From positions 189,382 through 253,381 of the forward strand of contig CAWDUP010000004.1 in the NCBI GenBank assembly GCA_963805505.1: a stretch of DNA of 64,000 nucleotides. The letters are read 5' to 3'. The notes under the pieces are model-generated. The model worked only from the letters and a program-made list of their open reading frames with translations, was not told the DNA's origin and searched no databases. Below are positions 1-64,000 of the stretch, in pieces; within the stretch, counting starts at the first letter, position 1, and each line of letters starts with the position of its first letter. Made by a program: the position numbers and the translations under genes. Origin of the DNA: an uncultured Actinomycetota bacterium. GTDB taxonomy: Bacteria; Actinomycetota; Actinomycetes; DATJPE01.

Positions 1-11
1 CACGCTCTCGA

Positions 12-317
12 TCAACTCAGATCGGCGATGAGTTCAGCCTTGGGCTTCTTGCTGTAGCCAGTGAGACCCCTCGCCCGTGCCTCCTCGCGGAGCTGGGCGA
101 CCGTCCAGGTCTCATCGGGTGAGGCGGCCCGGTCCGGAGCTGCGGCGGCAGCGGGCGAATCCGACGCGACGGCAGCCTCCTGCTGCCTGGCCTTCTTCTT
201 CCACCGCTCGGCCTTGGCGCTCGCGGTCTCGAGTTTGGCCTCCAGCTTGCGCACCTTCGCTTTGAGCTTCTTCTGCTTCTTCGCGCCCACCAGCCACCTC
301 CCGCTAACGTTCGCCAA
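12..317 (-). CDS. small basic protein with a Rho termination factor N-terminal (Rho_N) domain
   Basis: 101-aa ORF with a Lys/Ala-rich N-terminus, followed by TWTVAQLREEARARGLTGYSKKPKAELIADL, which is typical of Rho_N. The stop codon lies at 12-14. Confidence 0.5.
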   Translation of the reverse strand: MANVSGRWLVGAKKQKKLKAKVRKLEAKLETASAKAERWKKKARQQEAAVASDSPAAAAAPDRAASPDETWTVAQLREEARARGLTGYSKKPKAELIADLS

Positions 318-472
318 TTGTCGCGCCCAAGAATGCGGGCAGCCGCCCCGTTGTCAGACCGTCCGACGGACCGGGCTCTGATTGATCATTGAACACATCC
401 GCATCCTGGTAAACCCCGCCGAAGCGCAGCAAACCGGATCTCGAACGGCGACGCGCCGCGACCAGCTGACGA

Positions 473-1546
<1,074 letters not shown>

Positions 1547-1585
1547 GGCGGAGCAGTCTAGGTGGCCATCAGTGCCGCGCCGGGA

Positions 1586-2374
1586 TCAGGTGAGGCGTGC
1601 CAGGGCGTAGGCGGTCATGGCATCGCTCATCCACTGGGCCATGCCCGGCGCCATGGCGTCGTAGCGGGCTTTGAAGTCCGGGTGCTGGACGTACATGTCA
1701 CCCAGCCCGGCGTACGCCTCCGCGCTCGGATCGGCATCCCAATAGCGCCCAGTCAGCTCCCAGTGACCGCGAAGGGTGTCCATGACCTGCCGATCGTCTG
1801 GGGCAACTCCCCCGGCCATGAGGTCGAGCAGCGCCGCCTCGATGCGCGCCCGCTCGGCCTCAAGGGCGGCTATGCCCTCCTTGCCCAGGGTCTTGACCGC
1901 TGCCCGCGACCGGTCGAGAGCCTGCTGGCTGACGCCCCAGTCCTCGACCAACTCGCGCTCATAGGCCTTCTGCCGCTCCGGGTCGAAACCCTCGAACAAC
2001 GCTTCCTCACTCATCGGCCGACCTCCCTCAAGGTCCTCGATCGTTCGCTGCACGGTTTCCGCCAGCCGCGCCAGCCGGTCCCGCTCGATGAGCAGCCGCG
2101 CCTGGTGCTCGCGCAACGCCTGAGCCCGGTCGGTTCTGCCGTCCACCACGGAGCGGATGGTCGACAGGCTCAGGCCCAGTTCGCGCAGCAGCAGGACCTC
2201 CTGCAGCCGGAGCAGCTCCGGTCGGCCGTACACCCGCATTCCGCCCGTCGTCTTGGCCATCGGGACCACCAGGTTCAGCCGGTCGTAGTGCCGCAGGGTG
2301 CGCGACGTCAGACCGGTCATCCGCACGACCTGCGCGGTCGTCCAGGCGGTTCCGGAGTCGGGTTCAGCACGCAT
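1586..2374 (-). CDS. MerR-family transcriptional regulator with a TipAS-like C-terminal effector domain
   Basis: MerR HTH (AQVVRMTGLTSRTLRHYDRLNLVVP) plus a TipAS-like C-terminus. The start was chosen at ATG 2374 (MRAEPDSG) because a perfect palindrome sits 18 bp upstream. Confidence 0.85.
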   Translation of the reverse strand: MRAEPDSGTAWTTAQVVRMTGLTSRTLRHYDRLNLVVPMAKTTGGMRVYGRPELLRLQEVLLLRELGLSLSTIRSVVDGRTDRAQALREHQARLLIERDRLARLAETVQRTIEDLEGGRPMSEEALFEGFDPERQKAYERELVEDWGVSQQALDRSRAAVKTLGKEGIAALEAERARIEAALLDLMAGGVAPDDRQVMDTLRGHWELTGRYWDADPSAEAYAGLGDMYVQHPDFKARYDAMAPGMAQWMSDAMTAYALARLT

Positions 2375-2391
2375 GCCCAGAACCGTATCCG

Positions 2392-2406
2392 TTGACGTAA
2401 CGTCAA
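2392..2406. promoter_or_regulatory. perfect 15-bp palindrome TTGACGTAACGTCAA, candidate MerR/TipA-type operator in the merR-rmuC divergent region
   Basis: Seen directly. It lies 18 bp upstream of the merR start and contains TTGAC on both strands, as in MerR-type promoters. Confidence 0.4.
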
Positions 2407-2498
2407 GCACAACCGAGAACTGTGCCGCGAACCCGTGTGTTCAGGGGCACCGCTGGCGTGCCGCGGGGAAAGTTGTCGGCAGTTCCTGCGACGCTTCG

Positions 2499-3950
2499 GT
2501 GGTGCCCATCTCCAACGTCGCAGTGCTGCTCGTCGCGGCCATGCTCGGCCTCGCCGCGGGAGTCGCGCTCGCCGTGGCCGCGGCGCGGCGCACGAACGAC
2601 GCCCTGGAGCGACGAGCCACTGCCGCTGAGCACGAGGTCGTGGCGCTGACGGCGACTCTCGACGCTGAGCGGGTCGCGGCCGAGTCCAGGCTGCAGGCCC
2701 TGCGCGACGCCGAGGCAGACCAGTCCGAGCGATTCCAGGCGCTGGCCGCCCGTGCGCTGCGCAGCAACAACGAGGCCTTCCTCGCCCTGGCCGACCAACG
2801 ACTACGTACGGCTCACGAAGCCCAGGCGGCCGAGCTGGGCAAACGGACCACGGAGGTCCAGCAACTGGTCGCGCCCATCCAGGAAACCCTCGGCAAGGTC
2901 GCGGAGTCCATCCGCGAGACCGACAAGTCCCGAGCCGCGTCGCACGCTGGGCTCATGGAGCAGGTACGCATCGCCACGGAGACGTCCCAGTCACTGCGCT
3001 CGGAGACGGCGACGCTGGTCAGAGCCCTGCAGGCTCCGCAGGCCCGCGGTGCTTGGGGCGAGATGCAGCTGCGCCGGGTGGTGGAGCTCGCGGGCATGCT
3101 CGAGCACTGCGACTTCACGACGCAGGTCAGTGTGACCACCGACGACGGCACGACTCGCCCCGACCTCGTGGTGCACCTGGCGGGCGGAAAGCAGATCGTC
3201 GTCGATGCCAAGGTCTCCCTCGCAGCCTTCCTCGACGCCACTCAGTCCGAGGACGCCGACGTGTCGCAAGCCCGGCTCGTGGCCCACGCACGACACATGC
3301 GCGACCACGTCAACGCGCTGGCCAGCAAGTCCTACTGGCGCCAATTCTCCAATGCGCCAGACTTCGTGGTGCTGTTCGTTCCTGGGGAGTCCTTCCTGGT
3401 CCACGCCTTGGCAGCCGACCCTGGCCTGCAAGAACACGCCATGGAACAGCAGGTCATCATCGCCACGCCTTCGACACTCCTGAGCCTGCTGCGCACCGTG
3501 TCCTACGCGTGGAAGCAGGAAGCCCTCGCCGACAACGCGCGCCTGGTCTTCGACCTGGGCCGAGAGCTCTACGAACGACTCGGCACCCTCGGGAGTCACG
3601 TCGACAAGCTCGGCCGCGCGATCGGCACGGTGGTCAAGGACTACAACACCACCGTCGGCTCGCTGGAAGGCCGAGTTCTCACCAGCGCTCGACGACTGAA
3701 GGATCTGAAGTTCGTCGACGAGGAACTGTCCGCTCCACGCGTGCTCGACGCGGCGATGGTGCGCCCCTTGACCAGTCACGAGCTGCTGCTCCCGCCGGAT
3801 GTCCGTGCGCTGGAGCGCGCCGAGAACTCACTCGACCACGAGCTGACCACCGACGACCGGTACGGCATCGAAGGGCCAGCTCAGACCTCGCTCGACATGG
3901 CCAGCGGAAGCGATGACACGGGCGAAGTCGCGGGTAGCCTCGAAGGGTGA
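2499..3950 (+). CDS. rmuC: DNA recombination protein RmuC
   Basis: N-terminal TM helix, long coiled coil, and the conserved core LRSETATLVRALQAPQARGAWGEMQLRRVVELAGM...VVDAKVSLAAF. A GTG start at 2499 or 2502 was chosen, since the upstream part of the ORF overlaps merR and the operator. Confidence 0.85.
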   Translation: MVPISNVAVLLVAAMLGLAAGVALAVAAARRTNDALERRATAAEHEVVALTATLDAERVAAESRLQALRDAEADQSERFQALAARALRSNNEAFLALADQRLRTAHEAQAAELGKRTTEVQQLVAPIQETLGKVAESIRETDKSRAASHAGLMEQVRIATETSQSLRSETATLVRALQAPQARGAWGEMQLRRVVELAGMLEHCDFTTQVSVTTDDGTTRPDLVVHLAGGKQIVVDAKVSLAAFLDATQSEDADVSQARLVAHARHMRDHVNALASKSYWRQFSNAPDFVVLFVPGESFLVHALAADPGLQEHAMEQQVIIATPSTLLSLLRTVSYAWKQEALADNARLVFDLGRELYERLGTLGSHVDKLGRAIGTVVKDYNTTVGSLEGRVLTSARRLKDLKFVDEELSAPRVLDAAMVRPLTSHELLLPPDVRALERAENSLDHELTTDDRYGIEGPAQTSLDMASGSDDTGEVAGSLEG

Positions 3951-4387
3951 GCGAACTCCCGGCCGACCTCACCCCGCGCCGCGATGACGCCACGGCGCCG
4001 AAGGCCCGAGTCCAGCGCGCCGAGCACGGCCTGACCGCACCCGGCGTCGTGGTCATCGTTCTCGCGGGGAGTCTCGTCGGACTGCTCATCGATCGGTTCA
4101 CCGTCGACTCGGGATTGATCTACGCGGTGGCGTTCGTCGCCTCATCGGTCTATGCCGCGCTTCAGGTCCGGCCCAGCGATCTGCTCAGTGCGGTCATCGT
4201 CCCGCCGCTGGTGTTCTTCGTGCTCGCCCTAGGCGCATCGCTCCTCGACAGCAGCGGCGGTGGCTGGTCAGACCACGTCCTCGACCTGGTCTCCCAGCTG
4301 GCCACCCGGGCGCCGGCGCTATGGCTGGCCACGGTCGCCGCCGCAGTGATCGTCCTCGTTCGACGTCACCGCTGGGCGCACAGCTGA
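3947..4387 (+). CDS. hypothetical integral membrane protein (3-4 TM)
   Basis: 146-aa ORF whose GTG start overlaps the rmuC stop (GTGA), so the two are translationally coupled. Hydrophobic segments. Confidence 0.5.
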   Translation: MSELPADLTPRRDDATAPKARVQRAEHGLTAPGVVVIVLAGSLVGLLIDRFTVDSGLIYAVAFVASSVYAALQVRPSDLLSAVIVPPLVFFVLALGASLLDSSGGGWSDHVLDLVSQLATRAPALWLATVAAAVIVLVRRHRWAHS

Positions 4388-4398
4388 GACCGACGGCG

Positions 4399-5388
4399 TC
4401 AGCCGTTCGCGGCGGCCTTCAGGTCTCGTCGGAGTTCAGGAGGCAACGCGAACAGCAGGTTTTCCTCAACCGAACGCACTTCCTCGACGTCGTCAAACCC
4501 TCGTCCAGCAAGCCACTCGAGGACCCCGCGCACCAGGATCTCCGGGACCGAGGCCCCGCTGGTGACTCCCACGACGCGCGCCCCGGAAAGCCACTCGGGC
4601 CGAATGTCTGCCGCCCGGTCGACGAGGTGGGCCGAGCCTGCGCCCGCCTCCAAAGCGACCTCCACCAGACGGACCGAGTTCGACGAGTTGGTCGAACCGA
4701 CCACCAGGACCAGATCGCACTCCGCAGCGATCTGTTTCACCGACTGCTGCCGGTTCTGAGTGGCGTAGCAGATGTCGTCGCTAGGCGGGTCGATCAGCGC
4801 CGGGAACCTTCCACGCAGCGCATCGACCGTGGCGAGGGTCTCATCGACAGACAGCGTCGTCTGCGACAGCCAAGCGACCTTCTCGGGGTCGGGCACCTCC
4901 ACCGATGCCGCGCCGGCAGGTCCGTCGACGATCGTGATGTGAGCCGGCGCCTCACCACTGGTGCCGACCACCTCTTCGTGACCCTCGTGCCCGATCAGCA
5001 GGATCTGGAGTCCTTCGTCGGCGAAGCGTCGGGCTTCGTGGTGCACCTTGGTCACCAGAGGACAGGTTGCGTCGATCGTCCGCAGACCGCGAGCCGCAGC
5101 TTCTTCGTGAACTGTCGGTGCGACCCCGTGCGCCGAAAAGATCACCGTTGCCCCGGGCGGCACCTCGTCGGTCTCCTCGACGAACACCGCCCCCAGGCCC
5201 TCGAGGGTCTCCACCACATGCTTGTTGTGAACGATCTGCTTGCGAACGTAGACGGGCGGCCCGTACAGGTCGAGTGCCTTCTCCACCGTGATCACCGCGC
5301 GGTCGACGCCTGCGCAGTAGCCGCGCGGCGCCGCCAGGAGAACCCGTCCCCCGCTCGTGCGAGGGCGATCGGTCGTAGGCTCAGTCAC
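4399..5388 (-). CDS. ispH: 4-hydroxy-3-methylbut-2-enyl diphosphate reductase IspH (LytB)
   Basis: [18 protein letters not shown], conserved Cys residues and HNKHVV typical of IspH. GTG at 5388 gives 329 aa; the ORF could extend to 5490. Confidence 0.9.
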
Positions 5389-5446
5389 CCGTCCATCGTA
5401 GGTGGAGCCACGTCGTTCGCGACCCGGCCGTCGAGCGAGGAGCCGA

Positions 5447-6655
5447 ATGCCGCTCGAAACCTCCGCGGAGCAGCCGATCCCGGTCCGCACCGTAGCCAGG
5501 CTGATCGGCGACTGGATCGCCAGGCTCGGGCGAGTCTGGGTCGAGGGACAGGTCGCTCAGCTCAACCGCCGACCGGGCGCGACAACGGTCTTTGTCACGC
5601 TGCGTGATCCCGTGGCCAACGTCTCGATGACGGTGACGTGTCCGGCGGCCGTACTCGACGCAGTGGTCCCGCCCGTGGTCGACGGATCTCGGGTGGTGGT
5701 TCATGGACGCCCGGACTTCTACCTCAACCGGGGCACGCTGAGTCTGGTGGCCATCGAGATCCGATCGGTCGGACTCGGCGCGCTGCTGGCCCGCATCGAA
5801 GCTTTGCGTGTCACCCTCGCGGCCGAGGGACTGTTCGCGGACGACCGCAAGAAACCGCTTCCCTTCCTGCCTCAGTGCATCGGGCTGATCTGCGGTCGCG
5901 GATCGGCCGCCGAGCACGACGTGCTGGAGAACGCCCGCGCGAGGTGGCCGGCCGCCGCATTCAGGATCGAGAACGTCGCTGTGCAGGGCGTTCATGCTGT
6001 TCCCGAGATCACCGATGCCTTGCACCGCCTCGACCGCGACGCCGCAGTGGATGTGATCGTGGTGACCAGGGGGGGAGGCTCGGTAGAGGACCTTCTCGCA
6101 TTCTCCGAAGAGTCACTTCTCAGAGTGGTCAGCACCTGCCGCACACCCGTCGTCAGCGCGATCGGCCATGAACAGGACAGCCCGCTACTCGACCTCGTCG
6201 CCGACGTGCGCGCGTCCACGCCGACCGACGCGGCCCGTCGGGTGGTGCCCCACATGGCCGAGGAGGTTCAGCGCATCCAGCAGTCCCGGTCTCGAGCGCG
6301 CGCCGCCGTGGCAGCGCTCCTCCAGCGGGAGCAGCGTGCCCTGGACGCGGTTCGAGGGCGCCCGGTACTGGCCACGCCCACGACGCTGCTCGCCGGCCGG
6401 GCTGACGCGATCATCGACCTGCAGCGGCGTACGGCGAACTCGCTGAGCCACGCCCTGGATCGGTCCACCGACACCATCGCCCACCTTCGGGCCCAAGTCA
6501 TTGCGCTGTCGCCGGCGGCCACCCTCGAGCGCGGCTACGCCGTGGTCCAGGACGGGGCCGGCGCCGTGGTGCGCGACCCTGACCAGGTCTCCATCGGATC
6601 GACCTTGCGTGTCCGCGTGGCAGCAGGCGAGCTGCAGGCGACGCGCACCGACTGA
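5447..6655 (+). CDS. xseA: exodeoxyribonuclease VII large subunit
   Basis: OB-fold N-terminus and an XseA catalytic core ([15 protein letters not shown]...). ATG at 5447 is preceded by GAGGAG. Confidence 0.9.
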
Positions 6656-6678
6656 CCCGTCCGCCCTAGGCTGACCTC

Positions 6679-6969
6679 GTGAGCGATTCCGTTGCAGGCG
6701 CAGCAGCCGAGAGCTCGACCACTCGCCCTGAGCTGTCCTACGAGGCGGCCCGCGACGAGCTGGTCGAGGTCGTTCGCCGCCTGGAGTCGGGGGGGACGAC
6801 CCTCGAGGAGTCCTTGGCCCTGTGGGAACGCGGCGAGGCGCTCGCGGCCACGTGCCAGTCCTGGCTGGACGGTGCCAAGCAACGCCTGGCCGCGCACGCG
6901 GCGCAGGGGGCGGGTGGATCCGACGAGAAAGCTGGGGCTGCGGAAGCAGAGCCGGAGAGCGACGACTAG
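6679..6969 (+). CDS. xseB: exodeoxyribonuclease VII small subunit
   Basis: 96 aa, [41 protein letters not shown], which is typical of XseB, and it follows xseA immediately. Confidence 0.85.
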
Positions 6970-7532
6970 CCCTGCGGCACCGGGGGACGAAGCGAAGCGA
7001 CCAGGTCGGCCAGCTCTGCGTCGGCGGCGCTCCCCTGGATGATCAGGGTGGAGTCGGTGAGCTCGCGGACGTACGCGTGCCGACGGCCGTCATCGGCCTG
7101 CCACAGCTCCCACCCGGCGAAGGCACCGGTGCCCGCACCACTTGCGCTGCCGCCTTCGAACAACGTACGCACCGCCCGGGCCGGGGACGCGTCAGTCTGT
7201 TGGAGGGCGGCGTACTGGCCCTCCGGCGTGACATACCCGATGTGGAACACGGTCGACTCGGGGACGCTGCTGACCTCAGGCGGCTCGTAGCGGGCGCTGG
7301 TCGGCTGCCAGGCGGCGCTGAGTCCTGTCGGAACCCTCGCCACGAACGGGGCAGCCGCCCGGGCGCTCACGACCGCCGTGGTCGGGTCCACGACGTGAAC
7401 CGCTTCGGGCTTTGCCCGGTAGGTGACTCCGACAAGAAACGCAACGAACAGACCGACGACGGCCAGCGACCACACCATGTCCCGAACGGTCTGACGACCG
7501 CGCTTCGGGGGACGCTCGACGTCGACAGTCAC
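6966..7532 (-). CDS. DUF4245 domain-containing membrane-anchored protein
   Basis: The C-terminal 188 aa of ORF 6966..7847 (TM helix plus a DUF4245-like region). A GTG start at 7532 or ATG at 7478 was chosen because the upstream part overlaps modC. Confidence 0.6.
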
Positions 7533-7557
7533 CGGTGAATGGTCGCACGGTCGGGAC

Positions 7558-8622
7558 CTAGGTCGGGTAGACGACCGCTTCCACCGCCTTGACCGAGATC
7601 CACACCTCGATGCCGCGGGCGAGCCCGAGCGCTGAGAACGCATCTGCTGTGACGTCGGCGAGCACAGGGACCGGCCCCCCCACATCCAGCCGCACTCGCT
7701 CGCCATGCGGCTCGAAACCTTCGATGGTGCCCGGAAAGACGTTGCGGGGGCTTCCCTCGGGTCGCTGTCGGTGAACGGCCACCGCAGTGGGCGGGAAGGC
7801 CACCATGACCGGGCCGTGGGCCGACTCCGCCACGACGACATCCACACCGGAGCTCAGCCGAACCCGGACGCCGCTGGCGAGCCCGGAAAGCAGATTGAGT
7901 CCCACGAGCCGGGCGACGTACGGCGTCCGTGGCTGCCGGGCCACCTCGCGGGGCGTGCCCCGCTGGACGACTCGGCCCTCCTCGAGAACGACCAGGCTGT
8001 CCGCAAGAGCCGAGGCGTCGACCGGGTCATGCGTGACCAACAGGGTCACTCCACCGAAATCCTCCAGGTCTTCCCTGAGCCGGGCTCGCACGTCGATACG
8101 CGTTGCTGCATCGAGCGCGGCCAGGGGTTCGTCCAGGAGAAGCACCTGCGGTCGAAGGGCCAGAGCGCGGGCGAGCGCCACCCGCTGGGCCTGGCCGGCC
8201 GACAGCTCGGTCGGTCTTCTGCCTGCCAGGTCGGCGATGCCCAAGCCGTCGAGCTGACCCCGTGCCGCCCGATCTGCCGGACGCCGCCGCTCCCCGCGAG
8301 CGCGCAAGCCGAACGCCACGTTGTCCACGACAGACAGGTGGGGGAACAGCATCAGGTCCGACGCGACGTAGGTCACCGGGCGCCGGTGCGGTGGGAGCGA
8401 CTCCACCGACTCCCCGCCGACGCTGATGGAAGTTCCTGGCCCCCCGGGTTCCAGTCCGGCCAGGACCCGCAGAAGGGTTGTCTTGCCCGCGCCATTGGGC
8501 CCAACAACCCCCACGACCTCTCCCGGCCCAGCCGAGACCCGAACATCGACGACGAGGGTCGGACGTTCACACAGCACCCGGGCTGCCAGGTCCTCGCCAC
8601 GGCCGAGCGCGACGGTGCTCAT
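7558..8622 (-). CDS. modC: molybdate ABC transporter ATP-binding protein (with C-terminal TOBE domain)
   Basis: Walker A GPNGAGKTT, the ABC signature LSAGQAQRVALARAL, and a C-terminal TOBE domain. Its ATG overlaps the modB stop (ATGA). Confidence 0.85.
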   Translation of the reverse strand: MSTVALGRGEDLAARVLCERPTLVVDVRVSAGPGEVVGVVGPNGAGKTTLLRVLAGLEPGGPGTSISVGGESVESLPPHRRPVTYVASDLMLFPHLSVVDNVAFGLRARGERRRPADRAARGQLDGLGIADLAGRRPTELSAGQAQRVALARALALRPQVLLLDEPLAALDAATRIDVRARLREDLEDFGGVTLLVTHDPVDASALADSLVVLEEGRVVQRGTPREVARQPRTPYVARLVGLNLLSGLASGVRVRLSSGVDVVVAESAHGPVMVAFPPTAVAVHRQRPEGSPRNVFPGTIEGFEPHGERVRLDVGGPVPVLADVTADAFSALGLARGIEVWISVKAVEAVVYPT

Positions 8623-9428
8623 GCCCTGACCCACCACCGATCGCGCAAGGCGAACAGCACGACCACCGACACCGCCAGCATCAAAACGCCGAGTGCCAAC
8701 GCGGCGCCCGGGTCGGTCTCCAGGGACAGATAGACAGCCAGCGGCATCGTCTGGGTGCGACCCTGCAGGCTGCCGGCGAAGGTGATCGTCGCCCCGAACT
8801 CACCCAAGGCGCGGGCCCACGCCAGCAGGGTCCCGGCCGCAATTCCCGGGCCGATCAGGGGCAGCGTGACTCGGCGGAAGCGAGTCCATGGGCTGGCCCC
8901 GAGGACGGCTGCTGTCTCTTCGAACCGGGGATTTCGCTGCCGCAGCGCTCCCTCCACGGTGACCACGAGGAAGGGCAACGCCACGAACGTCTCGGCCACG
9001 ATCACGCCAGCAGTGCTGAACGGCAGGCTCAGCCCAGTCAGTGAGTAGAGCGGGCCGCCGAGCAATCCCCTGCGCCCGAATGCGGCCAGCAACGCCACTC
9101 CCCCGACCACTGGGGGGAGGACGAGGGGGACGGTCACCAGGGCCCGCCCCACGGACGCCCAGCGCCCGTGGGCGCGCGCAAGGACGACGGCCAGGGGAAC
9201 TCCAAGGATCAAGCATGCCGCGGTCGCGCAGGCGGAGCAGAAGATCGACAGCACCAGGGCATCGGTCACCACCGAGGAGGTGAACAAGGTCGCCGAGTCA
9301 CTCCAAGGAACCCGAACCAGCAGGGCAACCAGCGGCATCACCAGCAACCCCATGGCCAGTGCAGCGGGAACGAGCAGGATGCGTGGAGGGGCCGTTGCCA
9401 CGGCTGCCCGCGGGGTCGCCCGCCTCAT
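8619..9428 (-). CDS. modB: molybdate ABC transporter permease
   Basis: 269 aa, multi-TM, with a permease EAA-like loop (ALGEFGATITFAG). Confidence 0.9.
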   Translation of the reverse strand: MRRATPRAAVATAPPRILLVPAALAMGLLVMPLVALLVRVPWSDSATLFTSSVVTDALVLSIFCSACATAACLILGVPLAVVLARAHGRWASVGRALVTVPLVLPPVVGGVALLAAFGRRGLLGGPLYSLTGLSLPFSTAGVIVAETFVALPFLVVTVEGALRQRNPRFEETAAVLGASPWTRFRRVTLPLIGPGIAAGTLLAWARALGEFGATITFAGSLQGRTQTMPLAVYLSLETDPGAALALGVLMLAVSVVVLFALRDRWWVRA

Positions 9429-9438
9429 TCCGGCCTGC

Positions 9439-10224
9439 TCATGGAAGCTGGAAGCCGTACTTCTCGAGCACCGCTGCCCCGTCGGGAGACCGCACCAAGG
9501 CGATGAAGGCGGACGCGGCGCCGCCAGTGCCGGCCGAACCGGTCAGCTCGACGATCGGATAGTCGGTGGTGATCTGCTCCGGCTTGGGGAGGACCACCTC
9601 ATCCGTCGTGTCAGCGGCTGCGCGGGCATCCGTCACGTAGACCACGCCCACATCCGCCTCGTCCGCTGCGACCTTGGCCACCACCGACTTGACGTCCTGC
9701 TCGAGGGAGTCCGGCGCCGCCACCAGTCCAGCCACCTCGAAGGCATGCACGGCAGCCGCTCCACAGGGAACTTCCGGGGCGCACATGACGACGGTGCGCG
9801 CCGGATCGGCGAGATCACGTAAGCCGGTCACCCCGGCCGGGTTGCCTGGAGGCACCACCAGCGTGAGGGAGTTTCGCGCAAAGACAACCGGCTGACCGAC
9901 GGTTACCCCACCGTCCACGGCCTCCTGCATGTTGGTAGGGCTGGCCGTTGCGAGCACAGCTGCTGGGGCACCGTCGAGTGCCTGCCGCACGAGGCTGCTG
10001 CTGCCGCCGAACGAGAAGTCGACCACCGTCCCAGGATGTTCCGCCCGATAGACGTCGCCGAGCTCGCCGAAGGCCTCGGTCAGCGACGCCGCGGCCAGAA
10101 CCGTCAGGTGCGGTGGCTCAGCACGCCCCGATCCTGACGCTGCGCACGCCGACAGGGTTGCCGGCACCACCGCGATGGCTGCGAGGGCGCGCAGGAGCCG
10201 GACCGTCTTCTTGCGGTGGGTCAC
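9439..10224 (-). CDS. modA: molybdate-binding periplasmic lipoprotein
   Basis: Lipoprotein signal (LSAC) followed by a ModA fold (TVLAAASLTEAFGELG, FSFGGSS). Confidence 0.85.
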   Translation of the reverse strand: MTHRKKTVRLLRALAAIAVVPATLSACAASGSGRAEPPHLTVLAAASLTEAFGELGDVYRAEHPGTVVDFSFGGSSSLVRQALDGAPAAVLATASPTNMQEAVDGGVTVGQPVVFARNSLTLVVPPGNPAGVTGLRDLADPARTVVMCAPEVPCGAAAVHAFEVAGLVAAPDSLEQDVKSVVAKVAADEADVGVVYVTDARAAADTTDEVVLPKPEQITTDYPIVELTGSAGTGGAASAFIALVRSPDGAAVLEKYGFQLP

Positions 10225-10616
10225 TCGGAGACTTCCAGCACCACGTGGGTGGACTTGACCGACGCCACGGCGACCACGCCGGGTTCCAGCCCCAGCTCAT
10301 CGGCTGCCTCGCGGCTCATCAGCGACACGACCCGGAAGGGACCTGCCTGCATCTCGACCTGCGCCATGACGGTGTCCCGCACGACCCGGGTGACGATCCC
10401 GACGAACCGGTTCCGGGCGGAAGCGGCAGCCGTACGCCCCGGCGCGGGGGGATCGTGCAGTTCGACGGCCACCGTGGCCAGCTCTGCGCCATCGACCACC
10501 CGACGACCAGCAGAGTCATTGGTGGACTCGAGCCGACCGCCGTCGATCCAGCGACGTACCGTGTCGTCGCTGACCCCGAGCAACCTTGCTGCCTCCGATA
10601 TCCGCATCTGCGTCAT
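10221..10616 (-). CDS. molybdenum-responsive transcriptional regulator (MerR/excisionase-type HTH plus a single TOBE/Mop domain)
   Basis: HTH MRISEAARLLGVSDDTVRRWI followed by TOBE (NRFVGIVTRVVRDTVMAQVEMQAGPFRVVSLMSREAADELGLEPGVVAVASVKSTHVVLE). Its stop overlaps the modA start. Confidence 0.7.
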   Translation of the reverse strand: MTQMRISEAARLLGVSDDTVRRWIDGGRLESTNDSAGRRVVDGAELATVAVELHDPPAPGRTAAASARNRFVGIVTRVVRDTVMAQVEMQAGPFRVVSLMSREAADELGLEPGVVAVASVKSTHVVLEVSE

Positions 10617-10694
10617 AGATCATAGGATAGCTCTGCAAATGCGGAGATATGAGCGCTGGGGTGCAGCTCGCCGCGGCCCTCCTAAGATCGACCC

Positions 10695-11711
10695 ATGACC
10701 GAGACGCCAGATCGCAACCTCGCCCTCGAGCTGGTCCGGGTCACCGAGGCAGCGGCCATGGCCGCAGGTCGGTGGGTGGGGCGCGGCGACAAGCTCGGTG
10801 CCGATGGGGCGGCTGTCAACGCCATGCGGCAGCTGATCTCTTCGGTATCGATGAACGGGATCGTGGTGATCGGCGAGGGCGAGAAGGACGCAGCGCCCAT
10901 GTTGTTCAACGGGGAGCACGTCGGCGACGGCTCCGGTCCACCCTGCGATGTGGCCGTCGACCCGATCGACGGGACCACCCTGTGCGCCAAGGGCATGAGC
11001 AATGCCTTGGCCGTCATGGCCGTTGCCGAACGAGGCACGATGTTCGACCCGTCGGCGGTCTTCTACATGGACAAGCTGGTCACCGGCGCTGCTGCTGCCT
11101 CAACGGTGGACATCAACGCGCCTGTCGCAGACAACGTCCGCGCGGTCGCGAAGGCCAAGGGGGAGAGCACCGACGACGTGACCGTGTGTGTCCTCGACCG
11201 CCCGCGGCACGACGGGATCGTTAGCGAGATCCGCGCGACCGGAGCACGGATCAGGTTCATCAGCGACGGTGATGTGGCCGGAGCGATCATGGCGGCCCGC
11301 GACGGCACCGGGATCGACCTGCTCGTCGGAATCGGCGGTACGCCCGAGGGAATCATCGCGGCTTGCGCGATGAAATGCCTCGGCGGCGTGATCCAGGCCA
11401 AGCTGTGGCCGCGCGACGCAGACGAGCGCATCAAGGCTCTTGACGCCGGCCACGACCTGTCCCGCGTGCTCATGACCGAGGATCTGGTGACCGGGAAGGA
11501 CGTCTTCTTCGTTGCCACCGGCATCACCGACGGCGAGATGTTGCGAGGTGTCCGCTACCGCTCAGGCGGAGCCCAGACCCACTCCCTGGTGATGCGCTCA
11601 CGAAGCGGAACCATCCGGCTCATCGAGAGCGAACATCACCTCGACAAGCTCCGGCACTACGCCGCCGTGGACTTCGAGCACTCCGAGTCCGAGGCACGTG
11701 GCCATGGCTGA
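10695..11711 (+). CDS. glpX: class II fructose-1,6-bisphosphatase GlpX
   Basis: 338 aa with GlpX motifs ([35 protein letters not shown]). Confidence 0.95.
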
Positions 11712-13383
11712 CTTCGCGTACTCAGATCTGCTTCCGGTCGGCGACGACGAGACGCCGTACCGCCTCATCACCACCGAGGGCGTCTCCACGGTGGAAGCGG
11801 CCGGACGCAGATTCCTGTCCGTCGAACCGGAAGTGCTGCGGCTGCTGACCTTTGAGGCGATGCACGACATCTCGCATCTCCTACGGCCGGCGCACCTGGC
11901 TCAGCTTCGACGCATCCTGGACGATCCCGAGGCATCGCCCAACGACCGATTCGTGGCCCTTGACCTGCTCAAGAACGCCAACATCTCAGCCGGCGGCGTG
12001 CTGCCCATGTGCCAAGACACCGGGACCGCTGTCGTGATGGGCAAGAGGGGCCAGCACGTCCTGACCGAGGGTTCTGACGAGGCAGCCATCAGCCGCGGGG
12101 TGTTCGATGCCTACGCCCAGCTCAACCTTCGGTACTCCCAGATGGCGCCGTTGACGATGTGGGAAGAGCGCAACACCGGGACGAACCTCCCGGCGCAGGT
12201 CGAGATCTACGCGGACACGACTCCAGGGCACGAGGCCAGCTACACGTTGCTGTTCATGGCCAAGGGAGGTGGATCGGCCAACAAGTCCTTCCTGTTCCAG
12301 GAGACGAAGGCGGTGCTCAACCCCACCCGTTTGATGACCTACCTCGAGGAGCGCATCCGCGCCCTGGGAACCGCGGCATGCCCGCCCTACCACCTGGCCA
12401 TCGTGATCGGCGGTACGTCGGCTGAGTTCGCCTTGAAGACCGCGAAGTATGCCTCGGCCCACTACCTCGATCAGCTCCCCAAGGCGGGCTCCGAGGTCGG
12501 GCACGGCTTCCGGGACCACGAGCTCGAGGCCGAGGTTCTTGCCTTGACCCAGCGCCTCGGGATCGGCGCGCAGTTCGGCGGGAAGTACTTCTGCCACGAC
12601 GTACGCGTCGTTCGCCTTCCGCGCCATGGAGCATCGCTGCCCATCGCCATCGCGGTCTCGTGCTCGGCCGACCGCCAGGCGAAGGGCAAGATCACCCCGG
12701 AAGGGGTCTTTCTCGAGGCCCTCGAGCGCGAACCCGCTCAGTACTTGCCTGAGGTCACCGACGAGCACCTCGACGACGGACTCGGCGAAGCCGTACCCGT
12801 CGATCTGCATCGGCCGATGTCCGAGATTCGAGCTGAGCTGTCTCGCTATCCGGTGAAGACCCGGCTGTCGCTGAGTGGCCCGATGGTGGTGGCTCGCGAC
12901 ATCGCCCACGCCAAGATCCAGGAGCGGCTGGACGCTGGTGGGAGCATGCCCGACTACCTGCGCGACATGTGCGTCTACTACGCGGGTCCCGCGAAGACTC
13001 CCGAGGGCTATGCATCAGGTTCCTTCGGGCCGACGACGGCCGGCCGGATGGACTCCTACGTCGACTCCTTCCAACGCGCCGGTGGGTCGTTCGTCATGCT
13101 GGCCAAGGGGAATCGCTCGACCGCCGTCACGCAGGCCTGCCACGAGCACGGCGGGTTCTACCTCGGATCCATCGGTGGTCCAGCAGCCCGCTTGGCCCTC
13201 GACTGCATCCGCCGTGTCGAGGTCCTCGAATACCCAGAGCTCGGGATGGAAGCCATCTGGCAGATCGAGGTCGAGGACTTCCCCGCCTTCATCGTGGTCG
13301 ACGACAAGGGCAACGACTTCTTCACCGATCCTTCGCCCGCCCCGATCATCACCCATGTCCCGGTGGGTCCCCCGCAGCCCTGA
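11698..13383 (+). CDS. class I (Fe-S) fumarate hydratase, FumA/FumB type
   Basis: 561 aa; [20 protein letters not shown] and the overall layout fit class I fumarases. The start is GTG 11698 or ATG 11704. Confidence 0.9.
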
Positions 13384-13387
13384 CTCC

Positions 13388-14413
13388 TCACGTTGCGTCC
13401 GACCAAGTGAGGGCTATTGGCCACGCTTCCTCGGACGTAAGCCTCCGGGCCAGCCAGCGGTGACCAAGGCGCGTTCGACCTGGTCGAGGAAGGGTTCCGG
13501 ATCGGTGCGCAGCGCAAGGACAGGGACCCGGAGCACGGTACGGCCATCGAGGGTTACCTCGTTCTGGCGGAAGGCGTCCGGCAGGTGGGCAACGACATCC
13601 AGGTGCTGAACCCCGTCGATCTCCACAACTAGGCGGAAGTCGTCCCAGCAGACATCGAGGTAGACGCGCCCACTTGGGAGGCGAACCACGCGCTGGCGGG
13701 TTGGGGGTGGGAGTCCTCGGCGGCGACACATGCCGAGCGAAGTCAAGCTCCCCCAGGGACTGGGCTCCTTCGCGGACATCGGCGACGACGGCGCGCAACA
13801 GTCTCCGCCTCGGATGCCGCACCACGCGATCCAGCGCAGTCGAGATGGCCTCAGCAGTGGTGATCCGCTGCTGCACCGGTGCCACGATCAGCAATGCGGC
13901 CTCCCGGTCGGATCGCGCCCAAAGAGCCGCGAACAAAGCTGCAGGGGCAGGGCGCAACCGCGGCAGCGTGCTGACCGCGATGTCTTCTGGGCGAAGCCGC
14001 CGGGTCTCGTAGACCCGGACGCCGCGTGCTCCGCGCGGCCGACATGACTTCGGCGCGGCCACCTGGATCCGGTCGGAGCCGATGCCACGCAGGCCGTACG
14101 ACTCGAGCGCCGAAACACCTCCGAGCAACGCACCCGGGCCGACCTCGAGGACCGCCCGCCACCATTCGGTTTCAAGGCTTGGCCCCTGCGGGAGGATCAA
14201 GACAGTCTCAGGGCCGAGGCGCTTCCACCGGTCGGCGCGCACCTGTGCCGACACCTGCCAACGGGTCATGCCAGCGGCGTACAGCTGGCGCCGGTGAACG
14301 ACTCCGCCCTGATCCGCCGCCAACCGCTCGACCTCGGCCCGCCGGCGGATGCGGGCGGCAGCCGTCGCAGCCGTTGGCAGGGGACGCGCGGGGGCAAGCA
14401 CAGGCCTAGGCAT
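13388..14413 (-). pseudogene. DUF559 (endonuclease-like) / AbiEi-antitoxin-like family gene disrupted by a +1 frameshift
   Basis: The AbiEi-like N-terminal domain runs in frame 13388..14413 up to ...LGELDFAR. The DUF559 motif (MCRRRGLP...RVYLDVCWDDFRLVVEIDGVQH) continues in the overlapping ORF 13414..13779, offset by one extra nucleotide near 13732. Confidence 0.7.
13390..13443. repeat. copy A of a ~50-bp palindromic intergenic repeat (ttgcgtccgacc..ataggccac..tcggacgcaa family)
   Basis: Seen directly. It aligns with the copies at 14497-14555 (inverted) and 28048-28100, and lies between the fumA-type and DUF559 stops. Confidence 0.5.
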
Positions 14414-14496
14414 GACGCCACGCTCGAGTGGGCGAGCCCCGATCTGAACCGCCCGACGGCAACCTGAGGACGCACACCACCTGGGGACAACCTCTC

Positions 14497-14555
14497 GACT
14501 CCTTGCGTCCGAGCCAGCGTGGCCTATTGCGCACCTTGGGTCGGACGCAAAGGAT
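14497..14555. repeat. copy B (inverted) of the palindromic repeat, in the fumC 5-prime UTR
   Basis: ccttgcgtccgagccagcgtggcctattgcgcaccttgggtcggacgcaa; it ends 7 nt before the fumC RBS (AAGGA). Confidence 0.5.
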
Positions 14556-14561
14556 GACTAG

Positions 14562-15968
14562 ATGGCCGAGCAATCCTCGACACGGACCGAACGGGACTCG
14601 CTGGGTCCGGTGGAGGTCCCGGCTGACGCGCTGTGGCAGGCCCAGACCCAGCGTGCCGTCGACAACTTCCCGGTCAGCGGGCAGCCGGTCCCGTCAGCCA
14701 TCGTTCGCGCTCTTGCGCGGATCAAAGCTGCCGCCGCCACAGCGAACCTGCGACTGGGGGTCATCGACGAGGAGTCAGCCAAGGCGGTGCGAACGGCTGC
14801 CCTCGAAGTCGCCGACGGACTCCATGCCGACCAGTTCCCCGTCGATGTGTTCCAGACAGGAAGCGGCACGTCGACGAACATGAACGTCAACGAGGTGGTC
14901 GCGACTCTCGCGGGTCGGCTGGTCGGCCGCTCGATCCACCCCAACAACGTGGTCAACGCCAGCCAGTCCAGCAACGACACGTTCCCCACGGCCGTGCACG
15001 TGGCCGTGGCCGCGACCGTGGCCGACGAGCTCGTCCCTGCACTGGACGCCCTGGCCGCGCGACTTCGGGAGCGCGCCGACGAGTACGTCGATCTGGTCAA
15101 GGCCGGTCGCACCCACCTCATGGATGCCACGCCGATCACCTTCGGTCAGGAGCTCGGCGCCTGGGCGAGCCAGGTCGAGCTGGGCCGTGATCGAATCCTC
15201 GGCTCGCTCCCGCGACTGTGCTCGCTGCCCCTGGGCGGCACTGCTGTCGGCTCCGGGCTGAACGCGCCCGAGGGCTTCGCAGCTGCCGTGATCGCCGAGC
15301 TGGCGGAGGCGTACGGGCTTCCGCTGGTCGAAGCCACCGACCACTTCGAAGCGCAGGCGAGTCGAGACTCACTCGTGGAGATGTCTGGGCAGGTGCGCGT
15401 TGTGGCTGTGTCGCTCACCAAGATCTGCAACGACCTGAGGTGGCTCGGTTCTGGACCAGCGACCGGGCTGCACGAGATCCAGCTGGCAGATCTCCAACCC
15501 GGGTCATCGATCATGCCGGGCAAGGTCAATCCCGTGGTGCCGGAGGCGGTCCTCCAGGTGTGTACCCAGGTGGTCGGCAACGATGCCGCAGTCGCGTGGG
15601 CTGGCGCCTCCGGGTCCTTCCAGCTCAACGTGCAGATCCCGGTCATGGCCCGCAACCTCATGGAGTCGGCTCAGTTGCTCGCGTCGGCCGTACGGCTGCT
15701 GCAGGGCGCCATCTCCACGCTGCGGGCCAACGAGCAGGTGATGCGCTCCTACGCGGAGGCTTCCTCCGCGGTCGTGACCGCGCTCAACCGGCTGTTGGGC
15801 TATGACCTGGCAGCCGAGATCGCCAAACAGGCCCAGGTCGAACGGCGCGCCGTTCGCGACATCATCGTCGAGCGCGGACTGATCGCCGACGGTACGGTCA
15901 GCGAGGCCGAGGTGGATGCCGCACTCGATGTCCTTGCCATGACCGGCGCCAAACGCAACAACGGGTGA
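14562..15968 (+). CDS. fumC: class II fumarate hydratase
   Basis: 468 aa with the lyase signature [11 protein letters not shown], and it aligns along its length with FumC/aspartase-family proteins. Confidence 0.95.
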
Positions 15969-16014
15969 GGGCGAAGAATTCTGCCCGAGGCAGCTCCAGG
16001 GCGACCTGGGTCCG

Positions 16015-18162
16015 CTACGACGAAGGCGCGGGGTCGCCGCGCTGGCTCCGGGGGGGCAGGTCGGTGCGGTGGCCCAGGTTCTCGAGCCAACCGACGAGCT
16101 GGCCGTGCACCGCCTCGGCTCCGATGAGCGGCTCGTCGATGGGCCAGCCGGCCGGGTGCACCAGGATCGGCTCGGTCTGCCAGCCGCCGACGCCGCCGTG
16201 GCAACCGACCAGCTCCTCGAAGGCTGCGACCTCGAGGCTGTCCGGGTCGAACACGGAATTCAGGTAGAGGTCCGGGGCGTTGCTGAAGCTCCCCGCACGG
16301 GCGAAGTCCGCTGCCGCGCGCTCGGCTTGGTCACCGAAGATGGCGAAGGGGTCGATGCCCTCGACCTCGCCGGAGGCGAGGATGCGAACCCCATCGCTGC
16401 CCAGGGCCACGAGCCCATCGGCGTCCGACATGGCGACCAGGACTGAGATCCCAGGGTGCTGAGCCAGGTTGAGCACGAGTCCCGGCCAGCGCGCTTCGAT
16501 GTCTTCGATGGTCAGGCGCCCCGGCTCACGAGCAAACCAGACGAGCCCCAGGTTGCCCGAGCCGGCGACCACGAGCTCCGGGCGCTCTTCGGCATCGTCG
16601 TTGGCCCGGGCTCTTGGCCCCAGCGAGACCGCCCCGTCCTCCTGCCGACCCTTGACGACCGCGCGGGTGACCGACGCGGAGAAGCTGGACTGGCTCGACA
16701 GGTCAGACAAGAAGATGTTCAGGGGTCCCCAGTCCTCATCGTTCCCCGTCGCTGCGGCCACCCCGTCGGCCCCGCCCATCAGGTCACGGACGGTGTCCTC
16801 CAGCGATACGCCGTACCGCTGCAAGAACGTAGAACCTTGACTCTGGCCGTGGTCGGACAAGACGACAAAGTGGTACGGCCGGGGGGCGAGTTCGGCAATC
16901 TTCTCGAGCATCCCGATGACCTTGTCGACACCCTCCATCGAACGAAGGGACTCCTCGCGGGCGACGCCGGCATGATGGGCCACCTCGTCGTAGTCGAGGT
17001 AGTCGGCATAGAGCACCTTGGCGCCCTTGAGCATCTGCTCGGTCATCAGTGCCGTGATCAGGTCACGCTGGATCACATTCGTGATCCCACGCAAAGCGAT
17101 GTAGGAGCCGTGCCTGTGGATGCGCGGTTGGATGTCTCGGGAAACCTGACGCCGACCCTGAAACCATTCCTTGACCATCTCGCCGATGGTTCGAAACAGC
17201 GAGCGGCTGAAGCCGTACGGCGTCGCGAAGAAGGCTCCGTAGTCCCCCGAGCTGCCGATGCCTTGGCGGCGATCCTTGCCGAAGCTGCTCATCGTCAGCA
17301 TCGAGGTCGGTGCGTCGCCACTGAACAGGTTGCTGACACTGACACCACCATCGGCAAGCAGCCCGTGCCCGTCAGAAATGCGCGCCTCGATGACCGCTGC
17401 ATCGGGAGGGTGGTTGGCCACAAGCAGCCGCCCGGCCTGCTTCTCGTACCAGCGGAAGGCGGGCATGTCCTCGGTGTAGCCGTGCAGAATGCCCGCCTGG
17501 CTGATCGGCGTCGTGCTCGGCACCCGCGCGGTCCACCCGTCCAGGGCATGGCTTCCTTGCCTGATCCACCGGCTGATCGTGGGGACTGTTCCATTCATCA
17601 CCGCGAAGCGCAGGAGGGGCAGGGGGACGCCGTCCAGCTGGATGATGACGAGCCCCGGAACCTCGGTGCGCTCCACGGGTTGTTGTCGCCGACGGACGGT
17701 TCGCACGACATGGGCCAGAAAGACTTCGTCCTCATCGACAGAGTCCAAGAAGCCCACGGCGGTCGCGACCAGGGAGGCGAGCCAAGCCGCAGCAAAGACC
17801 GACCACAGCGACGTGTAGGAGACATCGCGAGCAAGCACGATCGCCACCCAGAGGATGACCGACTGGGCGAACAGCGCCAGGATGAAGATTCCGACCCATC
17901 CAAGAGCGAGGGCCAGCCGATTCAGCAGCGGACGGATGACCAGGCCCACCAGGCCGACGACCAGCGCCAGTCCCACGATCGATCCGAAGCCGTCGTAGTC
18001 GAGGCCCGGGACGACGGCGAAGGCCACCCACAGAGACAACGCGGTGACGAGCCAGGTCCAAAGCAGGCCGCGAATGCGTGGCCAGACCCCATGTCTGGCT
18101 CCTCGCACGAGAGTCGCGCCATGCGCTACGGACTCGCGTGCCGCGCTGGTCTGCTCCGACAT
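16015..18162 (-). CDS. membrane-anchored alkaline phosphatase-superfamily protein (N-terminal holin-like 4-TM domain fused to an AlkP-core phosphodiesterase/pyrophosphatase-like domain)
   Basis: 715 aa. The N-terminal TM block (GLVGLVIRPLLNRLALALGWVGIFILALF) resembles the phage-holin/DUF360 family. The C-terminal 550 aa resemble type I phosphodiesterase / nucleotide pyrophosphatase proteins. Confidence 0.75.
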   Translation of the reverse strand: MSEQTSAARESVAHGATLVRGARHGVWPRIRGLLWTWLVTALSLWVAFAVVPGLDYDGFGSIVGLALVVGLVGLVIRPLLNRLALALGWVGIFILALFAQSVILWVAIVLARDVSYTSLWSVFAAAWLASLVATAVGFLDSVDEDEVFLAHVVRTVRRRQQPVERTEVPGLVIIQLDGVPLPLLRFAVMNGTVPTISRWIRQGSHALDGWTARVPSTTPISQAGILHGYTEDMPAFRWYEKQAGRLLVANHPPDAAVIEARISDGHGLLADGGVSVSNLFSGDAPTSMLTMSSFGKDRRQGIGSSGDYGAFFATPYGFSRSLFRTIGEMVKEWFQGRRQVSRDIQPRIHRHGSYIALRGITNVIQRDLITALMTEQMLKGAKVLYADYLDYDEVAHHAGVAREESLRSMEGVDKVIGMLEKIAELAPRPYHFVVLSDHGQSQGSTFLQRYGVSLEDTVRDLMGGADGVAAATGNDEDWGPLNIFLSDLSSQSSFSASVTRAVVKGRQEDGAVSLGPRARANDDAEERPELVVAGSGNLGLVWFAREPGRLTIEDIEARWPGLVLNLAQHPGISVLVAMSDADGLVALGSDGVRILASGEVEGIDPFAIFGDQAERAAADFARAGSFSNAPDLYLNSVFDPDSLEVAAFEELVGCHGGVGGWQTEPILVHPAGWPIDEPLIGAEAVHGQLVGWLENLGHRTDLPPRSQRGDPAPSS

Positions 18163-18177
18163 CGGCGACGTGTCTCC

Positions 18178-18945
18178 CTACGGGGTGAAGGTCACCCGCT
18201 GGCCGGGCGGCGTGTGCAGGACCTGAACGGGGATCTCGAGCTCCTTCACCGCACTGCTGAAGGCTCGAGGGGGATCGTAGAGGCGCGACGGCAGGGCGTG
18301 CCGCAATCCGTAGGGAAACAGCGTGCCCCAGTGCACAGGGACAGCGAACCGGGCGCCGAGAATCCCAGCCGCCTGGGCTGCTCGGTGCGGGTTCAGATGC
18401 CCGGGACCGAGGTTTGGGCCCCATCCCCAGACCGGTAGCAGTGCAACATCCACCTCGTCGGCGAGATCGGCCATCGCCGGAAAGATGTCGGTGTCGCCCG
18501 CGAAGTAGACGCAGGTCTCCCCTGCTTCGAGCACGAAACCGAGTGCATCCGCCCGCGGGCCCCACGGCTCCCGCTTGCCGTCATGGACAGCGTTGACCGC
18601 CCGCACAGTCAACTCGCCATCGACGAAGCACTCGCCAACGGTGAGCTCGTGGACCTCATTGAAACCCTTGCCACGTAACCATGTTCCGGCACCTGCGGGC
18701 ACGAGGATGGGCACATCGGGGCCGACCAGGCGCAAGGAGGGTACGTCGCAATGGTCGTGGTGGAGGTGGCTCAGCAGGACGAGGTCGATGTCAGCGAACA
18801 GCGACGGTGGCACAGGCATGGAGAGCCGAGTCAGGAACGTGACGTGCTGTCGCAGCACTGGATCCGTGAGAACCCGTCGCCCACCGATGCTCAGCAGCAC
18901 GGTGCTGTGCCCCAGGAATGTCAACGCGGGCAACGTCTGGACCAC
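18178..18945 (-). CDS. MBL-fold metallo-hydrolase
   Basis: HLHHDHCD metal-binding motif; 255 aa. Confidence 0.8.
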   Translation of the reverse strand: MVQTLPALTFLGHSTVLLSIGGRRVLTDPVLRQHVTFLTRLSMPVPPSLFADIDLVLLSHLHHDHCDVPSLRLVGPDVPILVPAGAGTWLRGKGFNEVHELTVGECFVDGELTVRAVNAVHDGKREPWGPRADALGFVLEAGETCVYFAGDTDIFPAMADLADEVDVALLPVWGWGPNLGPGHLNPHRAAQAAGILGARFAVPVHWGTLFPYGLRHALPSRLYDPPRAFSSAVKELEIPVQVLHTPPGQRVTFTP

Positions 18946-19084
18946 CGCCCGACCTTAGTCGGTGGACATCTGCCCCGCCCCTCACTCTGGGGGGTGAGAC
19001 GGGAGCTGGACCCCTTCCCCTCTCGCGTCGCCAGGTGTATACCGAAGACGTTCAGCGCCCTGAACACTACGGGAGAGGGGATCA

Positions 19085-19876
19085 ATGACCATGCGAAAGA
19101 CAAGGCTCGGGATCGTGGCGGTTGCCGCCGCTGCGGGGGCTCTCGTGCTCGCGGGTGTACCGGCCGCGGCCGGCGTGCACCATTCGCACAAACCCATGAG
19201 GTACACGTGCACAGGCGGCGAGATCCCGTCCGGGCACTACGCCAGCATCACCGTCAAGGGCGAGTGCGCGGTAGCGCCCAACGCCATGATCCGGGTGGAC
19301 GGGAACCTGAAAGTTTGGCCGCACGCGACCTTTGACGCGCAGAGCGCCCCGTCGAAGATCTTCGTTCGCGGCAACGTCTTCGCCGGCCGGGGCTCGCTGC
19401 TAGGGCTCGGCTGCCAACCGCCTTCCTTCACAGGCAACTCGGCGCATGAATGCGCTGTGGACCCGGAGGGGCACTCGCACATCTTCATCAAGGGCAAGGT
19501 CACGGCCATCAACGCGACAGCCGTCCTGCTGAACGGAATCAGGGTCAGAGGCCATGTCCGGGTGATCGGCGGGGGCGACCCGATGATTCCTTGGTCGATC
19601 AAGAACAACGTATTCCGTCGCAACCTCACCGTGATGGGTCAGACCACCGAGTGGGTCGGCGTGCTGTTCAACCGGGTCGGCGGCACCGTCCGGCTGCGCA
19701 ACATCACGCTGCACGACGTTGATCCCGGCGCGCCCGGCGTCTACATCGTGCAGAACACGATCCGCCACAACCTCATCTGCAACAACCTGAGCCCGGGGGT
19801 CTCCGGGGGATTCACTCCCGGGGCGGTCAACGTCGTTGGAGGGCGTGCCACCGGTCAGTGCCGAGACCTGGTCTGA
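19085..19876 (+). CDS. secreted hypothetical protein (possible right-handed beta-helix)
   Basis: Signal peptide MTMRKTRLGIVAVAAAAGALVLAGVPAAAG; repetitive Gly/Asn/Val-rich strands; RBS GGAGAGGGG upstream. Confidence 0.6.
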   Translation: MTMRKTRLGIVAVAAAAGALVLAGVPAAAGVHHSHKPMRYTCTGGEIPSGHYASITVKGECAVAPNAMIRVDGNLKVWPHATFDAQSAPSKIFVRGNVFAGRGSLLGLGCQPPSFTGNSAHECAVDPEGHSHIFIKGKVTAINATAVLLNGIRVRGHVRVIGGGDPMIPWSIKNNVFRRNLTVMGQTTEWVGVLFNRVGGTVRLRNITLHDVDPGAPGVYIVQNTIRHNLICNNLSPGVSGGFTPGAVNVVGGRATGQCRDLV

Positions 19877-19888
19877 TCTCGCTTACAC

Positions 19889-19928
19889 CTGTCCGGCTGC
19901 CACCCCGCTCTGGGTGGCAGCCGGACAG
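19889..19928. terminator. bidirectional intrinsic terminator hairpin between convergent genes
   Basis: Perfect 16-bp stem ctgtccggctgccacc / ggtggcagccggacag with an 8-nt loop, followed by TTGGTT. Confidence 0.6.
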
Positions 19929-19948
19929 TTGGTTCGGATCCGCTGGGA

Positions 19949-20626
19949 TCAGTACCAGCCCTTGGCCAGGAAGGCCGACCACGCACCGCACGGCGTGCCG
20001 TAGCGCTGGCCGACATAGTTCAGGCCCCAGGTGATCTGAGTCTTCGGATTGGTCGCCCAGTCCGACCCAGCCGACGCCATCTTGGATCCGGGCAGCGCCT
20101 GCGGGATTCCGTAGGCACCAGAAGAGTTTGCCGCCCGCTGCGACCAGCCGGACTCACGGGTCCACAGCTTGTCTAGGCAGACGAACTGCGCGTCACCCCA
20201 ACCTCGTGCAGCCGCCATCTGCTTGCCCAGGGCACGATTCGTGCCGGGGCGTACGGCTGCCGCTGCACGTGTCGCGCGTTCCGCAGCGGCCTTCCTGGCG
20301 GCCGCTGCCCGAGCCGCCTCGCGCTTCTCGGCGCGCAACTTGGCTGCCTTCTTCTTGGCCGCCTTCTTCTTGGCCGCCTTCACCTTGGCCACGTGCTTCG
20401 CCTTGGCGATGGCCAACCGGTGGTCAGCGGCGGCGGCCGTGCGAGCTGCTGCCAGGTTCACCATCTCCGGCGCCACCGCGGGGCCGGTCACCGTCGGGCG
20501 GTCGACGGACCCGAAGGCCGTGGTCGTGACCCCGAGCGTGGTGGCGCCGACGAGCATGGCCACAACCACGCTGAAGCGTCGGGTAGCGGTGGACGAACGG
20601 ATCCGCCGCATCGAGATGCGGTACAT
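19949..20626 (-). CDS. secreted protein with Lys/Ala-rich repeats and a C-terminal Apf-like / lytic-transglycosylase-like domain
   Basis: ATG at 20626 with an upstream RBS, then a signal peptide and KKAAK repeats. The C-terminus (GWGDAQFVCLDKLWTRESGWSQRAANSSGAYGIPQALPGS...CGAWSAFLAKGWY) resembles the Apf C-terminal domain. Confidence 0.7.
   Translation of the reverse strand: MYRISMRRIRSSTATRRFSVVVAMLVGATTLGVTTTAFGSVDRPTVTGPAVAPEMVNLAAARTAAAADHRLAIAKAKHVAKVKAAKKKAAKKKAAKLRAEKREAARAAAARKAAAERATRAAAAVRPGTNRALGKQMAAARGWGDAQFVCLDKLWTRESGWSQRAANSSGAYGIPQALPGSKMASAGSDWATNPKTQITWGLNYVGQRYGTPCGAWSAFLAKGWY
20341..20385. repeat. 3 x 15-bp tandem repeat (ggcYgccttcWYctt) inside the Apf-like gene, encoding AAKKK repeats
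   Basis: Seen directly in the nucleotide sequence. Confidence 0.5.
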
Positions 20627-20942
20627 GAAGGGGGTTCCTCTCGCCTTGCAACAGCCCGCCCAGAATTCGGGTGCGTGGGCCATCGAGCGCGGTGCCCCGC
20701 GAGGGCACAAGGAGTCGGCAACGACTCGCCTGGACTGACGACGTCGCGACGATCTGGCGTCTTCTAGCTGCCGATCGCCACGCCCAGTGCGGGTATGGAC
20801 GTCATCAACACTGACAAGCAATCCGGCCGGATGCCAACTTCAACGACGGTGGGATAGGTCACACACGGTCGACGACTACCCTGCGTGGGCAATCATGCAG
20901 TTACTTTCCGTGACATTTGAGGCGGTCTCCGGAGCGGGCGTC
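20627..20942 (-). promoter_or_regulatory. ~315-nt untranslated leader upstream of the Apf-like gene; candidate structured RNA such as a ydaO/c-di-AMP-type riboswitch
   Basis: There is no credible ORF and the region is the long 5-prime side of a cell-wall-hydrolase-like gene. Segments such as CGCGGGGCACC and GCCGAC loosely resemble conserved ydaO blocks. This is inference only. Confidence 0.25.
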
Positions 20943-22265
20943 TCACACCGACAGGTCCTCGAGCATCTCGGTGACAAGAGCCGCGATCGGCGAACGTTCG
21001 CTGCGCGTCAAGGTCACGTGCGCGAACAGCGGATGCCCTTTCAGCTTCTCCACCACGGCCACCACCCCGTCGTGTCGCCCCACTCGCAGGTTGTCGCGCT
21101 GCGCTACGTCATGGGTGAGGACGACACGCGAGCCCTGACCGATGCGGGACAAGACCGTGAGCAAGACGTTGCGCTCGAGGCTCTGCGCCTCGTCGACGAC
21201 GACGAAGGAGTCATGCAGTGACCGGCCACGGATGTGCGTGAGCGGCAGCACCTCGAGCATCCCGCGGTCGACCACCTCCTCGACGACCTCGGTCGTCATC
21301 AAGGCGGACAGGGTGTCAAAAACCGCCTGCCCCCAAGGGCTCATCTTCTCCGCCTCGGTGCCGGGCAGGTAGCCAAGCTCCTGACCACCCACCGCGTAGA
21401 CCGGCCTGAACACCACGACCTTGCGGTGCTCGCGCCGTTCCAGTACCGACTCGAGACCTGCGCACAGCGCCAGGGCAGACTTGCCCGTGCCGGCCCGTCC
21501 ACCAAGGGAGACGATGCCAACCTCGGGATCGAGCAACAGGTCCAGCGCGATTCGCTGCTCGGCGCTGCGCCCGTGCAGCCCGAAGGCCTCCACGTCTCCA
21601 CGCACCAGGCGAACGCGTTTGTCGGGAGTGACTCGGCCGAGTCCACTACCGCGCGCAGACAGCAAGACGAGCCCGGTGTGGCAGGGCAGTTCGCGCGCTT
21701 CCGGAAGGTCAAGGACATGTTGGTCGTAGAGCGCGTCGAGATCGCCGCTGTCGACCTCGAGCTCCGCCATGCCCGTCCAGCCAGACTCGACAGCCAGCTC
21801 GGCGAGGTATTCCTCGGCTTGCAGACCGACCGCGGACGCCTTGACCCGCATGGGCAGGTCCTTGCTGACCAGCGTGACGTCGTGTCCCTCAGCCTGCAGG
21901 TTGAGGGCCAGGGCGAGGATGCGAGAGTCGTTGTCGCCCAGGCGAAATCCCGTTGGGAGCAGCGACGGATCCGCGTGGTTCAGCTCGACGCGCAGCGTCC
22001 CGCCCGCATCGTTGAGGTTCAGCGGTGCATCCAACCGCCCATGTCTGACGCGCAGATCGTCCAAGAGCCGCAACGACTGTCTGGCGAAGTACCCGATCTC
22101 AGGGTGAGACCGTTTCGCCTCGAGCTCGGTGACGACGACGATCGGCAAGACCACGTCGTGCTCCTCGAAACGGAGCAAGGCATGGGGGTCCGACAGCAAG
22201 ACGCTCGTGTCGAGGACGTAGACGCGACGCTTGGCTGGTGAGCGTCGACGGGTGGATGCAGGCAC
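20943..22265 (-). CDS. phoH2: PhoH2: PIN-domain RNase fused to a PhoH-like ATPase
   Basis: N-terminal PIN ([16 protein letters not shown]...VVTELE) plus a PhoH core with Walker A GRAGTGKS and DEAQ. Confidence 0.9.
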
Positions 22266-22407
22266 GAGGCTGGCCTCCCGATGCGGTCCGGCGCCCTGCC
22301 GGCCGATTCATCGACGCTACGCGCGGACCAGGCCCGATCCGTGGACCTGCCGTGGACCAGCCGTTCGTGTCGGAGGCGGCCTCCGCATCGGCCCTGCGAG
22401 GACCGGC

Positions 22408-23169
22408 TCAGGTGCCGAAGCGACGTTGTCGAGCTGAGTAGGAGCGGACCGCCCGGAGGAAGTCGACCTTTCGAAACGACGGCCAGTAGGCCTCGCAGAA
22501 ATAGAACTCCGACCGCGCGCTCTGCCAGAGCAGGAAGCCACCGAGCCGCTGTTCGCCGCTGGTGCGAATGACCAAGTCAGGATCGGGCTGACCCCTGGTG
22601 TAGAGGTGGGCGGCGATGTGGTCCACGTCGAGCACTTGAGCCAGGTCGTCGAGAGACACGCCCTGCCCGGCCTGCTCCTGAAGCAGCGAACGTACGGCAT
22701 CCGCGATCTCCTGGCGCCCGCCGTAGCCAACCGCCACATTGACCATCAGACCGTCGACGTCGGCGGTGGCGGCCTCGGCCGCCTTCAGCGCGTTGGCCGT
22801 CGCGTCCGGCAGGAGATCGAGGGCCCCGACCGGATGGACGACCCACCGCCGAGCAGCGGCGAGCTGCTCAACGGTGTCCTCGATGACCTCGAGCAGAGGC
22901 GTGAGCTCCGCTGCTGGTCGGGACAGGTTGTCGGTGGACAACAGCCACACCGTGACGACTTCCACGCCGACGTCCTCGCACCAGCCCAGCAGGTCCTGGA
23001 CCTTCTCCCCGCCCGCCCGATGCCCGTGGGCCGTGGACTGCCCCACCTCCCGAGCCCAGCGCCGGTTCCCGTCCAAGATGACACCGACGTGGCGCGGGAT
23101 CCTGGACCGATCCAAGGACCGCAGCAGCCGTGACTCATAGGCCCCGTAGAGGAGTCCGATCGGCCCCAT
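22408..23169 (-). CDS. uppS: isoprenyl transferase (UPP synthase / Z-prenyl diphosphate synthase family)
   Basis: HVGVILDGNRRWA and the conserved C-terminal motifs RTSGEQRLGGFLLWQSARSEFYF. Confidence 0.9.
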   Translation of the reverse strand: MGPIGLLYGAYESRLLRSLDRSRIPRHVGVILDGNRRWAREVGQSTAHGHRAGGEKVQDLLGWCEDVGVEVVTVWLLSTDNLSRPAAELTPLLEVIEDTVEQLAAARRWVVHPVGALDLLPDATANALKAAEAATADVDGLMVNVAVGYGGRQEIADAVRSLLQEQAGQGVSLDDLAQVLDVDHIAAHLYTRGQPDPDLVIRTSGEQRLGGFLLWQSARSEFYFCEAYWPSFRKVDFLRAVRSYSARQRRFGT

Positions 23170-23241
23170 TCAGCCTCCTTCGACCCCCTCAGGGTAGCCG
23201 CGGAACGCACCTGAACCGGCGAGATCATATGTTACTGATCG

Positions 23242-23265
23242 GTAACCTACGGAGTCGTAGGTTAC
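23242..23265. promoter_or_regulatory. 24-bp palindrome GTAACCTACG-gagt-CGTAGGTTAC, nested with GTTAC-N6-GTAAC, in the uppS-hlyIII divergent region; candidate operator
   Basis: Seen directly. It has 10-bp perfect arms and ends 10 bp before the hlyIII start codon. Confidence 0.35.
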
Positions 23266-23274
23266 TGTTGAACC

Positions 23275-24024
23275 ATGAGCCCTCCGGACGTCGACGGTCC
23301 CGACGTCGACCGCGACATCGAGGACACGTTCGCGCGGACGCTGGACCGCACGGTCGGGGCAGCGGTGGCCCGTGCCGCACCGCATGTCCCAGAAGCGGTC
23401 AAGCCCAGACTGCGGGGTTGGTTGCATCTGGGGGCGGCCCCCGTCGCCCTCATCGGTGGCATCGCCCTCATGTTTCTGGCGCGCGGAACCGCTGAGTTCG
23501 TGGCCGTCTCGATCTATGCGCTGACCACGACCTTGCTGTTCACCGTTTCAGCGACCTATCACCGCGGCCGTTGGTCAGCGCGGACCCACGGCGTGCTGAA
23601 GCGCTTTGACCACGCCAACATCTTCTTGCTGATCGCCGGCACCTACACGCCGTTCACGGTCATCCTGCTCGAAGGAGGTCAGCGGGCCGCCCTGCTGTGG
23701 ATCGTGTGGACGACCGCGGCGCTCGGTGTCACCTTCCGCATCCTGTGGGTCGGTGCGCCGCGGTGGCTCTACGTCCCGGCCTACCTGGCGATGGGATGGA
23801 CCGCCGTGTTCTTCTTGCCGAACTTTGCCTCCCGCGGCGGAATCGCGGTGCTCGCGCTGCTCGTGGTCGGTGGACTCGCCTACACGGCTGGCGCTGTCGT
23901 CTACGCACTACGCCGACCCGACCCGTACCCCTCGTGGTTCGGCTTCCACGAGATCTTCCATGCGTGCACGCTGGTGGCCTACCTCGCGCAATACGCCGCT
24001 GTCGTCATCGTGCTGAGCCGCTGA
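23275..24024 (+). CDS. hemolysin III family (PAQR/YqfA) membrane protein
   Basis: 7-TM HlyIII pattern (WLHLGAA, HRGRWSARTHGVLKRFDHANIFLLIAGTYTPF, FHEIFHACTLVA). Confidence 0.9.
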   Translation: MSPPDVDGPDVDRDIEDTFARTLDRTVGAAVARAAPHVPEAVKPRLRGWLHLGAAPVALIGGIALMFLARGTAEFVAVSIYALTTTLLFTVSATYHRGRWSARTHGVLKRFDHANIFLLIAGTYTPFTVILLEGGQRAALLWIVWTTAALGVTFRILWVGAPRWLYVPAYLAMGWTAVFFLPNFASRGGIAVLALLVVGGLAYTAGAVVYALRRPDPYPSWFGFHEIFHACTLVAYLAQYAAVVIVLSR

Positions 24025-24030
24025 GACAGG

Positions 24031-24483
24031 TCAACCGCGAAGAACCACCACGGGGCAGTCGGCATGCCGCACGACCTGCTCCGAGGTCGAGCCCAACAGC
24101 AAGCCCGCGAAACCTCCTCGGCCGCGAGAGGACACCACCAACAGGTCCGCGCCGGCCGAAGCGCTGATCAGGGTCGACGCGGCGGCCCCGTGCACCACAT
24201 GCAGCACGACCTCGACCCCGTCGTCGGAGTCACCGTCCCGAGCGACGGCTTCGGCCAGCTCAGCTTCGACCGCGGCCTGGTAGTCGTCCACCGAAGCCAC
24301 CACGCCATGGGGGACGTCCGCCGGGCGCGGCGTCTTCGTCAGCGACCAAGCGCGTAGGACATGCAGCGGCCACCCGCGCAGCCTCGCCTCTTCCCTACCG
24401 AAGGCGAGAGCCCGATCGGCCGAGGGCGATCCGTCGTGGCCCACCAGCACTCCGCCGTCGATGACCACGTCGTCGTCACGCAT
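24031..24483 (-). CDS. universal stress protein (UspA family)
   Basis: VLVGHDGSPSADRALAF...LLVVSSRGRGGFAGLLLGSTSEQVVRHADCPVVVL. Confidence 0.8.
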   Translation of the reverse strand: MRDDDVVIDGGVLVGHDGSPSADRALAFGREEARLRGWPLHVLRAWSLTKTPRPADVPHGVVASVDDYQAAVEAELAEAVARDGDSDDGVEVVLHVVHGAAASTLISASAGADLLVVSSRGRGGFAGLLLGSTSEQVVRHADCPVVVLRG

Positions 24484-24546
24484 GTCCTTGCCCCTGGAGT
24501 CCCTGCCCATGCAGCCATTCAACTCGACGGGAGTCGGAACGGACAG

Positions 24547-25080
24547 CTAGGTGGTAGGTCCCTCTGCGCGGACCTTGGCCACACCTTCCATTGCTGAGCG
24601 CAGGTCCGCCAACCAGGTCTCCGCATTTGAACCGACCAGGCGGACGCACCACGCCAGAGCGTCGGCCCTCGAGCGCGCGACGCCGGCCTCGACCAGAGTG
24701 TCGAGGACCAAACGGTCCGCCTGCCTGAGTCGCGTCATGGCTGGCACGGCCAGCGTCGTGAACATCTCCCGGGTTCCGTCGATGTCGACTCCCCAGCTGA
24801 CTTTGCGACCCAGTCGATGTTCGATCTCGCGAGCGATCTCGATGCGCTGATCGCGGGTGCTCTCACGAAACTGCTTGATGGCACCGGAGATCGCTGCAGC
24901 TCGCGCCACATCGGAGGCATCGTCCGGAAGAGCGGGAGTCGCCCGCTTTCCCACGATCGTGATCTCGTCACGGTCGATGGTGAGGTCGAGGGAGCCGGAG
25001 AACCACTCAGCGGGGAGTCGGCCGGACAGCCAACCCCGCACCTGGTCCACGGTGTGGTCGGGGGCAGATTGATTTGTCAT
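24547..25080 (-). CDS. conserved hypothetical protein
   Basis: ORF of about 177 aa with coding-like composition and no recognisable domain. Confidence 0.45.
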   Translation of the reverse strand: MTNQSAPDHTVDQVRGWLSGRLPAEWFSGSLDLTIDRDEITIVGKRATPALPDDASDVARAAAISGAIKQFRESTRDQRIEIAREIEHRLGRKVSWGVDIDGTREMFTTLAVPAMTRLRQADRLVLDTLVEAGVARSRADALAWCVRLVGSNAETWLADLRSAMEGVAKVRAEGPTT

Positions 25081-25113
25081 GTAATGATGATTACACAATT
25101 ACTTAGCAAGTCG

Positions 25114-27126
25114 CTACTCGAGCAACATCTTCAGTTCCTCTGGAGCGGTGACGGGCCGATGGCAGACGAAGTTGCGGCAGACGTACGCCGTGGCGGCCTC
25201 GCCGATCAGCGGCCGGCCGGTCAGCAGAGGCACCGACGACGTGACCGACGGATCGCCGACGGCCAGCACCGCTCCCGGCGCACCGGTCTGCAGCGCGGTG
25301 AGCCTGAGCGCCTCGGTGTCGGCCCGGCCGCTCGGACCCACGATGGCGATCTCGCGCGGACCATCCAGCAGAGCCTCGGCCACCGCGAGTCCCCAACCGG
25401 CAAATCTGGGATACGCCACGCCGATCCGGCCGGAGACGGCCACGGCGTCGCTGGCCGCGGCTCGATGGGTGCTCGACCCGGTCAATGCCGCATAGCTGAG
25501 CAGTGCTCCAGCTGCGGCCGCCGTGCCCGAAGGCGTCGCGTTGTCCGTCGGATCTCTTGGCCGGCGCACCAGCTGCTCTTCGTCGACTGCCGTGTCGAAG
25601 AAGCTCCCGTCGCCGGCAGCGAATCGTTCCATGACGACGTCCAGGAGTCCGCCTGCGCGATCCAGCCACCCCTCGACGCCAGTGGTCGAGTAGAGGCTCA
25701 GAAAGCCTTCTGCCACATCGGCATAGTCCTCCAACACTCCGGCATGTCGGCCGGCCACGCCATCCTTTGACACTCGAAGGAGCCGCTGCTCAGTGCCGGC
25801 TCTCTCAAGGTGCACTGAAACGAGCAACTCGGCAGCCTCGACCGCCGCCTGCGTCCACAGCGGTCGCTGCAACAGCGCCCCGGCCTCCGCCAGAGCGGCG
25901 ATGACCAGTCCATTCCAGGCGGCAACGACTTTGTCGTCCCGGCCGGGTTGAGCCCGACCGTCGCGAGCCGCCAGCAGCCGAGCACGAACCTCCCGCCAGC
26001 GCCGCCAGTCCTCGGGGTCTGCCAGCAGCTGCAAGGTCGAGGCGCCATGCTCGAAGGTCCCCCCGTCAGTCACCGCGAACAGACCCGCTGCCCACGTTCC
26101 GTCGGACTCCCCGAGGACGTCGATTAGCTCGGCTGGGGTCCAGACGTAGGTCAGGCCCTCGACGCCGTCGGTGTCGGCGTCCAAGGCCGAGGCGAATCCG
26201 CCCTGCTCGGTCCGCAGCTCGCGAAGCAGGAACTCAGCGGTCTCCTCCACCACCCGGCGAGCGAGGGGATCGTCGGAGATTCGCCACCAGTGCAGATAGG
26301 TCCGCAACAACAAAGCGTTGTCGTACAACATCTTCTCGAAGTGTGGCACGACCCACGCGTCGTCAACGGAGTACCGCGCGAAGCCCCCGGCCAACTGGTC
26401 GTAGATCCCGCCGCGGGCCATCGCGTCGAAGGTCTTGGCGGCCATGGTCAGAGCCTGCTCGTCCCCCGTGCGCGCGTGATGACGCAGGAGCCACTCAAGA
26501 ACCATCGACGGCGGAAACTTGGGTGCTCCACCGAAGCCCCCTCGCCGAGGGTCGTAGGTGGGGACGAGGGCGTCCAGGGCGGCGGCCATACCGGCCGCAT
26601 CCGGCGGCGGGGAACCATCGTGGACGACAACGCGATCGGCCAACGCCCGGCTGATCCGAGCGGCCGCTTGTTCGGCGTCAGGTTTTCGTTCTGCCCAGGT
26701 CGAGGCAATCGCCTGGAGAAGTTGCGGGAAGGACGGCATGCCATGACGCGGCTTCGGAGGGAAGTACGTCCCTGCATAGAAGGCTTCCCCGCTCGGTGTC
26801 AGGAACGTCGTCATGGGCCACCCACCCTGACCGGTCAGTGCCTGGACGTACTCCATGTAGACGGCATCGACATCCGGTCGCTCCTCGCGATCGACCTTGA
26901 CGTTGATGAAGTGCCTGTTCATCAGCTCGGCCGTAGCCGGATCCTCGAAGGACTCGTGTGCCATCACGTGGCACCAGTGGCACGCGGCGTAGCCGATCGA
27001 GAGCAAGACCGGCCGGTCGAGCCGCTCCGCCTCGCGGAAGGCTTCTTGCCCCCACGGCCACCATTCGACCGGGTTGTCCTTGTGCTGCAACAGGTAAGGA
27101 CTGGTCTCGCCAGCGAGCCGGTTCAT
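25114..27126 (-). CDS. thioredoxin-domain protein of the YyaL/DUF255 family (N-terminal thioredoxin-like domain plus a six-hairpin glycosidase-like domain)
   Basis: About 670 aa with [22 protein letters not shown]...[16 protein letters not shown] typical of this family. Confidence 0.85.
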
Positions 27127-27175
27127 CCAGCGACCCTGCCACATCCGGCGACGTTGACGGCGCCCGCGCCTGGCC

Positions 27176-27520
27176 TCAAACGGATCGAAGCACCTTGCTC
27201 ATCGGCCGTCCTTTCGCGAGCTCGTCCACGAGCTTGTCCAGGTAGCGGATCTTCTGCATCAAGGGATCATCGACCTCCTCGACCCGCACCCCGCAGACAA
27301 CACCGGAGATCAGCCCGGCGTTCTCGTTGAGCTGAGCCTGGGCAAAGAAGTTCTCGAACGTCGTCCCAGCCTCGAGGTGGTGATGGAGCTCCGCGTCGTC
27401 GAAGCCGGTCAGCCACTCGATGACCTCGTCGAGCTCGGCCTTCGAGCGCCCCTTCCGCTCCACCTTGGCCAGGTAGTGCGGGTAGACCGACGCGACGCTC
27501 ACGGCAAAGATCCGGCTCAC
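27176..27520 (-). CDS. DUF2200 domain-containing protein
   Basis: [40 protein letters not shown] matches the DUF2200 N-terminal signature. Confidence 0.7.
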
Positions 27521-27539
27521 CCGTCCAAGCGTAGCGATC

Positions 27540-28043
27540 GTGACCTGGGATGCTGGCGGCGTGGGATACGCCGAGGCCGTCGCTCGCCTGGGCCACCAAC
27601 GTTGGTTTGCCAGTCTCGGTCGGGCCGTTGTCCCGCTCGACCGTGCCGTTTACCGAGCCACCCAGGGTCGCTGGACCCTGATCGGCCGCGGCGTCGTCCC
27701 TCAGCTCATCCTCACCACGACTGGGCGGCGCTCCGGGCAGCCGCGGCCTGTCCCCTTGCTGTACGCCCGGGACGGCGAAGCCTTCGTCGTGGTCGCCTCC
27801 AACTGGGGCCAGCGGGAGCATCCCGCCTGGTCGGCCAACTTGATCAGCAACCCACTCGCCAGCATCACCCTGGACCACGACCCGATCCCGGTGCGGGCGA
27901 CATTGGCCGAGGGAGAGGAACGGGAGCGACTTTGGCCGCTCCTGACCTCGGTCTGGCCGGCCTACGACACCTATGCCGCAAGATCCGGCAGGGATCTTCG
28001 CGTCTTCCGGCTACGACCAGTTCCAAGGCCGACCGCTGAGTGA
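27540..28043 (+). CDS. deazaflavin (F420)-dependent nitroreductase family protein (Ddn-like)
   Basis: Ddn-like motifs ([46 protein letters not shown]). GTG start. Confidence 0.8.
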
Positions 28044-28047
28044 TCAC

Positions 28048-28100
28048 TGACCTTGCGTCCGACCAAGTGCGCCGTATAGGCCACCATCGGTCGGACGCAA
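28048..28100. repeat. copy C of the palindromic repeat (perfect 12-bp arms ttgcgtccgacc / ggtcggacgcaa, 24-nt spacer)
   Basis: Seen directly, between the nitroreductase stop and the arfB start. Confidence 0.5.
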
Positions 28101-28121
28101 CGGATCCGGCATGCTTTTCCC

Positions 28122-28550
28122 GTGCCGGGTCCGTTGCGCGTCCGTTCGGCGGTGATTCCCGAAGGCGAGCTGTCATGGCGCTTCTCGAGATCCTCGGGAC
28201 CGGGTGGGCAAAGCGTGAACACCACGGACTCGCGGGTTGAGCTCTCCTACGATCTGGCGGCGTCCTCGGCATTCGGCCCCTCACTCAAGGGTCGGGCTCT
28301 GGAGCGCTTGGCTGGTCGCCTTGTCGACGGCACGATCACCGTGACGGCATCCGAGCACCGCAGCCAGTTGCAGAACCGGGAGGCCGCCGAGCGCCGACTG
28401 GTCTCCCTGCTGCTCGAAGCCACGGCTCCGCCTCCCCGTCGCCGCCGTCCCACCAAGCCCTCCAAGGCGTCGACCGAGCGCCGGATCGCGAGCAAGAAGA
28501 AGCGCGGAGAGACCAAACGCCTTCGACGCAGCACCACCGACGGTCAGTAA
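28122..28550 (+). CDS. arfB: alternative ribosome-rescue factor ArfB (peptidyl-tRNA hydrolase, GGQ)
   Basis: GPGGQSVNTTDSRVEL GGQ motif and a basic C-terminal tail (KKKRGETKRLRR). GTG start. Confidence 0.85.
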   Translation: MPGPLRVRSAVIPEGELSWRFSRSSGPGGQSVNTTDSRVELSYDLAASSAFGPSLKGRALERLAGRLVDGTITVTASEHRSQLQNREAAERRLVSLLLEATAPPPRRRRPTKPSKASTERRIASKKKRGETKRLRRSTTDGQ

Positions 28551-28559
28551 CCGACCAAC

Positions 28560-28814
28560 TCAGTGGTCGGGGGTATCTGGCTCGGGTGGAGCGCCCGCGG
28601 ATCGGTCGAGACGGTCGATCGGCTCCTCGACAAAGTCGATCTTCTTGATCTGGCGGTTCATCGAACGGAACAAGAGGAACGCGGCTATCGCCAGCACGAT
28701 GAACACGCCGAAGCCGAGCCAGCCGGGCCGCACCGTGTCGTCGGTCAGCGGTTTCGGCGAAGCCTGTGCCAGGAACGTCAACCAGCGCTCGGCGAGCACG
28801 GCGGAGCCCGTCAT
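28560..28814 (-). CDS. small membrane protein (1 TM)
   Basis: 84-aa ORF with a TM segment ([19 protein letters not shown]), immediately downstream of mca. A small membrane ORF sits in this position in other actinobacteria. Confidence 0.45.
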
Positions 28815-29737
28815 GCGCTCTGCGTCCGCTCATCGTTGCCCAGCGACGGGAAATCTCCGTCAGCGCGCAGCCCGGCGAACAGATCGTCCTCGGGCAGCGA
28901 GGTCTCGACCAACGAGCGGACCAGCTGGTAGTCCTCCGTAGGCCAAGCCTTGGCCTGCAGCGCCAGCGGGATGGCGAACCAGCGGCCTTCGGGATCGACC
29001 TGGGTCGCGTGAGCCCGCAGGGCGGCATCACGGACCGCGAAGAACTCCGCGCACTCCACCCGAGTGGTCAATCGTTCCTGGTCCTCTGGCTTGTCCTCCC
29101 AGGCCGCGAGCCACTCGGCGAACGGCGGCTCGAGCCCGGCCGCCACCGCGGCCGCGTCCAGAGCTTCGATGCGCGGCTTGTGAAACCCGAGCTGGTAGTA
29201 GAGCTTGAGCGGTTGCCAGGGCTCGCCCGCATCCGCGAATCGCTCGGGATCTGCGGCAGCCTCGAACGCAGCGACCGAAACCTCGTGGGTACGGACGTGG
29301 TCGGGATGCGGGTACCCACCGTTCTCGTCGTACGTGGTCACGACGTGCGGCCGGAATTCGCGGATCACCCTGACCAGAGCCTCGGTGGACTCCTCGAGAG
29401 GAACCAGCGCAAAGCACCCATCCGGCAACGGCGGCAGCGGGTCGCCCTCGGGGAACCCGGAGTCCACGAAACCGAGCCACGTGTGCCGCACACCGAGAAT
29501 GTCGCGCGCCTGCTCCATCTCCCGACGGCGGGCGGCCGAGATGTCAGCCAAGATCTCCGGATCGTCCGCGAGCGCGGGATTGAGGATGTCCCCACGCTCA
29601 CCACCAGTGCAGCTGACCACCATCACGTCGACACCTTCACGGGCATAGCGAGCCGTGGATGCGGCCCCCTTGCTCGACTCGTCGTCGGGATGGGCGTGTA
29701 CGGCGAGCAACCGCAGCTGCTGAGCTGTCTCATACGT
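28811..29737 (-). CDS. mca: mycothiol S-conjugate amidase Mca (PIG-L/MshB family)
   Basis: [19 protein letters not shown]...[12 protein letters not shown]...[26 protein letters not shown]...[14 protein letters not shown] closely matches Mca. The gene is divergent from the DUF4307 gene and greA, as in other actinobacteria. GTG start at 29737. Confidence 0.85.
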
Positions 29738-29783
29738 CACCCACCTATCCTCCCAGACCGGAAACTGCTCCCGCCCTCGCCGG

Positions 29784-30221
29784 GTGTGCCGTCCGCGGAG
29801 GGAACGGGACAATGGACCCGTGACCGACCTCGAGGCGCGATACGGCCGAAGCTCGCCGCGTTCTCCGGCCCGCGTCCGCGCTTTGGCTATCAGCGGAATC
29901 GGGCTGCTGGTCGTGGCCGTTCTCGCATTCGGGTGGTGGTGGTGGAGCGACCAAGATCGTTTTGGAGGGCAAATCCACTCCTACTCCGTCGAGTCCGACT
30001 CGTTGGTCACGGCGACGGTCGAAGTGACCAATCACGGGGGCGCTGGGGTCCGCTGCGAGATCCTGGCCAAGGACCGTTACACGCAGCCGGTAGGCACGAC
30101 CATCATCGAGATTCCGCAGGGAGTCGGAACCACGCTGGTGGAAACGACGCTGACGACCGTCGGTCGGGCTGTCGTGGTCACGGTCAATTCCTGCGCGGCC
30201 ATCGAATCGGCTCAACCCTGA
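29784..30221 (+). CDS. DUF4307-like membrane-anchored protein
   Basis: TM segment [20 protein letters not shown] followed by a beta-rich domain; sits between mca and greA. The start is uncertain (possibly GTG 29820). Confidence 0.6.
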
Positions 30222-30285
30222 ACGGCCGCGTAGGCTGAAGGACTGAGCTCGACCCACCATCACCGTCTTCAGGAGGAGTTTTTCT

Positions 30286-30762
30286 GTGACCACCTGGCTC
30301 ACCCAGGAGGCCTACGACCGCCTCAAGGCCGAATACGACCACGCCACCGGAGAGGGTCGTGACTTCATCGTCAAGCGGATAGAAGCCGCGCGCGAGGAGG
30401 GCGACCTCAAAGAGAACGGCGGCTATCACGCCGCCAAGGACGAACAGGGCAAGAACGAGGCGCGGATCCGCCAGCTGCGCCAGCTGCTCGAGGATGCCGA
30501 GGTCGGAGAGGCTCCACCCACGGCCGATGGCGTCGTCGGGCTCGGCCAGGTGGTGACGGTGGACTTGATGGGAGATGACCTTCGGTTCCTGCTGGGAAGT
30601 CGAGAGGTCAGCGTCGGCGACGACCTCGACGTCTACAGCGAGCAGAGCCCGCTGGGGGCCGCCGTCTTCGGGGCATCGGTGGGCGACACCGTGTCCTACG
30701 ACGCCCCGAACGGTCGAACCATCAAGGTCGAGATCAAAGCTGTGGAGCCGTACTCAGGTTGA
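30286..30762 (+). CDS. greA: transcription elongation factor GreA
   Basis: LTQEAYDRLKAEYDH...GDLKENGGYHAAKDEQ; RBS AGGAGG; GTG start. Confidence 0.95.
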   Translation: MTTWLTQEAYDRLKAEYDHATGEGRDFIVKRIEAAREEGDLKENGGYHAAKDEQGKNEARIRQLRQLLEDAEVGEAPPTADGVVGLGQVVTVDLMGDDLRFLLGSREVSVGDDLDVYSEQSPLGAAVFGASVGDTVSYDAPNGRTIKVEIKAVEPYSG

Positions 30763-30780
30763 GGGTTGGTCCCTGCTCAC

Positions 30781-31626
30781 TCAGGTGGTGACCGTCGCCT
30801 TGTAGCGACGGACCGCCAGCGGGACGAACACGACCAGGATCGCCACCGTCCACACGACGGACATCAACACCGGATGCTGCTGAGGGAACTGGTCCCCGGG
30901 TAGGCCGGTGGGGTTGCCGAACAGCTCTCGCGCGGCGAGCGTGACGCTGGACAGCGGGTTCCACGCCGCGATCGTCTGCAGGCCGGCAGGCATGCCCTGA
31001 AGGGGCACGAAGGCGTTGGAAAGGAACGTCAGCGGGAACAGCCACACCAGCCCTGCAGTGTTGGCGACCTCCGGACTCGGCATGTGGAGACCGACCCAGG
31101 CCCCGATCCAGCTCATGGCATAGCCGAACGCCAACAACAAAGCGAAGCCAGCCGCTACCTCGGCCACGGAGGTGTGAGTCCGCCAACCGATGAGCAGCCC
31201 GGTGGCGGCCAGCACGCTGAGGGTGATGATGGCGCGCACCACATCCGAGGTCGTGCGTCCCATGACGACGGCAGATGCAGCCATCGGCAGTGACCGGAAT
31301 CGATCGATGATTCCCTTGCTCATGTCCTCGGAAAGGCCGACCGTGGTCGCGGCCGCGTTGAAGGCGACGGTCTGCGCGAAGATGCCGGCCATCAGGTATT
31401 CCTTGTAGTCGCCCCCGCCCGGCACGGGGATCGCGCCGCCGAACACGAACGCGAACAGCAGAACGAAGATGATCGGCTGCACGATGGAGAAGAAGAGCAG
31501 CTCAGGCACCCGGGGGATCTTCAGCAGATCACGCTTGGCAACCACCCATCCGTCGGACAGGAGCCACCCCAGTGGGGGGCGGCGACCGCTGCCTGGCTGC
31601 GCCGCGGTCAGGTCGATGCTGGTCAC
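30781..31626 (-). CDS. ABC-2 type transporter permease (DrrB-like)
   Basis: 281 aa with 6 TM; its start overlaps the stop of the ATPase gene. Confidence 0.85.
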   Translation of the reverse strand: MTSIDLTAAQPGSGRRPPLGWLLSDGWVVAKRDLLKIPRVPELLFFSIVQPIIFVLLFAFVFGGAIPVPGGGDYKEYLMAGIFAQTVAFNAAATTVGLSEDMSKGIIDRFRSLPMAASAVVMGRTTSDVVRAIITLSVLAATGLLIGWRTHTSVAEVAAGFALLLAFGYAMSWIGAWVGLHMPSPEVANTAGLVWLFPLTFLSNAFVPLQGMPAGLQTIAAWNPLSSVTLAARELFGNPTGLPGDQFPQQHPVLMSVVWTVAILVVFVPLAVRRYKATVTT

Positions 31627-32627
31627 GATGAACTCCTCGCGTTCGCCGGGTCGATGGTGTCCTCGGTCCTGGGGTCGGCGTCCTCTTCAGCCGCGTGGCC
31701 GGTCAAGGACATGAACACGTCGTCCAGGGTCGGGCGACGTAGCGCGACGTCGTCGAGCTCGACCCCGGCTGCGTCGAGAGCCCGGATCGCGCTCAGCAGC
31801 GTCCCGGTCCCCCCGGCGACCGGGATCGTGACGCTGCGCGCATCGGTGTCGGTGGCCGCCTCTCCGCTGGCGAGGGGCCGCAGAGCCAGCTCCGCCTGAC
31901 CGATCTGGTCAGGCGTGCGAACAACGATCTCGACCCGGTCGCCACCGACGGAATCCTTCAGCGCGCTGGCTGTGCCGTGGGCGATCACCTTGCCGTGGTC
32001 GACGACGACGATGTCGTCGGCTAGCCGGTCTGCCTCCTCGAGGTATTGGGTCGTGAGGAGCACCGTGGTCCCATCGCTGACGAGGTCGCTGATGACGTCC
32101 CACATCTGTAGGCGGGAGCGCGGGTCGAGTCCCGTGGTCGGCTCGTCCAGAAACAAGATGGGTGGGCTGGCAACCAAGCTGGCCGCCAGGTCGAGCCGAC
32201 GACGCATCCCGCCGGAGTAGGTCTTGGATGGTCGGTCGGCGGCCTCGACGAGGTCGAAGCGTTCCAGCAGGTCCTGACCGCGCCGGCGGACGTAGCCCGG
32301 GTCGAGGTGGTAGAGGCGCCCGACCATGTTGAGGTTCTCGCGGCCGGTGAGGTATTCGTCGACGGCTGCAGTCTGACCGGTGAGACCGATCAGCCGGCGT
32401 ACGTCTCCCGGGCGCTTGAGGACGTCGATCCCTCCCACGAACGCGCGGCCGGAGTCCGGTGCAAGCAAGGTCGTGAGCACCCGAACGGTCGTCGTCTTGC
32501 CGGCCCCGTTCGGGCCGAGGAGACCGACCACAGCCCCCTCTGGGACGGTGAGGTCGACCCCGTCGAGGGCGCGTACCTCGCCCTTGAAGGTCTTGACCAG
32601 ACCCTCGGCCACGATGGCATCGGTCAT
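31623..32627 (-). CDS. ABC transporter ATP-binding protein (DrrA-like)
   Basis: Walker A GPNGAGKTTT, signature YSGGMRRRLDLAASL, Walker B LFLDEPTTGLD. Confidence 0.9.
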   Translation of the reverse strand: MTDAIVAEGLVKTFKGEVRALDGVDLTVPEGAVVGLLGPNGAGKTTTVRVLTTLLAPDSGRAFVGGIDVLKRPGDVRRLIGLTGQTAAVDEYLTGRENLNMVGRLYHLDPGYVRRRGQDLLERFDLVEAADRPSKTYSGGMRRRLDLAASLVASPPILFLDEPTTGLDPRSRLQMWDVISDLVSDGTTVLLTTQYLEEADRLADDIVVVDHGKVIAHGTASALKDSVGGDRVEIVVRTPDQIGQAELALRPLASGEAATDTDARSVTIPVAGGTGTLLSAIRALDAAGVELDDVALRRPTLDDVFMSLTGHAAEEDADPRTEDTIDPANARSSS

Positions 32628-32711
32628 GAGTTGCGTCTCCCTAGTCGTGACAGTCGTGCTCGTGGGTTCGGTTTGTCTTGTTGGGTCGCTGCAGCTGGGC
32701 CAAGGGATGAA

Positions 32712-32927
32712 CTACCCCGCTGCGAGGGGGCGAGTGGCCCTTCGAGCGTATGACTGATCGGTTGCGGCGAGAACGAGGCGGGCGCGGGCGGCCTGGCGCT
32801 CGGCTCGCGCCAGCTGCCGGCGTGCGCGGGCCTGGGCCAGCAGCTGACGGCGGGGCCGGTCCTGGCTCACCTGAACGAGCCGATCGCTGTGAACCTGGAG
32901 GTGATGGGCATAGATCGTTTCGGACAT
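32712..32927 (-). CDS. small Arg-rich hypothetical protein (about 71 aa)
   Basis: ATG at 32927 preceded by GAGGAG at good spacing; it lies between the DUF2089 gene and the ABC ATPase gene on the same strand. No known domain. Confidence 0.3.
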   Translation of the reverse strand: MSETIYAHHLQVHSDRLVQVSQDRPRRQLLAQARARRQLARAERQAARARLVLAATDQSYARRATRPLAAG

Positions 32928-32977
32928 GGCGGTGCTCCTCAAGGGGTTTTCGGGAGGGTTGTTGGGTGGTTGGGGGG

Positions 32978-33385
32978 TCAGCCGAGACCAGCAGCGAGCA
33001 GAGCAGCCTCGGCTTCGTCAACCGACATGCGACCTGCGGCCAGGTCGGCGAGCACTTTGTCGCGGTCCAGCGGCGGTTCGCTGCCTGGCCCTTCGAGCCC
33101 GAGGCGCACCAACAGCTCGGCGAAGCGCTGCCGGGCGGTCGGGTAGCTCACCCCGAGGTGTCGCTCGAGCTCGCGCATGTTGCCACGCGAGACCAGAAAA
33201 ACCCGCAGCATCTCGTGGTCCTCGGCCGAGAGGCCGGCGAACGGCGAGAGTTCGAACGACCCGGACAGTTCCGTGCCACAGCTGGCACATCCGAGCCGCG
33301 AGATGGTCAGGTGGGCCGCGCAGACCGGGCAGTCCCGCGGCGGGCGGTGCGCGTGCCCGGGGGACCGGGTGGCGAAGTCAGTCAT
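32978..33385 (-). CDS. DUF2089 domain protein (Zn-ribbon plus HTH; putative regulator)
   Basis: CPVCAAHLTISRLGCASCGTEL zinc ribbon, then the HTH LERHLGVSYPTARQRFAELL. Confidence 0.75.
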   Translation of the reverse strand: MTDFATRSPGHAHRPPRDCPVCAAHLTISRLGCASCGTELSGSFELSPFAGLSAEDHEMLRVFLVSRGNMRELERHLGVSYPTARQRFAELLVRLGLEGPGSEPPLDRDKVLADLAAGRMSVDEAEAALLAAGLG

Positions 33386-33387
33386 CG

Positions 33388-34296
33388 CTAGGCCCCCACA
33401 CTGATCTTGGCCGACCCGAGCTCGACCTTGACGTCGAGAGTTCCTTCACCAGCGCCGACCACGAGCGGACCTCTGCCGCCGCCGAGCTCCATGGAGCCCA
33501 GCTCGGCCCGCCCTTTGACCGTCACGTTCGAGCGCGGATCGAGACGCATCTTCACGCTGCCCAGCTCGCACCTCACCTGCGAGGCGCCGCCGTCAAGGAG
33601 CCAGTCGAGCTTGGCGCTTCCCGCCTCGACCCTTCCATCGATCTCGCCGGAACACTCCATGGCCTTGAGCGAGCCGGCTTCAACGGTGAAGCGCAGGCCG
33701 CCTTCGAGGCGCGTGGCCACCACGCTGCCTGCCTGAACCGTCACCTCGACGGGCAGCTCGGGACGGATCTTGACGACCACGGTCTCGGTGTTGCGCCAAC
33801 GACCGAAAGCCTTGCCGATCCGACGGGCGCCGGTCTCATAGGAGAAGTCCCCGAATCCCGGCTCGCCGTCGGTGTCGATGATGAGCGCTCCTCCGTCGCG
33901 CCGAGCCACATGCGGTCCCTCGACACTGGCTCCCACCACCGTGGGGTCACCCACGAGCACGACCGCGATGGCCGTGGCCCGGACGACGACCCGCTGGATC
34001 GGCCCGGACGAGGATTCCCCGCCGGCTGGGCCGGAACCCGATCCGGCAGGAGGTGGAACGACGCGGACGCCGCTGCGCGGCTCGCCTGCGGCGGTGGCCG
34101 ATGGATCGGTGGCGCCGGTCGACGACTCCGCGGCCAGTCGCTTGCTGGCCTCATCGGGGGCTAGGGCGCCGGCGGCGACCTGGGCCAGCAGGCTGCGAAG
34201 GTCAGTGTCTGTGGTGTCGCTTCCCGAGGTGTCGCGGCCTGTGGTGTTGGTGCCGGAGCTGTCGGTGTCTGGGGTGTCGTTCGATGTCATGGACAT
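33388..34296 (-). CDS. DUF4097-family beta-strand repeat protein (LiaG-like / putative adhesin)
   Basis: An acidic Ser/Thr-rich N-terminus is followed by repeated V..G..V..G beta-strand units typical of DUF4097. It is paired with the DUF2089 gene with a 2-bp gap. Confidence 0.7.
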   Translation of the reverse strand: MSMTSNDTPDTDSSGTNTTGRDTSGSDTTDTDLRSLLAQVAAGALAPDEASKRLAAESSTGATDPSATAAGEPRSGVRVVPPPAGSGSGPAGGESSSGPIQRVVVRATAIAVVLVGDPTVVGASVEGPHVARRDGGALIIDTDGEPGFGDFSYETGARRIGKAFGRWRNTETVVVKIRPELPVEVTVQAGSVVATRLEGGLRFTVEAGSLKAMECSGEIDGRVEAGSAKLDWLLDGGASQVRCELGSVKMRLDPRSNVTVKGRAELGSMELGGGRGPLVVGAGEGTLDVKVELGSAKISVGA

Positions 34297-34299
34297 GAT

Positions 34300-34327
34300 T
34301 TGACAACATACACTCTCAATCTGTCAA
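34300..34327. promoter_or_regulatory. TTGACA-N16-TGTCAA palindrome in an AT-rich spacer directly upstream of the DUF4097/DUF2089 operon start
   Basis: Seen directly. It holds the only near-consensus TTGACA in this region. The surrounding 55 bp are unusually AT-rich for this genome. Confidence 0.3.
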
Positions 34328-34349
34328 GTCCATCTTGTGTTTTTTCTTC

Positions 34350-35615
34350 TCAAGCGGCAGAGATCGCCTCGCGGACCCCGTAACCAGCCACGCGCAAGGC
34401 ACCCACGACCTGCTCGCAGTGCTCCGCGCTGCGCATCTCCAGCTGCAGACCGATCTCCACTTCGTCCACGCGTAGGCCGGGATCGGTGCGCAGGTGCTCC
34501 ACCTCCAAGACGTTGGCGTCGTTGTCGGCAAGGGTGGCGAGGAGCTTGGCCAGGTGTCCCGGCCGGTCGGGAACGCGCACGTGCAGCGCGAGGTAGCGCC
34601 CGGCGGCGGCGAGCCCGTGGCGGATGACTCTCAGCAGCAGCACCGGGTCGATGTTCCCCCCGGACAGCACCGCCACCACCGGTGGTTCGAACGCGCGCGG
34701 ATCGTCCATGATGGCCGCGACCGCTGCCGCGCCAGCGGGCTCGACAATCAGCTTGGCCCGCTCAAGACACAGGAGCAGCGCCCGCGAAAGCGACTCCTCG
34801 GAGACCGTGCGCATGTCGTCGACGAGTTGGCGCACCAGCGCGAACGGGACATCGCCTGGGCGTCCGACTGCGATCCCGTCGGCCATGGTCGCCATCTCTG
34901 ACAGGGCGACCGGATGGCCGGCGGTCAGGGATGGCGGGTAGGCCGCGGCGTTCTCGGCCTGCACCCCGACGACGCGGACATCGGGGCGCGCAGCCTTGAC
35001 CGCCAACGCAATTCCCGCCAGCAGTCCACCGCCTCCGGTGCACACGACGATCGTGCGCACCGACGGGCACTGATCAAGGATCTCCAGCCCCGTCGTTCCT
35101 TGCCCGGCCACGATGTCTGGGTGGTCGAAGGGGTGGATCAGCACCGCACCGGTCGTCTCGGAGAACTCCTGAGCGGCCTGCAGGCATTGTTCGATCACCT
35201 GCCCTTGCAAGCGCACCTCGGCGCCGTACGCGCGCGTGGCCGCGATCTTGGGGATCGTCGCTCCTTCCGGCATGAACACCGTGGACGAGATGTTCAACAG
35301 CTGTGAGGCGAGCGCGACCCCTTGCGCGTGGTTGCCAGCACTGGCGGCCACGACACCGCGGGCCCGCTCCTCGGCCGACAGCCGGGAAATCCGGTTGTAC
35401 GCACCGCGGATCTTGAACGACCCGGCCCTCTGCAGGTTCTCGCACTTCAGGTGCACCGGGCCACCCACCAGCTCGCTGAGCGGTCGGGAACCCTCCATGG
35501 GAGTTCGCCGAGCGACGCCCTCGAGTCGCTCGCGGGCGGCTTCGACGTCGGCGGCTGTCGGTGCCCTCGCCGCGGAAGGTGCCGTAGCGCGCGTGGTTTT
35601 GAGGTCGTCGGCCAT
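34350..35615 (-). CDS. ilvA: threonine ammonia-lyase (biosynthetic threonine dehydratase)
   Basis: PLP motif CENLQRAGSFKIRGA, GNHAQG, and a C-terminal ACT-like domain. Confidence 0.9.
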   Translation of the reverse strand: MADDLKTTRATAPSAARAPTAADVEAARERLEGVARRTPMEGSRPLSELVGGPVHLKCENLQRAGSFKIRGAYNRISRLSAEERARGVVAASAGNHAQGVALASQLLNISSTVFMPEGATIPKIAATRAYGAEVRLQGQVIEQCLQAAQEFSETTGAVLIHPFDHPDIVAGQGTTGLEILDQCPSVRTIVVCTGGGGLLAGIALAVKAARPDVRVVGVQAENAAAYPPSLTAGHPVALSEMATMADGIAVGRPGDVPFALVRQLVDDMRTVSEESLSRALLLCLERAKLIVEPAGAAAVAAIMDDPRAFEPPVVAVLSGGNIDPVLLLRVIRHGLAAAGRYLALHVRVPDRPGHLAKLLATLADNDANVLEVEHLRTDPGLRVDEVEIGLQLEMRSAEHCEQVVGALRVAGYGVREAISAA

Positions 35616-35644
35616 GGTGGGAGTCTGGCATCGGTGAGACGCTG

Positions 35645-37072
35645 GTGCGGATGTCTACCCCGGTCCAGTCCAAACCCGAGTCGGGTCCCACCTACAGATC
35701 GACTCGCCACGTGCCTCGACCGGCTGGGCCGAACAGCGCCGTGTTCATCGCCGCCATGCTGTCGGGCCGCGTGTCTCCGCACGACATGTTCACCAAGGTG
35801 GCGCGCGAGCACGGACGAATCGCCCACATCCGGCTCCCTAAGGAGCACCTCTACGTCTTGAGCCACCCCGACCTGGTCCGCTCTGTCTTCGTCACGCATG
35901 GGCGATCGACGATGAAGGGCCGCGGCGTCCAGCAGATGCGTCCCCTCCTAGGCGACGGCCTCCTGACCTCCGAAGGGGAGCTGCACCGCAGGCAGCGGCG
36001 ACTCGTGCAGCCCGCATTCCATCGGAAGCGGATCGAGGGGTACGCCGAGACGATGGTCCAGGTGGCGCTCGAGCGCAGTCGTGCCTGGCGGGACGGTGAG
36101 CCTGTCGACCTGTCCACCGAGATGTCTTCCCTCGCCCTGGACATCGTGGGAAAGACCTTGTTCGGTACCGACCTCAGCACGACAGCGTCGGAAGTGGCGG
36201 ACGCGCTGTCGGCCCTGCTTCACAACTTTCAACGCCGGATGACCGGAGGGGCAGACAGCTTGCTCGACCGCCTGCCGACCAGGGCCAACGCGCGTCGACA
36301 GCACGCCCTCGACACCCTCGACTCGATCATGGCCGAGCTGATTGCCGCTCACCGTGCTCACCCTGATGCTCCCACCGACACCGTGCTCTCGATGCTGTTG
36401 AGCGCGCGAGACGACGAGGGCGAAGGCCGAGGCATGTCCGACCGGCAGGTCCGCGACGAGGTCATGACCTTGGTGCTGGCTGGTCACGAGACGACCGCCA
36501 ATGCCCTGACCTGGGCCTGGTTCCTCTTGGGGCGGCACGCAGATGTTGCAGAGCGGCTGCATTCCGAGGTCGAGGCCTTACCAGCCGTACTCGATCTTGG
36601 TTGCGTCCAGGACCTTCCGTGGACCCGCGCTGTCGTCGCCGAGACTCTCCGGCTGTATCCACCTGCTTGGACCATCGGCCGTCGGACAACCGCCGACCTC
36701 GAGATCGACGGGTGGCTGGTGCCTGCTGGGTCGCTCACCCTGGCCAGCCAGTGGGTGCTCCATCGCGACCCACGATGGTGGGGGGACGGAGACGCGTTTC
36801 GCCCCGGCCGCTGGCTGGACGCGAGCGGCGCCTTCGACGAGACCGCGCCAGGGCAGCCCAAGGGAGCTTGGTTCCCGTTCGGCCTAGGCGCTCGGGTCTG
36901 CATCGGCGAGTCCTTCGCGTGGACCGAGGCCGTGCTGGTTCTCGCGACGCTGGCCCGCTCGTGGGCGCCGGTCATCATGGCTGACCGGGCGCCAGCCGTA
37001 CGTCCCGCGGTGACGCTTCGGCCACGTGACGGCATGCCCGCCATCCTGCGACGGCGCACACGCGACGGCTGA
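35645..37072 (+). CDS. cytochrome P450
   Basis: Heme loop FPFGLGARVCIGESFA and ETLRLYPP (ExxR region). Confidence 0.9.
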   Translation: MRMSTPVQSKPESGPTYRSTRHVPRPAGPNSAVFIAAMLSGRVSPHDMFTKVAREHGRIAHIRLPKEHLYVLSHPDLVRSVFVTHGRSTMKGRGVQQMRPLLGDGLLTSEGELHRRQRRLVQPAFHRKRIEGYAETMVQVALERSRAWRDGEPVDLSTEMSSLALDIVGKTLFGTDLSTTASEVADALSALLHNFQRRMTGGADSLLDRLPTRANARRQHALDTLDSIMAELIAAHRAHPDAPTDTVLSMLLSARDDEGEGRGMSDRQVRDEVMTLVLAGHETTANALTWAWFLLGRHADVAERLHSEVEALPAVLDLGCVQDLPWTRAVVAETLRLYPPAWTIGRRTTADLEIDGWLVPAGSLTLASQWVLHRDPRWWGDGDAFRPGRWLDASGAFDETAPGQPKGAWFPFGLGARVCIGESFAWTEAVLVLATLARSWAPVIMADRAPAVRPAVTLRPRDGMPAILRRRTRDG

Positions 37073-37157
37073 CGTGGGTCGCTCCCTCGACATGGACGCG
37101 CGCCGCGGCCACTGACAGGATCGAGGCCGCGAAACCCCCGACGCCGAGGAGTCTGTC

Positions 37158-38708
37158 GTGATCCACCCGAGCCCGCTTCCCGACGTCGAGATCCCCGACG
37201 AGCCTCTCCCGGAATACATCCTGGCGGGCGCGCGCGACCTGGGCGGCAAGCCTGCTCTGATCGACGGACCGTCCGGCCGGACCCTCACGTATGCCGATCT
37301 CGAGTCCGCCGTCCGAGCCTTGGCCGGCGGGCTGGTGGCCAACGGGTTCGCCAAGGGGGACGTCGTGGCGCTGATGGCACCAAACCTCCCGGAGTACGCC
37401 GTCATCTTCCACGGGGTGGCCCTCGCGGGGGGCATCGTGACCACGGTGAACCCGACCTACACCGCGCGGGAGGTCAGGTCGCAGCTCACCGACTCGGGCG
37501 CCACGCGGATGGTCACCGTGGCGCCATTTCTCGACATCGCCACCGAGGCGGCCGAGGGGACACGGGTCACGGAGGTCGTCGTGATCGGCGAGGCCGAAGG
37601 CGTCGCCTCGGTGACGTCGTGGTTCGGCGCCCCGTTGACTGCGCAAGTGCCGGTCAGCCCGGACGATGTGGTGGTGCTGCCGTACTCCTCGGGCACCACC
37701 GGCATCAACAAGGGAGTGATGCTCACCCACCGCAACCTGGCGGCCAACGTGGCTCAGGTCCTGGGGCCGGCCGACATCCGGGGCGATGAGACGTTCATCG
37801 CGGTCTTGCCGTTCTTCCACATCTACGGCATGCAGGTCTTGATGAACACCGGCCTGAAGGCTGGCTGCACGATCATCACCATGCCGCGCTTCGATCTGGA
37901 GATGTTCCTCGACCTGCACCAGAAGTACGGCATCACCCGGTCTTTCGTAGCACCGCCCATCGTGGTGGCGTTGGCCAAGCACCCGCTCGTCGACAAGTAC
38001 GACCTGTCCAAGCTGGAACAGGTGTTCTCCGGAGCGGCGCCGCTGTCTGCCGAGCTGGCACTGGAGACCGGAGCACGGCTGAACTGCGAGGTGGTCCAGG
38101 GATATGGCATGACGGAGGCATCTCCGGTCACCCAGCTGACTCCCCCAGGCGGCTTCAAGCCGGGCTCCGTCGGTGTGACCACTCCCAACACCGAGCTTCG
38201 CGTCGTCGACGTCGCAAGCGGTGCCGACCTAGACATCGACGCCGACGGTGAGCTGTGGATCCGAGGACCCCAGGTCATGAAGGGCTACCTCAACAACCCG
38301 GCCGCGACAGCAGCGACGATCGACGCAGACGGCTGGTTGCACACAGGCGACATCGGCCGGATCGACTCAGATGGGCACGTGTTCATCGTCGACCGGCTCA
38401 AAGAACTCATCAAGTCCAGCGGCTTCCAGGTGGCTCCCGCGGAATTGGAAGGACTGCTCCTCGAGCACCCCGCGGTTGCTGACGCAGCGGTCATCGGCCG
38501 CCCCGACGAGGCGCGTGGTGAGGTACCGGTGGCCTACGTCGTCCTGAAGGCCGGCGCTGAAGCCGATGCCGCCGACGTGGCAGCTTTCGTCGATGACCAG
38601 GTGGCTCACTACAAGCGATTGGGGAACGTCGAGTTCGTCGACGTGATCCCCAAGTCAGCAGCGGGCAAGATTTTGCGCCGCATGTTGCGTGACACGCCAG
38701 CCGGCTGA
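37158..38708 (+). CDS. AMP-dependent acyl/aryl-CoA ligase (4-coumarate-CoA ligase-like)
   Basis: AMP-binding motif [20 protein letters not shown] and GYGMTE; 516 aa; GTG start with RBS. Confidence 0.9.
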
Positions 38709-40115
38709 CTGATCAGGCGCTGAGGAGGTATTCGATCCGGGCTTCGAGGTGGCTGTAGATCTCGGGTTGTCCGGCTGGCGGTGGTCGGCGTCCGGGGAGG
38801 AGTGGTGGGGCGGTGGAGTGGTAGGTGTGTCCGGTGGGGGTGGTGACCCGGACCCGGTGGGGGCGCCGCATGTCTGGACGGGTCGGTTTCGGTGGTCCAG
38901 CCGGGGGTTTGTTTGAGGTAGTTGCACCGTTCGCACAGTCCCTGACCGTTGGTCAGGCTGGTCCGGCCGCCTCGGGCGTGGTCGTGGAGGTGGTCGAGGT
39001 GCCGGATCGCCGCGTCACACCACGGGGTGCGACAGGTCTGGTCGCGGGTGGTGATGAACCGGCGCATCCCGCGGGGGAAGACCCTGCGGGTGGACTCCAC
39101 CTGCGTCAACGCCCCGCTTTGGGGGTGGGTGTAGAGCCGGCGCAGCCACACCTTCGCGTCCCGGTCAGCCGAACTCGACCAGCTCACGCGCGATCCCGGC
39201 CGGGACCGGTCCGTAGCCGGGGATCCGCGCGGGCGCGTCGTCCTGGCCGAGCAGGGTCGGGTCGGAGAGCACGACCTGCACCTCGACCGGGACCGCGGCG
39301 GCGGCGGTTTGGCCGGTGACGCGTTCGATCAGGGTGTCGGCCATCACCTGCCCCCGGTTGCGTGGATCTCCTTGGGCGCGGGCTGTGGCGGCGGCTTCCT
39401 GCAGGGAGGTGATCACCGCGACCCCACCGGCGACCGGCAACAACGCACCGAGCTGGCTCATCGCGTCCGGGGCCGGTCGCAGGCTGACCCGACGCTCCTG
39501 CACCGCCCGCGCGGCCCGCTCCACGGCGGCCTGGGCGTCGAGCCGGTAGCCGATCGCCCGGACCCGGCCGGTCAGCTCCCGGTCCCCCAAGCAGGACAGC
39601 TGGTCAAGATCGGTGCACAGCTCGGCGTCCAGGACCCTGCGGTCGGTGGGGGTGAGGGAGGAGGACTCCCGCACGATGATCCCGGCCCGGGTCTCACTGA
39701 TCAGCCCGGCCTGCAGGGCGGCCAACGTGGCCGGCAGGTCCTCGACCAGCGCGGTGGCGATCGTGACCTGCCGGGCGCCCTGATGCGGGGACAACCGGCG
39801 CGCGAACCCGACCTGCGCCCCCACCGACGACCGAGACCGCTCCGCATCCCGGCGCGCCCGCCACGCCTCGAACCCCTCCGACCCCGCCCGCACCCGCGCC
39901 GCGTGCTCCTCAACGCTGCGTCGCTGCTCGGACACGGTCAACGCCGCGGTCACCCGCACCTGCGCCGCCGCCACCGCGGCCTTCAACTCCTCCAACGCAC
40001 GCAGCTGATCGATCCCCTGACAAGCAGCACCTGCCACGATTCCCAGCCCGGTCAGCCGGGTCGCCAGCGCGCCGATCTCGGTCGCGGTGACCGCTGCGCT
40101 CGGGGTGGATGACAT
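38609..40115 (-). pseudogene. DUF222 plus HNH endonuclease gene (13E12-repeat-family type) disrupted by a frameshift
   Basis: The DUF222 region (39165..40115) ends at a stop and overlaps by 23 bp the HNH ORF (38609..39187; [25 protein letters not shown]...[17 protein letters not shown]). The Pro-rich tail of the HNH ORF overlaps the 3-prime end of the CoA ligase gene and is probably not coding. Confidence 0.65.
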
Positions 40116-40272
40116 GCCTGAACTCTAGAACAAGGCACCGACAGTTCCACGACCGTGCACAGGCGGATTCCTGTTTATTCACAACAGGTTTCTGTAGCAG
40201 ACCGCACCGACAACCCCTGGTGCTTGTCCACAGATGCGAGCTGCGGGGTTGCGAACTGGCTCTCGACCTGAG

Positions 40273-41019
40273 TCAGGCGCTGCTGTGACGTCGGGTGAAG
40301 TCGATGATCCGTGACCACGCATCGGAGCACGCAGCCTGGTGGTCAGCAAAGCTGCGGTCGAAGAAGGAGTGCGGAGCCCCGTCGTAGACATACCGCTCGC
40401 AGTCCAGACCGCGAGCCGATAGTCGGTCGATGAGGCCATCGAAGGAGGCGGGATCGATGTTGGCATCGGCACCAGCAAGCAGCACCAGCAACGGCGCGCC
40501 AACCGACTCCTGGACCTCTTCCACCGGCCCGACTCGACCGTAGAAGCCGATGGCCCCGGACAGCCCAGGTGTGTCGGCCGCCTGACGCCACGAGCTTCCC
40601 CCACCGAAGCAGAACCCAACGGTGAACAGCGAACGTACGTCGCCGCCTGCGCGCGATTGGAGGTGCGCGGCGGCAGCGGCTGTGTCTGCCGCGATACCCG
40701 CTGGGGTGGTCTGCTGCACATGCGGCATGTACTCGAACTCCTCGGACCGGTCGCCGCTCCCGGCGGTGCGCCCGAAGTAGTCGATCGCCGTGGCATGGAA
40801 GCCGGCCTCGGCGAAGCGGATCGCGAGGTCGCCGTAATAGGCGTGCAGGCCTCGGACATCCGGCAGGATCACCATGCCCACGTCCGACGCGCGGCCCGGG
40901 TGCGCCTCGTAGGCCATGAGCCGGTTGCCGTCAGCGGCATTGAGCTCGAGAGCGCCATGGCTGGACACTGGGCCGATCTCCGGCGGCGCCGGCGGCCTGC
41001 TCTCGTCGCTGTGGCACAT
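40273..41019 (-). CDS. dienelactone hydrolase family protein
   Basis: Alpha/beta hydrolase with a DLH-like core (GFCFGGG nucleophile elbow). Confidence 0.8.
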   Translation of the reverse strand: MCHSDESRPPAPPEIGPVSSHGALELNAADGNRLMAYEAHPGRASDVGMVILPDVRGLHAYYGDLAIRFAEAGFHATAIDYFGRTAGSGDRSEEFEYMPHVQQTTPAGIAADTAAAAAHLQSRAGGDVRSLFTVGFCFGGGSSWRQAADTPGLSGAIGFYGRVGPVEEVQESVGAPLLVLLAGADANIDPASFDGLIDRLSARGLDCERYVYDGAPHSFFDRSFADHQAACSDAWSRIIDFTRRHSSA

Positions 41020-41207
41020 GGCGAGGTGCTCCTCGAGGTCGCCGACCAAGACTCTCCGAGCCTACGACCGGCGATGTCACGTCGAACGACTGGGCCATGG
41101 GGAGTGGGGTGCCAGCATCGTTCTGGAGTGGTCGTCCGGGCAGCATCGCCTTGTCGGCGCCCCCGCTGACCCTCTGCGCAGATAGCTGCCGGACTAGGGT
41201 CGAGTTC

Positions 41208-41831
41208 ATGCACGAACACAAGGGCTTCGACGACGAGGCAGCGACCTGGGACGACGACCCCGGGCACGAGAGACGGCAGGCGGCGGTGGCCCGTGCCATC
41301 AAGGAGGCCGTAGACCTCAGCCCTCGGATGAACGCCCTCGACGTCGGTGGAGGGACGGGTCGGCTGAGCATCTTGCTCGCCGACCAGGTCGGTTCCGTCG
41401 TCGTGACCGACCCCTCGGCTGGAATGGTGCAGGTCGCCGGGGAACGGATCGAGGCAGCCGGTCTCAGTGACCGACTGCGCGCGGTCCGGGCGGACCTGAC
41501 GGTCGACCCTCTTGCGGGTGCCTATGACGTGGCGTGGAGCTCCATGGCGCTGCACCATGTGCACGACCTGGATGGGCTGCTGCGGTCCCTAGCGGGGCTG
41601 CTCGTCGACGGTGGTCGGTTGGCCATCGCGGACCTCGACGAGGATCCCGAGGGCGCCTTCCACGCCGACAAGGTCGACTTCGACGGGCATGACGGTTTCA
41701 ACAGGCAGCGGCTGGCCGAGCAGCTGGCCGCGGCCGGCTTCGTCGACATCGGCTTCGTCGACGCCACGAGCGTCCTCAAGGGCGACCGTGAGTTCGGCAT
41801 CTTCTTGTGCACGGCGACCAAGGGTGCATGA
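41208..41831 (+). CDS. class I SAM-dependent methyltransferase
   Basis: LDVGGGTGRLS motif I. The ATG at 41208 was chosen over the longer ORF. Confidence 0.75.
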   Translation: MHEHKGFDDEAATWDDDPGHERRQAAVARAIKEAVDLSPRMNALDVGGGTGRLSILLADQVGSVVVTDPSAGMVQVAGERIEAAGLSDRLRAVRADLTVDPLAGAYDVAWSSMALHHVHDLDGLLRSLAGLLVDGGRLAIADLDEDPEGAFHADKVDFDGHDGFNRQRLAEQLAAAGFVDIGFVDATSVLKGDREFGIFLCTATKGA

Positions 41832-41876
41832 GGCTGGCCGTCTGCAGACACCGATGACCCGAGGCGAAGGTTTCGG

Positions 41877-42464
41877 TCACGTCCGGGCGTCGGTTGGACC
41901 CATCCGGTAAAGGACGTGCCTTCGCCAGGCGTCACCGGGCTGCGCTCTGGGGTGGTCGAACTCCCCGTCGGGATGCATGCCGATCCGTTCCATGACGGCT
42001 CGCGAGGGGGCATTGGCCAACACGGTGAAGGAGACGATCTCTGGCAGGCCGACGACGTCGAAGCCGTACGCGACCGATGCTCGCGCCGCTTCGCTGGCAA
42101 CTCCGAGCCCCCACCACGTGGTCTGCAGACGCCAGCCCACCTCCACGACCGGATCCTTGTGCTCGAAGGGAACATCGAAGGTCGGGCGCTGCAGGCCGAC
42201 GAAGCCCGCGAAGGACGTTGCGCCGCGCTCGCTGTCGAGGACTTCGACGGCCCACAGGGTGTAGCCGACCTGCCGGTGCAAGTCCTGGAGGCGGTCGACG
42301 AAGGCGTCAGAGGCATCAGGTTCCATCAGCCCCGGGAAGTAACGCATCACCTCTGGATCGCGATTCATCTGCGCGAAGGGTTCCCGGTCACTGTCGCGCC
42401 ACCCGCGCAGCAGCAACCGCGCCGTCCGCAAAGTGCCGGGCTCAGTGAGCTCGTACGGATCCAT
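41877..42464 (-). CDS. GNAT family N-acetyltransferase
   Basis: RimL-like GNAT pattern (LLLRGWRDSD...VGWRL...GLG). Confidence 0.8.
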   Translation of the reverse strand: MDPYELTEPGTLRTARLLLRGWRDSDREPFAQMNRDPEVMRYFPGLMEPDASDAFVDRLQDLHRQVGYTLWAVEVLDSERGATSFAGFVGLQRPTFDVPFEHKDPVVEVGWRLQTTWWGLGVASEAARASVAYGFDVVGLPEIVSFTVLANAPSRAVMERIGMHPDGEFDHPRAQPGDAWRRHVLYRMGPTDART

Positions 42465-42569
42465 AGTCCCGCAGTCTTGCGGATCTCGACCGGACTCTCG
42501 GTGACTCCTGCGTCCTCAAGCGGCGAGGCGGCGGGATTTGCGAGGACAACGCCTTTCGGTTTTACTTGT

Positions 42570-43016
42570 ATGGTGCAAGCAACTATCCCCCGCGTCTCTG
42601 AGGCGAACCGCGCCCTTGCCGCCGCCCTGTTCGCGGTCGTCCAAGGCTCTCGCCACGCGGTGCAGGATCCAGTCGATCGCGTGACCGTCACGATGCTGGC
42701 CGACGTGGGTCGGCTCGGCCCGATCCGCCCGTCCGACCTCGCCGACCAGCTCCGGCTGGACCTGTCGACGGTGAGCCGGCACGTCACGGCGCTGGTCGAC
42801 AAGGGGTTTCTCGTTCGCAGCGCCCATCCCGACGATGCCCGCGCTCAGCAGCTAACCCTGACCGACGCGGGGCGGCACACCCTGGCGGAGATCCTCGACA
42901 ACCGAGCCGCGACGTTGGGTCGAGCCACCAAGCACTGGTCCTCCGCCGACCGCTCTCAGCTCAGCACCTTGCTCGAGCGCCTCGCCGACGACCTGAAAGT
43001 GGAAAACCACCGATGA
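42570..43016 (+). CDS. MarR family transcriptional regulator
   Basis: Winged HTH (PSDLADQLRLDLSTVSRHVTALVDKGFLVRSAHPDDARAQQLTLTDAG). Its stop overlaps the MFS start (ATGA). Confidence 0.8.
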   Translation: MVQATIPRVSEANRALAAALFAVVQGSRHAVQDPVDRVTVTMLADVGRLGPIRPSDLADQLRLDLSTVSRHVTALVDKGFLVRSAHPDDARAQQLTLTDAGRHTLAEILDNRAATLGRATKHWSSADRSQLSTLLERLADDLKVENHR

Positions 43017-44710
43017 GCAACAGCAATCCAAGCGCTACTCAGCCCGCCGGATCGCAGCTGAGCGCTCCAGGGGCCCTCAGCCACCGACAGATCATGATCG
43101 TGCTCACCGGCCTGATGACTGGCACGCTGCTGGCCTCGCTCGACCAGACCATCGTCTCGACCGCGCTGCCCACCATCGTCGGTGAGCTCGGCGGCATCGA
43201 CCACATCTCTTGGGTGGTCACGGCCTACCTGTTGGCGTCAACGGCGTCCACACCGCTTTACGGAAAGATCAGTGACATCTACGGCCGTCGGCCGGTCTAT
43301 CAGTTCGCGATCGTCGTCTTCTTGATCGGCTCGGTGCTTGCGGGTTTGTCGCAGGAGATGTGGCAGCTCGTAGGAGCCCGCGCCATCCAGGGCTTGGGGG
43401 GCGGCGGTTTGATGTCGCTGGCCTTCGCGATCATCGGCGACATCATCCCGCCTCGGGAGCGCGGTCGCTATCAGGGCTTGTTCGGCGCGGTCTTCGGCGT
43501 CTCCAGCATCGTGGGACCGCTGCTGGGAGGCTTCTTCGTCGACCAACTCACCTGGCGCTGGATCTTCTTCATCAACATCCCCCTCGGCATCCTTGCTCTG
43601 GTCGTCACCAGCTCGGTCCTGCGGCACCTGCACCACGTTCGTCGCGACCACCAGATCGACTACGTCGGAGCCGTACTCCTTGTCGGCGCCGTGTGCAGCT
43701 TGCTGTTCGCCCTCGTCCGCGGAAACGAGCTCGGATGGTCCTCGCCGTTCATCGTGTCGTTGCTCGTTGCCGCCGGCGTTCTCACCGCGATCTTCTTGTG
43801 GTGGGAGAGCAGGGTCGCCGAGCCGATCCTCCCCCTCGACCTCTTCCGGATCCCCACAGTCCGGGTCGGTGGTGGTGTCGGCTTCCTCGTCGGGTTCGCG
43901 ATGTTCGGAGCGATCGTCTACCTGCCGGTCTACCTGCAGATCGTCATGGGGGTGTCTCCGACCAAGTCCGGTCTCATGCTGCTGCCGCTGATGTTCGGCC
44001 TGCTCACTGCGTCGATCACCTCCGGTCGCATCATCACCAGAATCGGTCGGTACCGGATGTTCCCGATTCTGGGTACGGCGCTGCTCATCGTCGCCGTCGC
44101 TCTGCTCACCACCCTGAGCACGACGACGCCCTACCTGGTGTTGGCGTTGTTCCTCCTGGTCCTCGGCGTCGGGATCGGCTGCACCATGCAGGTCGTGGTC
44201 CTGGCCATCCAAAACGCCGTGGACCCCAAGCAGATGGGGGTGGCGACCTCCACGGCAACGTTCCTTCGCTCGATGGGTGGAACGTTCGGCACCGCCATCT
44301 TCGGCACGGTCTTGATCAGCACGCTCACATCGGAGCTGGCTTCGCGGATCCCCGCGGAGAACCTCGCTGGCATCGATCCCAGCAAGCTCACCGGCTCACC
44401 GCAGGTGATCCTGGCACTGCCCGACGTTCTTCGAGTTCCGGTGATCGACTCCTTCGTGCAGGCCCTCGATCAGGTCTTCCTCACGGCGGTGCCCGTGGCC
44501 ATCGCGGCGTTCCTGCTGGCGCTGTTCCTCAAGGAGCAGCGGCTGCGCGAGCGCGACGATGCGCCCCAGCAGCAGACGGCTCAGCCAGAGCTGGCGCTGG
44601 ACATTCCGGAGCCCACGGAGATCCCGATGTCTGAGGTGGCTGAGCTAGGGGACGCAACCGGGACCGACCGACCGGACGCTCAGCTACCCGAGGTCCCCTC
44701 CCGCCAATAG
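43013..44710 (+). CDS. MFS transporter, DHA2 (14-TMS drug:H+ antiporter) family
   Basis: TALPTIVGELGG, GKISDIYGRRP motifs; 565 aa. Confidence 0.9.
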   Translation: MSNSNPSATQPAGSQLSAPGALSHRQIMIVLTGLMTGTLLASLDQTIVSTALPTIVGELGGIDHISWVVTAYLLASTASTPLYGKISDIYGRRPVYQFAIVVFLIGSVLAGLSQEMWQLVGARAIQGLGGGGLMSLAFAIIGDIIPPRERGRYQGLFGAVFGVSSIVGPLLGGFFVDQLTWRWIFFINIPLGILALVVTSSVLRHLHHVRRDHQIDYVGAVLLVGAVCSLLFALVRGNELGWSSPFIVSLLVAAGVLTAIFLWWESRVAEPILPLDLFRIPTVRVGGGVGFLVGFAMFGAIVYLPVYLQIVMGVSPTKSGLMLLPLMFGLLTASITSGRIITRIGRYRMFPILGTALLIVAVALLTTLSTTTPYLVLALFLLVLGVGIGCTMQVVVLAIQNAVDPKQMGVATSTATFLRSMGGTFGTAIFGTVLISTLTSELASRIPAENLAGIDPSKLTGSPQVILALPDVLRVPVIDSFVQALDQVFLTAVPVAIAAFLLALFLKEQRLRERDDAPQQQTAQPELALDIPEPTEIPMSEVAELGDATGTDRPDAQLPEVPSRQ

Positions 44711-45642
44711 CCAGGCACCAGAAGCAGGGCCGCGGCACCGACAAGCCCGGCAGCGCCACCAAGCTCGGCCGTGGCAAGGGTGAGTCCGGCCAGGTAGGGC
44801 AGCCGAGCGTGCTCGGCCAGAGCGGCTCGCGCCGGATCGATCAGCAGCGACCCGGCTTCGGCCAACCCGCCGCCGATGACGAACCTGGACACATCGAGCA
44901 GCGCCGCCGCCGAGGCCAGTGCCACACCCACGGCGCGCCCGGAACGGGCGAGGGCGGCGCGAGCCAGCTCATCCCCTGCACGTGCGGACTCGGTGAGGGT
45001 CACTCCGGAAGCGCCGACGCCGGTCGGAGGCTTCCAGCCCTGTGACGTCGCCCAGGTGACGGAGGCGGGACCGCTCGCAACGGCTTCCAGGCAGCCCCGT
45101 CCACCACACGCGCAGTGCGGTCCTTCGGGATCGACCACGATGTGACCCAGATGGCCGGCGTTCCCGGTCACACCGTCCACGATCTTCCCGCCGAGGACGA
45201 TCGCGCCACCGACGCCGGTAGACACCACGAGCCCGACCATGTCTGGATGCCCACGACCGGCCCCGAGCCAGTGTTCGCCCGCCGCGAAGCAAACCGCGTC
45301 GTTGTGCACGCGGGCCGGGACCCCCGGATAGCTCTGCGCAAGCCGTTCTCGGAGCGGGAACTCGCGCCACCCAGGGATGTTGAGCGGTGACACGACTCCT
45401 TCCGGCCACCGCATCGGGCCTCCACAGCCGACTCCGACTCCCGCGATCTCGGCAGAGCCACGCACCCGCTCCAGCAGGTCGTGAACCGTTCCCCACAGGA
45501 CCTCAGCATCAGCGTCGCCCCGTGGGGTCGCGGCACGTACGGCGTCCACGATCTCGCCGCTTGGCGTGACCAAGCCGGCGGCCAGCTTGGTGCCCCCGAT
45601 GTCGAGCGCCAGGACCGTCCCGACCACCGGTGGCTCGCTCAT
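44680..45642 (-). CDS. ROK family sugar kinase (glucokinase-like)
   Basis: LALDIGGTKLAAGLV, the HCACGGRGCLE zinc motif, and DXGXT-like elements. Confidence 0.85.
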   Translation of the reverse strand: MSEPPVVGTVLALDIGGTKLAAGLVTPSGEIVDAVRAATPRGDADAEVLWGTVHDLLERVRGSAEIAGVGVGCGGPMRWPEGVVSPLNIPGWREFPLRERLAQSYPGVPARVHNDAVCFAAGEHWLGAGRGHPDMVGLVVSTGVGGAIVLGGKIVDGVTGNAGHLGHIVVDPEGPHCACGGRGCLEAVASGPASVTWATSQGWKPPTGVGASGVTLTESARAGDELARAALARSGRAVGVALASAAALLDVSRFVIGGGLAEAGSLLIDPARAALAEHARLPYLAGLTLATAELGGAAGLVGAAALLLVPGYWREGTSGS

Positions 45643-46817
45643 GGGTTGGGACTCGGCGCGGACCCGAGCACCAGAATGGTCGCAGTGAAGGCGTGCAGAT
45701 GGTTGCGATCGCCGACCGGTCCGATCTCCCCGTTGGCGAAGAACCCAGCAACTCGACGGGTACCGAGACCCGCTCGTACAGTCAGCACGTCGTGATCCGC
45801 AGCGCCGAACAGCGCCTCGCCTCTGTTGTTGCAGGAGAACAGCAGGGCACCGGCAGCATCAAGTTCAGCTGTTGCACGAAACCGGGCCAAGGAGCCGAGC
45901 AGGTCACTTGAGGCCGCCTCGGCATCGCGGACGTGAAAGCGCACGGTCTGCCCCACCGCAACCACATCGCCCACGGCAACTGCGCCGCGTGAGTCATCCG
46001 CGCCGACGAGACCCCGGACCAGAAAATCTCCCTGGCCGTGCTCCTCCGCATAGTCATCCATGGCGATCCCGAGCTGCAGTCCACCAGCAGCACGAGCCTG
46101 ATCCTCGGGCTCGAGCTCGGCCACGACCTCCCGAAGCTTGTCGAGAGCCGGTCGACCGGCGAGGCCGAGCAGCAGGTTGCCCTCGCTCGCGGTGACAGTC
46201 ATCGTCGGCCCGACCGGTCGACACCCCTGACTCACCAAGGTCCGCGCCGAGGCGGCTCCGGAGATCAGGATGCCCACGCCCCCTCGATTCACCACCCGCC
46301 CGTCCACCATCAACCGCGTCCCGCCCGCCCCGGACAGCCCGGTGGCCACTCCCCCGACCAGCGGCAAGCCAGGCAGCGTCTCGTTGCTACGACTCACGAA
46401 CCCGTCGACCGGAAAGGTCCACGGGTCCACGAGGAGCATCCCGACCGTGGCGTCGTCCACCGGGGGCATTCCCACAACGGTCATGGCGGTGTCGCTGCGC
46501 AGCACCTCGAGGTGGAACGAGCGCAACCGCAGCTCCGGTGCGGCCGCCAACCACACCGCCACCGCGGGTTGGCCCTCGACGGCCTGACCAGCACCGAGGA
46601 CTCCGTCCGCCGAGCAACCCACCACCGTCGCGGCGCCGCACCGCTGCGCGGCTTGGGCCAGGGCCTCACCGGCGTCGTCCGGCTCCATCCCGCTCACGAA
46701 CACGCAGGCCAAGTTCGGTGGGTGACCAGCCAGCGGGAGAAGTGCCTCGGTGACGGCAAGCTCGACCGCACGCTCGGGGCTTACCCCGACCGCGAGACCG
46801 TCCCCGCACCGCACCAC
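45639..46817 (-). CDS. FIST (N and C) domain signal-sensor protein
   Basis: About 390 aa and FIST-like throughout; the start is uncertain (GTG near 46817). Confidence 0.65.
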   Translation of the reverse strand: MVRCGDGLAVGVSPERAVELAVTEALLPLAGHPPNLACVFVSGMEPDDAGEALAQAAQRCGAATVVGCSADGVLGAGQAVEGQPAVAVWLAAAPELRLRSFHLEVLRSDTAMTVVGMPPVDDATVGMLLVDPWTFPVDGFVSRSNETLPGLPLVGGVATGLSGAGGTRLMVDGRVVNRGGVGILISGAASARTLVSQGCRPVGPTMTVTASEGNLLLGLAGRPALDKLREVVAELEPEDQARAAGGLQLGIAMDDYAEEHGQGDFLVRGLVGADDSRGAVAVGDVVAVGQTVRFHVRDAEAASSDLLGSLARFRATAELDAAGALLFSCNNRGEALFGAADHDVLTVRAGLGTRRVAGFFANGEIGPVGDRNHLHAFTATILVLGSAPSPNP

Positions 46818-46887
46818 GCGGCTATCCAACCCCCTGGACCTGGTGCCGGCTGATGCGGGTTGGACGCCGGAGACGTACGTTCGTGAC

Positions 46888-48318
46888 GTGACTTCTTTCA
46901 ACACCCCAGTCCAGGGTGGATCCTCGACGCCACCTGCCGACCTACCTGCGACGCTCGGCGACCTGCGCGCGAGCGGTCACGAGCACCAACCCGTGAAGGC
47001 GGAGATTCGCGCGAACCTGATTTCTCGACTCGCCGCGGGGATGGATCCGTTCCCCGGCATCGTCGGGTTCGACGCGACCGTGCGGCCCGATCTCGAGCGT
47101 GCGCTGCTGGCGGGCCACGACGTCGTCCTGCTCGGGGAACGCGGCCAGGGCAAGACCCGGCTGATCCGCTCGTTGGTGGGACTGCTCGACTCGTGGACCC
47201 CGGTTCTTGCTGGATCCGAGCTCAACGAGCACCCGTACACCCCGATCACCGCGTGGGGACGACGCCAGGTTGCCGAGCACGGCGAGCGGACGCCCATCGA
47301 CTGGTTGGCCGCCGACGACCGCTACGGAGAGAAGCTGGCCACGCCGGACACGAGTGTTGGCGACCTCATCGGGGACGTCGACCCGATCAAGGTTGCGGAG
47401 GGTCGGACCCTGGGGGACCCGGAGACCATCCACTACGGGCTGGTCCCCCGCACCAATCGCGGCATCTTCGCAGTCAACGAGCTGCCTGACCTCGCCGAAC
47501 GCATCCAGGTGTCGCTGCTCAATGTGCTGGAGGAGCGCGACATCCAGGTACGCGGCTACCGGCTGCGGCTGCCCCTCGACCTGTTGCTCGTGGCCAGCGC
47601 CAACCCGGAGGACTACACCAACCGGGGTCGCATCATCACCCCGCTCAAGGACCGGTTCGGCGCAGAGATCCGCACGCACTATCCGCTGCGGCTTGCTGAC
47701 GAAACCCGGTTGGTTCGCCAAGAGGCCACCCTCGTGGCCACGGTTCCCGAGCACCTGGTCGAGGTGATCGGGCGTTTCACTCGAGCCGTCAGAGAATCCC
47801 CGGCCGTAGACGCGAGATCCGGAGTTTCCGCACGATTCGCGGTCGCTGCCACCGAGACTGTCGCGGCCTCAGCATTGCGGAGGGCGGCCATCACCGGCGA
47901 AGCCCCGGCCGTCGCTCGAGTTTGCGACCTGCCGTCGGTGGTCGCCACGATCCGCGGGAAGGTCGAGTTCGAGGTCAGTGAAGAGGGCCGCGAGATCGAG
48001 GTGCTGGAGCACCTGCTGCGGCGCGCCGTCGCGGAGACATTCCGCGCCCGGCTGGGCGGTGCAGACCTGAACGCACTGACCGCAAGGTTCGAGGATGGCG
48101 GGAGTGTCGAGAGCGGCGACCTCGTCACCGCCGAGGAGCTGCTCAACCGGCTCGGGCCGGTCGAAGGTCTTGGTGCCCTGGTGACGCGTATCGGCGAGGA
48201 CTCGCCCGAGCCAGGCGTCGTGGCAGCCGCCGTCGAGCTCGCCCTCGAGGGTCTCTACCTCAATCGGCGCATCTCCAAAGACAGCATTCCCGGTCGCAGC
48301 GTCTACGGCGGAGGCTGA
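46888..48318 (+). CDS. ChlI/BchI-like AAA+ ATPase (Mg-chelatase family, non-photosynthetic)
   Basis: GERGQGKTRL Walker A and LLVASANPEDYTNRGRIITPLKDRFG, as in ChlI. GTG at 46888. Confidence 0.8.
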   Translation: MTSFNTPVQGGSSTPPADLPATLGDLRASGHEHQPVKAEIRANLISRLAAGMDPFPGIVGFDATVRPDLERALLAGHDVVLLGERGQGKTRLIRSLVGLLDSWTPVLAGSELNEHPYTPITAWGRRQVAEHGERTPIDWLAADDRYGEKLATPDTSVGDLIGDVDPIKVAEGRTLGDPETIHYGLVPRTNRGIFAVNELPDLAERIQVSLLNVLEERDIQVRGYRLRLPLDLLLVASANPEDYTNRGRIITPLKDRFGAEIRTHYPLRLADETRLVRQEATLVATVPEHLVEVIGRFTRAVRESPAVDARSGVSARFAVAATETVAASALRRAAITGEAPAVARVCDLPSVVATIRGKVEFEVSEEGREIEVLEHLLRRAVAETFRARLGGADLNALTARFEDGGSVESGDLVTAEELLNRLGPVEGLGALVTRIGEDSPEPGVVAAAVELALEGLYLNRRISKDSIPGRSVYGGG

Positions 48319-48327
48319 GGCTCGCCG

Positions 48328-50289
48328 ATGCACGACTACCGGTACGGCCCCTACGACGACGGTCCCGACCCGCTCGCGGCGCCCTACGACGTCGCCGAAG
48401 CCGTCGACGCGTTGGGCGAGGAGGTGCTGGCCGGAGCTTCGGCGGGCGAGGCGTTGCGCGAGCTGCTGGATCGAGGGACGGACCGGCTGCGCGGGTTGGA
48501 TGCCCTGCGGAGACGTACGCAACAACGCCTCCGCGAGGTCAGGGAGCGCGGCGCGCTGGGCGGAACGCTCGAGGAGGTCCGCGAGCTGCTCGACGAAGCC
48601 GTGAGACAGGAGCAGGCTGCACTGTTCCCCGACCCCTCCGACGACGCGCGCTGGCGTGAGCAGCAGCTGGACGCTCTCCCCACCTCGACCGCCCGAGCCG
48701 TGCAGGAGCTGTCGAGCTACGACTGGCGATCGGCTGAGGCCCGGGCAACCTACGAGCAGATCGGCGAGCTGCTTCGGGCCGAGGTTCTCGACCAGCAGTT
48801 CCGTGGAATGAAGGCTGCCCTGGAGTCTCCTGATCCTGAGGCCATGGCGCGCATCAAGGACATGCTGGCCGATCTCAACGCCATGCTCGCGAAGGACTCT
48901 CGTGGTGAGGACACATCCGAGGACTTCGAACGGTTCATGCAGTCCTACGGCGACTTCTTCCCCGATGACCCGCAAACCCTGGAAGAGCTCATCGACTCAT
49001 TGGCCCGGCGCGCCGCAGCGGCGGAGCGGATGATGGCATCGCTGACCCCCGATCAGCGCGCTGAGCTGGCAGCACTCATGGAGCAGTCGATGGGCGACCT
49101 CGACCTGTCCGCACAGCTGGCTCAGCTCGGTGATCAGCTGGCCGAGCGCCGCCCGGACCTCGACCGCAGCTCTCGTGCCCGGATGCGCGGAGACGAACCG
49201 CTTGGGCTCGGCGACGGAACATCAGCACTTGAAGAACTGGCCGATCTCGAAGCACTCGAAGGATCGTTGGCCCAGGACTACAACGGTGCGTCGCTCGCCG
49301 ACGTGGACGAGGATGCCGTGCGCCGCGCCTTGGGTCGGCAGGCCGTCGACGATCTCGACGAGTTGCGCCGGGTCGAGCGGGAGCTGGAGGCCCAGGGATA
49401 CCTCGTCCGCCGATCCGGCGAGCTCGAGCTGACCGCCAAGGCTGTCCGCCGCCTCGGCCGTACCGCCTTGACCAAGGTCTTCGCCTCCCTGTCGGCCGGC
49501 TATCGCGGCGCGCACGACGTCCGCTCAGCCGGTGCCTCGGGTGACCTGACCGGCGCCACGCGGGCCTGGCGCTTCGGAGATGAGCAACCTCTCGACGTCG
49601 TACGAACTCTGTCGAACGCAGTTCTACGAAACCGAACCCGGGGTTCCGGTCAGGCCATCCGGCTGGCCGTCGACGACTTCGAGGTTCGCGAGACCGAGAG
49701 GCGTACGTCTGCCGCGGTGTGTCTGCTGGTCGACGTGTCCTACTCCATGGTGCTCAACGGCACCTGGGGCTCGGCCAAGCAGACCGCTCTCGCCCTGCAC
49801 ACCTTGGTGTCGACGGCCTACCCGCAGGATGCTCTGCAGGTCATCGGATTCTCCGACTATGCGCGCGAGCTTCAGCCCACCGAACTTGCCGGTCTCGACT
49901 GGGACATGGTGCAGGGCACCAACCTCCAGCACGCCTTGCTGATGGCGGGACGGTTCGTCGACCGCCACCCCGACTTCGAACCCGTTGTTCTGGTCGTGAC
50001 GGATGGGGAACCCACGGCGCACCTCACCCGGGATGGGCGCTCGTTCTTCGACTGGCCACCTGCGCCCGAGACCCTCGAGCTGACGCTGGCAGAGGTGGAC
50101 AAGATGACTCGCCGCGGGGCAACTCTCAACATCTTCATGCTCGGCGACGAGGAACGTCTTCGACGTTTCGTGGAGGAAGTCGCCCGGCGCAACGGCGGTC
50201 GGGTGTTCAACCCCGATGCCGGTCGCCTCGGCGACTACGTCGTGAGTGACTTCCTGAGGTCCCGCCAGGCGATCGGCCGGCGAACTTAG
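48328..50289 (+). CDS. VWA domain-containing protein (ChlD-like partner of the AAA ATPase)
   Basis: C-terminal VWA with a MIDAS-like segment (CLLVDVSYSMVLNGTWG) and a long acidic coiled-coil N-terminus. It starts 10 bp after the ATPase gene. Confidence 0.8.
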   Translation: MHDYRYGPYDDGPDPLAAPYDVAEAVDALGEEVLAGASAGEALRELLDRGTDRLRGLDALRRRTQQRLREVRERGALGGTLEEVRELLDEAVRQEQAALFPDPSDDARWREQQLDALPTSTARAVQELSSYDWRSAEARATYEQIGELLRAEVLDQQFRGMKAALESPDPEAMARIKDMLADLNAMLAKDSRGEDTSEDFERFMQSYGDFFPDDPQTLEELIDSLARRAAAAERMMASLTPDQRAELAALMEQSMGDLDLSAQLAQLGDQLAERRPDLDRSSRARMRGDEPLGLGDGTSALEELADLEALEGSLAQDYNGASLADVDEDAVRRALGRQAVDDLDELRRVERELEAQGYLVRRSGELELTAKAVRRLGRTALTKVFASLSAGYRGAHDVRSAGASGDLTGATRAWRFGDEQPLDVVRTLSNAVLRNRTRGSGQAIRLAVDDFEVRETERRTSAAVCLLVDVSYSMVLNGTWGSAKQTALALHTLVSTAYPQDALQVIGFSDYARELQPTELAGLDWDMVQGTNLQHALLMAGRFVDRHPDFEPVVLVVTDGEPTAHLTRDGRSFFDWPPAPETLELTLAEVDKMTRRGATLNIFMLGDEERLRRFVEEVARRNGGRVFNPDAGRLGDYVVSDFLRSRQAIGRRT

Positions 50290-50639
50290 TAGTGGCCGCC
50301 GGACGGTAGACCTGCTGCTGTGCGACTGCCATGCCGCCCTCGGCGGCGCGCGAGGATGGTCCGCCGCGCCAGGACCAACCAACACGCGATCGCACCCGCG
50401 GACAGCAACGCCGGGATCCAATGGCCGAGCAGCAGTGAAGCAGCTACGGCGCAGGCAAAAGCCGTCAGGTTCGCCGCCACGTCGTAGACGGGCGCGATGA
50501 AACCTCTGTTGACCACGTGCGCAACCGCGATCAACAAGCCGCACGTGAAAGTAACGGACAACAGGAAACCCACCACGGACCTAGTTTCCCCGTTGCTGGA
50601 GTCGTCAACACTCCGGGTGTCGGTTGCGCCCCGTGCCAT
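50286..50639 (-). CDS. small hypothetical membrane protein (about 117 aa, 3 TM)
   Basis: ATG at 50639. Hydrophobic helices (VVGFLLSVTFTCGLLIAVAHVV, LTAFACAVAASLLLGHWIPALL) fill an otherwise empty 400-bp gap. Confidence 0.3.
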   Translation of the reverse strand: MARGATDTRSVDDSSNGETRSVVGFLLSVTFTCGLLIAVAHVVNRGFIAPVYDVAANLTAFACAVAASLLLGHWIPALLSAGAIACWLVLARRTILARRRGRHGSRTAAGLPSGGHY

Positions 50640-50691
50640 TGACCGCCCTACTGAAGCGACGGTCGGGCTCGTGCGAGAGGATGGCGATCTC

Positions 50692-51942
50692 ATGAGTTCG
50701 CCTGCCTCCCCCGCGCCCGCCGGGCGGACCCGATGGATCCAGCGCCTGCCGATGTACGGGCTGCCGCGCGAGGTCGCCGTCCTGACCGCGGTGGCGTTCT
50801 TCGTCGCTCTGGGGTTCGGAATCCTGGCGCCCGCGATCCCCGTCTTCGCCAAGGACTTCGGCGTCTCCAACTTCGCCGCCTCCTCGGTCATCAGCGTGTT
50901 CGCTCTGATGCGCTTCGTCTCGGCATTCACCGGCGGGAGGCTGGTCGACCGTCTCGGGGAACGGGTTGTGCTGGCCAGCGGGATCGGCATCGTCGCGGTG
51001 TCGAGCTTCTTCGCCGGGCTGTCTCAGTCCTTCCCCCAGCTGCTGATCCTGCGCGGAATAGGCGGGGTGGGATCGGCCATGTTCACGGTCTCGGCGTTGA
51101 GCTTGCTGTTGCGCGTCGCAACGCCCGATCAGCGTGGCCAGGCCAGCGGGTCGTTCCAATCTGGGTTCCTGCTCGGGGGGATCTTCGGTCCCGCTTTCGG
51201 CGGGCCGCTGACCGAGTGGTCGATCCGAGCACCGTTCTTCGTCTACGCGGGGACGCTCGCCGCCGCCGGAACAGTCGCGATGGTCTACCTGGCGCAGAGC
51301 TCACTGCGGGAGCGAGACCAGCGCACCGGCGCGGCCCATTCCCCGACGTCGTTGCGGACCGCGATCCGCTCGTCGGCCTATCGCTCTGCGGTCGTCAACA
51401 ACTTCGCCAACGGCTGGTCGATCTTCGGTGTTCGCGCGGCGCTCATCCCGATCTTCGTGGTCGAAGGGCTCAAGGTGGGGGCGTCGTGGACCGGGATCGG
51501 CCTGGTCGTCGGGGCGATCAGTCAGGTCCTCGTGCTGATCCCGGCCGGCCGCCTGGCCGACACCCGCGGGCGCAAGCCGTACCTCCTCGCCGGTGCCTCG
51601 CTCGCACTGGCCGCCGCGGTGGTCCTGGCACTGTCGAGCTCTGTCGCGCCCTACCTGGTGGCCATGGCCCTGTTCGGCGCCGCATCTGCGCTGATCGGCG
51701 TCTCGTCAGCGGCCGTCGTCGGCGACGTCATCGGAGGACGTGGCGGCACCCCCGTTGCGGCCTATCAGATGGCGGCGGACGCCGGAACGTTCACCGGACC
51801 CCTCGTGGCAGGAGCCCTGTCCGACACCTACAGCTATGAGGTCGCGTTCTTCGCGACGGCTGGCGTGTCTGTCATCGCCTTGCTGACCGTGTTCCGGATG
51901 CCAGAGACCAAACCCAAGTCAGCGCCCTCCCCGCCTGACTAG
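50692..51942 (+). CDS. MFS transporter (12 TMS)
   Basis: GRLVDRLGER and LRGIGGVGSAM MFS motifs. ATG at 50692. Confidence 0.85.
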   Translation: MSSPASPAPAGRTRWIQRLPMYGLPREVAVLTAVAFFVALGFGILAPAIPVFAKDFGVSNFAASSVISVFALMRFVSAFTGGRLVDRLGERVVLASGIGIVAVSSFFAGLSQSFPQLLILRGIGGVGSAMFTVSALSLLLRVATPDQRGQASGSFQSGFLLGGIFGPAFGGPLTEWSIRAPFFVYAGTLAAAGTVAMVYLAQSSLRERDQRTGAAHSPTSLRTAIRSSAYRSAVVNNFANGWSIFGVRAALIPIFVVEGLKVGASWTGIGLVVGAISQVLVLIPAGRLADTRGRKPYLLAGASLALAAAVVLALSSSVAPYLVAMALFGAASALIGVSSAAVVGDVIGGRGGTPVAAYQMAADAGTFTGPLVAGALSDTYSYEVAFFATAGVSVIALLTVFRMPETKPKSAPSPPD

Positions 51943-51945
51943 GGC

Positions 51946-53292
51946 TCAGGTGTCATAGCCGGGTGCAAGCCGCACCCACGGCCGAGCCTCCTCTATCTGC
52001 GCGGCCAGACCCATCAGCAGCGTCTCGCCACCGGGGGGGCACACGAGTTGGGTGGCCGTCGGGGTGCCGACTCGGTGGACACCGCTGGGCACCGAAACCG
52101 CCGGCCAGCCCAGCAGGTTCCATGGCGCGGCGAACGGAGCGAACCGGATGTTGGCCCACACCGACGCGGCCCACGAGCCACGTCCCCATTCCTGGGACGA
52201 GATCGGCGGCTGCGCCAGGGTCGGGGTGAGCAGGACGTCGTACCGCCGAAACCAAGGCTCCATCTTCTCGGCCCACGCCTGCTTCTGCGTGTCCTTGACC
52301 AGATCGAAACGCCGTACGGCGTCGCCGAGCAGAGCATGGACGCGAGTTCGGCGCTCCATCGCCTTTCGGTCTAGGCCTTCCGCATCCTGGGAAGCGCCAC
52401 CGAACCACCGGGCAAGGATCGGCCAGGTGTTGAGCGGGTAAGGGAACGGCGCCTCCTCCACCATGTGACCCGCGGCAGCCAACGCTTCAGCCGTCCCGCG
52501 CACCCCGTCTGCCCAGCCGTCGTCGACCGGGGAAACGATCATCGCCTTGTCCAGCGCCAGTCCGACCCGAAGCGGTCGGTCGGGCCAGCGGATCTCGGCG
52601 TATCCCGGACGGTCGGCGAGCACCGAGAACATCAGTGCCAGGTCGGCAACCGTCGTCGCGAGAGGGCCGTTCTCCGACATCCCGTACCAACTGTTCGCAC
52701 CGATGTCAGCCGGGATGAGATTCTCGCCTGGCTTGATTCCCACCAGACCGCAACAGGCTGCTGGGATCCGGATCGACCCCAACCCATCGTTGCCGTGGGC
52801 GATCGGGACGAGTCCTGCGGACACGGCCGCAGCAGCGCCACCCGAGGATCCACCCGGCGTTCGTGTGACGTCCCAGGGATTTCTTGCCACGCCGAACGGG
52901 GAGTCGGAAGCGCCGAACAAACAGAGCTCAGGAGTTCGTGTCATACCGACAACCACGGCACCAGCGGCCCGCAAGCGTCGCACCACCGGATGATCCGCCG
53001 GCTGAGGGCGGTCGCTGGTGGCCAACGATCCGTCGCGCATGGGCTCGCCGGCGACGGCCACGTTGTCCTTGATCGCGACGGGCACCCCAGCCAACGGCAG
53101 AGAGCTCAGATCGTCCCTGGTCGCGAGTTGCCCCGCCTCGGCCAGCGCCTTCTCAGCCCGGACCAGCTGAAAGGCGCCGAGCTTCGGATCGTGAGCGGCG
53201 ATCCGACCCAGGGCCAGCGCGACCGAATCGGTCGGCGAGAGCTCACCGGCACGAACGGACTCGGCGGTCTCGACGGCAGTGCGAATGCTCAT
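51946..53292 (-). CDS. amidase-signature family amidase
   Basis: GGSSGGAAAAVSAGL and GTDTGGSIRIPA-like (GNDGLGSIRIPAACCG) signature. Confidence 0.9.
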   Translation of the reverse strand: MSIRTAVETAESVRAGELSPTDSVALALGRIAAHDPKLGAFQLVRAEKALAEAGQLATRDDLSSLPLAGVPVAIKDNVAVAGEPMRDGSLATSDRPQPADHPVVRRLRAAGAVVVGMTRTPELCLFGASDSPFGVARNPWDVTRTPGGSSGGAAAAVSAGLVPIAHGNDGLGSIRIPAACCGLVGIKPGENLIPADIGANSWYGMSENGPLATTVADLALMFSVLADRPGYAEIRWPDRPLRVGLALDKAMIVSPVDDGWADGVRGTAEALAAAGHMVEEAPFPYPLNTWPILARWFGGASQDAEGLDRKAMERRTRVHALLGDAVRRFDLVKDTQKQAWAEKMEPWFRRYDVLLTPTLAQPPISSQEWGRGSWAASVWANIRFAPFAAPWNLLGWPAVSVPSGVHRVGTPTATQLVCPPGGETLLMGLAAQIEEARPWVRLAPGYDT

Positions 53293-53342
53293 GACTCGGA
53301 CCCTAGTGGGCGTCTCAGGAAGTGCTCAGTGCCCAGGGCGGA

Positions 53343-54701
53343 TCAACCGGAGAGCTCCGCGCCAAGCAGCCGCGCAGCCGCGTCGGGGTGATCCGTCGAC
53401 AGCAGACCGGCCGCCGCCAGCACATAGGACCCATCCACGACCACCCGCGCACGCTCAGGTAGCTTCCAGCCGCCGGCATGGTCGCGCAGGGCCGGACCTA
53501 GGACTGACTCGATGGCAGCCGCACCACCGTGCCGGAGCACGCCGCCTGACCCAACGACCATCGTGACCGAGCGAAGGTCCTTGCCCGGACGCCGTGGGTC
53601 GTCGGGCGCCACGGCGGCGGTTGGTCGAGCGTGTCTGCGCAGGGCGATGGTGGTAGCCAGCCGCGCCAACGTCAGGTCATCGCGCCGCTCGGCGGCTCCG
53701 GTCGGCAACCAGCCTGGGTCGGCCGCTCGAGCCTCGGCGCCGGCCTCGAGCCGATCCCCAGCTGCAAGCAGCCGCTCGGTCTCGGCTGCCTCCACGACAC
53801 CTGGGGCGTTCCATCGCACACCGAGATCGCCCTCGACCGTGCGTTCGCGCCACATCATCTCGACCACCTCGCGATGGAGAGCAGCGTCCTCGGGGTCCGG
53901 CGTCACAACCGAGTAGACATCGGTCGTGGCTCCCCCGACATCCACCACCAGCACGTCCCCGGCGCCGGGCACCCCCTCCGAACCGTCGGACAGCAGCTCG
54001 ACGCCGGACAGAACGGCGTCCGGCGTGGCCGCTCGGACGAGGCGACGAAACTCCTCCCCCTTCGACATTCCTTTCCCGCCGATCACGTGGCTGATGAACA
54101 TCTCGCGGATCGCCGCGCGAGCCGGGCTGGGGTCGAGAACGCCGATGCGCGGCAGGACGTTCGCCGTCGGCAGCGACGTACGCCCCGCGGCGTCGAGGAT
54201 CGAGCAGACCTCATCCGTGGCCGCTGCGTTCCCTGCCACCACGACCGGAGCAGAGATCTTCCCGGCAGCGAGGGCCGCGGCATTGTGGAGCAGGACCTCA
54301 GCGTTGCCTCCGTCCGTGCCACCTACGAGCAGGACCACGTCTGGTTCGGCGGCACGCAGGGCCGTGATCCCCCGCTTGTCCATCGGCCCAGAAGACACGT
54401 GGACGACGCGCGCCCCAGCCGACACACCTACTCGGGCACCAGCCTCGGCCGTGACCAGCCGCTCGTAACCCACGACGGCGAGCCGGAGTCCCCCGCCAGC
54501 CGAGGAGCAGACCCGCACGTGGTCGGCGACATCCCCGGCGCTCTGCTCGGCAGCCGTACGCACGGCGGCAAGGCCATCGAGGACGTCGGTGTTGATCGTC
54601 GTCGGATGCGTCGCCGTGGCCAACAACCGCCCGGAGGGCACCTCGATGAGAGCGCCCTTGGTGAAGGTTGATCCGACATCGACGCACAGGATGCGCGTCA
54701 C
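53343..54701 (-). CDS. GlmL/MutL-like ASKHA-fold protein (glutamate mutase L family)
   Basis: N-terminal RILCVDVGSTFTKGALIE phosphate-1 motif and DVGGATTD phosphate-2 motif. Confidence 0.65.
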   Translation of the reverse strand: MTRILCVDVGSTFTKGALIEVPSGRLLATATHPTTINTDVLDGLAAVRTAAEQSAGDVADHVRVCSSAGGGLRLAVVGYERLVTAEAGARVGVSAGARVVHVSSGPMDKRGITALRAAEPDVVLLVGGTDGGNAEVLLHNAAALAAGKISAPVVVAGNAAATDEVCSILDAAGRTSLPTANVLPRIGVLDPSPARAAIREMFISHVIGGKGMSKGEEFRRLVRAATPDAVLSGVELLSDGSEGVPGAGDVLVVDVGGATTDVYSVVTPDPEDAALHREVVEMMWRERTVEGDLGVRWNAPGVVEAAETERLLAAGDRLEAGAEARAADPGWLPTGAAERRDDLTLARLATTIALRRHARPTAAVAPDDPRRPGKDLRSVTMVVGSGGVLRHGGAAAIESVLGPALRDHAGGWKLPERARVVVDGSYVLAAAGLLSTDHPDAAARLLGAELSG

Positions 54702-54709
54702 CGTCGAGG

Positions 54710-55870
54710 TCAGCGAAGCGCCTGGGTGAGGTCGGCGAGCAGGTCGTCAACGGTTTCGAGGCCTACCGAAAGCCGCACCAGGTCGGCGGGTACCTCGAGG
54801 ACAGAGCCCGCGACCGAGGCGTGGGTCATCCGACCCGGGTGCTCGATCAGTGACTCGACGCCGCCGAGTGACTCGCCGAGAGTGAAGACCTCAGCCCGGG
54901 AACACACCGCGAGCGCCTCCTCCTCGCCCCCGCTGACCCGGAAGGAGACCATCCCGCCGAAGTCGCGCATCTGCTTGACCGCGACGTCATGACCGGTGTG
55001 ATCAGGCAAGCCCGGCCAGAAGACCTCGACCACGTTGGGGTGCGCGGTGAGCAGATCCACCACCCGGGCGGCGTTGGCGCAGTGCCGATCCATCCGCACA
55101 CCCAGTGTCTTCGCGCCACGAAGGACCAGCCAGGAGTCGAACGGGCCAGCCACGGCTCCCATCGCATTCTGGTGGTAGGCCAGCTGCTCGCCCAGGCCCC
55201 CGTCTGCCACGACGATGGCTCCCCCGACGACATCGGAGTGCCCGCCGAGATACTTCGTCGTCGAGTGCACGACAGCGTCCGCGCCGAGGACGATCGGCTG
55301 CTGGAGGTACGGCGACGCGAAGGTGTTGTCGACGACGAGGAGCGCCCCAGCTTCGTGGGCGATCGCTGCAATCGCCTCGATGTCGGCGATCCCGAGCAGC
55401 GGATTGGTGGGCGTCTCTACCCAGACGAGCTTGGTGCGTCCCGGCTCCACGGCCGACCGCACGGCGTCGACGTCAGACAGCTTGGTCGGGGTGTTCGCGA
55501 CGCCCCACCGCTCGTGCACCTGGGAGAACAGTCGATACGTTCCGCCGTACGCATCATCAGGGATCACGACATGATCGCCGGGCGACAACAGAGTGCGCAG
55601 GAAGGTGTCCTCGGCCGCCAGTCCGGATGCGAAAGCGAGACCGCGAGCGCCGCCCTCGAGCGCGGCGAGGCACTCCTCGAGCGCCGTCCTCGTGGGATTG
55701 CCGGACCGGGCGTATTCGTAGCCGCCACGCAGTCCGCCGACACCGTCTTGTTTGAAGGTCGACACCTGGTAGATCGGGGGGACGACGGCGCCCGTCGTCG
55801 GGTCCGGCTCCTGGCCCGCGTGGATCGCGAGGGTCTCGAAACCATGAGTACCGTGATCTCCGTGAGTCAT
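54710..55870 (-). CDS. metB: cystathionine gamma-synthase/gamma-lyase (PLP-dependent)
   Basis: GNPTR, and HSTTKYLGGHSDVVGG with the PLP lysine. Confidence 0.9.
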   Translation of the reverse strand: MTHGDHGTHGFETLAIHAGQEPDPTTGAVVPPIYQVSTFKQDGVGGLRGGYEYARSGNPTRTALEECLAALEGGARGLAFASGLAAEDTFLRTLLSPGDHVVIPDDAYGGTYRLFSQVHERWGVANTPTKLSDVDAVRSAVEPGRTKLVWVETPTNPLLGIADIEAIAAIAHEAGALLVVDNTFASPYLQQPIVLGADAVVHSTTKYLGGHSDVVGGAIVVADGGLGEQLAYHQNAMGAVAGPFDSWLVLRGAKTLGVRMDRHCANAARVVDLLTAHPNVVEVFWPGLPDHTGHDVAVKQMRDFGGMVSFRVSGGEEEALAVCSRAEVFTLGESLGGVESLIEHPGRMTHASVAGSVLEVPADLVRLSVGLETVDDLLADLTQALR

Positions 55871-55993
55871 GGTCTGAGGCTAGCCCGCTGCCGCCCGACC
55901 CGCCCCACCCCCGCTGTCACCGTTTCGTCAGGTTTGCGTGGAACACCGGGACCCCGGGATGGTGTTGGACCGGGTGACCCCTAAGGAGGACCC

Positions 55994-56638
55994 GTGCTGT
56001 TCAGCTCCCGCAAGTCCCAGCTGGTGACCGCCGACCAGTCGCTGCCCGGTCGATCCAGCCGACCCTTCAGCGTCGCCACGACCCACGCCGTGCTCGGGAC
56101 GCCGATGTTCGGACCCTGGCCCGAGGGCTACGAGGTCGCCTACTTCGGTCTGGGCTGCTTCTGGGGAGCAGAACGGAAGTTCTGGCAGGTCCCCGGGGTC
56201 TACTCCACAGCGGTCGGATATCAGGGCGGCCACACTCCGCACGCGACGTACGACGAGGTCTGCACCGGTCGGACCGGTCACAGCGAAGCGGTGCAGGTCG
56301 TGTACGACCCCGCGGTCGTCTCCTACGACGATCTGCTGAAGGTCTTCTGGACGATCCACGACCCCACCCAGGGCTTCCGCCAAGGCAACGACGTGGGAAC
56401 GCAGTACCGATCGGCCGTCTACTGGACCACCGACGCTCAGCGGGAGACCTACGAGAGGTCGAAGGACACCTACCAAGGCGCCCTCGATCGGGCAGGCCTC
56501 GACCCGATCACCACAGAGGCGATGACTGCGCCGGAGTTCTACTACGCGGAGGACGTGCACCAGCAGTACCTGCACAAAGTTCCGCACGGCTACGACTGCC
56601 ACTCGTCAACCGGAGTTCCCTTCCCGGCAGACGCGTAG
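55994..56638 (+). CDS. msrA: peptide-methionine (S)-S-oxide reductase
   Basis: GLGCFWGAE active-site motif; GTG start with RBS AAGGAGGA. Confidence 0.9.
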
Positions 56639-56763
56639 CCGCAGTCGCGAGCCCGGTGAAATCTCCTGCCGGAAGCTGTCGTATCCGGCCGATGCCGTTC
56701 GTCTATAGGTTGAGGCGGACACCGGGTCCGCGCTGAGGATCGCTTGAAGACAAAGGGGAAGCC

Positions 56764-57123
56764 ATGGCCGAATACCTCATCTACTTCAATCAGCAGTGGG
56801 TGGGCGACCACACCGAGGAGTGGTTCCGCAGTCGCGGACCGCTCGCCATGGGCGTGGTGAACGAGATCAAGGCGGCCGGCGAGCTGGTTTTCGCCGGAGG
56901 GCTGGACGAGGACACCGAGAACGCGTTCAGCGCCGACGCGACCAGCGGCTCGCTGCTGATCACCGACGGACCGTTCGTCGAGACCAAGGAGTACCTCGGC
57001 GGGCTCACCATCGTCGACGTTGCCGACGAGGCGAGGGCCAAGTTGTGGGCCGGAAAGATTGCCGAAGCGTGCGGCTGGCCCCAAGAGGTACGCCAGTTCA
57101 AGGCTCCGCCGCTGTCCGAGTGA
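56764..57123 (+). CDS. YciI-like (DGPF) family protein
   Basis: 119 aa with YciI-like pattern; strong RBS AAGGGGAAG. Confidence 0.8.
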   Translation: MAEYLIYFNQQWVGDHTEEWFRSRGPLAMGVVNEIKAAGELVFAGGLDEDTENAFSADATSGSLLITDGPFVETKEYLGGLTIVDVADEARAKLWAGKIAEACGWPQEVRQFKAPPLSE

Positions 57124-57263
57124 TCAGGAGCTGAGCCTGGGCGCGGCTCCCGTGGTGTGAGGCAGGTCACCGCTCGGGTTGCGCCATGATCGGGCGTCCC
57201 CCACGTCTGATGGGTACGGGTGCGATCCGGCACCCGACCCTCAGACGAAACGGGACTCAACAC

Positions 57264-58160
57264 GTGAACAAGTTCACCAAGAGCACGACCGTCCTCGGCA
57301 CGGCTGTCATCGCCGTCACCGGCCTCGGCTTCACGCAGGCTGCGCACGCCGACACGGCCCCCATCACCATCCGCCAGACTGACCTCATCCCTGAGCTGGC
57401 TGACACCCGCTCCGCCGGTCACGTCACCTTCCTCGCTGACGGTCTGCACGTCATGACCGATGACACGACCTCACAGGCCAAGGCCGCGGAGTACTTCAGC
57501 GTCACCGGCCCATTGCCCACCAGCGCGTCGCTCACCTGGTACGGCACCCAGCCGCAGCCTGGCCAGCAGATCGTCTTCGACGTGGACGACGTCGCGGGCA
57601 ACGGCAACGACTTCAACATCCTGGTTGGCGAGCCCACCTACTACGGTGCCAACTGGTGGCTGACCAACGGATCATCCGATGACGCCAAGGCCGTTGATCC
57701 ATCAGGCGCCAACAACACGGGCAACGGATCGGCCTACTTCGGCACCCTGGCGGAGTGGAAGGCGGCTCTTCCGGCGACCGCCCGGGTCTACGCCGGCGGC
57801 TTCTCGTTGGGTTCCGGCGTCAAGGGCGACGGCTACCTCGGCTCGGAGACCTACGGCGACACGACGTACACCTTCTCCGCGAACACGGTCGCTGACGTCA
57901 AGGCCAAGGCCCACAAGACGGTCGGCCAGCACAAGGCCAAGCTGGTCTTCACCAGCAAGGCCCAGCCGGCCAACTCCACGGTCGGCAAGTTGGTCACGTG
58001 GCGCGTCATGGCCGACGGCCAGCGCATCGCCAAGATCAAGCAGGGCTTCAGCGAGACCGACACGATCGTCGCTCGCTTCCCCAAGCACAGCGGCAAGCAC
58101 ACGGTCGACGTGTACAAGAACGGTGTGCAGGTTCGGCACTTCTCGGTCCGCACCCACTAG
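57264..58160 (+). CDS. secreted hypothetical protein
   Basis: GTG start and signal peptide (TTVLGTAVIAVTGLGFTQAAHA); Gly/Thr/Asn-rich. Confidence 0.55.
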   Translation: MNKFTKSTTVLGTAVIAVTGLGFTQAAHADTAPITIRQTDLIPELADTRSAGHVTFLADGLHVMTDDTTSQAKAAEYFSVTGPLPTSASLTWYGTQPQPGQQIVFDVDDVAGNGNDFNILVGEPTYYGANWWLTNGSSDDAKAVDPSGANNTGNGSAYFGTLAEWKAALPATARVYAGGFSLGSGVKGDGYLGSETYGDTTYTFSANTVADVKAKAHKTVGQHKAKLVFTSKAQPANSTVGKLVTWRVMADGQRIAKIKQGFSETDTIVARFPKHSGKHTVDVYKNGVQVRHFSVRTH

Positions 58161-58195
58161 CACCGTCTGCACCAGATAGCTCGACCACACGACAA

Positions 58196-58240
58196 GGTCG
58201 GGCGAGGCTACCCCGTCGTCAGCCTCGCCCGACCTTTGGT
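58196..58240. terminator. bidirectional intrinsic terminator between convergent genes
   Basis: Perfect 14-bp stem ggtcgggcgaggct / agcctcgcccgacc with an 11-nt loop, followed by TTTGGTG. Confidence 0.6.
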
Positions 58241-58349
58241 GTCCCCGTTGGCCGTGCGGTGGTGCTGATTGAAGAATCGGCAACGAGCGCACAAAGTTGA
58301 GCAGCGCCGTACGGCTCCGACGAGATCCCCTGTGCAGGACCGTGCGAGT

Positions 58350-59714
58350 TCAGCGGGCCAGGAACCCGAGGACGTCTTGGCGGGTGAGCACACCGATCGG
58401 CTTGCCATCGTCGAGCACGACCGCCGCATCGGCGGTCTCCAGCGCACTGATGGCAGCAGCCATCTGCTCACCTGCCCCGACCACCGGCAGTGCCTCTGAC
58501 ATGTGCCGTTCCACCGGGTCAGCGAGGGCAGCTCGACCGCCGAACAAGGCATCAAGGAGATCGCGCTCGACCACCGAGCCGACGATTTCCGCCGCCATGA
58601 CGGGGGGTTCGGCCTTCACCACCGGCAGCTGCGAGACGCCGTACTCACGCAGGATGTCGATCGCTTCTCGCACCGTCTCGTTGGGGTGGGTGTGCACGAA
58701 TGACGGGATGCCATGGGTCTTGGCCTCCAAGACGTCCCCCACCGACTGCTCTCCGGGTGTGCTGAGGAAGCCGTAGTCGGCCATCCAGTCGTCGCTGAAA
58801 ACCTTCGACAGGTAGCCACGGCCACCGTCAGGAAGCAGCACGACGACCACCGCATCGGGTCCCGCCTCCGCCGCGACACGCACTGCGGCGACCGCGGCCA
58901 TCCCGCACGAGCCCCCGACGAGCAGCCCCTCCTCGCGCGCCAACCTGCGCGTCATGACGAAGGAGTCCTTGTCCGACACGGCGATGATCCGGTCGCAGAC
59001 CGTCTTGTCGTAGGTCGTCGGCCAGAAGTCCTCGCCGACCCCTTCGACGAGATAGGGGCGTCCGGTCCCCCCGCTGTAGACCGAACCCTCAGGGTCTGCA
59101 CCGATGACCTGGACCCGACCGTCGCTCACCTCCTTGAGGAAGCGTCCGGTCCCAGTGATCGTCCCCCCAGTTCCGACCCCAGCGACGAAGTGCGTGATCC
59201 GACCCTCGGTCTGCTCCCACAGCTCTGGCCCGGTGCTGGCGTAGTGCGACGCCGGATTCTGCGGGTTGGAGTACTGATCGGGCTTCCAGGCGCCCTCGAT
59301 CTCCCGCGCCAACCGGTCGCTGACCTGGTAATAGCTGCGGGGGTCCTCCGGCTCGACGGCCGTAGGGCACACCACAACCTCGGCGCCGTACGCTCGCAGA
59401 ACGTTGATCTTGTCACCGGACACCTTGTCCGGGCAGACGAAAATCGTGCGATAGCCCCGCTGCTGGGCGACCAGGGCAAGTCCGACGCCGGTGTTGCCGG
59501 AGGTCGGCTCGACAATGGTCCCGCCGGGCTTGATCAGACCGTCGCGTTCGGCCGCGTCCACCATGGCCACCGCGATCCGGTCTTTGACCGAACCACCGGG
59601 GTTGAGGTACTCCACCTTCGCCAAGACCTGCCCAGGAGCACCGTCGGTGACGTGGTGGAGCCTCACCAACGGTGTGTTGCCGATCAGATCGATGACCGAG
59701 TCGTGAACGCGCAT
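58350..59714 (-). CDS. cbs: cystathionine beta-synthase (PLP domain plus tandem CBS domains)
   Basis: GNTPLVRL, SVKDRIA, and GNTGVGLA motifs plus a C-terminal Bateman (CBS) pair. Confidence 0.9.
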   Translation of the reverse strand: MRVHDSVIDLIGNTPLVRLHHVTDGAPGQVLAKVEYLNPGGSVKDRIAVAMVDAAERDGLIKPGGTIVEPTSGNTGVGLALVAQQRGYRTIFVCPDKVSGDKINVLRAYGAEVVVCPTAVEPEDPRSYYQVSDRLAREIEGAWKPDQYSNPQNPASHYASTGPELWEQTEGRITHFVAGVGTGGTITGTGRFLKEVSDGRVQVIGADPEGSVYSGGTGRPYLVEGVGEDFWPTTYDKTVCDRIIAVSDKDSFVMTRRLAREEGLLVGGSCGMAAVAAVRVAAEAGPDAVVVVLLPDGGRGYLSKVFSDDWMADYGFLSTPGEQSVGDVLEAKTHGIPSFVHTHPNETVREAIDILREYGVSQLPVVKAEPPVMAAEIVGSVVERDLLDALFGGRAALADPVERHMSEALPVVGAGEQMAAAISALETADAAVVLDDGKPIGVLTRQDVLGFLAR

Positions 59715-59791
59715 GCCGATCACCGTAGACGCAGCCGGTCGATGAGCCGCACTACCATCGGAGGAAACTCAGCCAGACAGGAGAAAGTTGC

Positions 59792-60517
59792 GTGAGCAAG
59801 CCCGCCGCGATCGCGCTGGCACCCGGCGTCTGGCGGGTGCCGACCACACCCAAGGACCTCGTCAACAGCTTCGTCCTCCGCGACGACGACGGTCAGGTGA
59901 CGTTGGTCGACACCGGCCTGAAGTCCGCGCCGCCACGCATCCTGGCGGCCTTGCAGGAAATCGGCAGCTCGCCAAGTGACGTCACTCGCATCCTCCTGAC
60001 TCACGGCCACTCCGACCATGCAGGCGGTGCGGCACGCATGCGGGAAGAGACGCAGGCCCCGCTCGCCGTCCACGCCGATGATGCGGCGACGGTGCGCGAG
60101 GGGAGCGCACCACCCCTCGACCAGTCGCTGCTCATGGGCCGGCTGCTCAAGCGGGGCGGCAAGTCGCCTGCAGCTCCGGTCGACGAAGAGCTTCACGACG
60201 GTCAGGTCATCGACGTCGGTGGCGGCTTGCGGGTTCTCCATACGCCAGGGCACTCGCCGGGTCACGTCAGCTTCCTTCACGAACCGACCCGCCTGCTGAT
60301 CACCGGCGATGCGATCTGGAACGTCCGCCGCCACCTGACGTGGTCGGTGCTGTCGTTCTGCACCGACGTGCAGCTCACTCAGCAGACCGCTCAGGTGCTC
60401 GGCGAGCTCGATTACGACGTCGCCGCGTTCACCCACGGCCCAGAGATCCGCGACGGTGCGCGCGAGGCCGTACGCGGTTTCCTGCGGCGGCCCCGAGGAT
60501 TTCGCGGAGGTTTCTGA
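59792..60517 (+). CDS. MBL-fold metallo-hydrolase
   Basis: LTHGHSDHAGG motif; GTG start with RBS. Confidence 0.8.
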   Translation: MSKPAAIALAPGVWRVPTTPKDLVNSFVLRDDDGQVTLVDTGLKSAPPRILAALQEIGSSPSDVTRILLTHGHSDHAGGAARMREETQAPLAVHADDAATVREGSAPPLDQSLLMGRLLKRGGKSPAAPVDEELHDGQVIDVGGGLRVLHTPGHSPGHVSFLHEPTRLLITGDAIWNVRRHLTWSVLSFCTDVQLTQQTAQVLGELDYDVAAFTHGPEIRDGAREAVRGFLRRPRGFRGGF

Positions 60518-60520
60518 CCC

Positions 60521-61576
60521 TTGTCGCGGGAATCCACGGCCCGCCGGATCGCCTCCAGGGCCGCATACGGCGGAGGCGGCCTGCTGGTGACCAGTGCGTC
60601 GGCGGCGGCCTTCCTCTGGGCCGAGACCGTCTATGCACGATGGCGGGTCGGCGAAGTCTCCAAGGAGACGTTCCCGGTGGACGGCGTCTACAGCGCATCG
60701 CAGGTCAGCGGAGAGCCCATCCGCCTGGTGATCCTGGGCGACTCGGCTGCCGCCGGGCTCGGCGCTGACAGCGCTGCCGATACGCCGGGAGTGCTGCTGG
60801 CCCAAGGCCTTTCGGAGGTAGCTAGGCGCCCCGTGACCCTCGTCAACGCGGCAGTCGTGGGGGCGCGGACGAGCGACCTAGGTGCCCAGATCGACCGGAT
60901 CGAAGACGTCCGGCCCGACCTGGTGGTCGTGCTCGTCGGCGCGAATGACGTGACCCACCGAGTCACCCCGTCCACCAGCGTCCGATACCTCGACCAAGCG
61001 GTGCGCCGACTGCGCGACCTCGAGTCCGAGGTAGTGGTCGGCACCTGCCCTGACCTCGGTACGGTCCGCCCGCTGCCCCAACCACTGCGGGCCATCGGGC
61101 GCCGATGGTCTCGCCAGCTGGCCGCAGCCCAGATGATCACCGTCATCGAGGCGGGCGGCCGATCGGTATCGCTCGCGGCGCTGCTGGGTCCGGAGTTCGA
61201 CGAGGCACCCCAGGACTACTTCAGCGCCGACCGCTTCCACCCCTCCTCCCTCGGTTACGGCCGGCTGGCCGAGGTTCTGCTGCCCTCTGTGTGTGCGGCC
61301 CTCGGGTACGGCCCCGATCCCGAGCCGGCCCTCGACGCCAATCGCCACGAGGAGGTGCTGCCTATCTCACAGGCCGCTGTCCAGGCGGCCGACGCTGGCG
61401 GGAGCGAGCTGGCAGGGGCGCAGGTCGACGGCCACGACCGCTCGACCCGCGGCCGTTGGGCAACGCTGCGCCACCGGATCCCGCTCCGTCGCCGATCAAA
61501 GGCGACCGGTGACGAGGATGTCCCCGCCGAGGGACGTGACACCGAGGAGGACGTAGCGGCCAGTGTCACAGACTGA
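60521..61576 (+). CDS. SGNH/GDSL hydrolase family protein (membrane-anchored)
   Basis: LVILGDSAAAG block I, GANDV block III, DRFHPS block V. Confidence 0.75.
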   Translation: MSRESTARRIASRAAYGGGGLLVTSASAAAFLWAETVYARWRVGEVSKETFPVDGVYSASQVSGEPIRLVILGDSAAAGLGADSAADTPGVLLAQGLSEVARRPVTLVNAAVVGARTSDLGAQIDRIEDVRPDLVVVLVGANDVTHRVTPSTSVRYLDQAVRRLRDLESEVVVGTCPDLGTVRPLPQPLRAIGRRWSRQLAAAQMITVIEAGGRSVSLAALLGPEFDEAPQDYFSADRFHPSSLGYGRLAEVLLPSVCAALGYGPDPEPALDANRHEEVLPISQAAVQAADAGGSELAGAQVDGHDRSTRGRWATLRHRIPLRRRSKATGDEDVPAEGRDTEEDVAASVTD

Positions 61577-61955
61577 GTCGCAGCTCACGTACCCCTGCCA
61601 CCTGCTCCGCGAGCACGTCTTCCGCTGACGCCCTCGCTGACCCTCGCCAGACCAGCGCCTGACTGGGGAGCCTGGCGGCCGCGCGGGCCAGGTCACGGCC
61701 GGTCACCGCGACCTGGTCGCCCACCGCGAACACCCCAAGATCGGGAACGACGCGCGGGCGCGGAGGCTCGTCGTCCGCGCGTTGCTCGATCCCCTGTGCG
61801 GCGTCGGCAAGGCGCTGGGCGAGCCCTCTGGCCGCCTCCGCGCGAGTTGCGCCATGCCGCAGAGGTTGACCCAAGCGGACGTCTGACATGGACCGAAGCC
61901 GGTCCGACACCCGCTCGACCTCGACGGTCAGCGCCTCCACCAGCGGCGCTGCCAT
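61566..61955 (-). CDS. hypothetical protein
   Basis: 129-aa ORF with coding-like codon usage and no recognisable domain. Confidence 0.35.
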   Translation of the reverse strand: MAAPLVEALTVEVERVSDRLRSMSDVRLGQPLRHGATRAEAARGLAQRLADAAQGIEQRADDEPPRPRVVPDLGVFAVGDQVAVTGRDLARAAARLPSQALVWRGSARASAEDVLAEQVAGVRELRLSL

Positions 61956-62090
61956 GCCACCAGCGTAGAGGTCCTCTTCGGTGCCTTCTCAAACTGTCCG
62001 GCGCCGGTATTGCCGAAAGACTTGTGCGCCGACGATCCGACGGGCACCGTAGTGACATCGCCCTGGCCGGGGCGACTGACCTGGGAGGCG

Positions 62091-62324
62091 CCCATGTCCG
62101 TGCACCACTCCGACGAGACCTACGCGAACCTCGTGGCCCGGTTGCCACAGGCAACCGGGCGAGACATCAAAGAGTGGTGCAAGGAGGTGGATGCCGGTCC
62201 TTCGCTGATCAAGTCAGACGACCGGATCCACTGGCTGCAGGACGAGCACGGCCTGGCGCACAGCTATGCGAAGGCGATCGTGCACGAGTACGACATGCAA
62301 CGCGCCGCCCGCCGGGTCAGCTGA
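62091..62324 (+). CDS. DUF4287 domain protein
   Basis: MSVHHSDETYANLVARLPQATGRDIKEW...AHSYAKAIVHEY matches DUF4287. GGAGG lies upstream of the ATG at 62091. Confidence 0.6.
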   Translation, partial: PMSVHHSDETYANLVARLPQATGRDIKEWCKEVDAGPSLIKSDDRIHWLQDEHGLAHSYAKAIVHEYDMQRAARRVS

Positions 62325-62398
62325 GCTCTCCCGACCCGACGCCCCACCCCACCACCCCGCTGAGGGTGACGTTGGGTGGGTGTGAGCGGCGTGACTGG

Positions 62399-63226
62399 CT
62401 AGTTGCGGTTGAGGATCGCCAGGAGGCGGAGCAGCTCGAGGTAGAGCCAGATCAGCGTGACCATGAGGCCGAACGAGGCGCGCCATGACTCCCGCTCGGG
62501 CAGCCCGAACGCGACGCCCTTCTCGATCGCGTCGAAGTCGAGCACCAGGCTGAACGCGGCCAGGCCGACACCGGCGACGCACAACAGGATGCCCAGACCA
62601 CCGACTCCGTAGAAGCCCCAGCCCTCGCCGACCCCGAAGAACGCCGAGATCAGGCTGACCACCGCGATGCCCAGGTAGGACACCATCGCGACCATCATCA
62701 TCTTCTGGAAGCGCGGGGTCGCCCGCAGCTTCCCGGAGGAGTACAGGGCGAGCATGACTCCGAACGCCACCAGCGTGCCGAGCACCGCCTGTCCGACGAG
62801 GTTCACCTGGTTCGGGTTGAGATCCGGGCTGTTCTGATACCAGCTGCTGATGCCGCCGAGGAAGACTCCCTGGACAGCGGCGTAGGCCATGATCAGCACA
62901 GGATTGACGGTGCGCTTGAAGGCGTTGAACAACCCGAGGCCGAGGCCCACGAGCATGGCGCCCCAGACTAGGAACGGATAGTCGAAGGCGAGATTCCAGC
63001 CGACGATGGCCATCGGGACGAGCAGCACGAACAAGATCGCGGTCTTGACCACGACATCTTGGACCGACATCCGCTGACCAGTGGCTGTCGCCTCCGGAGG
63101 GGCGTACTGCTGCTGCATCGTGGCAGCCTCGGCGCCTTGCGCCTGGAAGGTCGCGTAGCGGGCTGGGTCGTTGAACTCCCGGTTGAGCACGGGGTTGCGA
63201 CTCGAGTATCGATCGGTAGTGGCCAT
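62399..63226 (-). CDS. Bax inhibitor-1/YccA family membrane protein
   Basis: 7-TM BI-1 pattern; 275 aa. Confidence 0.85.
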   Translation of the reverse strand: MATTDRYSSRNPVLNREFNDPARYATFQAQGAEAATMQQQYAPPEATATGQRMSVQDVVVKTAILFVLLVPMAIVGWNLAFDYPFLVWGAMLVGLGLGLFNAFKRTVNPVLIMAYAAVQGVFLGGISSWYQNSPDLNPNQVNLVGQAVLGTLVAFGVMLALYSSGKLRATPRFQKMMMVAMVSYLGIAVVSLISAFFGVGEGWGFYGVGGLGILLCVAGVGLAAFSLVLDFDAIEKGVAFGLPERESWRASFGLMVTLIWLYLELLRLLAILNRN

Positions 63227-63297
63227 AGCCAAGGATAACCGCTCGCGCCGCTGCTGCGCCGCTCGACGTCATGGACCGGAAGGTCCGGCTCGACTCG

Positions 63298-63370
63298 TGC
63301 CCCCGGTGGGGATCGAACCCACACTGGATCCCTTTTAAGGGGACTGCCTCTGCCGTTGGGCTACGGGGGC
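63298..63370 (-). tRNA. tRNA gene, 73 nt, no encoded CCA; the hand fold gives anticodon UAA with a 5-nt variable loop, so the isotype is uncertain
   Basis: Acceptor GCCCCCG/CGGGGGC, U8, A14, GG in the D loop, T-loop TTCGATC, anticodon stem GUCCC/GGGAU and loop CUUAAAA. Confidence 0.65.
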
Positions 63371-64000
63371 GCCCCCAGGGTAGGCCGCCGCGTCCTCAGT
63401 GACAGCCACCTGTTGATCTCCGGGCACCGGCGCCGCACCGTGGGACAGGTCGATCGCCACGGCCTTGGCCACCGACTCTTCGTCAGCCACCGCCGTTCCG
63501 TGATGGGCGGCCCAACCGATCAAAGCCAGCGCCAGGGCGCCGACGGCGGCCGAGAGAACACCGCCGAGCGCCAGGCTCGTACGCGGCCCGAACGCCTCCC
63601 CGAGCCAGCCGACGATCGGGGCGCCGATGGGCGTCCCCCCGAGGAAGACGGTCAGGTAGATGGCCATGACCCTCCCCCGGAACGCGGGGTCCACCCCGAG
63701 CTGCACCGTGGCGTTGGCGGCGGTCATGACCGTCAGGGCGGCCAACCCGCAGGGCACCAGAGCGACGGCGAATGTCGTGTACGTCGGCATGGCCGAGGCC
63801 GCCAGCTCGACCAGACCGAAGGTCAAGGCTGAGCCGGCTACCAAGCGAACTCGCGGGTTTCGGCGACGAGTGGCCACCAGGGCGCCGAGCAGCGAGCCGA
63901 TGCCGAGCATCGTGGCGAGCAGGCCGAAGCCCTGGGCGTCCTTGCCGAAGACCTGCGTGGCCATCAGGGCAATAGTGATCGAGAAGTTCAGCCCGAAGGT
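63335..64000 (-). CDS. MFS transporter, C-terminal half (the gene continues past the window end)
   Basis: TM-rich MFS C-terminal region. The ORF remains open to position 64000. Its last 36 nt overlap the tRNA gene. Confidence 0.6.
   Translation of the reverse strand, partial: TFGLNFSITIALMATQVFGKDAQGFGLLATMLGIGSLLGALVATRRRNPRVRLVAGSALTFGLVELAASAMPTYTTFAVALVPCGLAALTVMTAANATVQLGVDPAFRGRVMAIYLTVFLGGTPIGAPIVGWLGEAFGPRTSLALGGVLSAAVGALALALIGWAAHHGTAVADEESVAKAVAIDLSHGAAPVPGDQQVAVTEDAAAYPGGAPVAQRQRQSP

What the first reader, a model, noticed from the sequence alone, without database searches (positions are those of the whole stretch)
13388..14555. Frameshifted DUF559/AbiEi-like gene bracketed by inverted palindromic repeats, inserted between the class I and class II fumarase genes
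The only thing separating the class I fumarase gene from fumC is a 1.17-kb unit. It is bounded on both sides by copies of the same ~50-bp palindromic element in opposite orientation. Its single gene encodes an AbiEi-antitoxin-like N-terminal domain plus a DUF559 endonuclease-like C-terminal domain, and it is broken by one extra nucleotide near 13732 (...GELDFAR | MCRRRGLP...). In mycobacteria, DUF559 proteins ride on REP13E12-type repeats, which are thought to be mobile and to act as integration sites. This looks like a small decaying mobile or selfish element of that kind, and it may be an unrecorded family in this lineage.
Basis: partly seen in the sequence, partly recalled or inferred. Interest (0 to 1): 0.6.

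Follow-up and report, generated by a model that had tools for sequence, protein, structure and literature searches.

The report
Palindrome-bracketed AbiEi–nuclease gene cassette
The broken gene between the two fumarase genes belongs to a large, apparently undescribed class of actinobacterial cassettes, in which a DNA-binding/nuclease fusion gene is bracketed on both sides by its own matching ~48-bp palindromes; the cassette is an old resident of this site, not a recent insertion.

Summary
A minus-strand gene (13414-14413) encodes an AbiEi-like N-terminal part and a DUF559/Vsr-like nuclease C-terminal part. One extra base at ~13732 breaks the frame. 48-bp palindromes sit at 13393-13440 and 14503-14550, and a third, solo copy lies at 28053-28100.

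A relative with 95% protein identity carries the gene intact at the same site, with the same palindromes. 39 of 84 homologous loci share the fumarase neighbourhood, so this is an old resident. dN/dS is 0.08 downstream of the break, so the frameshift is very recent or a sequencing error. Nothing supports the REP13E12 link.

The main result is that the flanks match each other in 75 of 82 homologous loci across at least six actinobacterial orders. The palindromes differ between lineages, and between paralogues within one genome. They are about 47-fold enriched next to the gene and rare elsewhere. Their geometry matches known AbiEi operators (two 23-bp inverted repeats). In Kribbella, sequence divergence of the cassette starts and ends at the palindromes.

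Most likely the palindromes are the protein's own binding sites and delimit a self-contained nuclease cassette that is exchanged as a block. Whether it is selfish and mobile or a fused toxin-antitoxin/defence module remains open.

The parts
13393..13440 (.). 3'-side palindrome (TTGCGTCCGA-N28-TCGGACGTAA). It lies between the convergent ends of fumA and the cassette gene, and encodes the gene's last 8 codons plus the TAG stop.
   Evidence: The same position in L006 and L001.
13414..13731 (-). C-terminal reading frame: the DUF559 / Vsr-like PD-(D/E)xK nuclease domain (MCRRRGLP...GQ*). All family-invariant residues are present (D253, E264, H270, D279, N284 of the repaired protein).
13732..13732 (-). 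The one extra nucleotide (+1 frameshift), placeable within about 13731-13735. It is absent from L006, L001 and the other homologues examined.
13733..14413 (-). N-terminal reading frame (227 aa): a full-length AbiEi-like module, with a winged helix-turn-helix followed by an AbiEi C-terminal-type domain.
13388..14413 (-). The 341-aa open frame, as called in public records (P0001). It comprises the 227 correct residues plus 114 out-of-frame residues.
14481..14490 (-). Conserved upstream box TTGTCCCCAG (family consensus YYNTCCACAGG), just inside the upstream palindrome on the gene side.
   Evidence: present in 70 of 84 loci against 3.3 expected
14503..14550 (.). 5'-side palindrome (TTGCGTCCGA-N28-TCGGACGCAA). 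It lies in the divergent spacer and ends 11 nt before the fumC start codon.
28053..28100 (.). Solo copy of the same palindrome. It lies between an F420H2-dependent quinone reductase gene and an RF-1-domain gene. No DUF559 gene is nearby.
11698..13383 (+). Class I fumarase gene (left neighbour; context only).
14562..15968 (+). Class II fumarase gene fumC (right neighbour; context only).

Best explanation
The unit is one member, here frame-broken, of a widespread actinobacterial cassette type.

Composition. A single gene encodes a complete AbiEi-type DNA-binding module (winged helix plus C-terminal domain) fused to a Vsr/DUF559 nuclease domain. The gene is bracketed by two copies of a ~44-50-bp palindrome.

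Inferred steps.
- The palindromes are the protein's own binding sites, with one monomer per ~20-23-bp arm, as known AbiEi proteins bind pairs of 23-bp inverted repeats.
- The upstream site probably serves for autoregulation.
- The two sites together delimit the block that is inherited, duplicated and occasionally swapped as a whole.
- I favour a selfish, largely domesticated nuclease cassette: a site-specific nuclease tethered to the ends of its own gene. This would be functionally analogous to a REP-associated transposase or a homing endonuclease, with rare solo palindromes as by-products.

Shown: the architecture, the co-variation between palindromes and gene, the positional conservation and the block-wise replacement. 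Not shown: DNA binding, cleavage and any mobility mechanism.

In this window the copy carries a +1 frameshift that is either very recent or an assembly error.
For: - Architecture. A motif-agnostic comparison of upstream and downstream flanks beats all 20 same-locus controls in 75 of 82 loci; the median score is 32 against 14.5. CGTC-headed hairpins occur at 1.79 per kb next to the gene against 0.038 per kb elsewhere.
- Breadth. Distant subfamilies in Tsukamurella and Pseudonocardia are also bracketed, by unrelated palindromes.
- Cognate pairing. Palindrome head type follows the protein clade. Paralogues in one genome carry different palindromes, each matched on both flanks. Arm identity between the two flanks within a locus is 0.77, against 0.53 between orthologous loci.
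- Arm conservation. CGTC at positions 1-4 is fixed by the selection criterion. Independently of it, G at position 14, about one helical turn further on, is conserved in 155 of 172 arms.
- Site geometry. AbiEi binds two 23-bp inverted repeats separated by 3 bp, 49 bp in total (PMC7319586).
- Block exchange. In Kribbella L005 against L010 the flanks are 0.79-0.95 identical and the cassette 0.48-0.71, with breaks at the two palindromes. Between the window and L006 the cassette dS is 0.21, against 0.43 for fumA and 0.63 for fumC.
- Purifying selection. 80 of 84 copies are intact.
Against: - No experiment and no direct evidence shows binding or cleavage.
- Mobility is rare at best. Twenty contexts are each shared by several genomes. 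No identical multi-copy sets and no target duplications were seen. No clean empty site was found among close relatives. The family is absent from plasmids and phages.
- Solo palindromes are few, about 0.01 per kb, unlike REP/RAYT systems.
- Block replacement could result from ordinary homologous recombination in the conserved flanks.
- Co-variation of palindrome and protein is confounded with host phylogeny, except in the paralogue and Kribbella cases.
- A pure autoregulation reading explains the upstream site equally well.
Confidence: 0.45

Rival explanations
1. A fused, autoregulated AbiE-like toxin-antitoxin or abortive-infection module with no mobility function. The AbiEi part represses its own promoter through the upstream palindrome and restrains the fused nuclease, which acts as the 'toxin'. 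The downstream palindrome is a second operator (looping or roadblock) or a terminator. Diversity at the locus reflects the diversifying selection typical of defence genes.
For: - The AbiEi fold covers the whole module.
- AbiEi and Rv2827c are known to autoregulate through pairs of 23-bp inverted repeats.
- The gene is chromosomal, positionally stable and under purifying selection.
- Allele classes at one locus in Kribbella resemble variable defence loci.
Against: - Known AbiEi operators overlap the promoter and lie only upstream. Here a second cognate copy sits at the 3' end in most loci and co-varies with the first.
- Solo copies and clusters exist.
- A second gene (SNase/Excalibur) is bracketed by the same palindromes in L001.
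- No AbiEii-type partner is present.
- PADLOC has no model of the fusion as a defence system; only the AbiEi part matches.
Confidence: 0.33
2. One reading: a small, decaying mobile element of the REP13E12 kind that recently inserted between fumA and fumC, with the palindromes as its terminal inverted repeats.
For: - The discrete unit has matching ends.
- The frame is broken.
- fumA and fumC are directly adjacent in more distant actinobacteria.
Against: - The same cassette sits at the same site in L006 (intact), in L001 and in many Propionibacteriales.
- dN/dS is 0.13.
- Only 4 of 84 copies are disrupted.
- No HNH or DUF222 similarity was found.
- The relative orientation of the two palindromes is not conserved.
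- No multi-copy identical elements were seen.
Confidence: 0.05
3. Ordinary intergenic palindromes (REP-like elements or factor-independent terminators) that happen to flank an ancestral gene.
For: - A solo copy lies at 28053-28100.
- The left copy sits between convergent gene ends, where a bidirectional terminator would be expected.
- The hairpins are stable.
Against: - About 47-fold enrichment beside the gene.
- Flank-to-flank matching in 75 of 82 loci.
- Paralogue-specific palindromes within one genome.
- The right copy lies between divergent genes, where no terminator is needed.
- No U-tract terminators were found.
- No Rfam family matched.
Confidence: 0.03
4. The palindromes are sites for a host site-specific recombinase (as in Xer/pdif modules or integron attC), and the gene is merely cargo of a recombinase-driven cassette.
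For: - Cassette-like bracketing.
- An array-like arrangement in L001: palindrome, SNase gene, palindrome, the AbiEi-nuclease gene, palindrome.
- Block replacement with breakpoints at the palindromes.
- DUF559 CDSs are enriched among predicted inversion targets (PMC9881135).
Against: - Paralogues in one genome carry different palindromes. A host recombinase would need one site type.
- The palindromes co-vary with the cassette's own protein.
- No integrase or recombinase gene lies next to the cassettes.
- Gene orientation relative to fumC is constant across loci.
Confidence: 0.07

Closest known systems
AbiEi antitoxins of type IV AbiE toxin-antitoxin systems (S. agalactiae AbiEi, PDB 6y8q; M. 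tuberculosis Rv2827c, PDB 1zel)
   Different: There is no AbiEii nucleotidyltransferase partner; a Vsr/DUF559 nuclease domain is fused instead. The sites lie on both sides of the gene rather than only over the promoter, and solo copies exist.
REP / RAYT systems (REPtrons; REPIN-RAYT)
   Same: A single, mostly vertically inherited gene for a DNA-processing enzyme is flanked by lineage-specific palindromes. Different gene/palindrome pairs coexist in one genome. Some dispersed copies and clusters exist.
   Different: The enzyme is an AbiEi plus PD-(D/E)xK fusion, not an HUH Y1 transposase. The palindromes are twice as long, with both arms symmetric. Dispersed copies are rare (~0.01 per kb) rather than hundreds per genome. 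The relative orientation of the flanking copies is not fixed.
DUF559 / Vsr-like nucleases, including the homing endonuclease I-Bth0305I (PDB 3r3p), Vsr (1cw0) and NGO0050 (3hrl)
   Different: The gene is not in an intron or intein. It has a different DNA-binding module, and no T:G mismatch-repair context (no adjacent cytosine methyltransferase).
CGTC-tagged REPs (Di Nocera et al. 2013, PMC3733652)
   Same: Palindromic repeats with a conserved CGTC at the end, reported to lack a dedicated enzyme.
   Different: Those have an unpaired CGTC at one end only, stems of 8-9 bp and loops of 4-5 nt. They are high-copy, and Actinobacteria are not among the five phyla reported. Here CGTC is paired, present on both arms, and the element is ~48 bp. 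The resemblance is probably superficial.
REP13E12 repeats of M. tuberculosis
   Different: No sequence or domain similarity was found. By my knowledge the 13E12 ORFs are DUF222/HNH proteins. REP13E12 is a multi-copy ~1.4-kb repeat carrying a prophage attachment site, not a palindrome-bracketed single gene.

Membership tests
DUF559 (PF04480) / Vsr-like PD-(D/E)xK nuclease | Match to the family profile at or above the curated cut-off | tested here: met
   C-terminal frame: 24.3 bits against a cut-off of 20.6, E=3e-5. Weak PDB sequence hit to 3hrl.
DUF559 (PF04480) / Vsr-like PD-(D/E)xK nuclease | Vsr-like fold | tested here: met
DUF559 (PF04480) / Vsr-like PD-(D/E)xK nuclease | Conserved catalytic acidic/histidine residues | tested here: met
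   D253, E264, H270 and D279 are invariant in the family alignment and present in the window copy. That they are the catalytic residues is assumed from the domain family, not mapped here.
DUF559 (PF04480) / Vsr-like PD-(D/E)xK nuclease | Nuclease activity | not testable with these tools
   Needs biochemistry.
AbiEi antitoxin / type IV AbiE system | Two-domain AbiEi fold (winged helix plus C-terminal domain) | tested here: met
AbiEi antitoxin / type IV AbiE system | Pfam AbiEi_4 at the gathering score | tested here: not met
   18.4 bits against a cut-off of 25 for the window's N-terminal frame.
AbiEi antitoxin / type IV AbiE system | Adjacent AbiEii (DUF1814) nucleotidyltransferase toxin gene | tested here: not met
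   The neighbours are fumA and fumC in the window. No NTase gene is seen in L001-L005.
AbiEi antitoxin / type IV AbiE system | Binding to paired ~23-bp inverted repeats at its own gene | not testable with these tools
   The geometry fits (44-50-bp palindromes; against PMC7319586), but binding is untested.
REP / RAYT (REPtron) | Gene flanked by the genome's palindromic repeats | tested here: met
REP / RAYT (REPtron) | Encoded protein is an HUH Y1 (IS200-like) transposase | tested here: not met
REP / RAYT (REPtron) | Repeats dispersed in high copy number | tested here: not met
   About 14 cognate solos in 1.47 Mb of flanking sequence, and one in this 64-kb window. Whole genomes could not be counted.
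REP13E12 | Homology to 13E12 ORFs (DUF222/HNH, by my knowledge) | tested here: not met
   No such Pfam hit at E<=0.1.
REP13E12 | Multi-copy ~1.4-kb repeat within one genome | not testable with these tools
   Only 64 kb of the source genome is available, and it holds one copy of the gene.
Insertion sequence / transposon | Terminal repeats plus target-site duplication plus near-identical copies | tested here: inconclusive
   Matching palindromes are present at both ends. No duplication is evident, and no identical copies were seen. The empty fumA-fumC sites found are too divergent to define the ends.
CGTC-tagged REPs | Unpaired CGTC at one end, 8-9-bp stem, 4-5-nt loop, high copy number | tested here: not met
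   CGTC is paired and on both arms, the arms reach ~20 bp, the element is ~48 bp and the copy number is low.

The most novel reading that the evidence does not exclude
Palindrome-bracketed AbiEi-Vsr nuclease cassettes are a new class of selfish genetic element in Actinomycetota. The fusion protein recognises the ~20-bp arms of its own flanking palindromes and cuts there. This drives block-wise replacement (homing-like) of the cassette at fixed chromosomal sites and occasional seeding of solo palindromes. It would be a functional analogue of REP-RAYT systems built on a restriction-endonuclease-fold enzyme, and a natural source of long-site, re-targetable nucleases.
Probability: 0.3. Interest if true: 0.85.

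Novelty: new variant of a known kind. Interest (0 to 1): 0.65.

Why it matters
AbiEi_4/AbiEi_1-DUF559 fusions form a very large family that carries only uninformative automatic names such as 'very-short-patch-repair endonuclease' or 'DUF559 domain-containing protein'. The family profile finds 767 clusters (at 50% identity) at E<=1e-30 and 6,492 at E<=1e-10.

- **A testable hypothesis.** Each gene travels with two copies of a cognate ~48-bp palindrome that co-varies with it. This suggests protein-site pairs that can be tested directly by EMSA, cleavage assays and swaps between paralogues.
- **A possible explanation of an earlier statistic.** It may explain why DUF559 genes were flagged as enriched near inverted repeats in a screen for programmed inversions.
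- **If the cassettes are selfish.** They would extend the REP/RAYT idea to a different enzyme class and phylum.
- **If they are fused toxin-antitoxin or defence modules.** They would show a new regulatory architecture for AbiE-like systems.
- **For this window.** The public 341-aa protein call is a frameshift chimera and should be treated as a pseudogene or a sequencing error.

Tried and rejected
- **Rfam.** At gathering and at permissive thresholds there is no family for the palindromes.
- **Promoter/terminator scan.** Nothing was found in 13300-14650.
- **A fourth palindrome near 19000.** This hit from a loose two-mismatch scan is a false positive.
- **Plasmid and phage collections.** There is no real presence: two unverified 'Bacteriophage sp.' contigs and one Tsukamurella record labelled a plasmid that carries pur genes.
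- **Source contig.** Looking up the frameshifted ORF P0001 found no record. P0139 was likewise not on record.
- **Empty site for a solo palindrome.** I compared L001:123-170 with the window. The window has a universal-stress-protein-like gene (my reading of the ORF) there instead, so this was uninformative.
- **Crude six-frame split-ORF test for assembly indels.** It was too noisy in this high-GC DNA. I replaced it with a GC3-filtered test, in which 14 of 14 other genes are unbroken.
- **TCCACAG box as a -35 element.** No -10 element lies at a fixed distance, so this is rejected.
- **Specificity-determining residues.** Columns that separate palindrome classes exist, mostly basic/His positions in the AbiEi C-terminal-type region. 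They are fully confounded with phylogeny, so no conclusion is drawn.
- **Programmed inversion.** The gene's orientation relative to fumC is constant in all loci.
- **Programmed frameshift.** Every relative has a single frame.
Full report
**1. What is in the window**

Between the class I fumarase gene (11698-13383, +) and fumC (14562-15968, +) lies one minus-strand gene.
- The frame from 14413 down to 13733 encodes 227 residues ending GELDFAR.
- The frame from 13731 down to 13414 encodes MCRRRGLPPP...RKRGQ*.
- Pfam places DUF559 on the second part (24.3 bits against a cut-off of 20.6).
- Pfam gives a sub-threshold AbiEi_4 match on the first part (18.4 bits against 25).

The break is a single extra base. 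The 95%-identical relative L006 reads GCTC-GCCTATG where the window reads GCTCGGCATGTG. L001, at 63-65% identity, reads ...GELDFARLCRRRGLP... in one frame.

Two 48-nt palindromes (TTGCGTCCGA-N28-TCGGACGCAA) lie at 13393-13440 and 14503-14550.
- The left one supplies the gene's last eight codons and its stop codon.
- The right one ends 11 nt before the fumC start codon.
- A profile of the element, searched with all filters off, finds exactly three copies in the 64-kb window. The third is a solo copy at 28051-28102, between an F420H2-dependent quinone reductase gene and an RF-1-domain gene.

**2. Relatives carry the same cassette at the same place**

A search of 5.8 billion proteins gave 904 relatives at E<=1e-5, nearly all 300-330 aa. 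The only sequence matching the window exactly is the 341-aa frameshift read-through (P0001).

- The 65%-identical P0004 lies between fumC and fumA in an ENA MAG. It is intact, with palindromes of the same type at both ends. An extra SNase/Excalibur gene is bracketed by a further palindrome.
- A scan of one genome per GTDB species returned 80 loci. L006 (MFD05442.bin.1.398) has the intact gene, both palindromes and the same neighbours.
- In all, 39 of 84 non-redundant loci share the fumarase neighbourhood. They do so either as fumC|gene|fumA or, in Kribbella, as fumA..fumC..gene. The remaining loci fall into 19 other contexts, several of which are each shared by more than one genome.
- An unbiased sample of 80 metagenomic fumA loci (FumA 71-81% identical) contains the gene only once. 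Twelve loci have fumA followed by fumC, mostly with 24-333-nt spacers and no such palindrome in any of them.

The cassette was therefore inserted between the two fumarase genes long ago and has since been inherited in place.

**3. The flanking palindromes belong to the gene**

This was the unexpected result.
- In Kribbella, Antricoccus and Phytoactinopolyspora the homologue is flanked by palindromes that match each other but differ from those of the window.
- A comparison that assumes no motif scores the upstream against the downstream flank above all 20 same-locus controls in 75 of 82 loci. The median score is 32 against 14.5.
- Hairpins with a CGTC head occur 107 times in the 59.6 kb adjoining the genes. 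They occur 56 times in the other 1,468 kb, and most of those 56 are unrelated hairpins in coding sequence. About 14 are true cognate solos, several within 700 nt of the gene.
- Head type follows the protein clade: CGTCCGAC, CGTCCGAAG, CGTCCTGCA, CGTCATACGA, CGTCATAAGA, CGTCATCAC and others.
- Paralogues within one genome carry different palindromes, each matched on both flanks. This holds in four genomes.
- Within a locus the arms of the two palindromes are 0.77 identical beyond CGTC. Between orthologous fumarase-context loci the figure is 0.53.
- CGTC at positions 1-4 is fixed by the selection criterion. G at position 14, which was not selected for, is conserved in 155 of 172 arms.
- The relative orientation of the two copies is not conserved.
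- The 3' copy starts 0-40 nt after the conserved GW motif and often provides the stop codon.
- Distant subfamilies are bracketed too, by unrelated palindromes of 60-78 nt. Examples are Tsukamurella (AbiEi_1 plus MTES_1575/DUF559, between purC and purB) and Pseudonocardia.
- A further conserved box, YYNTCCACAGG, lies 9-16 nt inside the upstream palindrome, on the gene's strand, in 70 of 84 loci against 3.3 expected. It does not occur downstream of the gene.

**4. The protein**

- An AlphaFold model of P0004 has pLDDT 92.8.
- For the C-terminal domain it finds DUF559 3hrl (7.1), the I-Bth0305I homing-endonuclease catalytic domain (6.6) and Vsr (6.0).
- PADLOC AbiEi models match residues 4-176 at E=5.5e-17.
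- The family-invariant residues of the nuclease domain (D253, E264, H270, D279, N284) are all present in the window copy.
- The family is large: 767 clusters at E<=1e-30 and 6,492 at E<=1e-10 among 1.84 billion representatives.
- It is essentially absent from plasmid and phage collections.

**5. How it most likely works**

AbiEi and Rv2827c are known to bind pairs of 23-bp inverted repeats at their own genes, one monomer per repeat, giving 49 bp in all for AbiEi (PMC7319586). The palindromes here have that geometry.

Taken with the co-variation, the simplest reading is that they are the binding sites of the encoded protein. This is inferred, not shown. The upstream site would then serve for autoregulation.

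The second site at the 3' end, the solo copies and the L001 array are not expected of a plain autoregulator. Two further observations point to block behaviour.
- In Kribbella L005 against L010 the flanks are 0.79-0.95 identical and the cassette 0.48-0.71. The breaks fall at the upstream palindrome and just after the downstream one. The proteins are 56% identical although fumC dS is only 0.245. Kribbella carries at least four such allele classes, each with its own palindrome subtype.
- Conversely, the window and L006 cassettes are younger than their flanks. Cassette dS is 0.21, against 0.43 for fumA and 0.63 for fumC. Third-position identity is 0.83-0.86, against 0.60-0.78 for the neighbours. 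The drop on the fumC side falls at the upstream palindrome.

I therefore favour a self-contained nuclease cassette delimited by its own recognition sites, which is selfish or domesticated. The fused toxin-antitoxin/defence reading is a close rival. Binding, cleavage and any transfer mechanism remain untested.

**6. The frameshift**

- Only 3 of the 83 other loci carry disrupting mutations, all nonsense codons (L016, L036, L073).
- Between the window (repaired) and L006, dN/dS is 0.13 overall and 0.08 in the part downstream of the break.
- Fourteen other genes in the 21 kb shared with L006 are unbroken.

The break is therefore either a very recent inactivation or a rare consensus error. Only the reads can decide.

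**7. Comparison with known systems and novelty**

The element works most like an AbiEi regulator fused to a Vsr-type nuclease. In layout it recalls REP-RAYT systems, but it fails their defining tests: the enzyme is not HUH and the repeats are not high-copy.
- It is not a CGTC-tagged REP in the sense of Di Nocera et al..
- Nothing links it to REP13E12.
- I found no description of the architecture. The nearest hint is that 'DUF559 domain-containing protein' was statistically enriched among inverted-repeat-based predictions of programmed inversions (PMC9881135).

I rate it a new variant of a known kind.

Noticed in passing
window 14481-14490 (minus strand); homologous position in 70 of 84 loci: A conserved box YYNTCCACAGG lies 9-16 nt inside the upstream palindrome. 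TTGTCCACA equals the actinobacterial DnaA-box consensus as I remember it. In some loci the box is doubled about 27 nt apart. It is absent next to solo palindromes and in the distant Tsukamurella cassette. Its role is unknown.
   Followed up: partly
L001 8928-9842: In the 63-65%-identical relative a secreted SNase/Excalibur nuclease gene (9109-9765) sits between two further copies of the same palindrome. This gives an array: palindrome, gene, palindrome, the AbiEi-nuclease gene, palindrome.
   Followed up: partly
window 13388-14560 compared with L006: The cassette is less diverged at silent sites than its neighbours. dS is 0.21, against 0.43 for fumA and 0.63 for fumC. Identity drops at the upstream palindrome, which suggests recent exchange of the block between lineages.
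   Followed up: yes
L005 7794-8969 compared with L010 and other Kribbella loci: Kribbella species with closely similar flanks carry several deeply diverged cassette 'alleles' (56-97% protein identity). Each has its own palindrome subtype. For the pair examined in detail (L005 against L010) the divergence starts and ends at the palindromes.
   Followed up: yes
window 13388-14413: The public protein record for this gene (P0001, 341 aa) is the frameshift read-through: 227 correct residues followed by 114 out-of-frame residues.
   Followed up: yes
window 28101-28135: Directly after the solo palindrome lies a second, unrelated GC-rich hairpin (GGATCCGGCATGC TTTTCCC GTGCCGGGTCC), just before the RF-1-domain gene.
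   Followed up: no
window 24031-24522 compared with L001 103-181: Where L001 has a perfect 54-nt solo palindrome between the Rv1265-like gene and the HlyIII gene, the window has a 163-aa ORF that I read as universal-stress-protein-like. This intergenic site is variable between the two lineages.
   Followed up: partly
L016, L036, L073: Three other family members carry single nonsense codons, two of them Trp to stop. Two are in cultured isolates (Kribbella sp. NPDC058245 and Nocardioides currus). Occasional real inactivation of these genes therefore does occur.
   Followed up: partly
window 11698-11711: The glpX-type FBPase ORF (10695-11711) and the called GTG start of the class I fumarase overlap by 14 nt. 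The true fumarase start may lie slightly downstream.
   Followed up: no

Follow-up and report, generated by a model that had tools for sequence, protein, structure and literature searches.

We found that three palindromes of about 48 nt in the window (the whole 64-kb stretch of DNA analysed here) are real copies of a repeat family that occurs in many genera of Actinomycetes. Two of these copies, A and B, bracket a gene for a protein with a predicted AbiEi-like winged-helix module and a DUF559 (Vsr-like) nuclease domain, and the homologs of this gene are mostly bracketed by their own matching palindromes. The most likely reading, which we hold with moderate confidence, is a REP-like element family with a cognate, non-HUH DNA-binding nuclease gene in a REPtron-like arrangement, although binding and mobilisation are inferred and have not been shown for any member. 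The window has a GC content of 67.6% and lies on a 504-kb contig, and its closest relatives are MAG contigs such as ENA ERZ25039462 contig_793. The positions of the features are listed in Table 1.

Table 1. Positions of the palindromic elements and associated features in the window and in other loci
Sequence	Position	Strand	Feature	Remarks
Window	13393-13441	+	Copy A	Between the class I fumarase stop (13383) and the 3' end of the DUF559 gene on the minus strand; supplies the last 9 codons of that gene and its TAG stop (13414-13416, in the loop); 52.6 bits, E 2.8e-13
Window	14503-14550	-	Copy B	Opposite orientation to A and C; 89 nt upstream of the DUF559 ATG (14413, minus strand); directly abuts the fumC Shine-Dalgarno; 53.9 bits
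Window	28053-28100	+	Copy C	Solo copy with perfect 12-bp arms; begins 10 nt after the stop of the F420H2-dependent quinone reductase gene (27540-28043) and ends 21 nt before the arfB GTG start (28122); 47.5 bits, E 8.5e-12
Window	13414-14413	-	AbiEi-like/DUF559 gene	C-terminal DUF559-like part in another frame (13414-13779); one extra base near 13732
Window	14482-14490	-	TTGTCCCCA	Version of the TTGTCCACAG motif in the window
Window	14551-14554	+	fumC Shine-Dalgarno AGGA	7 nt before the ATG at 14562
Window	28096-28138		Nearly perfect 17-bp hairpin (GCAACGGATCCGGCATG...CGTGCCGGGTCCGTTGC)	Starts inside the last bases of the right arm of copy C and covers the putative arfB GTG start
Window	28134-28144		TTGCGCGTCCG	Left-arm-like sequence
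Window	10422-10446, 20240-20264 (inverted), 54548-54561		CGGCAGCCGTACGC(CCCGGC)	Shared stretch of 14-24 nt
Window	63298-63370	-	tRNA gene	Only Rfam match in the window
L121	8928-8975		Element orthologous to copy B	Upstream of fumC
L121	8928-10957		Cassette-like layout	fumC, element, a 218-aa gene with no Pfam hit, element, the DUF559 gene, element, class I fumarase
L121	20294-20341 and 20315-20509		xseB ending inside an element	Tail VRPTEGAQ followed by the stop
L163	2381 and 6939		GGTATGCCGCG...CGCGGCATACC palindrome family	
L178	1157-1190		GGTATGCCGCG...CGCGGCATACC palindrome family	
L189	6276		GGTATGCCGCG...CGCGGCATACC palindrome family	

The three copies align over about 50 nt with 75-80% identity over 48-51 nt, and they share the arms TTGCGTCCGACC / GGTCGGACGCAA and the asymmetric core ATAGGCCAC, by which the orientation of copy B was judged. 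The exact 12-mer TTGCGTCCGACC occurs 4 times and a 1-mismatch version once, all inside the three elements, whereas about 0.01 exact hits are expected in 128 kb of both strands. However, at 2 mismatches the 12-mer alone is at chance level (9 found, 13 expected), so the signal lies in the exact paired arms, and the arm search with 2 mismatches suggested by the first-pass annotation would have been noisy. The family is the top direct and inverted repeat family of the window. In addition, a covariance model built from 55 family members finds only these three sites in the window (E 1e-9 to 1e-13; next best E 0.1). RNA folds of copies B and C have z-scores of -4.6 to -5.8 on both strands, while copy A folds well on the + strand only (z -2.9; 0.0 on the minus strand). 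A chance resemblance between GC-rich palindromes is therefore refuted. Another shared stretch in three places of the window, CGGCAGCCGTACGC(CCCGGC), shows no similarity beyond itself and is probably a coding coincidence.

The first-pass annotation had proposed a REP-like or MITE-like intergenic repeat family and, among other options, a recognition site of the neighbouring DUF559 protein. The REP-like reading and the DUF559 suggestion are supported by comparative evidence, but the MITE label is not supported. Furthermore, some details need correction. The annotated ranges were a few bases wider than ours. Copy C was called a perfect hairpin, but its inner stem is imperfect. Copy A was placed in a shared 3' region, but the DUF559 reading frame runs into it and ends at the TAG in its loop. 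Copy B was said to end 7 nt before the fumC ribosome-binding site, but the 7-nt gap is between the Shine-Dalgarno and the ATG.

To find the family elsewhere, one genome per species was scanned with TTGCGTCCG-N25-40-CGGACGCAA. Of 126 matches, 61 were exactly 48 nt long, and these came overwhelmingly from Actinomycetes, including Kribbella, Knoellia, Lapillicoccus, Pedococcus and Cellulomonas, and Sporichthyaceae, Frankiales and Motilibacteraceae MAGs. Matches of other lengths in unrelated phyla lack an inner hairpin and look like chance. Several copies per genome occur in Knoellia flava, Kribbella alba and the Sporichthyaceae MAGs, although no full-genome count was made. The invariant core is CGTCCGA...TCGGACG, usually with TTGCGTCCG arms, and the loop is usually CTATAG. 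The inner stem is lineage-specific, for instance ACCAAG... in the window and in L121 (a syntenic MAG contig whose proteins are 50-85% identical to those of the window), AAGAAC... in Kribbella and GCAAGGTGACGG... in Knoellia. Tandem pairs or triplets with a 62-74-nt period also occur.

The inner stem varies but stays complementary. In the 61 unfiltered 48-nt elements every position pairs with its mirror position, and position 10/39 is Watson-Crick in 60 of 61 while using all four bases. In an alignment of 55 sequences, 86% of cells are paired, against 71% in shuffles (0 of 500 shuffles reach this) and 35-42% when partners are slid, and 189 cells show double-sided changes against 74 expected. 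However, it should be noted that this alignment was pre-filtered for at least 70% inner pairing, and the exact-arm scan makes arm conservation among those copies circular. No Rfam family matches the element: at the gathering score only a tRNA is found in the whole window, and around the copies the E-value mode gives only far sub-threshold miRNA-like hairpin matches. Scans for sigma-70 promoters and U-tract terminators found nothing at the copies. In addition, a scan of viral contigs found only arrays of 4-5 direct and inverted copies of the 9-mer TTGCGTCCG, spaced 2-5 nt apart, in contigs of about 57% GC. These look like iterons or operators, form no hairpin (inner pairing 3-5 of 12), and we judge them unrelated.

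The location of the copies was examined with a crude GC3-based gene call, in which start codons are over-extended and only stop-side distances are trusted. We found that 59 of 61 classifiable copies are intergenic, with 30 between co-directional genes, 17 between convergent genes and 12 between divergent genes, and most lie within about 40 nt after a stop codon. Roughly a tenth overlap the 3' end of a gene. The loop TAG is in frame with TTG-CGT-CCG, and a gene reading in from either side in that frame therefore ends as L/V-R-P-x-x-x-x-x-stop, as in the DUF559 genes and in xseB of L121. The xseB of the window has a different, longer tail and no element, so the element rewrites the C-termini of neighbouring genes. 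Other frames read straight through and give tails such as ...TSEE...SSSDV.... On the transcribed strand of the 30 co-directional copies there are 23 G:U and 33 A:C mispairs, and the model scores both strands almost equally. Thus, there is no sign of selection on one RNA strand, which fits a DNA-level palindrome. The 14 nt on the 5' side of 60 solo elements are C-rich and the 14 nt on the 3' side are G-rich at every position, which could be a target preference or a loosely paired extension. Only positions 1-2 outside the arms tend to pair, and no direct target-site duplication is visible.

Copies are present or absent between related genomes. L121 has five copies in 21 kb, and two of them lie in intergenic regions where the window has none, namely between DUF4245 and xseB, and between an Rv1265-like gene and HlyIII, where the window has only 6 nt between the two stop codons. 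Conversely, copy B is orthologous in both genomes, and in each the 3' flank of the element abuts or overlaps the fumC Shine-Dalgarno (GCAAAGGATG in the window and GCAAGGATGG in L121). In the window the Shine-Dalgarno is base-paired in the extended stem of copy B in the predicted RNA fold, and fumC translation may be gated by this hairpin. Meanwhile, the second hairpin next to copy C could gate arfB translation or be the remnant of a tandem copy. A left-arm-like sequence follows at 28134-28144. The layout of L121 around the DUF559 gene is cassette-like, and the window lacks its 218-aa gene.

The 341-aa minus-strand ORF between copies A and B has no Pfam hit because it is frameshifted. The joined 332-aa protein is 65% identical across the junction to P0004, an intact 311-aa homolog, and it keeps every family-invariant residue. 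A recent pseudogene and an assembly indel are both possible. Family members match Pfam DUF559 (PF04480; 21 of 40), AbiEi_4 (7 of 40) and MTES_1575 (4 of 40), and P0004 scores 26.7 bits against a DUF559 cutoff of 20.6. D230, E241, H247 and D256 are invariant or nearly so in the family, and D243 of the EIDG motif is seen in 5 of the 6 aligned sequences, including the window protein. An AlphaFold model of P0004 has pLDDT 91. In fold comparison, the N-terminal two-thirds of the protein matches AbiEi and M. tuberculosis Rv2827c, and the nuclease domain resembles the Vsr-like homing endonuclease I-Bth0305I. A profile search finds 799 cluster representatives at E<=1e-30 and 6,842 at E<=1e-10, whereas a tblastn search of the protein against plasmids gave no match.

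The link between gene and palindrome was found from both directions. Starting from the element, three of about 75 actinobacterial seed loci (L047, L066 and L005) contain a DUF559 homolog directly next to the element. In L047 two copies bracket the gene, and the stop codon is the loop TAG, read in the same frame as in the window. Starting from the protein, both ends of the gene carry elements in loci L121 and L123; in L121/L122 and Kribbella sp. NBC_00709 these lie about 120-160 nt upstream of the start codon and across the stop codon. Furthermore, a metagenome scan with an alignment of 40 homologs returned 80 loci at 44-59% identity. In 59 of 75 loci with enough flank, the region about 100-290 nt upstream of the gene and the region at or just after the stop share a 40-60-nt sequence that is itself a palindrome, while the same test on 206 other genes in the same loci gives one hit. 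Strong palindromes number 66 within 300 nt of the gene ends and 16 in all remaining sequence. Because the covariance model detects only the CGTCCG arm type, a general palindrome finder and a flank-to-flank alignment were used for the other types. Among named isolates, Antricoccus suffuscus has two flanking copies plus a nearly identical solo copy 4.6 kb away, and Sporichthya brevicatena and Kribbella rubisoli show the same bracketing. However, Phytoactinopolyspora mesophila showed no flanking palindrome at our threshold, and the relative orientation of the two flanking copies is not consistent (inverted in the window, direct in L047).

The arms are not all of the window type. They include GACGTCATACGA (the commonest), GACGTCATGGCG, CGTCATGCAGTTC, GGTGGAGGTAT, TCGATGTATT, GATGTGATCGATCG and GACAGACAC. 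The arm types (CGTCCG, CGTCATAC, CGTCATGG, GGTGTC, GATGT and GGAGGTAT) map onto separate clades of the protein tree. The gene neighbourhood differs between orders, but the gene is syntenic near fumC in the window, L121 and two Kribbella genomes. Shared ancestry therefore explains part of the bracketing, and the co-divergence of arms and protein could simply reflect vertical descent of the whole locus. For the commonest arm type (CGTCATACGA), no solo copies were seen away from the gene in the limited flanks available, and proliferation may be confined to some lineages. Meanwhile, another palindrome family, GGTATGCCGCG...CGCGGCATACC, recurs in loci whose DUF559 gene is flanked by GGAGGTAT-type arms, and these may be the solo copies of that lineage. 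In addition, a TTGTCCACAG motif is conserved between the upstream palindrome and the start codon of these genes, for instance in L047, L123, L124, L205 (P. mesophila) and L206. A perfect TTGTCCACA is carried by 19 of 71 loci and the core TCCACAG is nearly universal, while the looser pattern TTGTCCNCN is in 22 of 71 loci, against about 1.3 expected by chance. The motif is absent next to solo copies.

In the reading that we favour, the gene is bracketed by one copy about 90-200 nt upstream of the start codon and by another that overlaps the stop codon or lies within about 20 nt after it. We infer that the winged-helix module recognises the conserved arm duplex, which has the same sequence whether the DNA is linear or extruded as a hairpin, that the upstream copy serves as the operator of the gene, as AbiEi appears to do with its inverted repeats, and that the nuclease domain nicks or cuts at the element, so that copies are maintained, homogenised or spread. 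Solo copies would then be secondarily used, or merely tolerated, as RNA hairpins. However, a hydrolytic PD-(D/E)XK/Vsr-type nuclease cannot by itself rejoin DNA, so replicative spread needs host repair or another factor, and this is the weakest link in the model. A further possibility, which we put forward only tentatively, is that this is a second, independent kind of REPtron, in which a large actinobacterial gene family would be a domesticated site-specific nuclease that generates, homogenises or spreads its own palindromes through nicking and host repair, with arm sequence and protein specificity co-evolving. That would give DUF559 a function and explain an uncatalogued class of actinobacterial repeats.

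Other readings are less likely. The palindromes could be operator sites of an AbiEi-like transcription factor that represses its own gene and regulates neighbours such as fumC and arfB, without any mobility. The fold match to AbiEi, which probably autoregulates by binding inverted repeats in its promoter, the consistent distance of the upstream copy from the start codon and the conserved position of copy B upstream of fumC in two genera are in favour of this reading. Nevertheless, most solo copies lie just after stop codons rather than in promoters, with only 12 of 59 in divergent regions, and a copy also overlaps the stop codon of the gene itself. In addition, a dimeric operator does not require a variable inner segment to stay self-complementary, tandem arrays of 2-3 copies occur, copies are gained or lost between relatives, and the conserved nuclease domain is left unexplained. 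It is also doubtful that the gene is a selfish, homing-type nuclease gene that settles next to or between pre-existing palindromes, for example in the spacer of a tandem pair, while the palindromes spread or arise by some unrelated process. The resemblance to I-Bth0305I, the tandem pairs in several genomes and the different neighbourhoods between orders would suit it. However, the reading frame into the downstream element is conserved between distant homologs, arm type tracks the protein clades, bracketing also holds for arm types with no detected solo copies, the gene is syntenic across genera near fumC, and no plasmid hit was found.

A purely RNA-level role, as U-tract-less terminators, 3'-end stabilisers or translational attenuators selected at each site and only incidentally associated with the DUF559 gene, is still less likely. 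The stable hairpins, their position mostly after stop codons and the pairing of the fumC Shine-Dalgarno, which is conserved in L121, are consistent with it, and many actinobacterial terminators appear to lack U-tracts. On the other hand, there is no G:U over A:C preference, both strands score about equally, and no T-run or Rfam family was found. A 7-9-nt arm sequence is conserved across families of Actinomycetes, which a generic hairpin does not need, and the excess of bracketing over control genes is not incidental. RNA stability or attenuation is not excluded for individual copies, but it is not the family-wide signature.

In the papers searched, DUF559 is never linked to palindromic repeats, no comparable repeat-protein pair is described in Actinobacteria, and a search for the arm sequences returned only primers and unrelated hits. 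If the link is functional, a large domain-of-unknown-function family gains a testable substrate that can be read straight from each genome, and a palindrome-plus-cognate-gene arrangement would have arisen with a non-HUH protein. In addition, gene 3' ends rewritten by the element could be predicted by annotators.

With regard to known systems, the elements resemble MITEs in being small, non-coding, palindromic overall, intergenic, and present or absent between relatives. However, the putative parent unit carries a complete palindrome at each end rather than half-palindromes (TIRs), and neither a direct target-site duplication nor a transposase was found. The elements also differ from intrinsic terminators, as the sequences after the stems are G-rich. 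In comparison with integron attC sites, the arms read TTGCG...CGCAA, so the AAC/GTT polarity is reversed, and no integrase appears in the annotated neighbourhoods. In comparison with the AbiE type IV toxin-antitoxin system and Rv2827c, no AbiEii (DUF1814) toxin gene is adjacent in any annotated locus, the protein carries a C-terminal nuclease-like domain instead, and the repeat also occurs at the 3' end of the gene and as solo copies. Unlike I-Bth0305I and Vsr, the gene is not inside an intron or intein, and its target and activity are unknown. The CGTC-tagged REPs (Di Nocera et al. 2013, PMC3733652) are palindromic repeats with a CGTC motif near the stem base and are reported to lack a dedicated transposase. 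In that survey the CGTC is an unpaired terminal tag, the stems are 8-9 bp and no Actinobacteria are mentioned in the text, whereas here CGTC is inside the paired arm, and we treat the resemblance as possibly coincidental.

The REP/REPIN elements with their RAYT gene are well documented in Proteobacteria. Here the host is Actinomycetes, the stem is much longer (about 22-26 bp against 8-15 bp), and no conserved unpaired GTAG or CGTC tag was seen in 55 copies with flanks. In addition, no Y1 HUH transposase family appears in any annotated neighbourhood, and no cleavage or joining chemistry is known for the flanked protein. Meanwhile, both are short palindromic extragenic repeats in many copies per genome, mostly after genes and sometimes in tandem clusters, with lineage-specific sequence. 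Furthermore, in both a largely vertically inherited gene is itself flanked by two cognate copies, and the repeat sequence varies with the protein lineage.

Follow-up and report, generated by a model that had tools for sequence, protein, structure and literature searches.

A class I tRNA-Leu(UAA) gene with a five-nucleotide variable loop in an uncultured member of the Actinomycetota, and the distribution of its relatives in bacteria and phages

We describe here a 73-nt tRNA gene with a UAA anticodon and a short variable loop, located on the minus strand (63298..63370) of a 64,000-nucleotide stretch of DNA from an uncultured Actinomycetota bacterium, which is referred to below as the window. This is a bona fide tRNA gene, identified by ARAGORN and Rfam, by an identical copy at a related locus and by covariation. 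With high confidence, we consider it to be a chromosomal, vertically inherited housekeeping gene for a class I tRNALeu(UAA) which is charged with leucine and decodes UUA and probably UUG. Its overlap with a neighbouring MFS transporter gene is, on the same reading, incidental.

ARAGORN calls only one tRNA in the whole window, a tRNA-Leu at 63297-63370 (minus strand) with anticodon taa at position 34, and the Rfam model RF00005 aligns over its full length (1-71/71) with 63370..63298, scoring 56 bits (gathering score 29) with E = 2.3e-09. These results agree with a preliminary description of the DNA, which had drawn a 73-nt minus-strand class I cloverleaf with U8, A14, a TTCGATC T-loop and A73. 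Its reading of a UAA anticodon and its assignment to leucine are likewise borne out by ARAGORN, by Rfam and by related loci, which retain UAA. It had also allowed that the isotype might be misassigned, that the anticodon might lie in another register or that the gene might be a tRNA-Lys with a misread base. This doubt can be set aside, as ARAGORN and the orthologous loci all give Leu UAA. Two other readings, a tRNA-Lys or tRNA-Phe in a misread register and an anticodon loop of 8 nt, were rejected because ARAGORN and Rfam agree on the register and because relatives retain the loop CUUAA[A/G]A. An ochre (UAA stop) suppressor was also considered and rejected: it would need the anticodon UUA, while the anticodon here is 5'-UAA-3', which pairs with the leucine codon UUA.

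The tRNA reads GCCCCCG UA GCCC AACGGCAG AGGC A GUCCC CUUAAAA GGGAU CCAGU GUGGG UUCGAUC CCCAC CGGGGGC A; the CCA is not encoded. All features given here are on the minus strand. The 5' strand of the acceptor stem, GCCCCCG (tRNA positions 1-7; 63364..63370), pairs with 63299-63305, a pairing seen in the sequence and in the covariation. The complementary 3' strand, CGGGGGC (66-72), lies with the discriminator base A73 (63298) at 63298..63305, as the sequence and the Rfam match agree. The D-arm, GCCC-AACGGCAG-AGGC (10-25; 63346..63361), carries a signature of the leucine type, recognised in the cmscan alignment and from its likeness to that of E. coli leuZ. It includes three Watson-Crick pairs, A14, A15 and G18G19, together with a C13.A22 mismatch which is marked by cmscan and kept throughout the family. 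The anticodon stem-loop GUCCC-CUUAAAA-GGGAU (27-43; 63328..63344), with an A36-A37-A38 motif, is defined by the sequence, the Rfam match and compensatory changes. The anticodon itself (34-36; 63335..63337), placed by ARAGORN and coinciding with the end of an open reading frame, is also the TAA stop of the MFS gene. It is followed by the variable loop CCAGU (44-48; 63323..63327), as seen in the sequence, the Rfam match and the alignment with leuZ. Its 5 nt, which the preliminary description had counted correctly, replace a type II hairpin of about 15 nt. The T-arm, GUGGG-UUCGAUC-CCCAC (49-65; 63306..63322), is supported by the sequence, Rfam and covariation. U8, A9, A14, G18G19, U54, U55, C56, A58 and A73 are all present. 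The single-sequence minimum free energy fold (z = -2.8) does not reproduce the cloverleaf exactly, and support for the fold was therefore taken from covariation instead.

Across 62 distinct members of the family, 99.4% of the cells of the class I cloverleaf are paired and 16 of its 20 pairs show double changes, that is changes on both sides. None of 500 shuffles reached this level of covariation, and registers slid along the alignment gave only 35-52% pairing. Compensatory double changes occur in six of the seven acceptor-stem pairs and compensatory changes in all five pairs of the anticodon stem, and the five pairs of the T-arm all covary. The pattern used in the search fixed three D-stem pairs, whose invariance therefore provides no information on covariation. 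Among the individual positions, T8, A14, G18, T54, C56 and A58 are invariant in the 62 members and T55 nearly so, T8 and A14 being fixed by the search pattern. A73 is also invariant, as is U34, the latter again fixed by the pattern. The first base pair, G1-C72 in the window, is G1.U72 in 16 of the 62 members. Three of the loci, which are Nanopelagicales-like (L004:2836-2912, L005:333-408 and L172), combine G1.U72 with an enlarged D-loop (AACCGGUCAGA) and G37 (loop CUUAAGA).

The gene is also conserved in its genomic context. Directly downstream of it lies a gene of the Bax-inhibitor-1/YccA family (62399..63226, minus strand; homologues carry PF01027/PF12811), which served as the anchor for synteny: the DNA around its homologues provided six related loci, with BI-1 proteins 58-78% identical to that of the window, all on contigs of uncultured Actinomycetes-type MAGs. 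A search for an exact match to the BI-1 protein of the window gave no hit, and the comparison was therefore based on these more distant homologues. The comparison with orthologous loci called for in the preliminary description shows a short tRNA-Leu(taa) at all six, in a common neighbourhood with the order ppx ... NDH2, MarR, MFS, tRNA, BI-1, DUF4287, GDSL lipase. At one of these (L003) the tRNA is identical to that of the window over 73/73 nt while the flanks are divergent and the BI-1 protein is only 68% identical. Among the related loci the anticodon stems vary by compensatory pairs (GUCCC/GGGAU, GCCGC/GCGGC and GGCGG/CCGCC), the loop remains CUUAA[A/G]A and the variable loop measures 5-6 nt. 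Since the L003 copy is identical in spite of its divergent flanks, and since the changes in the anticodon stems are compensatory, the gene is under purifying selection.

The body of the tRNA is of the leucine type. In an alignment with E. coli leuZ, the D-arm, the anticodon loop, the T-arm and A73 all correspond and the sole gap is of 10 nt, in the variable arm. Because this is the only gap, the class I body looks like that of a canonical bacterial type II tRNALeu(UAA) lacking its variable-arm hairpin. It shares with leuZ a D-arm with a 3-bp stem, the 13.22 mismatch and the arrangement A14 A15 .. G18G19 .. AGA, and with tRNAs of the leuZ and Streptomyces bldA type the anticodon, a YUUAAAA loop, the T-arm and A73. 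It differs from canonical type II tRNALeu in having 5 nt rather than about 15 in the variable arm and no hairpin there. In all the loci fetched, the D-arm signature UAGCCCA[AG]..[AG]AGGC occurs in 214 of 1030 predicted tRNAs. The anticodons of these carriers are exclusively those of leucine (taa 190, caa 15, tag 4, gag 3 and cag 2), and the tag, gag and cag carriers had not been selected by the search patterns. The signature is absent from all of the approximately 720 non-Leu tRNAs in the same loci, including all 17 tRNA-Phe. Bacterial LeuRS does not read the anticodon, according to Asahara et al. 1993 as cited in PMC13433404; a body tied to leucine without being tied to one particular anticodon is thus what is expected of LeuRS substrates.

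Gene order in other phyla points in the same direction. A class I tRNA-Leu(UAA) gene comes after one for tRNA-Cys(GCA) in loci from Rokubacteria, Methylomirabilia, Binatia, Acidobacteriota, a Deltaproteobacteria MAG and Planctomycetota. Three loci (L144, L196 and L239) show the full order Gly(GCC)-Cys(GCA)-Leu(UAA), and five (L143, L152, L206, L216 and L234) show Cys-Leu. The E. coli glyW-cysT-leuZ genes have the identical Gly-Cys-Leu order and leuZ is of type II, so that the class I gene takes the position of its canonical type II counterpart.

A precedent exists for the charging of a tRNALeu without the long arm. The preliminary description had started from the premise, a textbook view, that bacterial tRNA-Leu is type II. 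The type I tRNALeu(CAA) found in S. coelicolor runs counter to this premise: it has a 5-nt variable loop, ACAGC, and is leucylated by the single LeuRS of that organism (Fan et al., NAR 2019, PMC6614811). For charging of the S. coelicolor tRNA, U8:A14 matters and five variable-loop nucleotides, including nt 48, are the minimum (PMC6614811). The window tRNA displays the features expected of a type I tRNALeu, with a leucine anticodon, a 5-nt loop, U8:A14 and the elbow nucleotides G18, G19, U54, U55, C56 and A58. The two come from the same phylum, belong to class I and share a loop of the form xCAGy (ACAGC in S. coelicolor, CCAGU here; PMC6614811), as well as U8:A14, G18G19, U54:A58 and A73, and both decode the UUR leucine box. 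They differ in anticodon, CAA in the S. coelicolor tRNA and UAA in that of the window, and the UAA isoacceptor of Streptomyces (bldA) is of type II. Homology between the two is deduced from these features and from the occurrence in phage contigs of CAA and UAA variants with one body.

From these likenesses we infer that the window tRNA is leucylated by the LeuRS of its cell. This enzyme is probably adapted to type I substrates, since the E. coli enzyme failed to charge the type I tRNALeu of Streptomyces (PMC6614811). It is not encoded in the window, which contains no ORF of 800 aa or more. The transcript would be processed, receive its CCA and then be charged with leucine by LeuRS, which would recognise the body (U8:A14, the Leu-type D-arm and the elbow) and neither the anticodon nor a long variable arm. 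The charged tRNA would decode the very rare UUA codon and probably, by wobble from U34, UUG as well. Codon use in the window, described below, is in keeping with this reading. A modification of the i6A37 type is suggested by the A36A37A38 motif.

Three other explanations of the gene deserve attention, and each draws on real features of the locus. The first concerns its amino acid identity. A35, A36 and A73 are PheRS identity elements in tRNAPhe, and mistranslating tRNAs such as tRNAProX and allo-tRNA combine the body of one amino acid with the anticodon of another. A class I shape is unexpected for leucine under the textbook view, and the window tRNA has A35, A36 and A73 in common with tRNAPhe. 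It might thus be imagined as a recoding or mistranslating tRNA with a non-Leu identity, phenylalanine for example, which would turn UUA and UUG at least partly into another amino acid. Codon usage bears on this in two ways. In 57 frames chosen by GC3 and comprising 18,017 codons of the window, TTA occurs only four times, a condition in which codon capture is conceivable; ATA is similarly rare (five codons). TTG, however, is common (227 codons) and misreading of UUR would be costly. The four TTA codons lie in GC3-selected frames at 9439-10224 (-), 13414-13779 (-), 18178-18945 (-) and 35645-37072 (+), which encode respectively a ModA-like binding protein, a small unknown ORF, an MBL-fold hydrolase-like ORF and a cytochrome P450. 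Two of these four sites, those of the ModA-like protein and the P450, align with Val in solved (PDB) homologues; judged from these alignments, the two sites would be aliphatic positions, compatible with Leu though not Leu-specific. As the window offers only four TTA codons, the comparison has little power. The main PheRS determinant, G34 of the GAA anticodon, is absent from the window tRNA, which has U34. The same body occurs with five leucine anticodons and with no non-Leu anticodon among the approximately 720 other tRNAs, unlike what would be expected with PheRS, which reads the anticodon. A mistranslating tRNA of the tRNAProX or allo-tRNA kind was rejected on the same ground, the body type being found exclusively with Leu anticodons (214/214). 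Moreover, the D-arm is of the Leu type found in E. coli leuZ, the class I gene occupies the place of the canonical tRNALeu(UAA) in other phyla and leucylation in vitro has been shown for the homologous type I tRNALeu(CAA) (PMC6614811). Together these observations make a recoding tRNA exceedingly improbable.

The gene could also be an auxiliary tRNA derived from a phage or an island, or the decaying, tRNA-like remnant of an attachment site, rather than a housekeeping gene. tRNAs of the same kind are indeed abundant in phage contigs and in tRNA arrays, and relatives of the gene have been touched by mobile DNA: two related loci have an insertion beside the tRNA and Pseudonocardia endophytica carries a half-copy nearby. 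But genuine host tRNA genes are typical targets of integration. In the window itself the tRNA is complete, with all of its stems intact and covarying; the MFS and BI-1 genes flank it directly, with nothing inserted, and the 64-kb sequence shows no break in composition at the gene. The neighbourhood, out to ppx, recurs in relatives whose BI-1 proteins are as little as 58-65% identical, and this recurrence at distant loci indicates vertical inheritance. We therefore regard a mobile or decaying origin as very unlikely. The third explanation, to which we attach equally little weight as to a recoding tRNA, is that the overlap with the MFS gene is functional, coupling translation of the transporter to processing of the tRNA. 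Cleavage by RNase P could for instance generate a non-stop mRNA, with the anticodon as the stop. The arrangement might invite such a view, as the ORF is in frame with nucleotide 1 of the tRNA and stops exactly on the anticodon both in the window and at a related locus (L002), and as the two genes are on the same strand with no sigma-70-type promoter match between them (the consensus was of the E. coli type and uninformative for Actinomycetota). The comparisons with relatives detailed below argue against it: the overlap is lost in two of four loci, the MFS ORFs of L001 and L003 ending before the tRNA.

The MFS ORF, of which the window contains only the 3' part, is given in the list of open reading frames as 63335..63964 (minus strand) and runs off the end of the window (to 64000). 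Its stop codon TAA (63337..63335) corresponds to tRNA positions 34-36, so the overlap of 36 nt and the coincidence of stop and anticodon, both pointed out in the preliminary description, are real. The overlap (63335-63370) comprises the last 11 codons and the stop. Read in frame, nucleotides 1-33 of the tRNA (GCC CCC GUA GCC CAA CGG CAG AGG CAG UCC CCU) give APVAQRQRQSP. In an alignment of the MFS proteins the conserved part ends near ...VGALALAL, and the tails beyond this last conserved membrane segment vary in both length and sequence. The tail APVAQRQRQSP is common to the window and L002 only. It is conserved there only because the underlying tRNA DNA is conserved. The L003 ORF, as noted, stops short of a tRNA identical to that of the window. 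The coincidence of stop and anticodon is an incidental by-product: a C-terminal tail free to vary reads on to the first in-frame stop, stops are scarce in DNA of 67% G+C, and the TAA of the anticodon is the first available. A scan for promoters and terminators near the tRNA gene was uninformative, the promoter consensus being of the E. coli type and the host a member of the Actinomycetota.

In L001 and L002 approximately 2.8 kb are inserted between the tRNA and the BI-1 gene, and this segment is absent from the window and from L003. It contains fragments of sigma-70 regions 2/4, a PD40/Tricorn-like ORF and unknown ORFs; no integrase figures in the precomputed Pfam lists for it. The insert is flanked by direct repeats of the tRNA 3' end, 22 nt long and perfect in L001 (2110-2131 and 4939-4960) and 19 nt at 95% identity in L002 (2110-2128 and 4906-4924), which have the signature of site-specific integration into the tRNA gene. 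In Pseudonocardia endophytica DSM 44969 (L228:3900-3951 and 7358-7409) a 52-nt copy of the tRNA 3' half, 94% identical, is found 3458 bp from the full gene and probably marks the second attachment site of an integrated element. Together, the insertion and this half-copy identify the tRNA gene as a target of integrating elements.

Short tRNALeu(UAA) genes are not confined to the relatives of the window. One genome per species was scanned with a pattern specifying the D-arm and the CUUAARA loop. Since both the D-arm and the anticodon were thereby fixed, the hits count carriers only and are no measure of genomes without the short form. At least 119 loci were found, and ARAGORN predicts a class I tRNA-Leu(taa) with the same body in 117 of the 119 matches listed. 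Judging by record titles, about 93 of the 119 matches listed are from Actinomycetota. Those listed include Mycobacteriales (Nocardia, Gordonia and Corynebacterium), Micrococcales (Arthrobacter, Pseudarthrobacter, Microbacterium, Leifsonia, Plantibacter and Demequina), Pseudonocardiales (Amycolatopsis, Pseudonocardia and Kibdelosporangium) and Streptosporangiales (Nonomuraea and Streptosporangium), as well as Geodermatophilales, Actinomycetales, Nanopelagicales, Acidimicrobiia and Rubrobacteraceae; Arcanobacterium is another of the cultured carriers listed. The matches listed from outside the phylum are from Planctomycetota, Verrucomicrobiota, Acidobacteriota, Rokubacteria, Methylomirabilia, Binatia, Armatimonadota and others. 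There is no Streptomyces among the 119 matches listed, consistent with the retention by Streptomyces of a type II UAA isoacceptor (bldA).

Phages carry the same form. With a looser pattern, which did not impose GUAGCCCAA..GGCAGAGGCA, viral contigs yielded at least 104 short tRNA-Leu with anticodon taa and at least 29 with caa, all having this body. Homologues are labelled tRNA-Leu in the GenBank records of phages of Gordonia, Mycobacterium, Streptomyces, Lactobacillus, Erwinia and cyanobacteria. We take the short form to be the usual tRNALeu(UAA) in much of the Actinomycetota, in several other phyla and in many of the tRNA sets of phages. What the preliminary description had taken for an atypical tRNA or tRNA-like gene is for this reason an ordinary one: the same form is found at the six related loci, in 117 of the 119 matches listed and in abundant phage copies.

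A Nitrososphaerales archaeon MAG (L170), a Rickettsiales MAG (L136) and a Prochlorococcaceae MAG (L183) include a class I tRNA-Leu(UAA) with an encoded CCA, which may represent phage or mis-binned DNA rather than a native gene. At five further loci (L166, L168, L184, L201 and L233), in Verrucomicrobiales, Pyrinomonadaceae and Saprospiraceae MAGs, 11-21 tRNA genes including a class I Leu(UAA) are packed within 8 kb. These arrays, which sometimes also hold class I Leu(CAA, UAG, AAG), are reminiscent of those known from mycobacteria and phages.

Bacterial class I tRNALeu have already been published, and the UAA gene of the window is a further one. Besides the CAA member from Streptomyces, the only one to have been studied biochemically, a tRNALeu(TAG) with a short variable loop is known from mycobacterial tRNA gene clusters (Behra et al., BMC Evol Biol 2019, PMC6582537). 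Like the window tRNA, this is a class I tRNALeu of the Actinomycetota, and similar class I Leu(tag/gag/cag/caa) were seen here in tRNA arrays. The mycobacterial genes, however, are additional copies within many-tRNA arrays that look mobile, whereas the window gene is single, syntenic and chromosomal. Animal mitochondrial tRNALeu(UUR) is also of class I, has a UAA anticodon and reads UUA and UUG. It is nevertheless organellar, A/U-rich and structurally relaxed and has no sequence kinship with the window tRNA beyond general tRNA features; the long arm was lost independently in the two. S. coelicolor LeuRS does not charge it (PMC6614811).

Our literature searches found no paper describing a bacterial class I tRNALeu with a UAA anticodon, and a 2023 review holds that tRNALeu is long-armed everywhere save in animal mitochondria (PMC9976931). 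The rule that, animal mitochondria aside, every tRNALeu belongs to class II is broadly wrong in bacteria, given the at least 117 species, the loci following tRNA-Cys(GCA) in several phyla and the more than 100 phage copies reported here. A wider generalisation, that class I is the standard native UUR-decoding tRNALeu across most Actinomycetota and several phyla and has also spread in phage tRNA sets, seems to us evenly balanced between being right and being wrong. If true, it would contradict the printed view. In the organism, UUA and perhaps UUG would then be read by the class I tRNA alone, which would need a LeuRS adapted to armless substrates, and the type II bldA of Streptomyces would be an exception within the phylum. 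The under-appreciated aspect is this wide native distribution, which is not a property of the window locus, and it bears on the co-evolution of LeuRS and tRNA, on the isotype models of tRNA-prediction tools and on the choice of orthogonal tRNA/LeuRS pairs. For the window, the appropriate annotation is tRNA-Leu(UAA), an everyday annotation in databases, with the MFS gene marked as overlapping.

A last observation concerns two Planctomycetota MAGs (L128:3550-3912 and L241:2193-2534), in which tRNA genes for Leu(CAG), Leu(UAA), Leu(GAG) and Tyr form a tight cluster. All three Leu tRNAs are class I and near-identical outside the anticodon stem-loop, which looks like the outcome of recent duplication accompanied by a change of anticodon. 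The clusters hint that in some genomes tRNALeu is mostly of class I.
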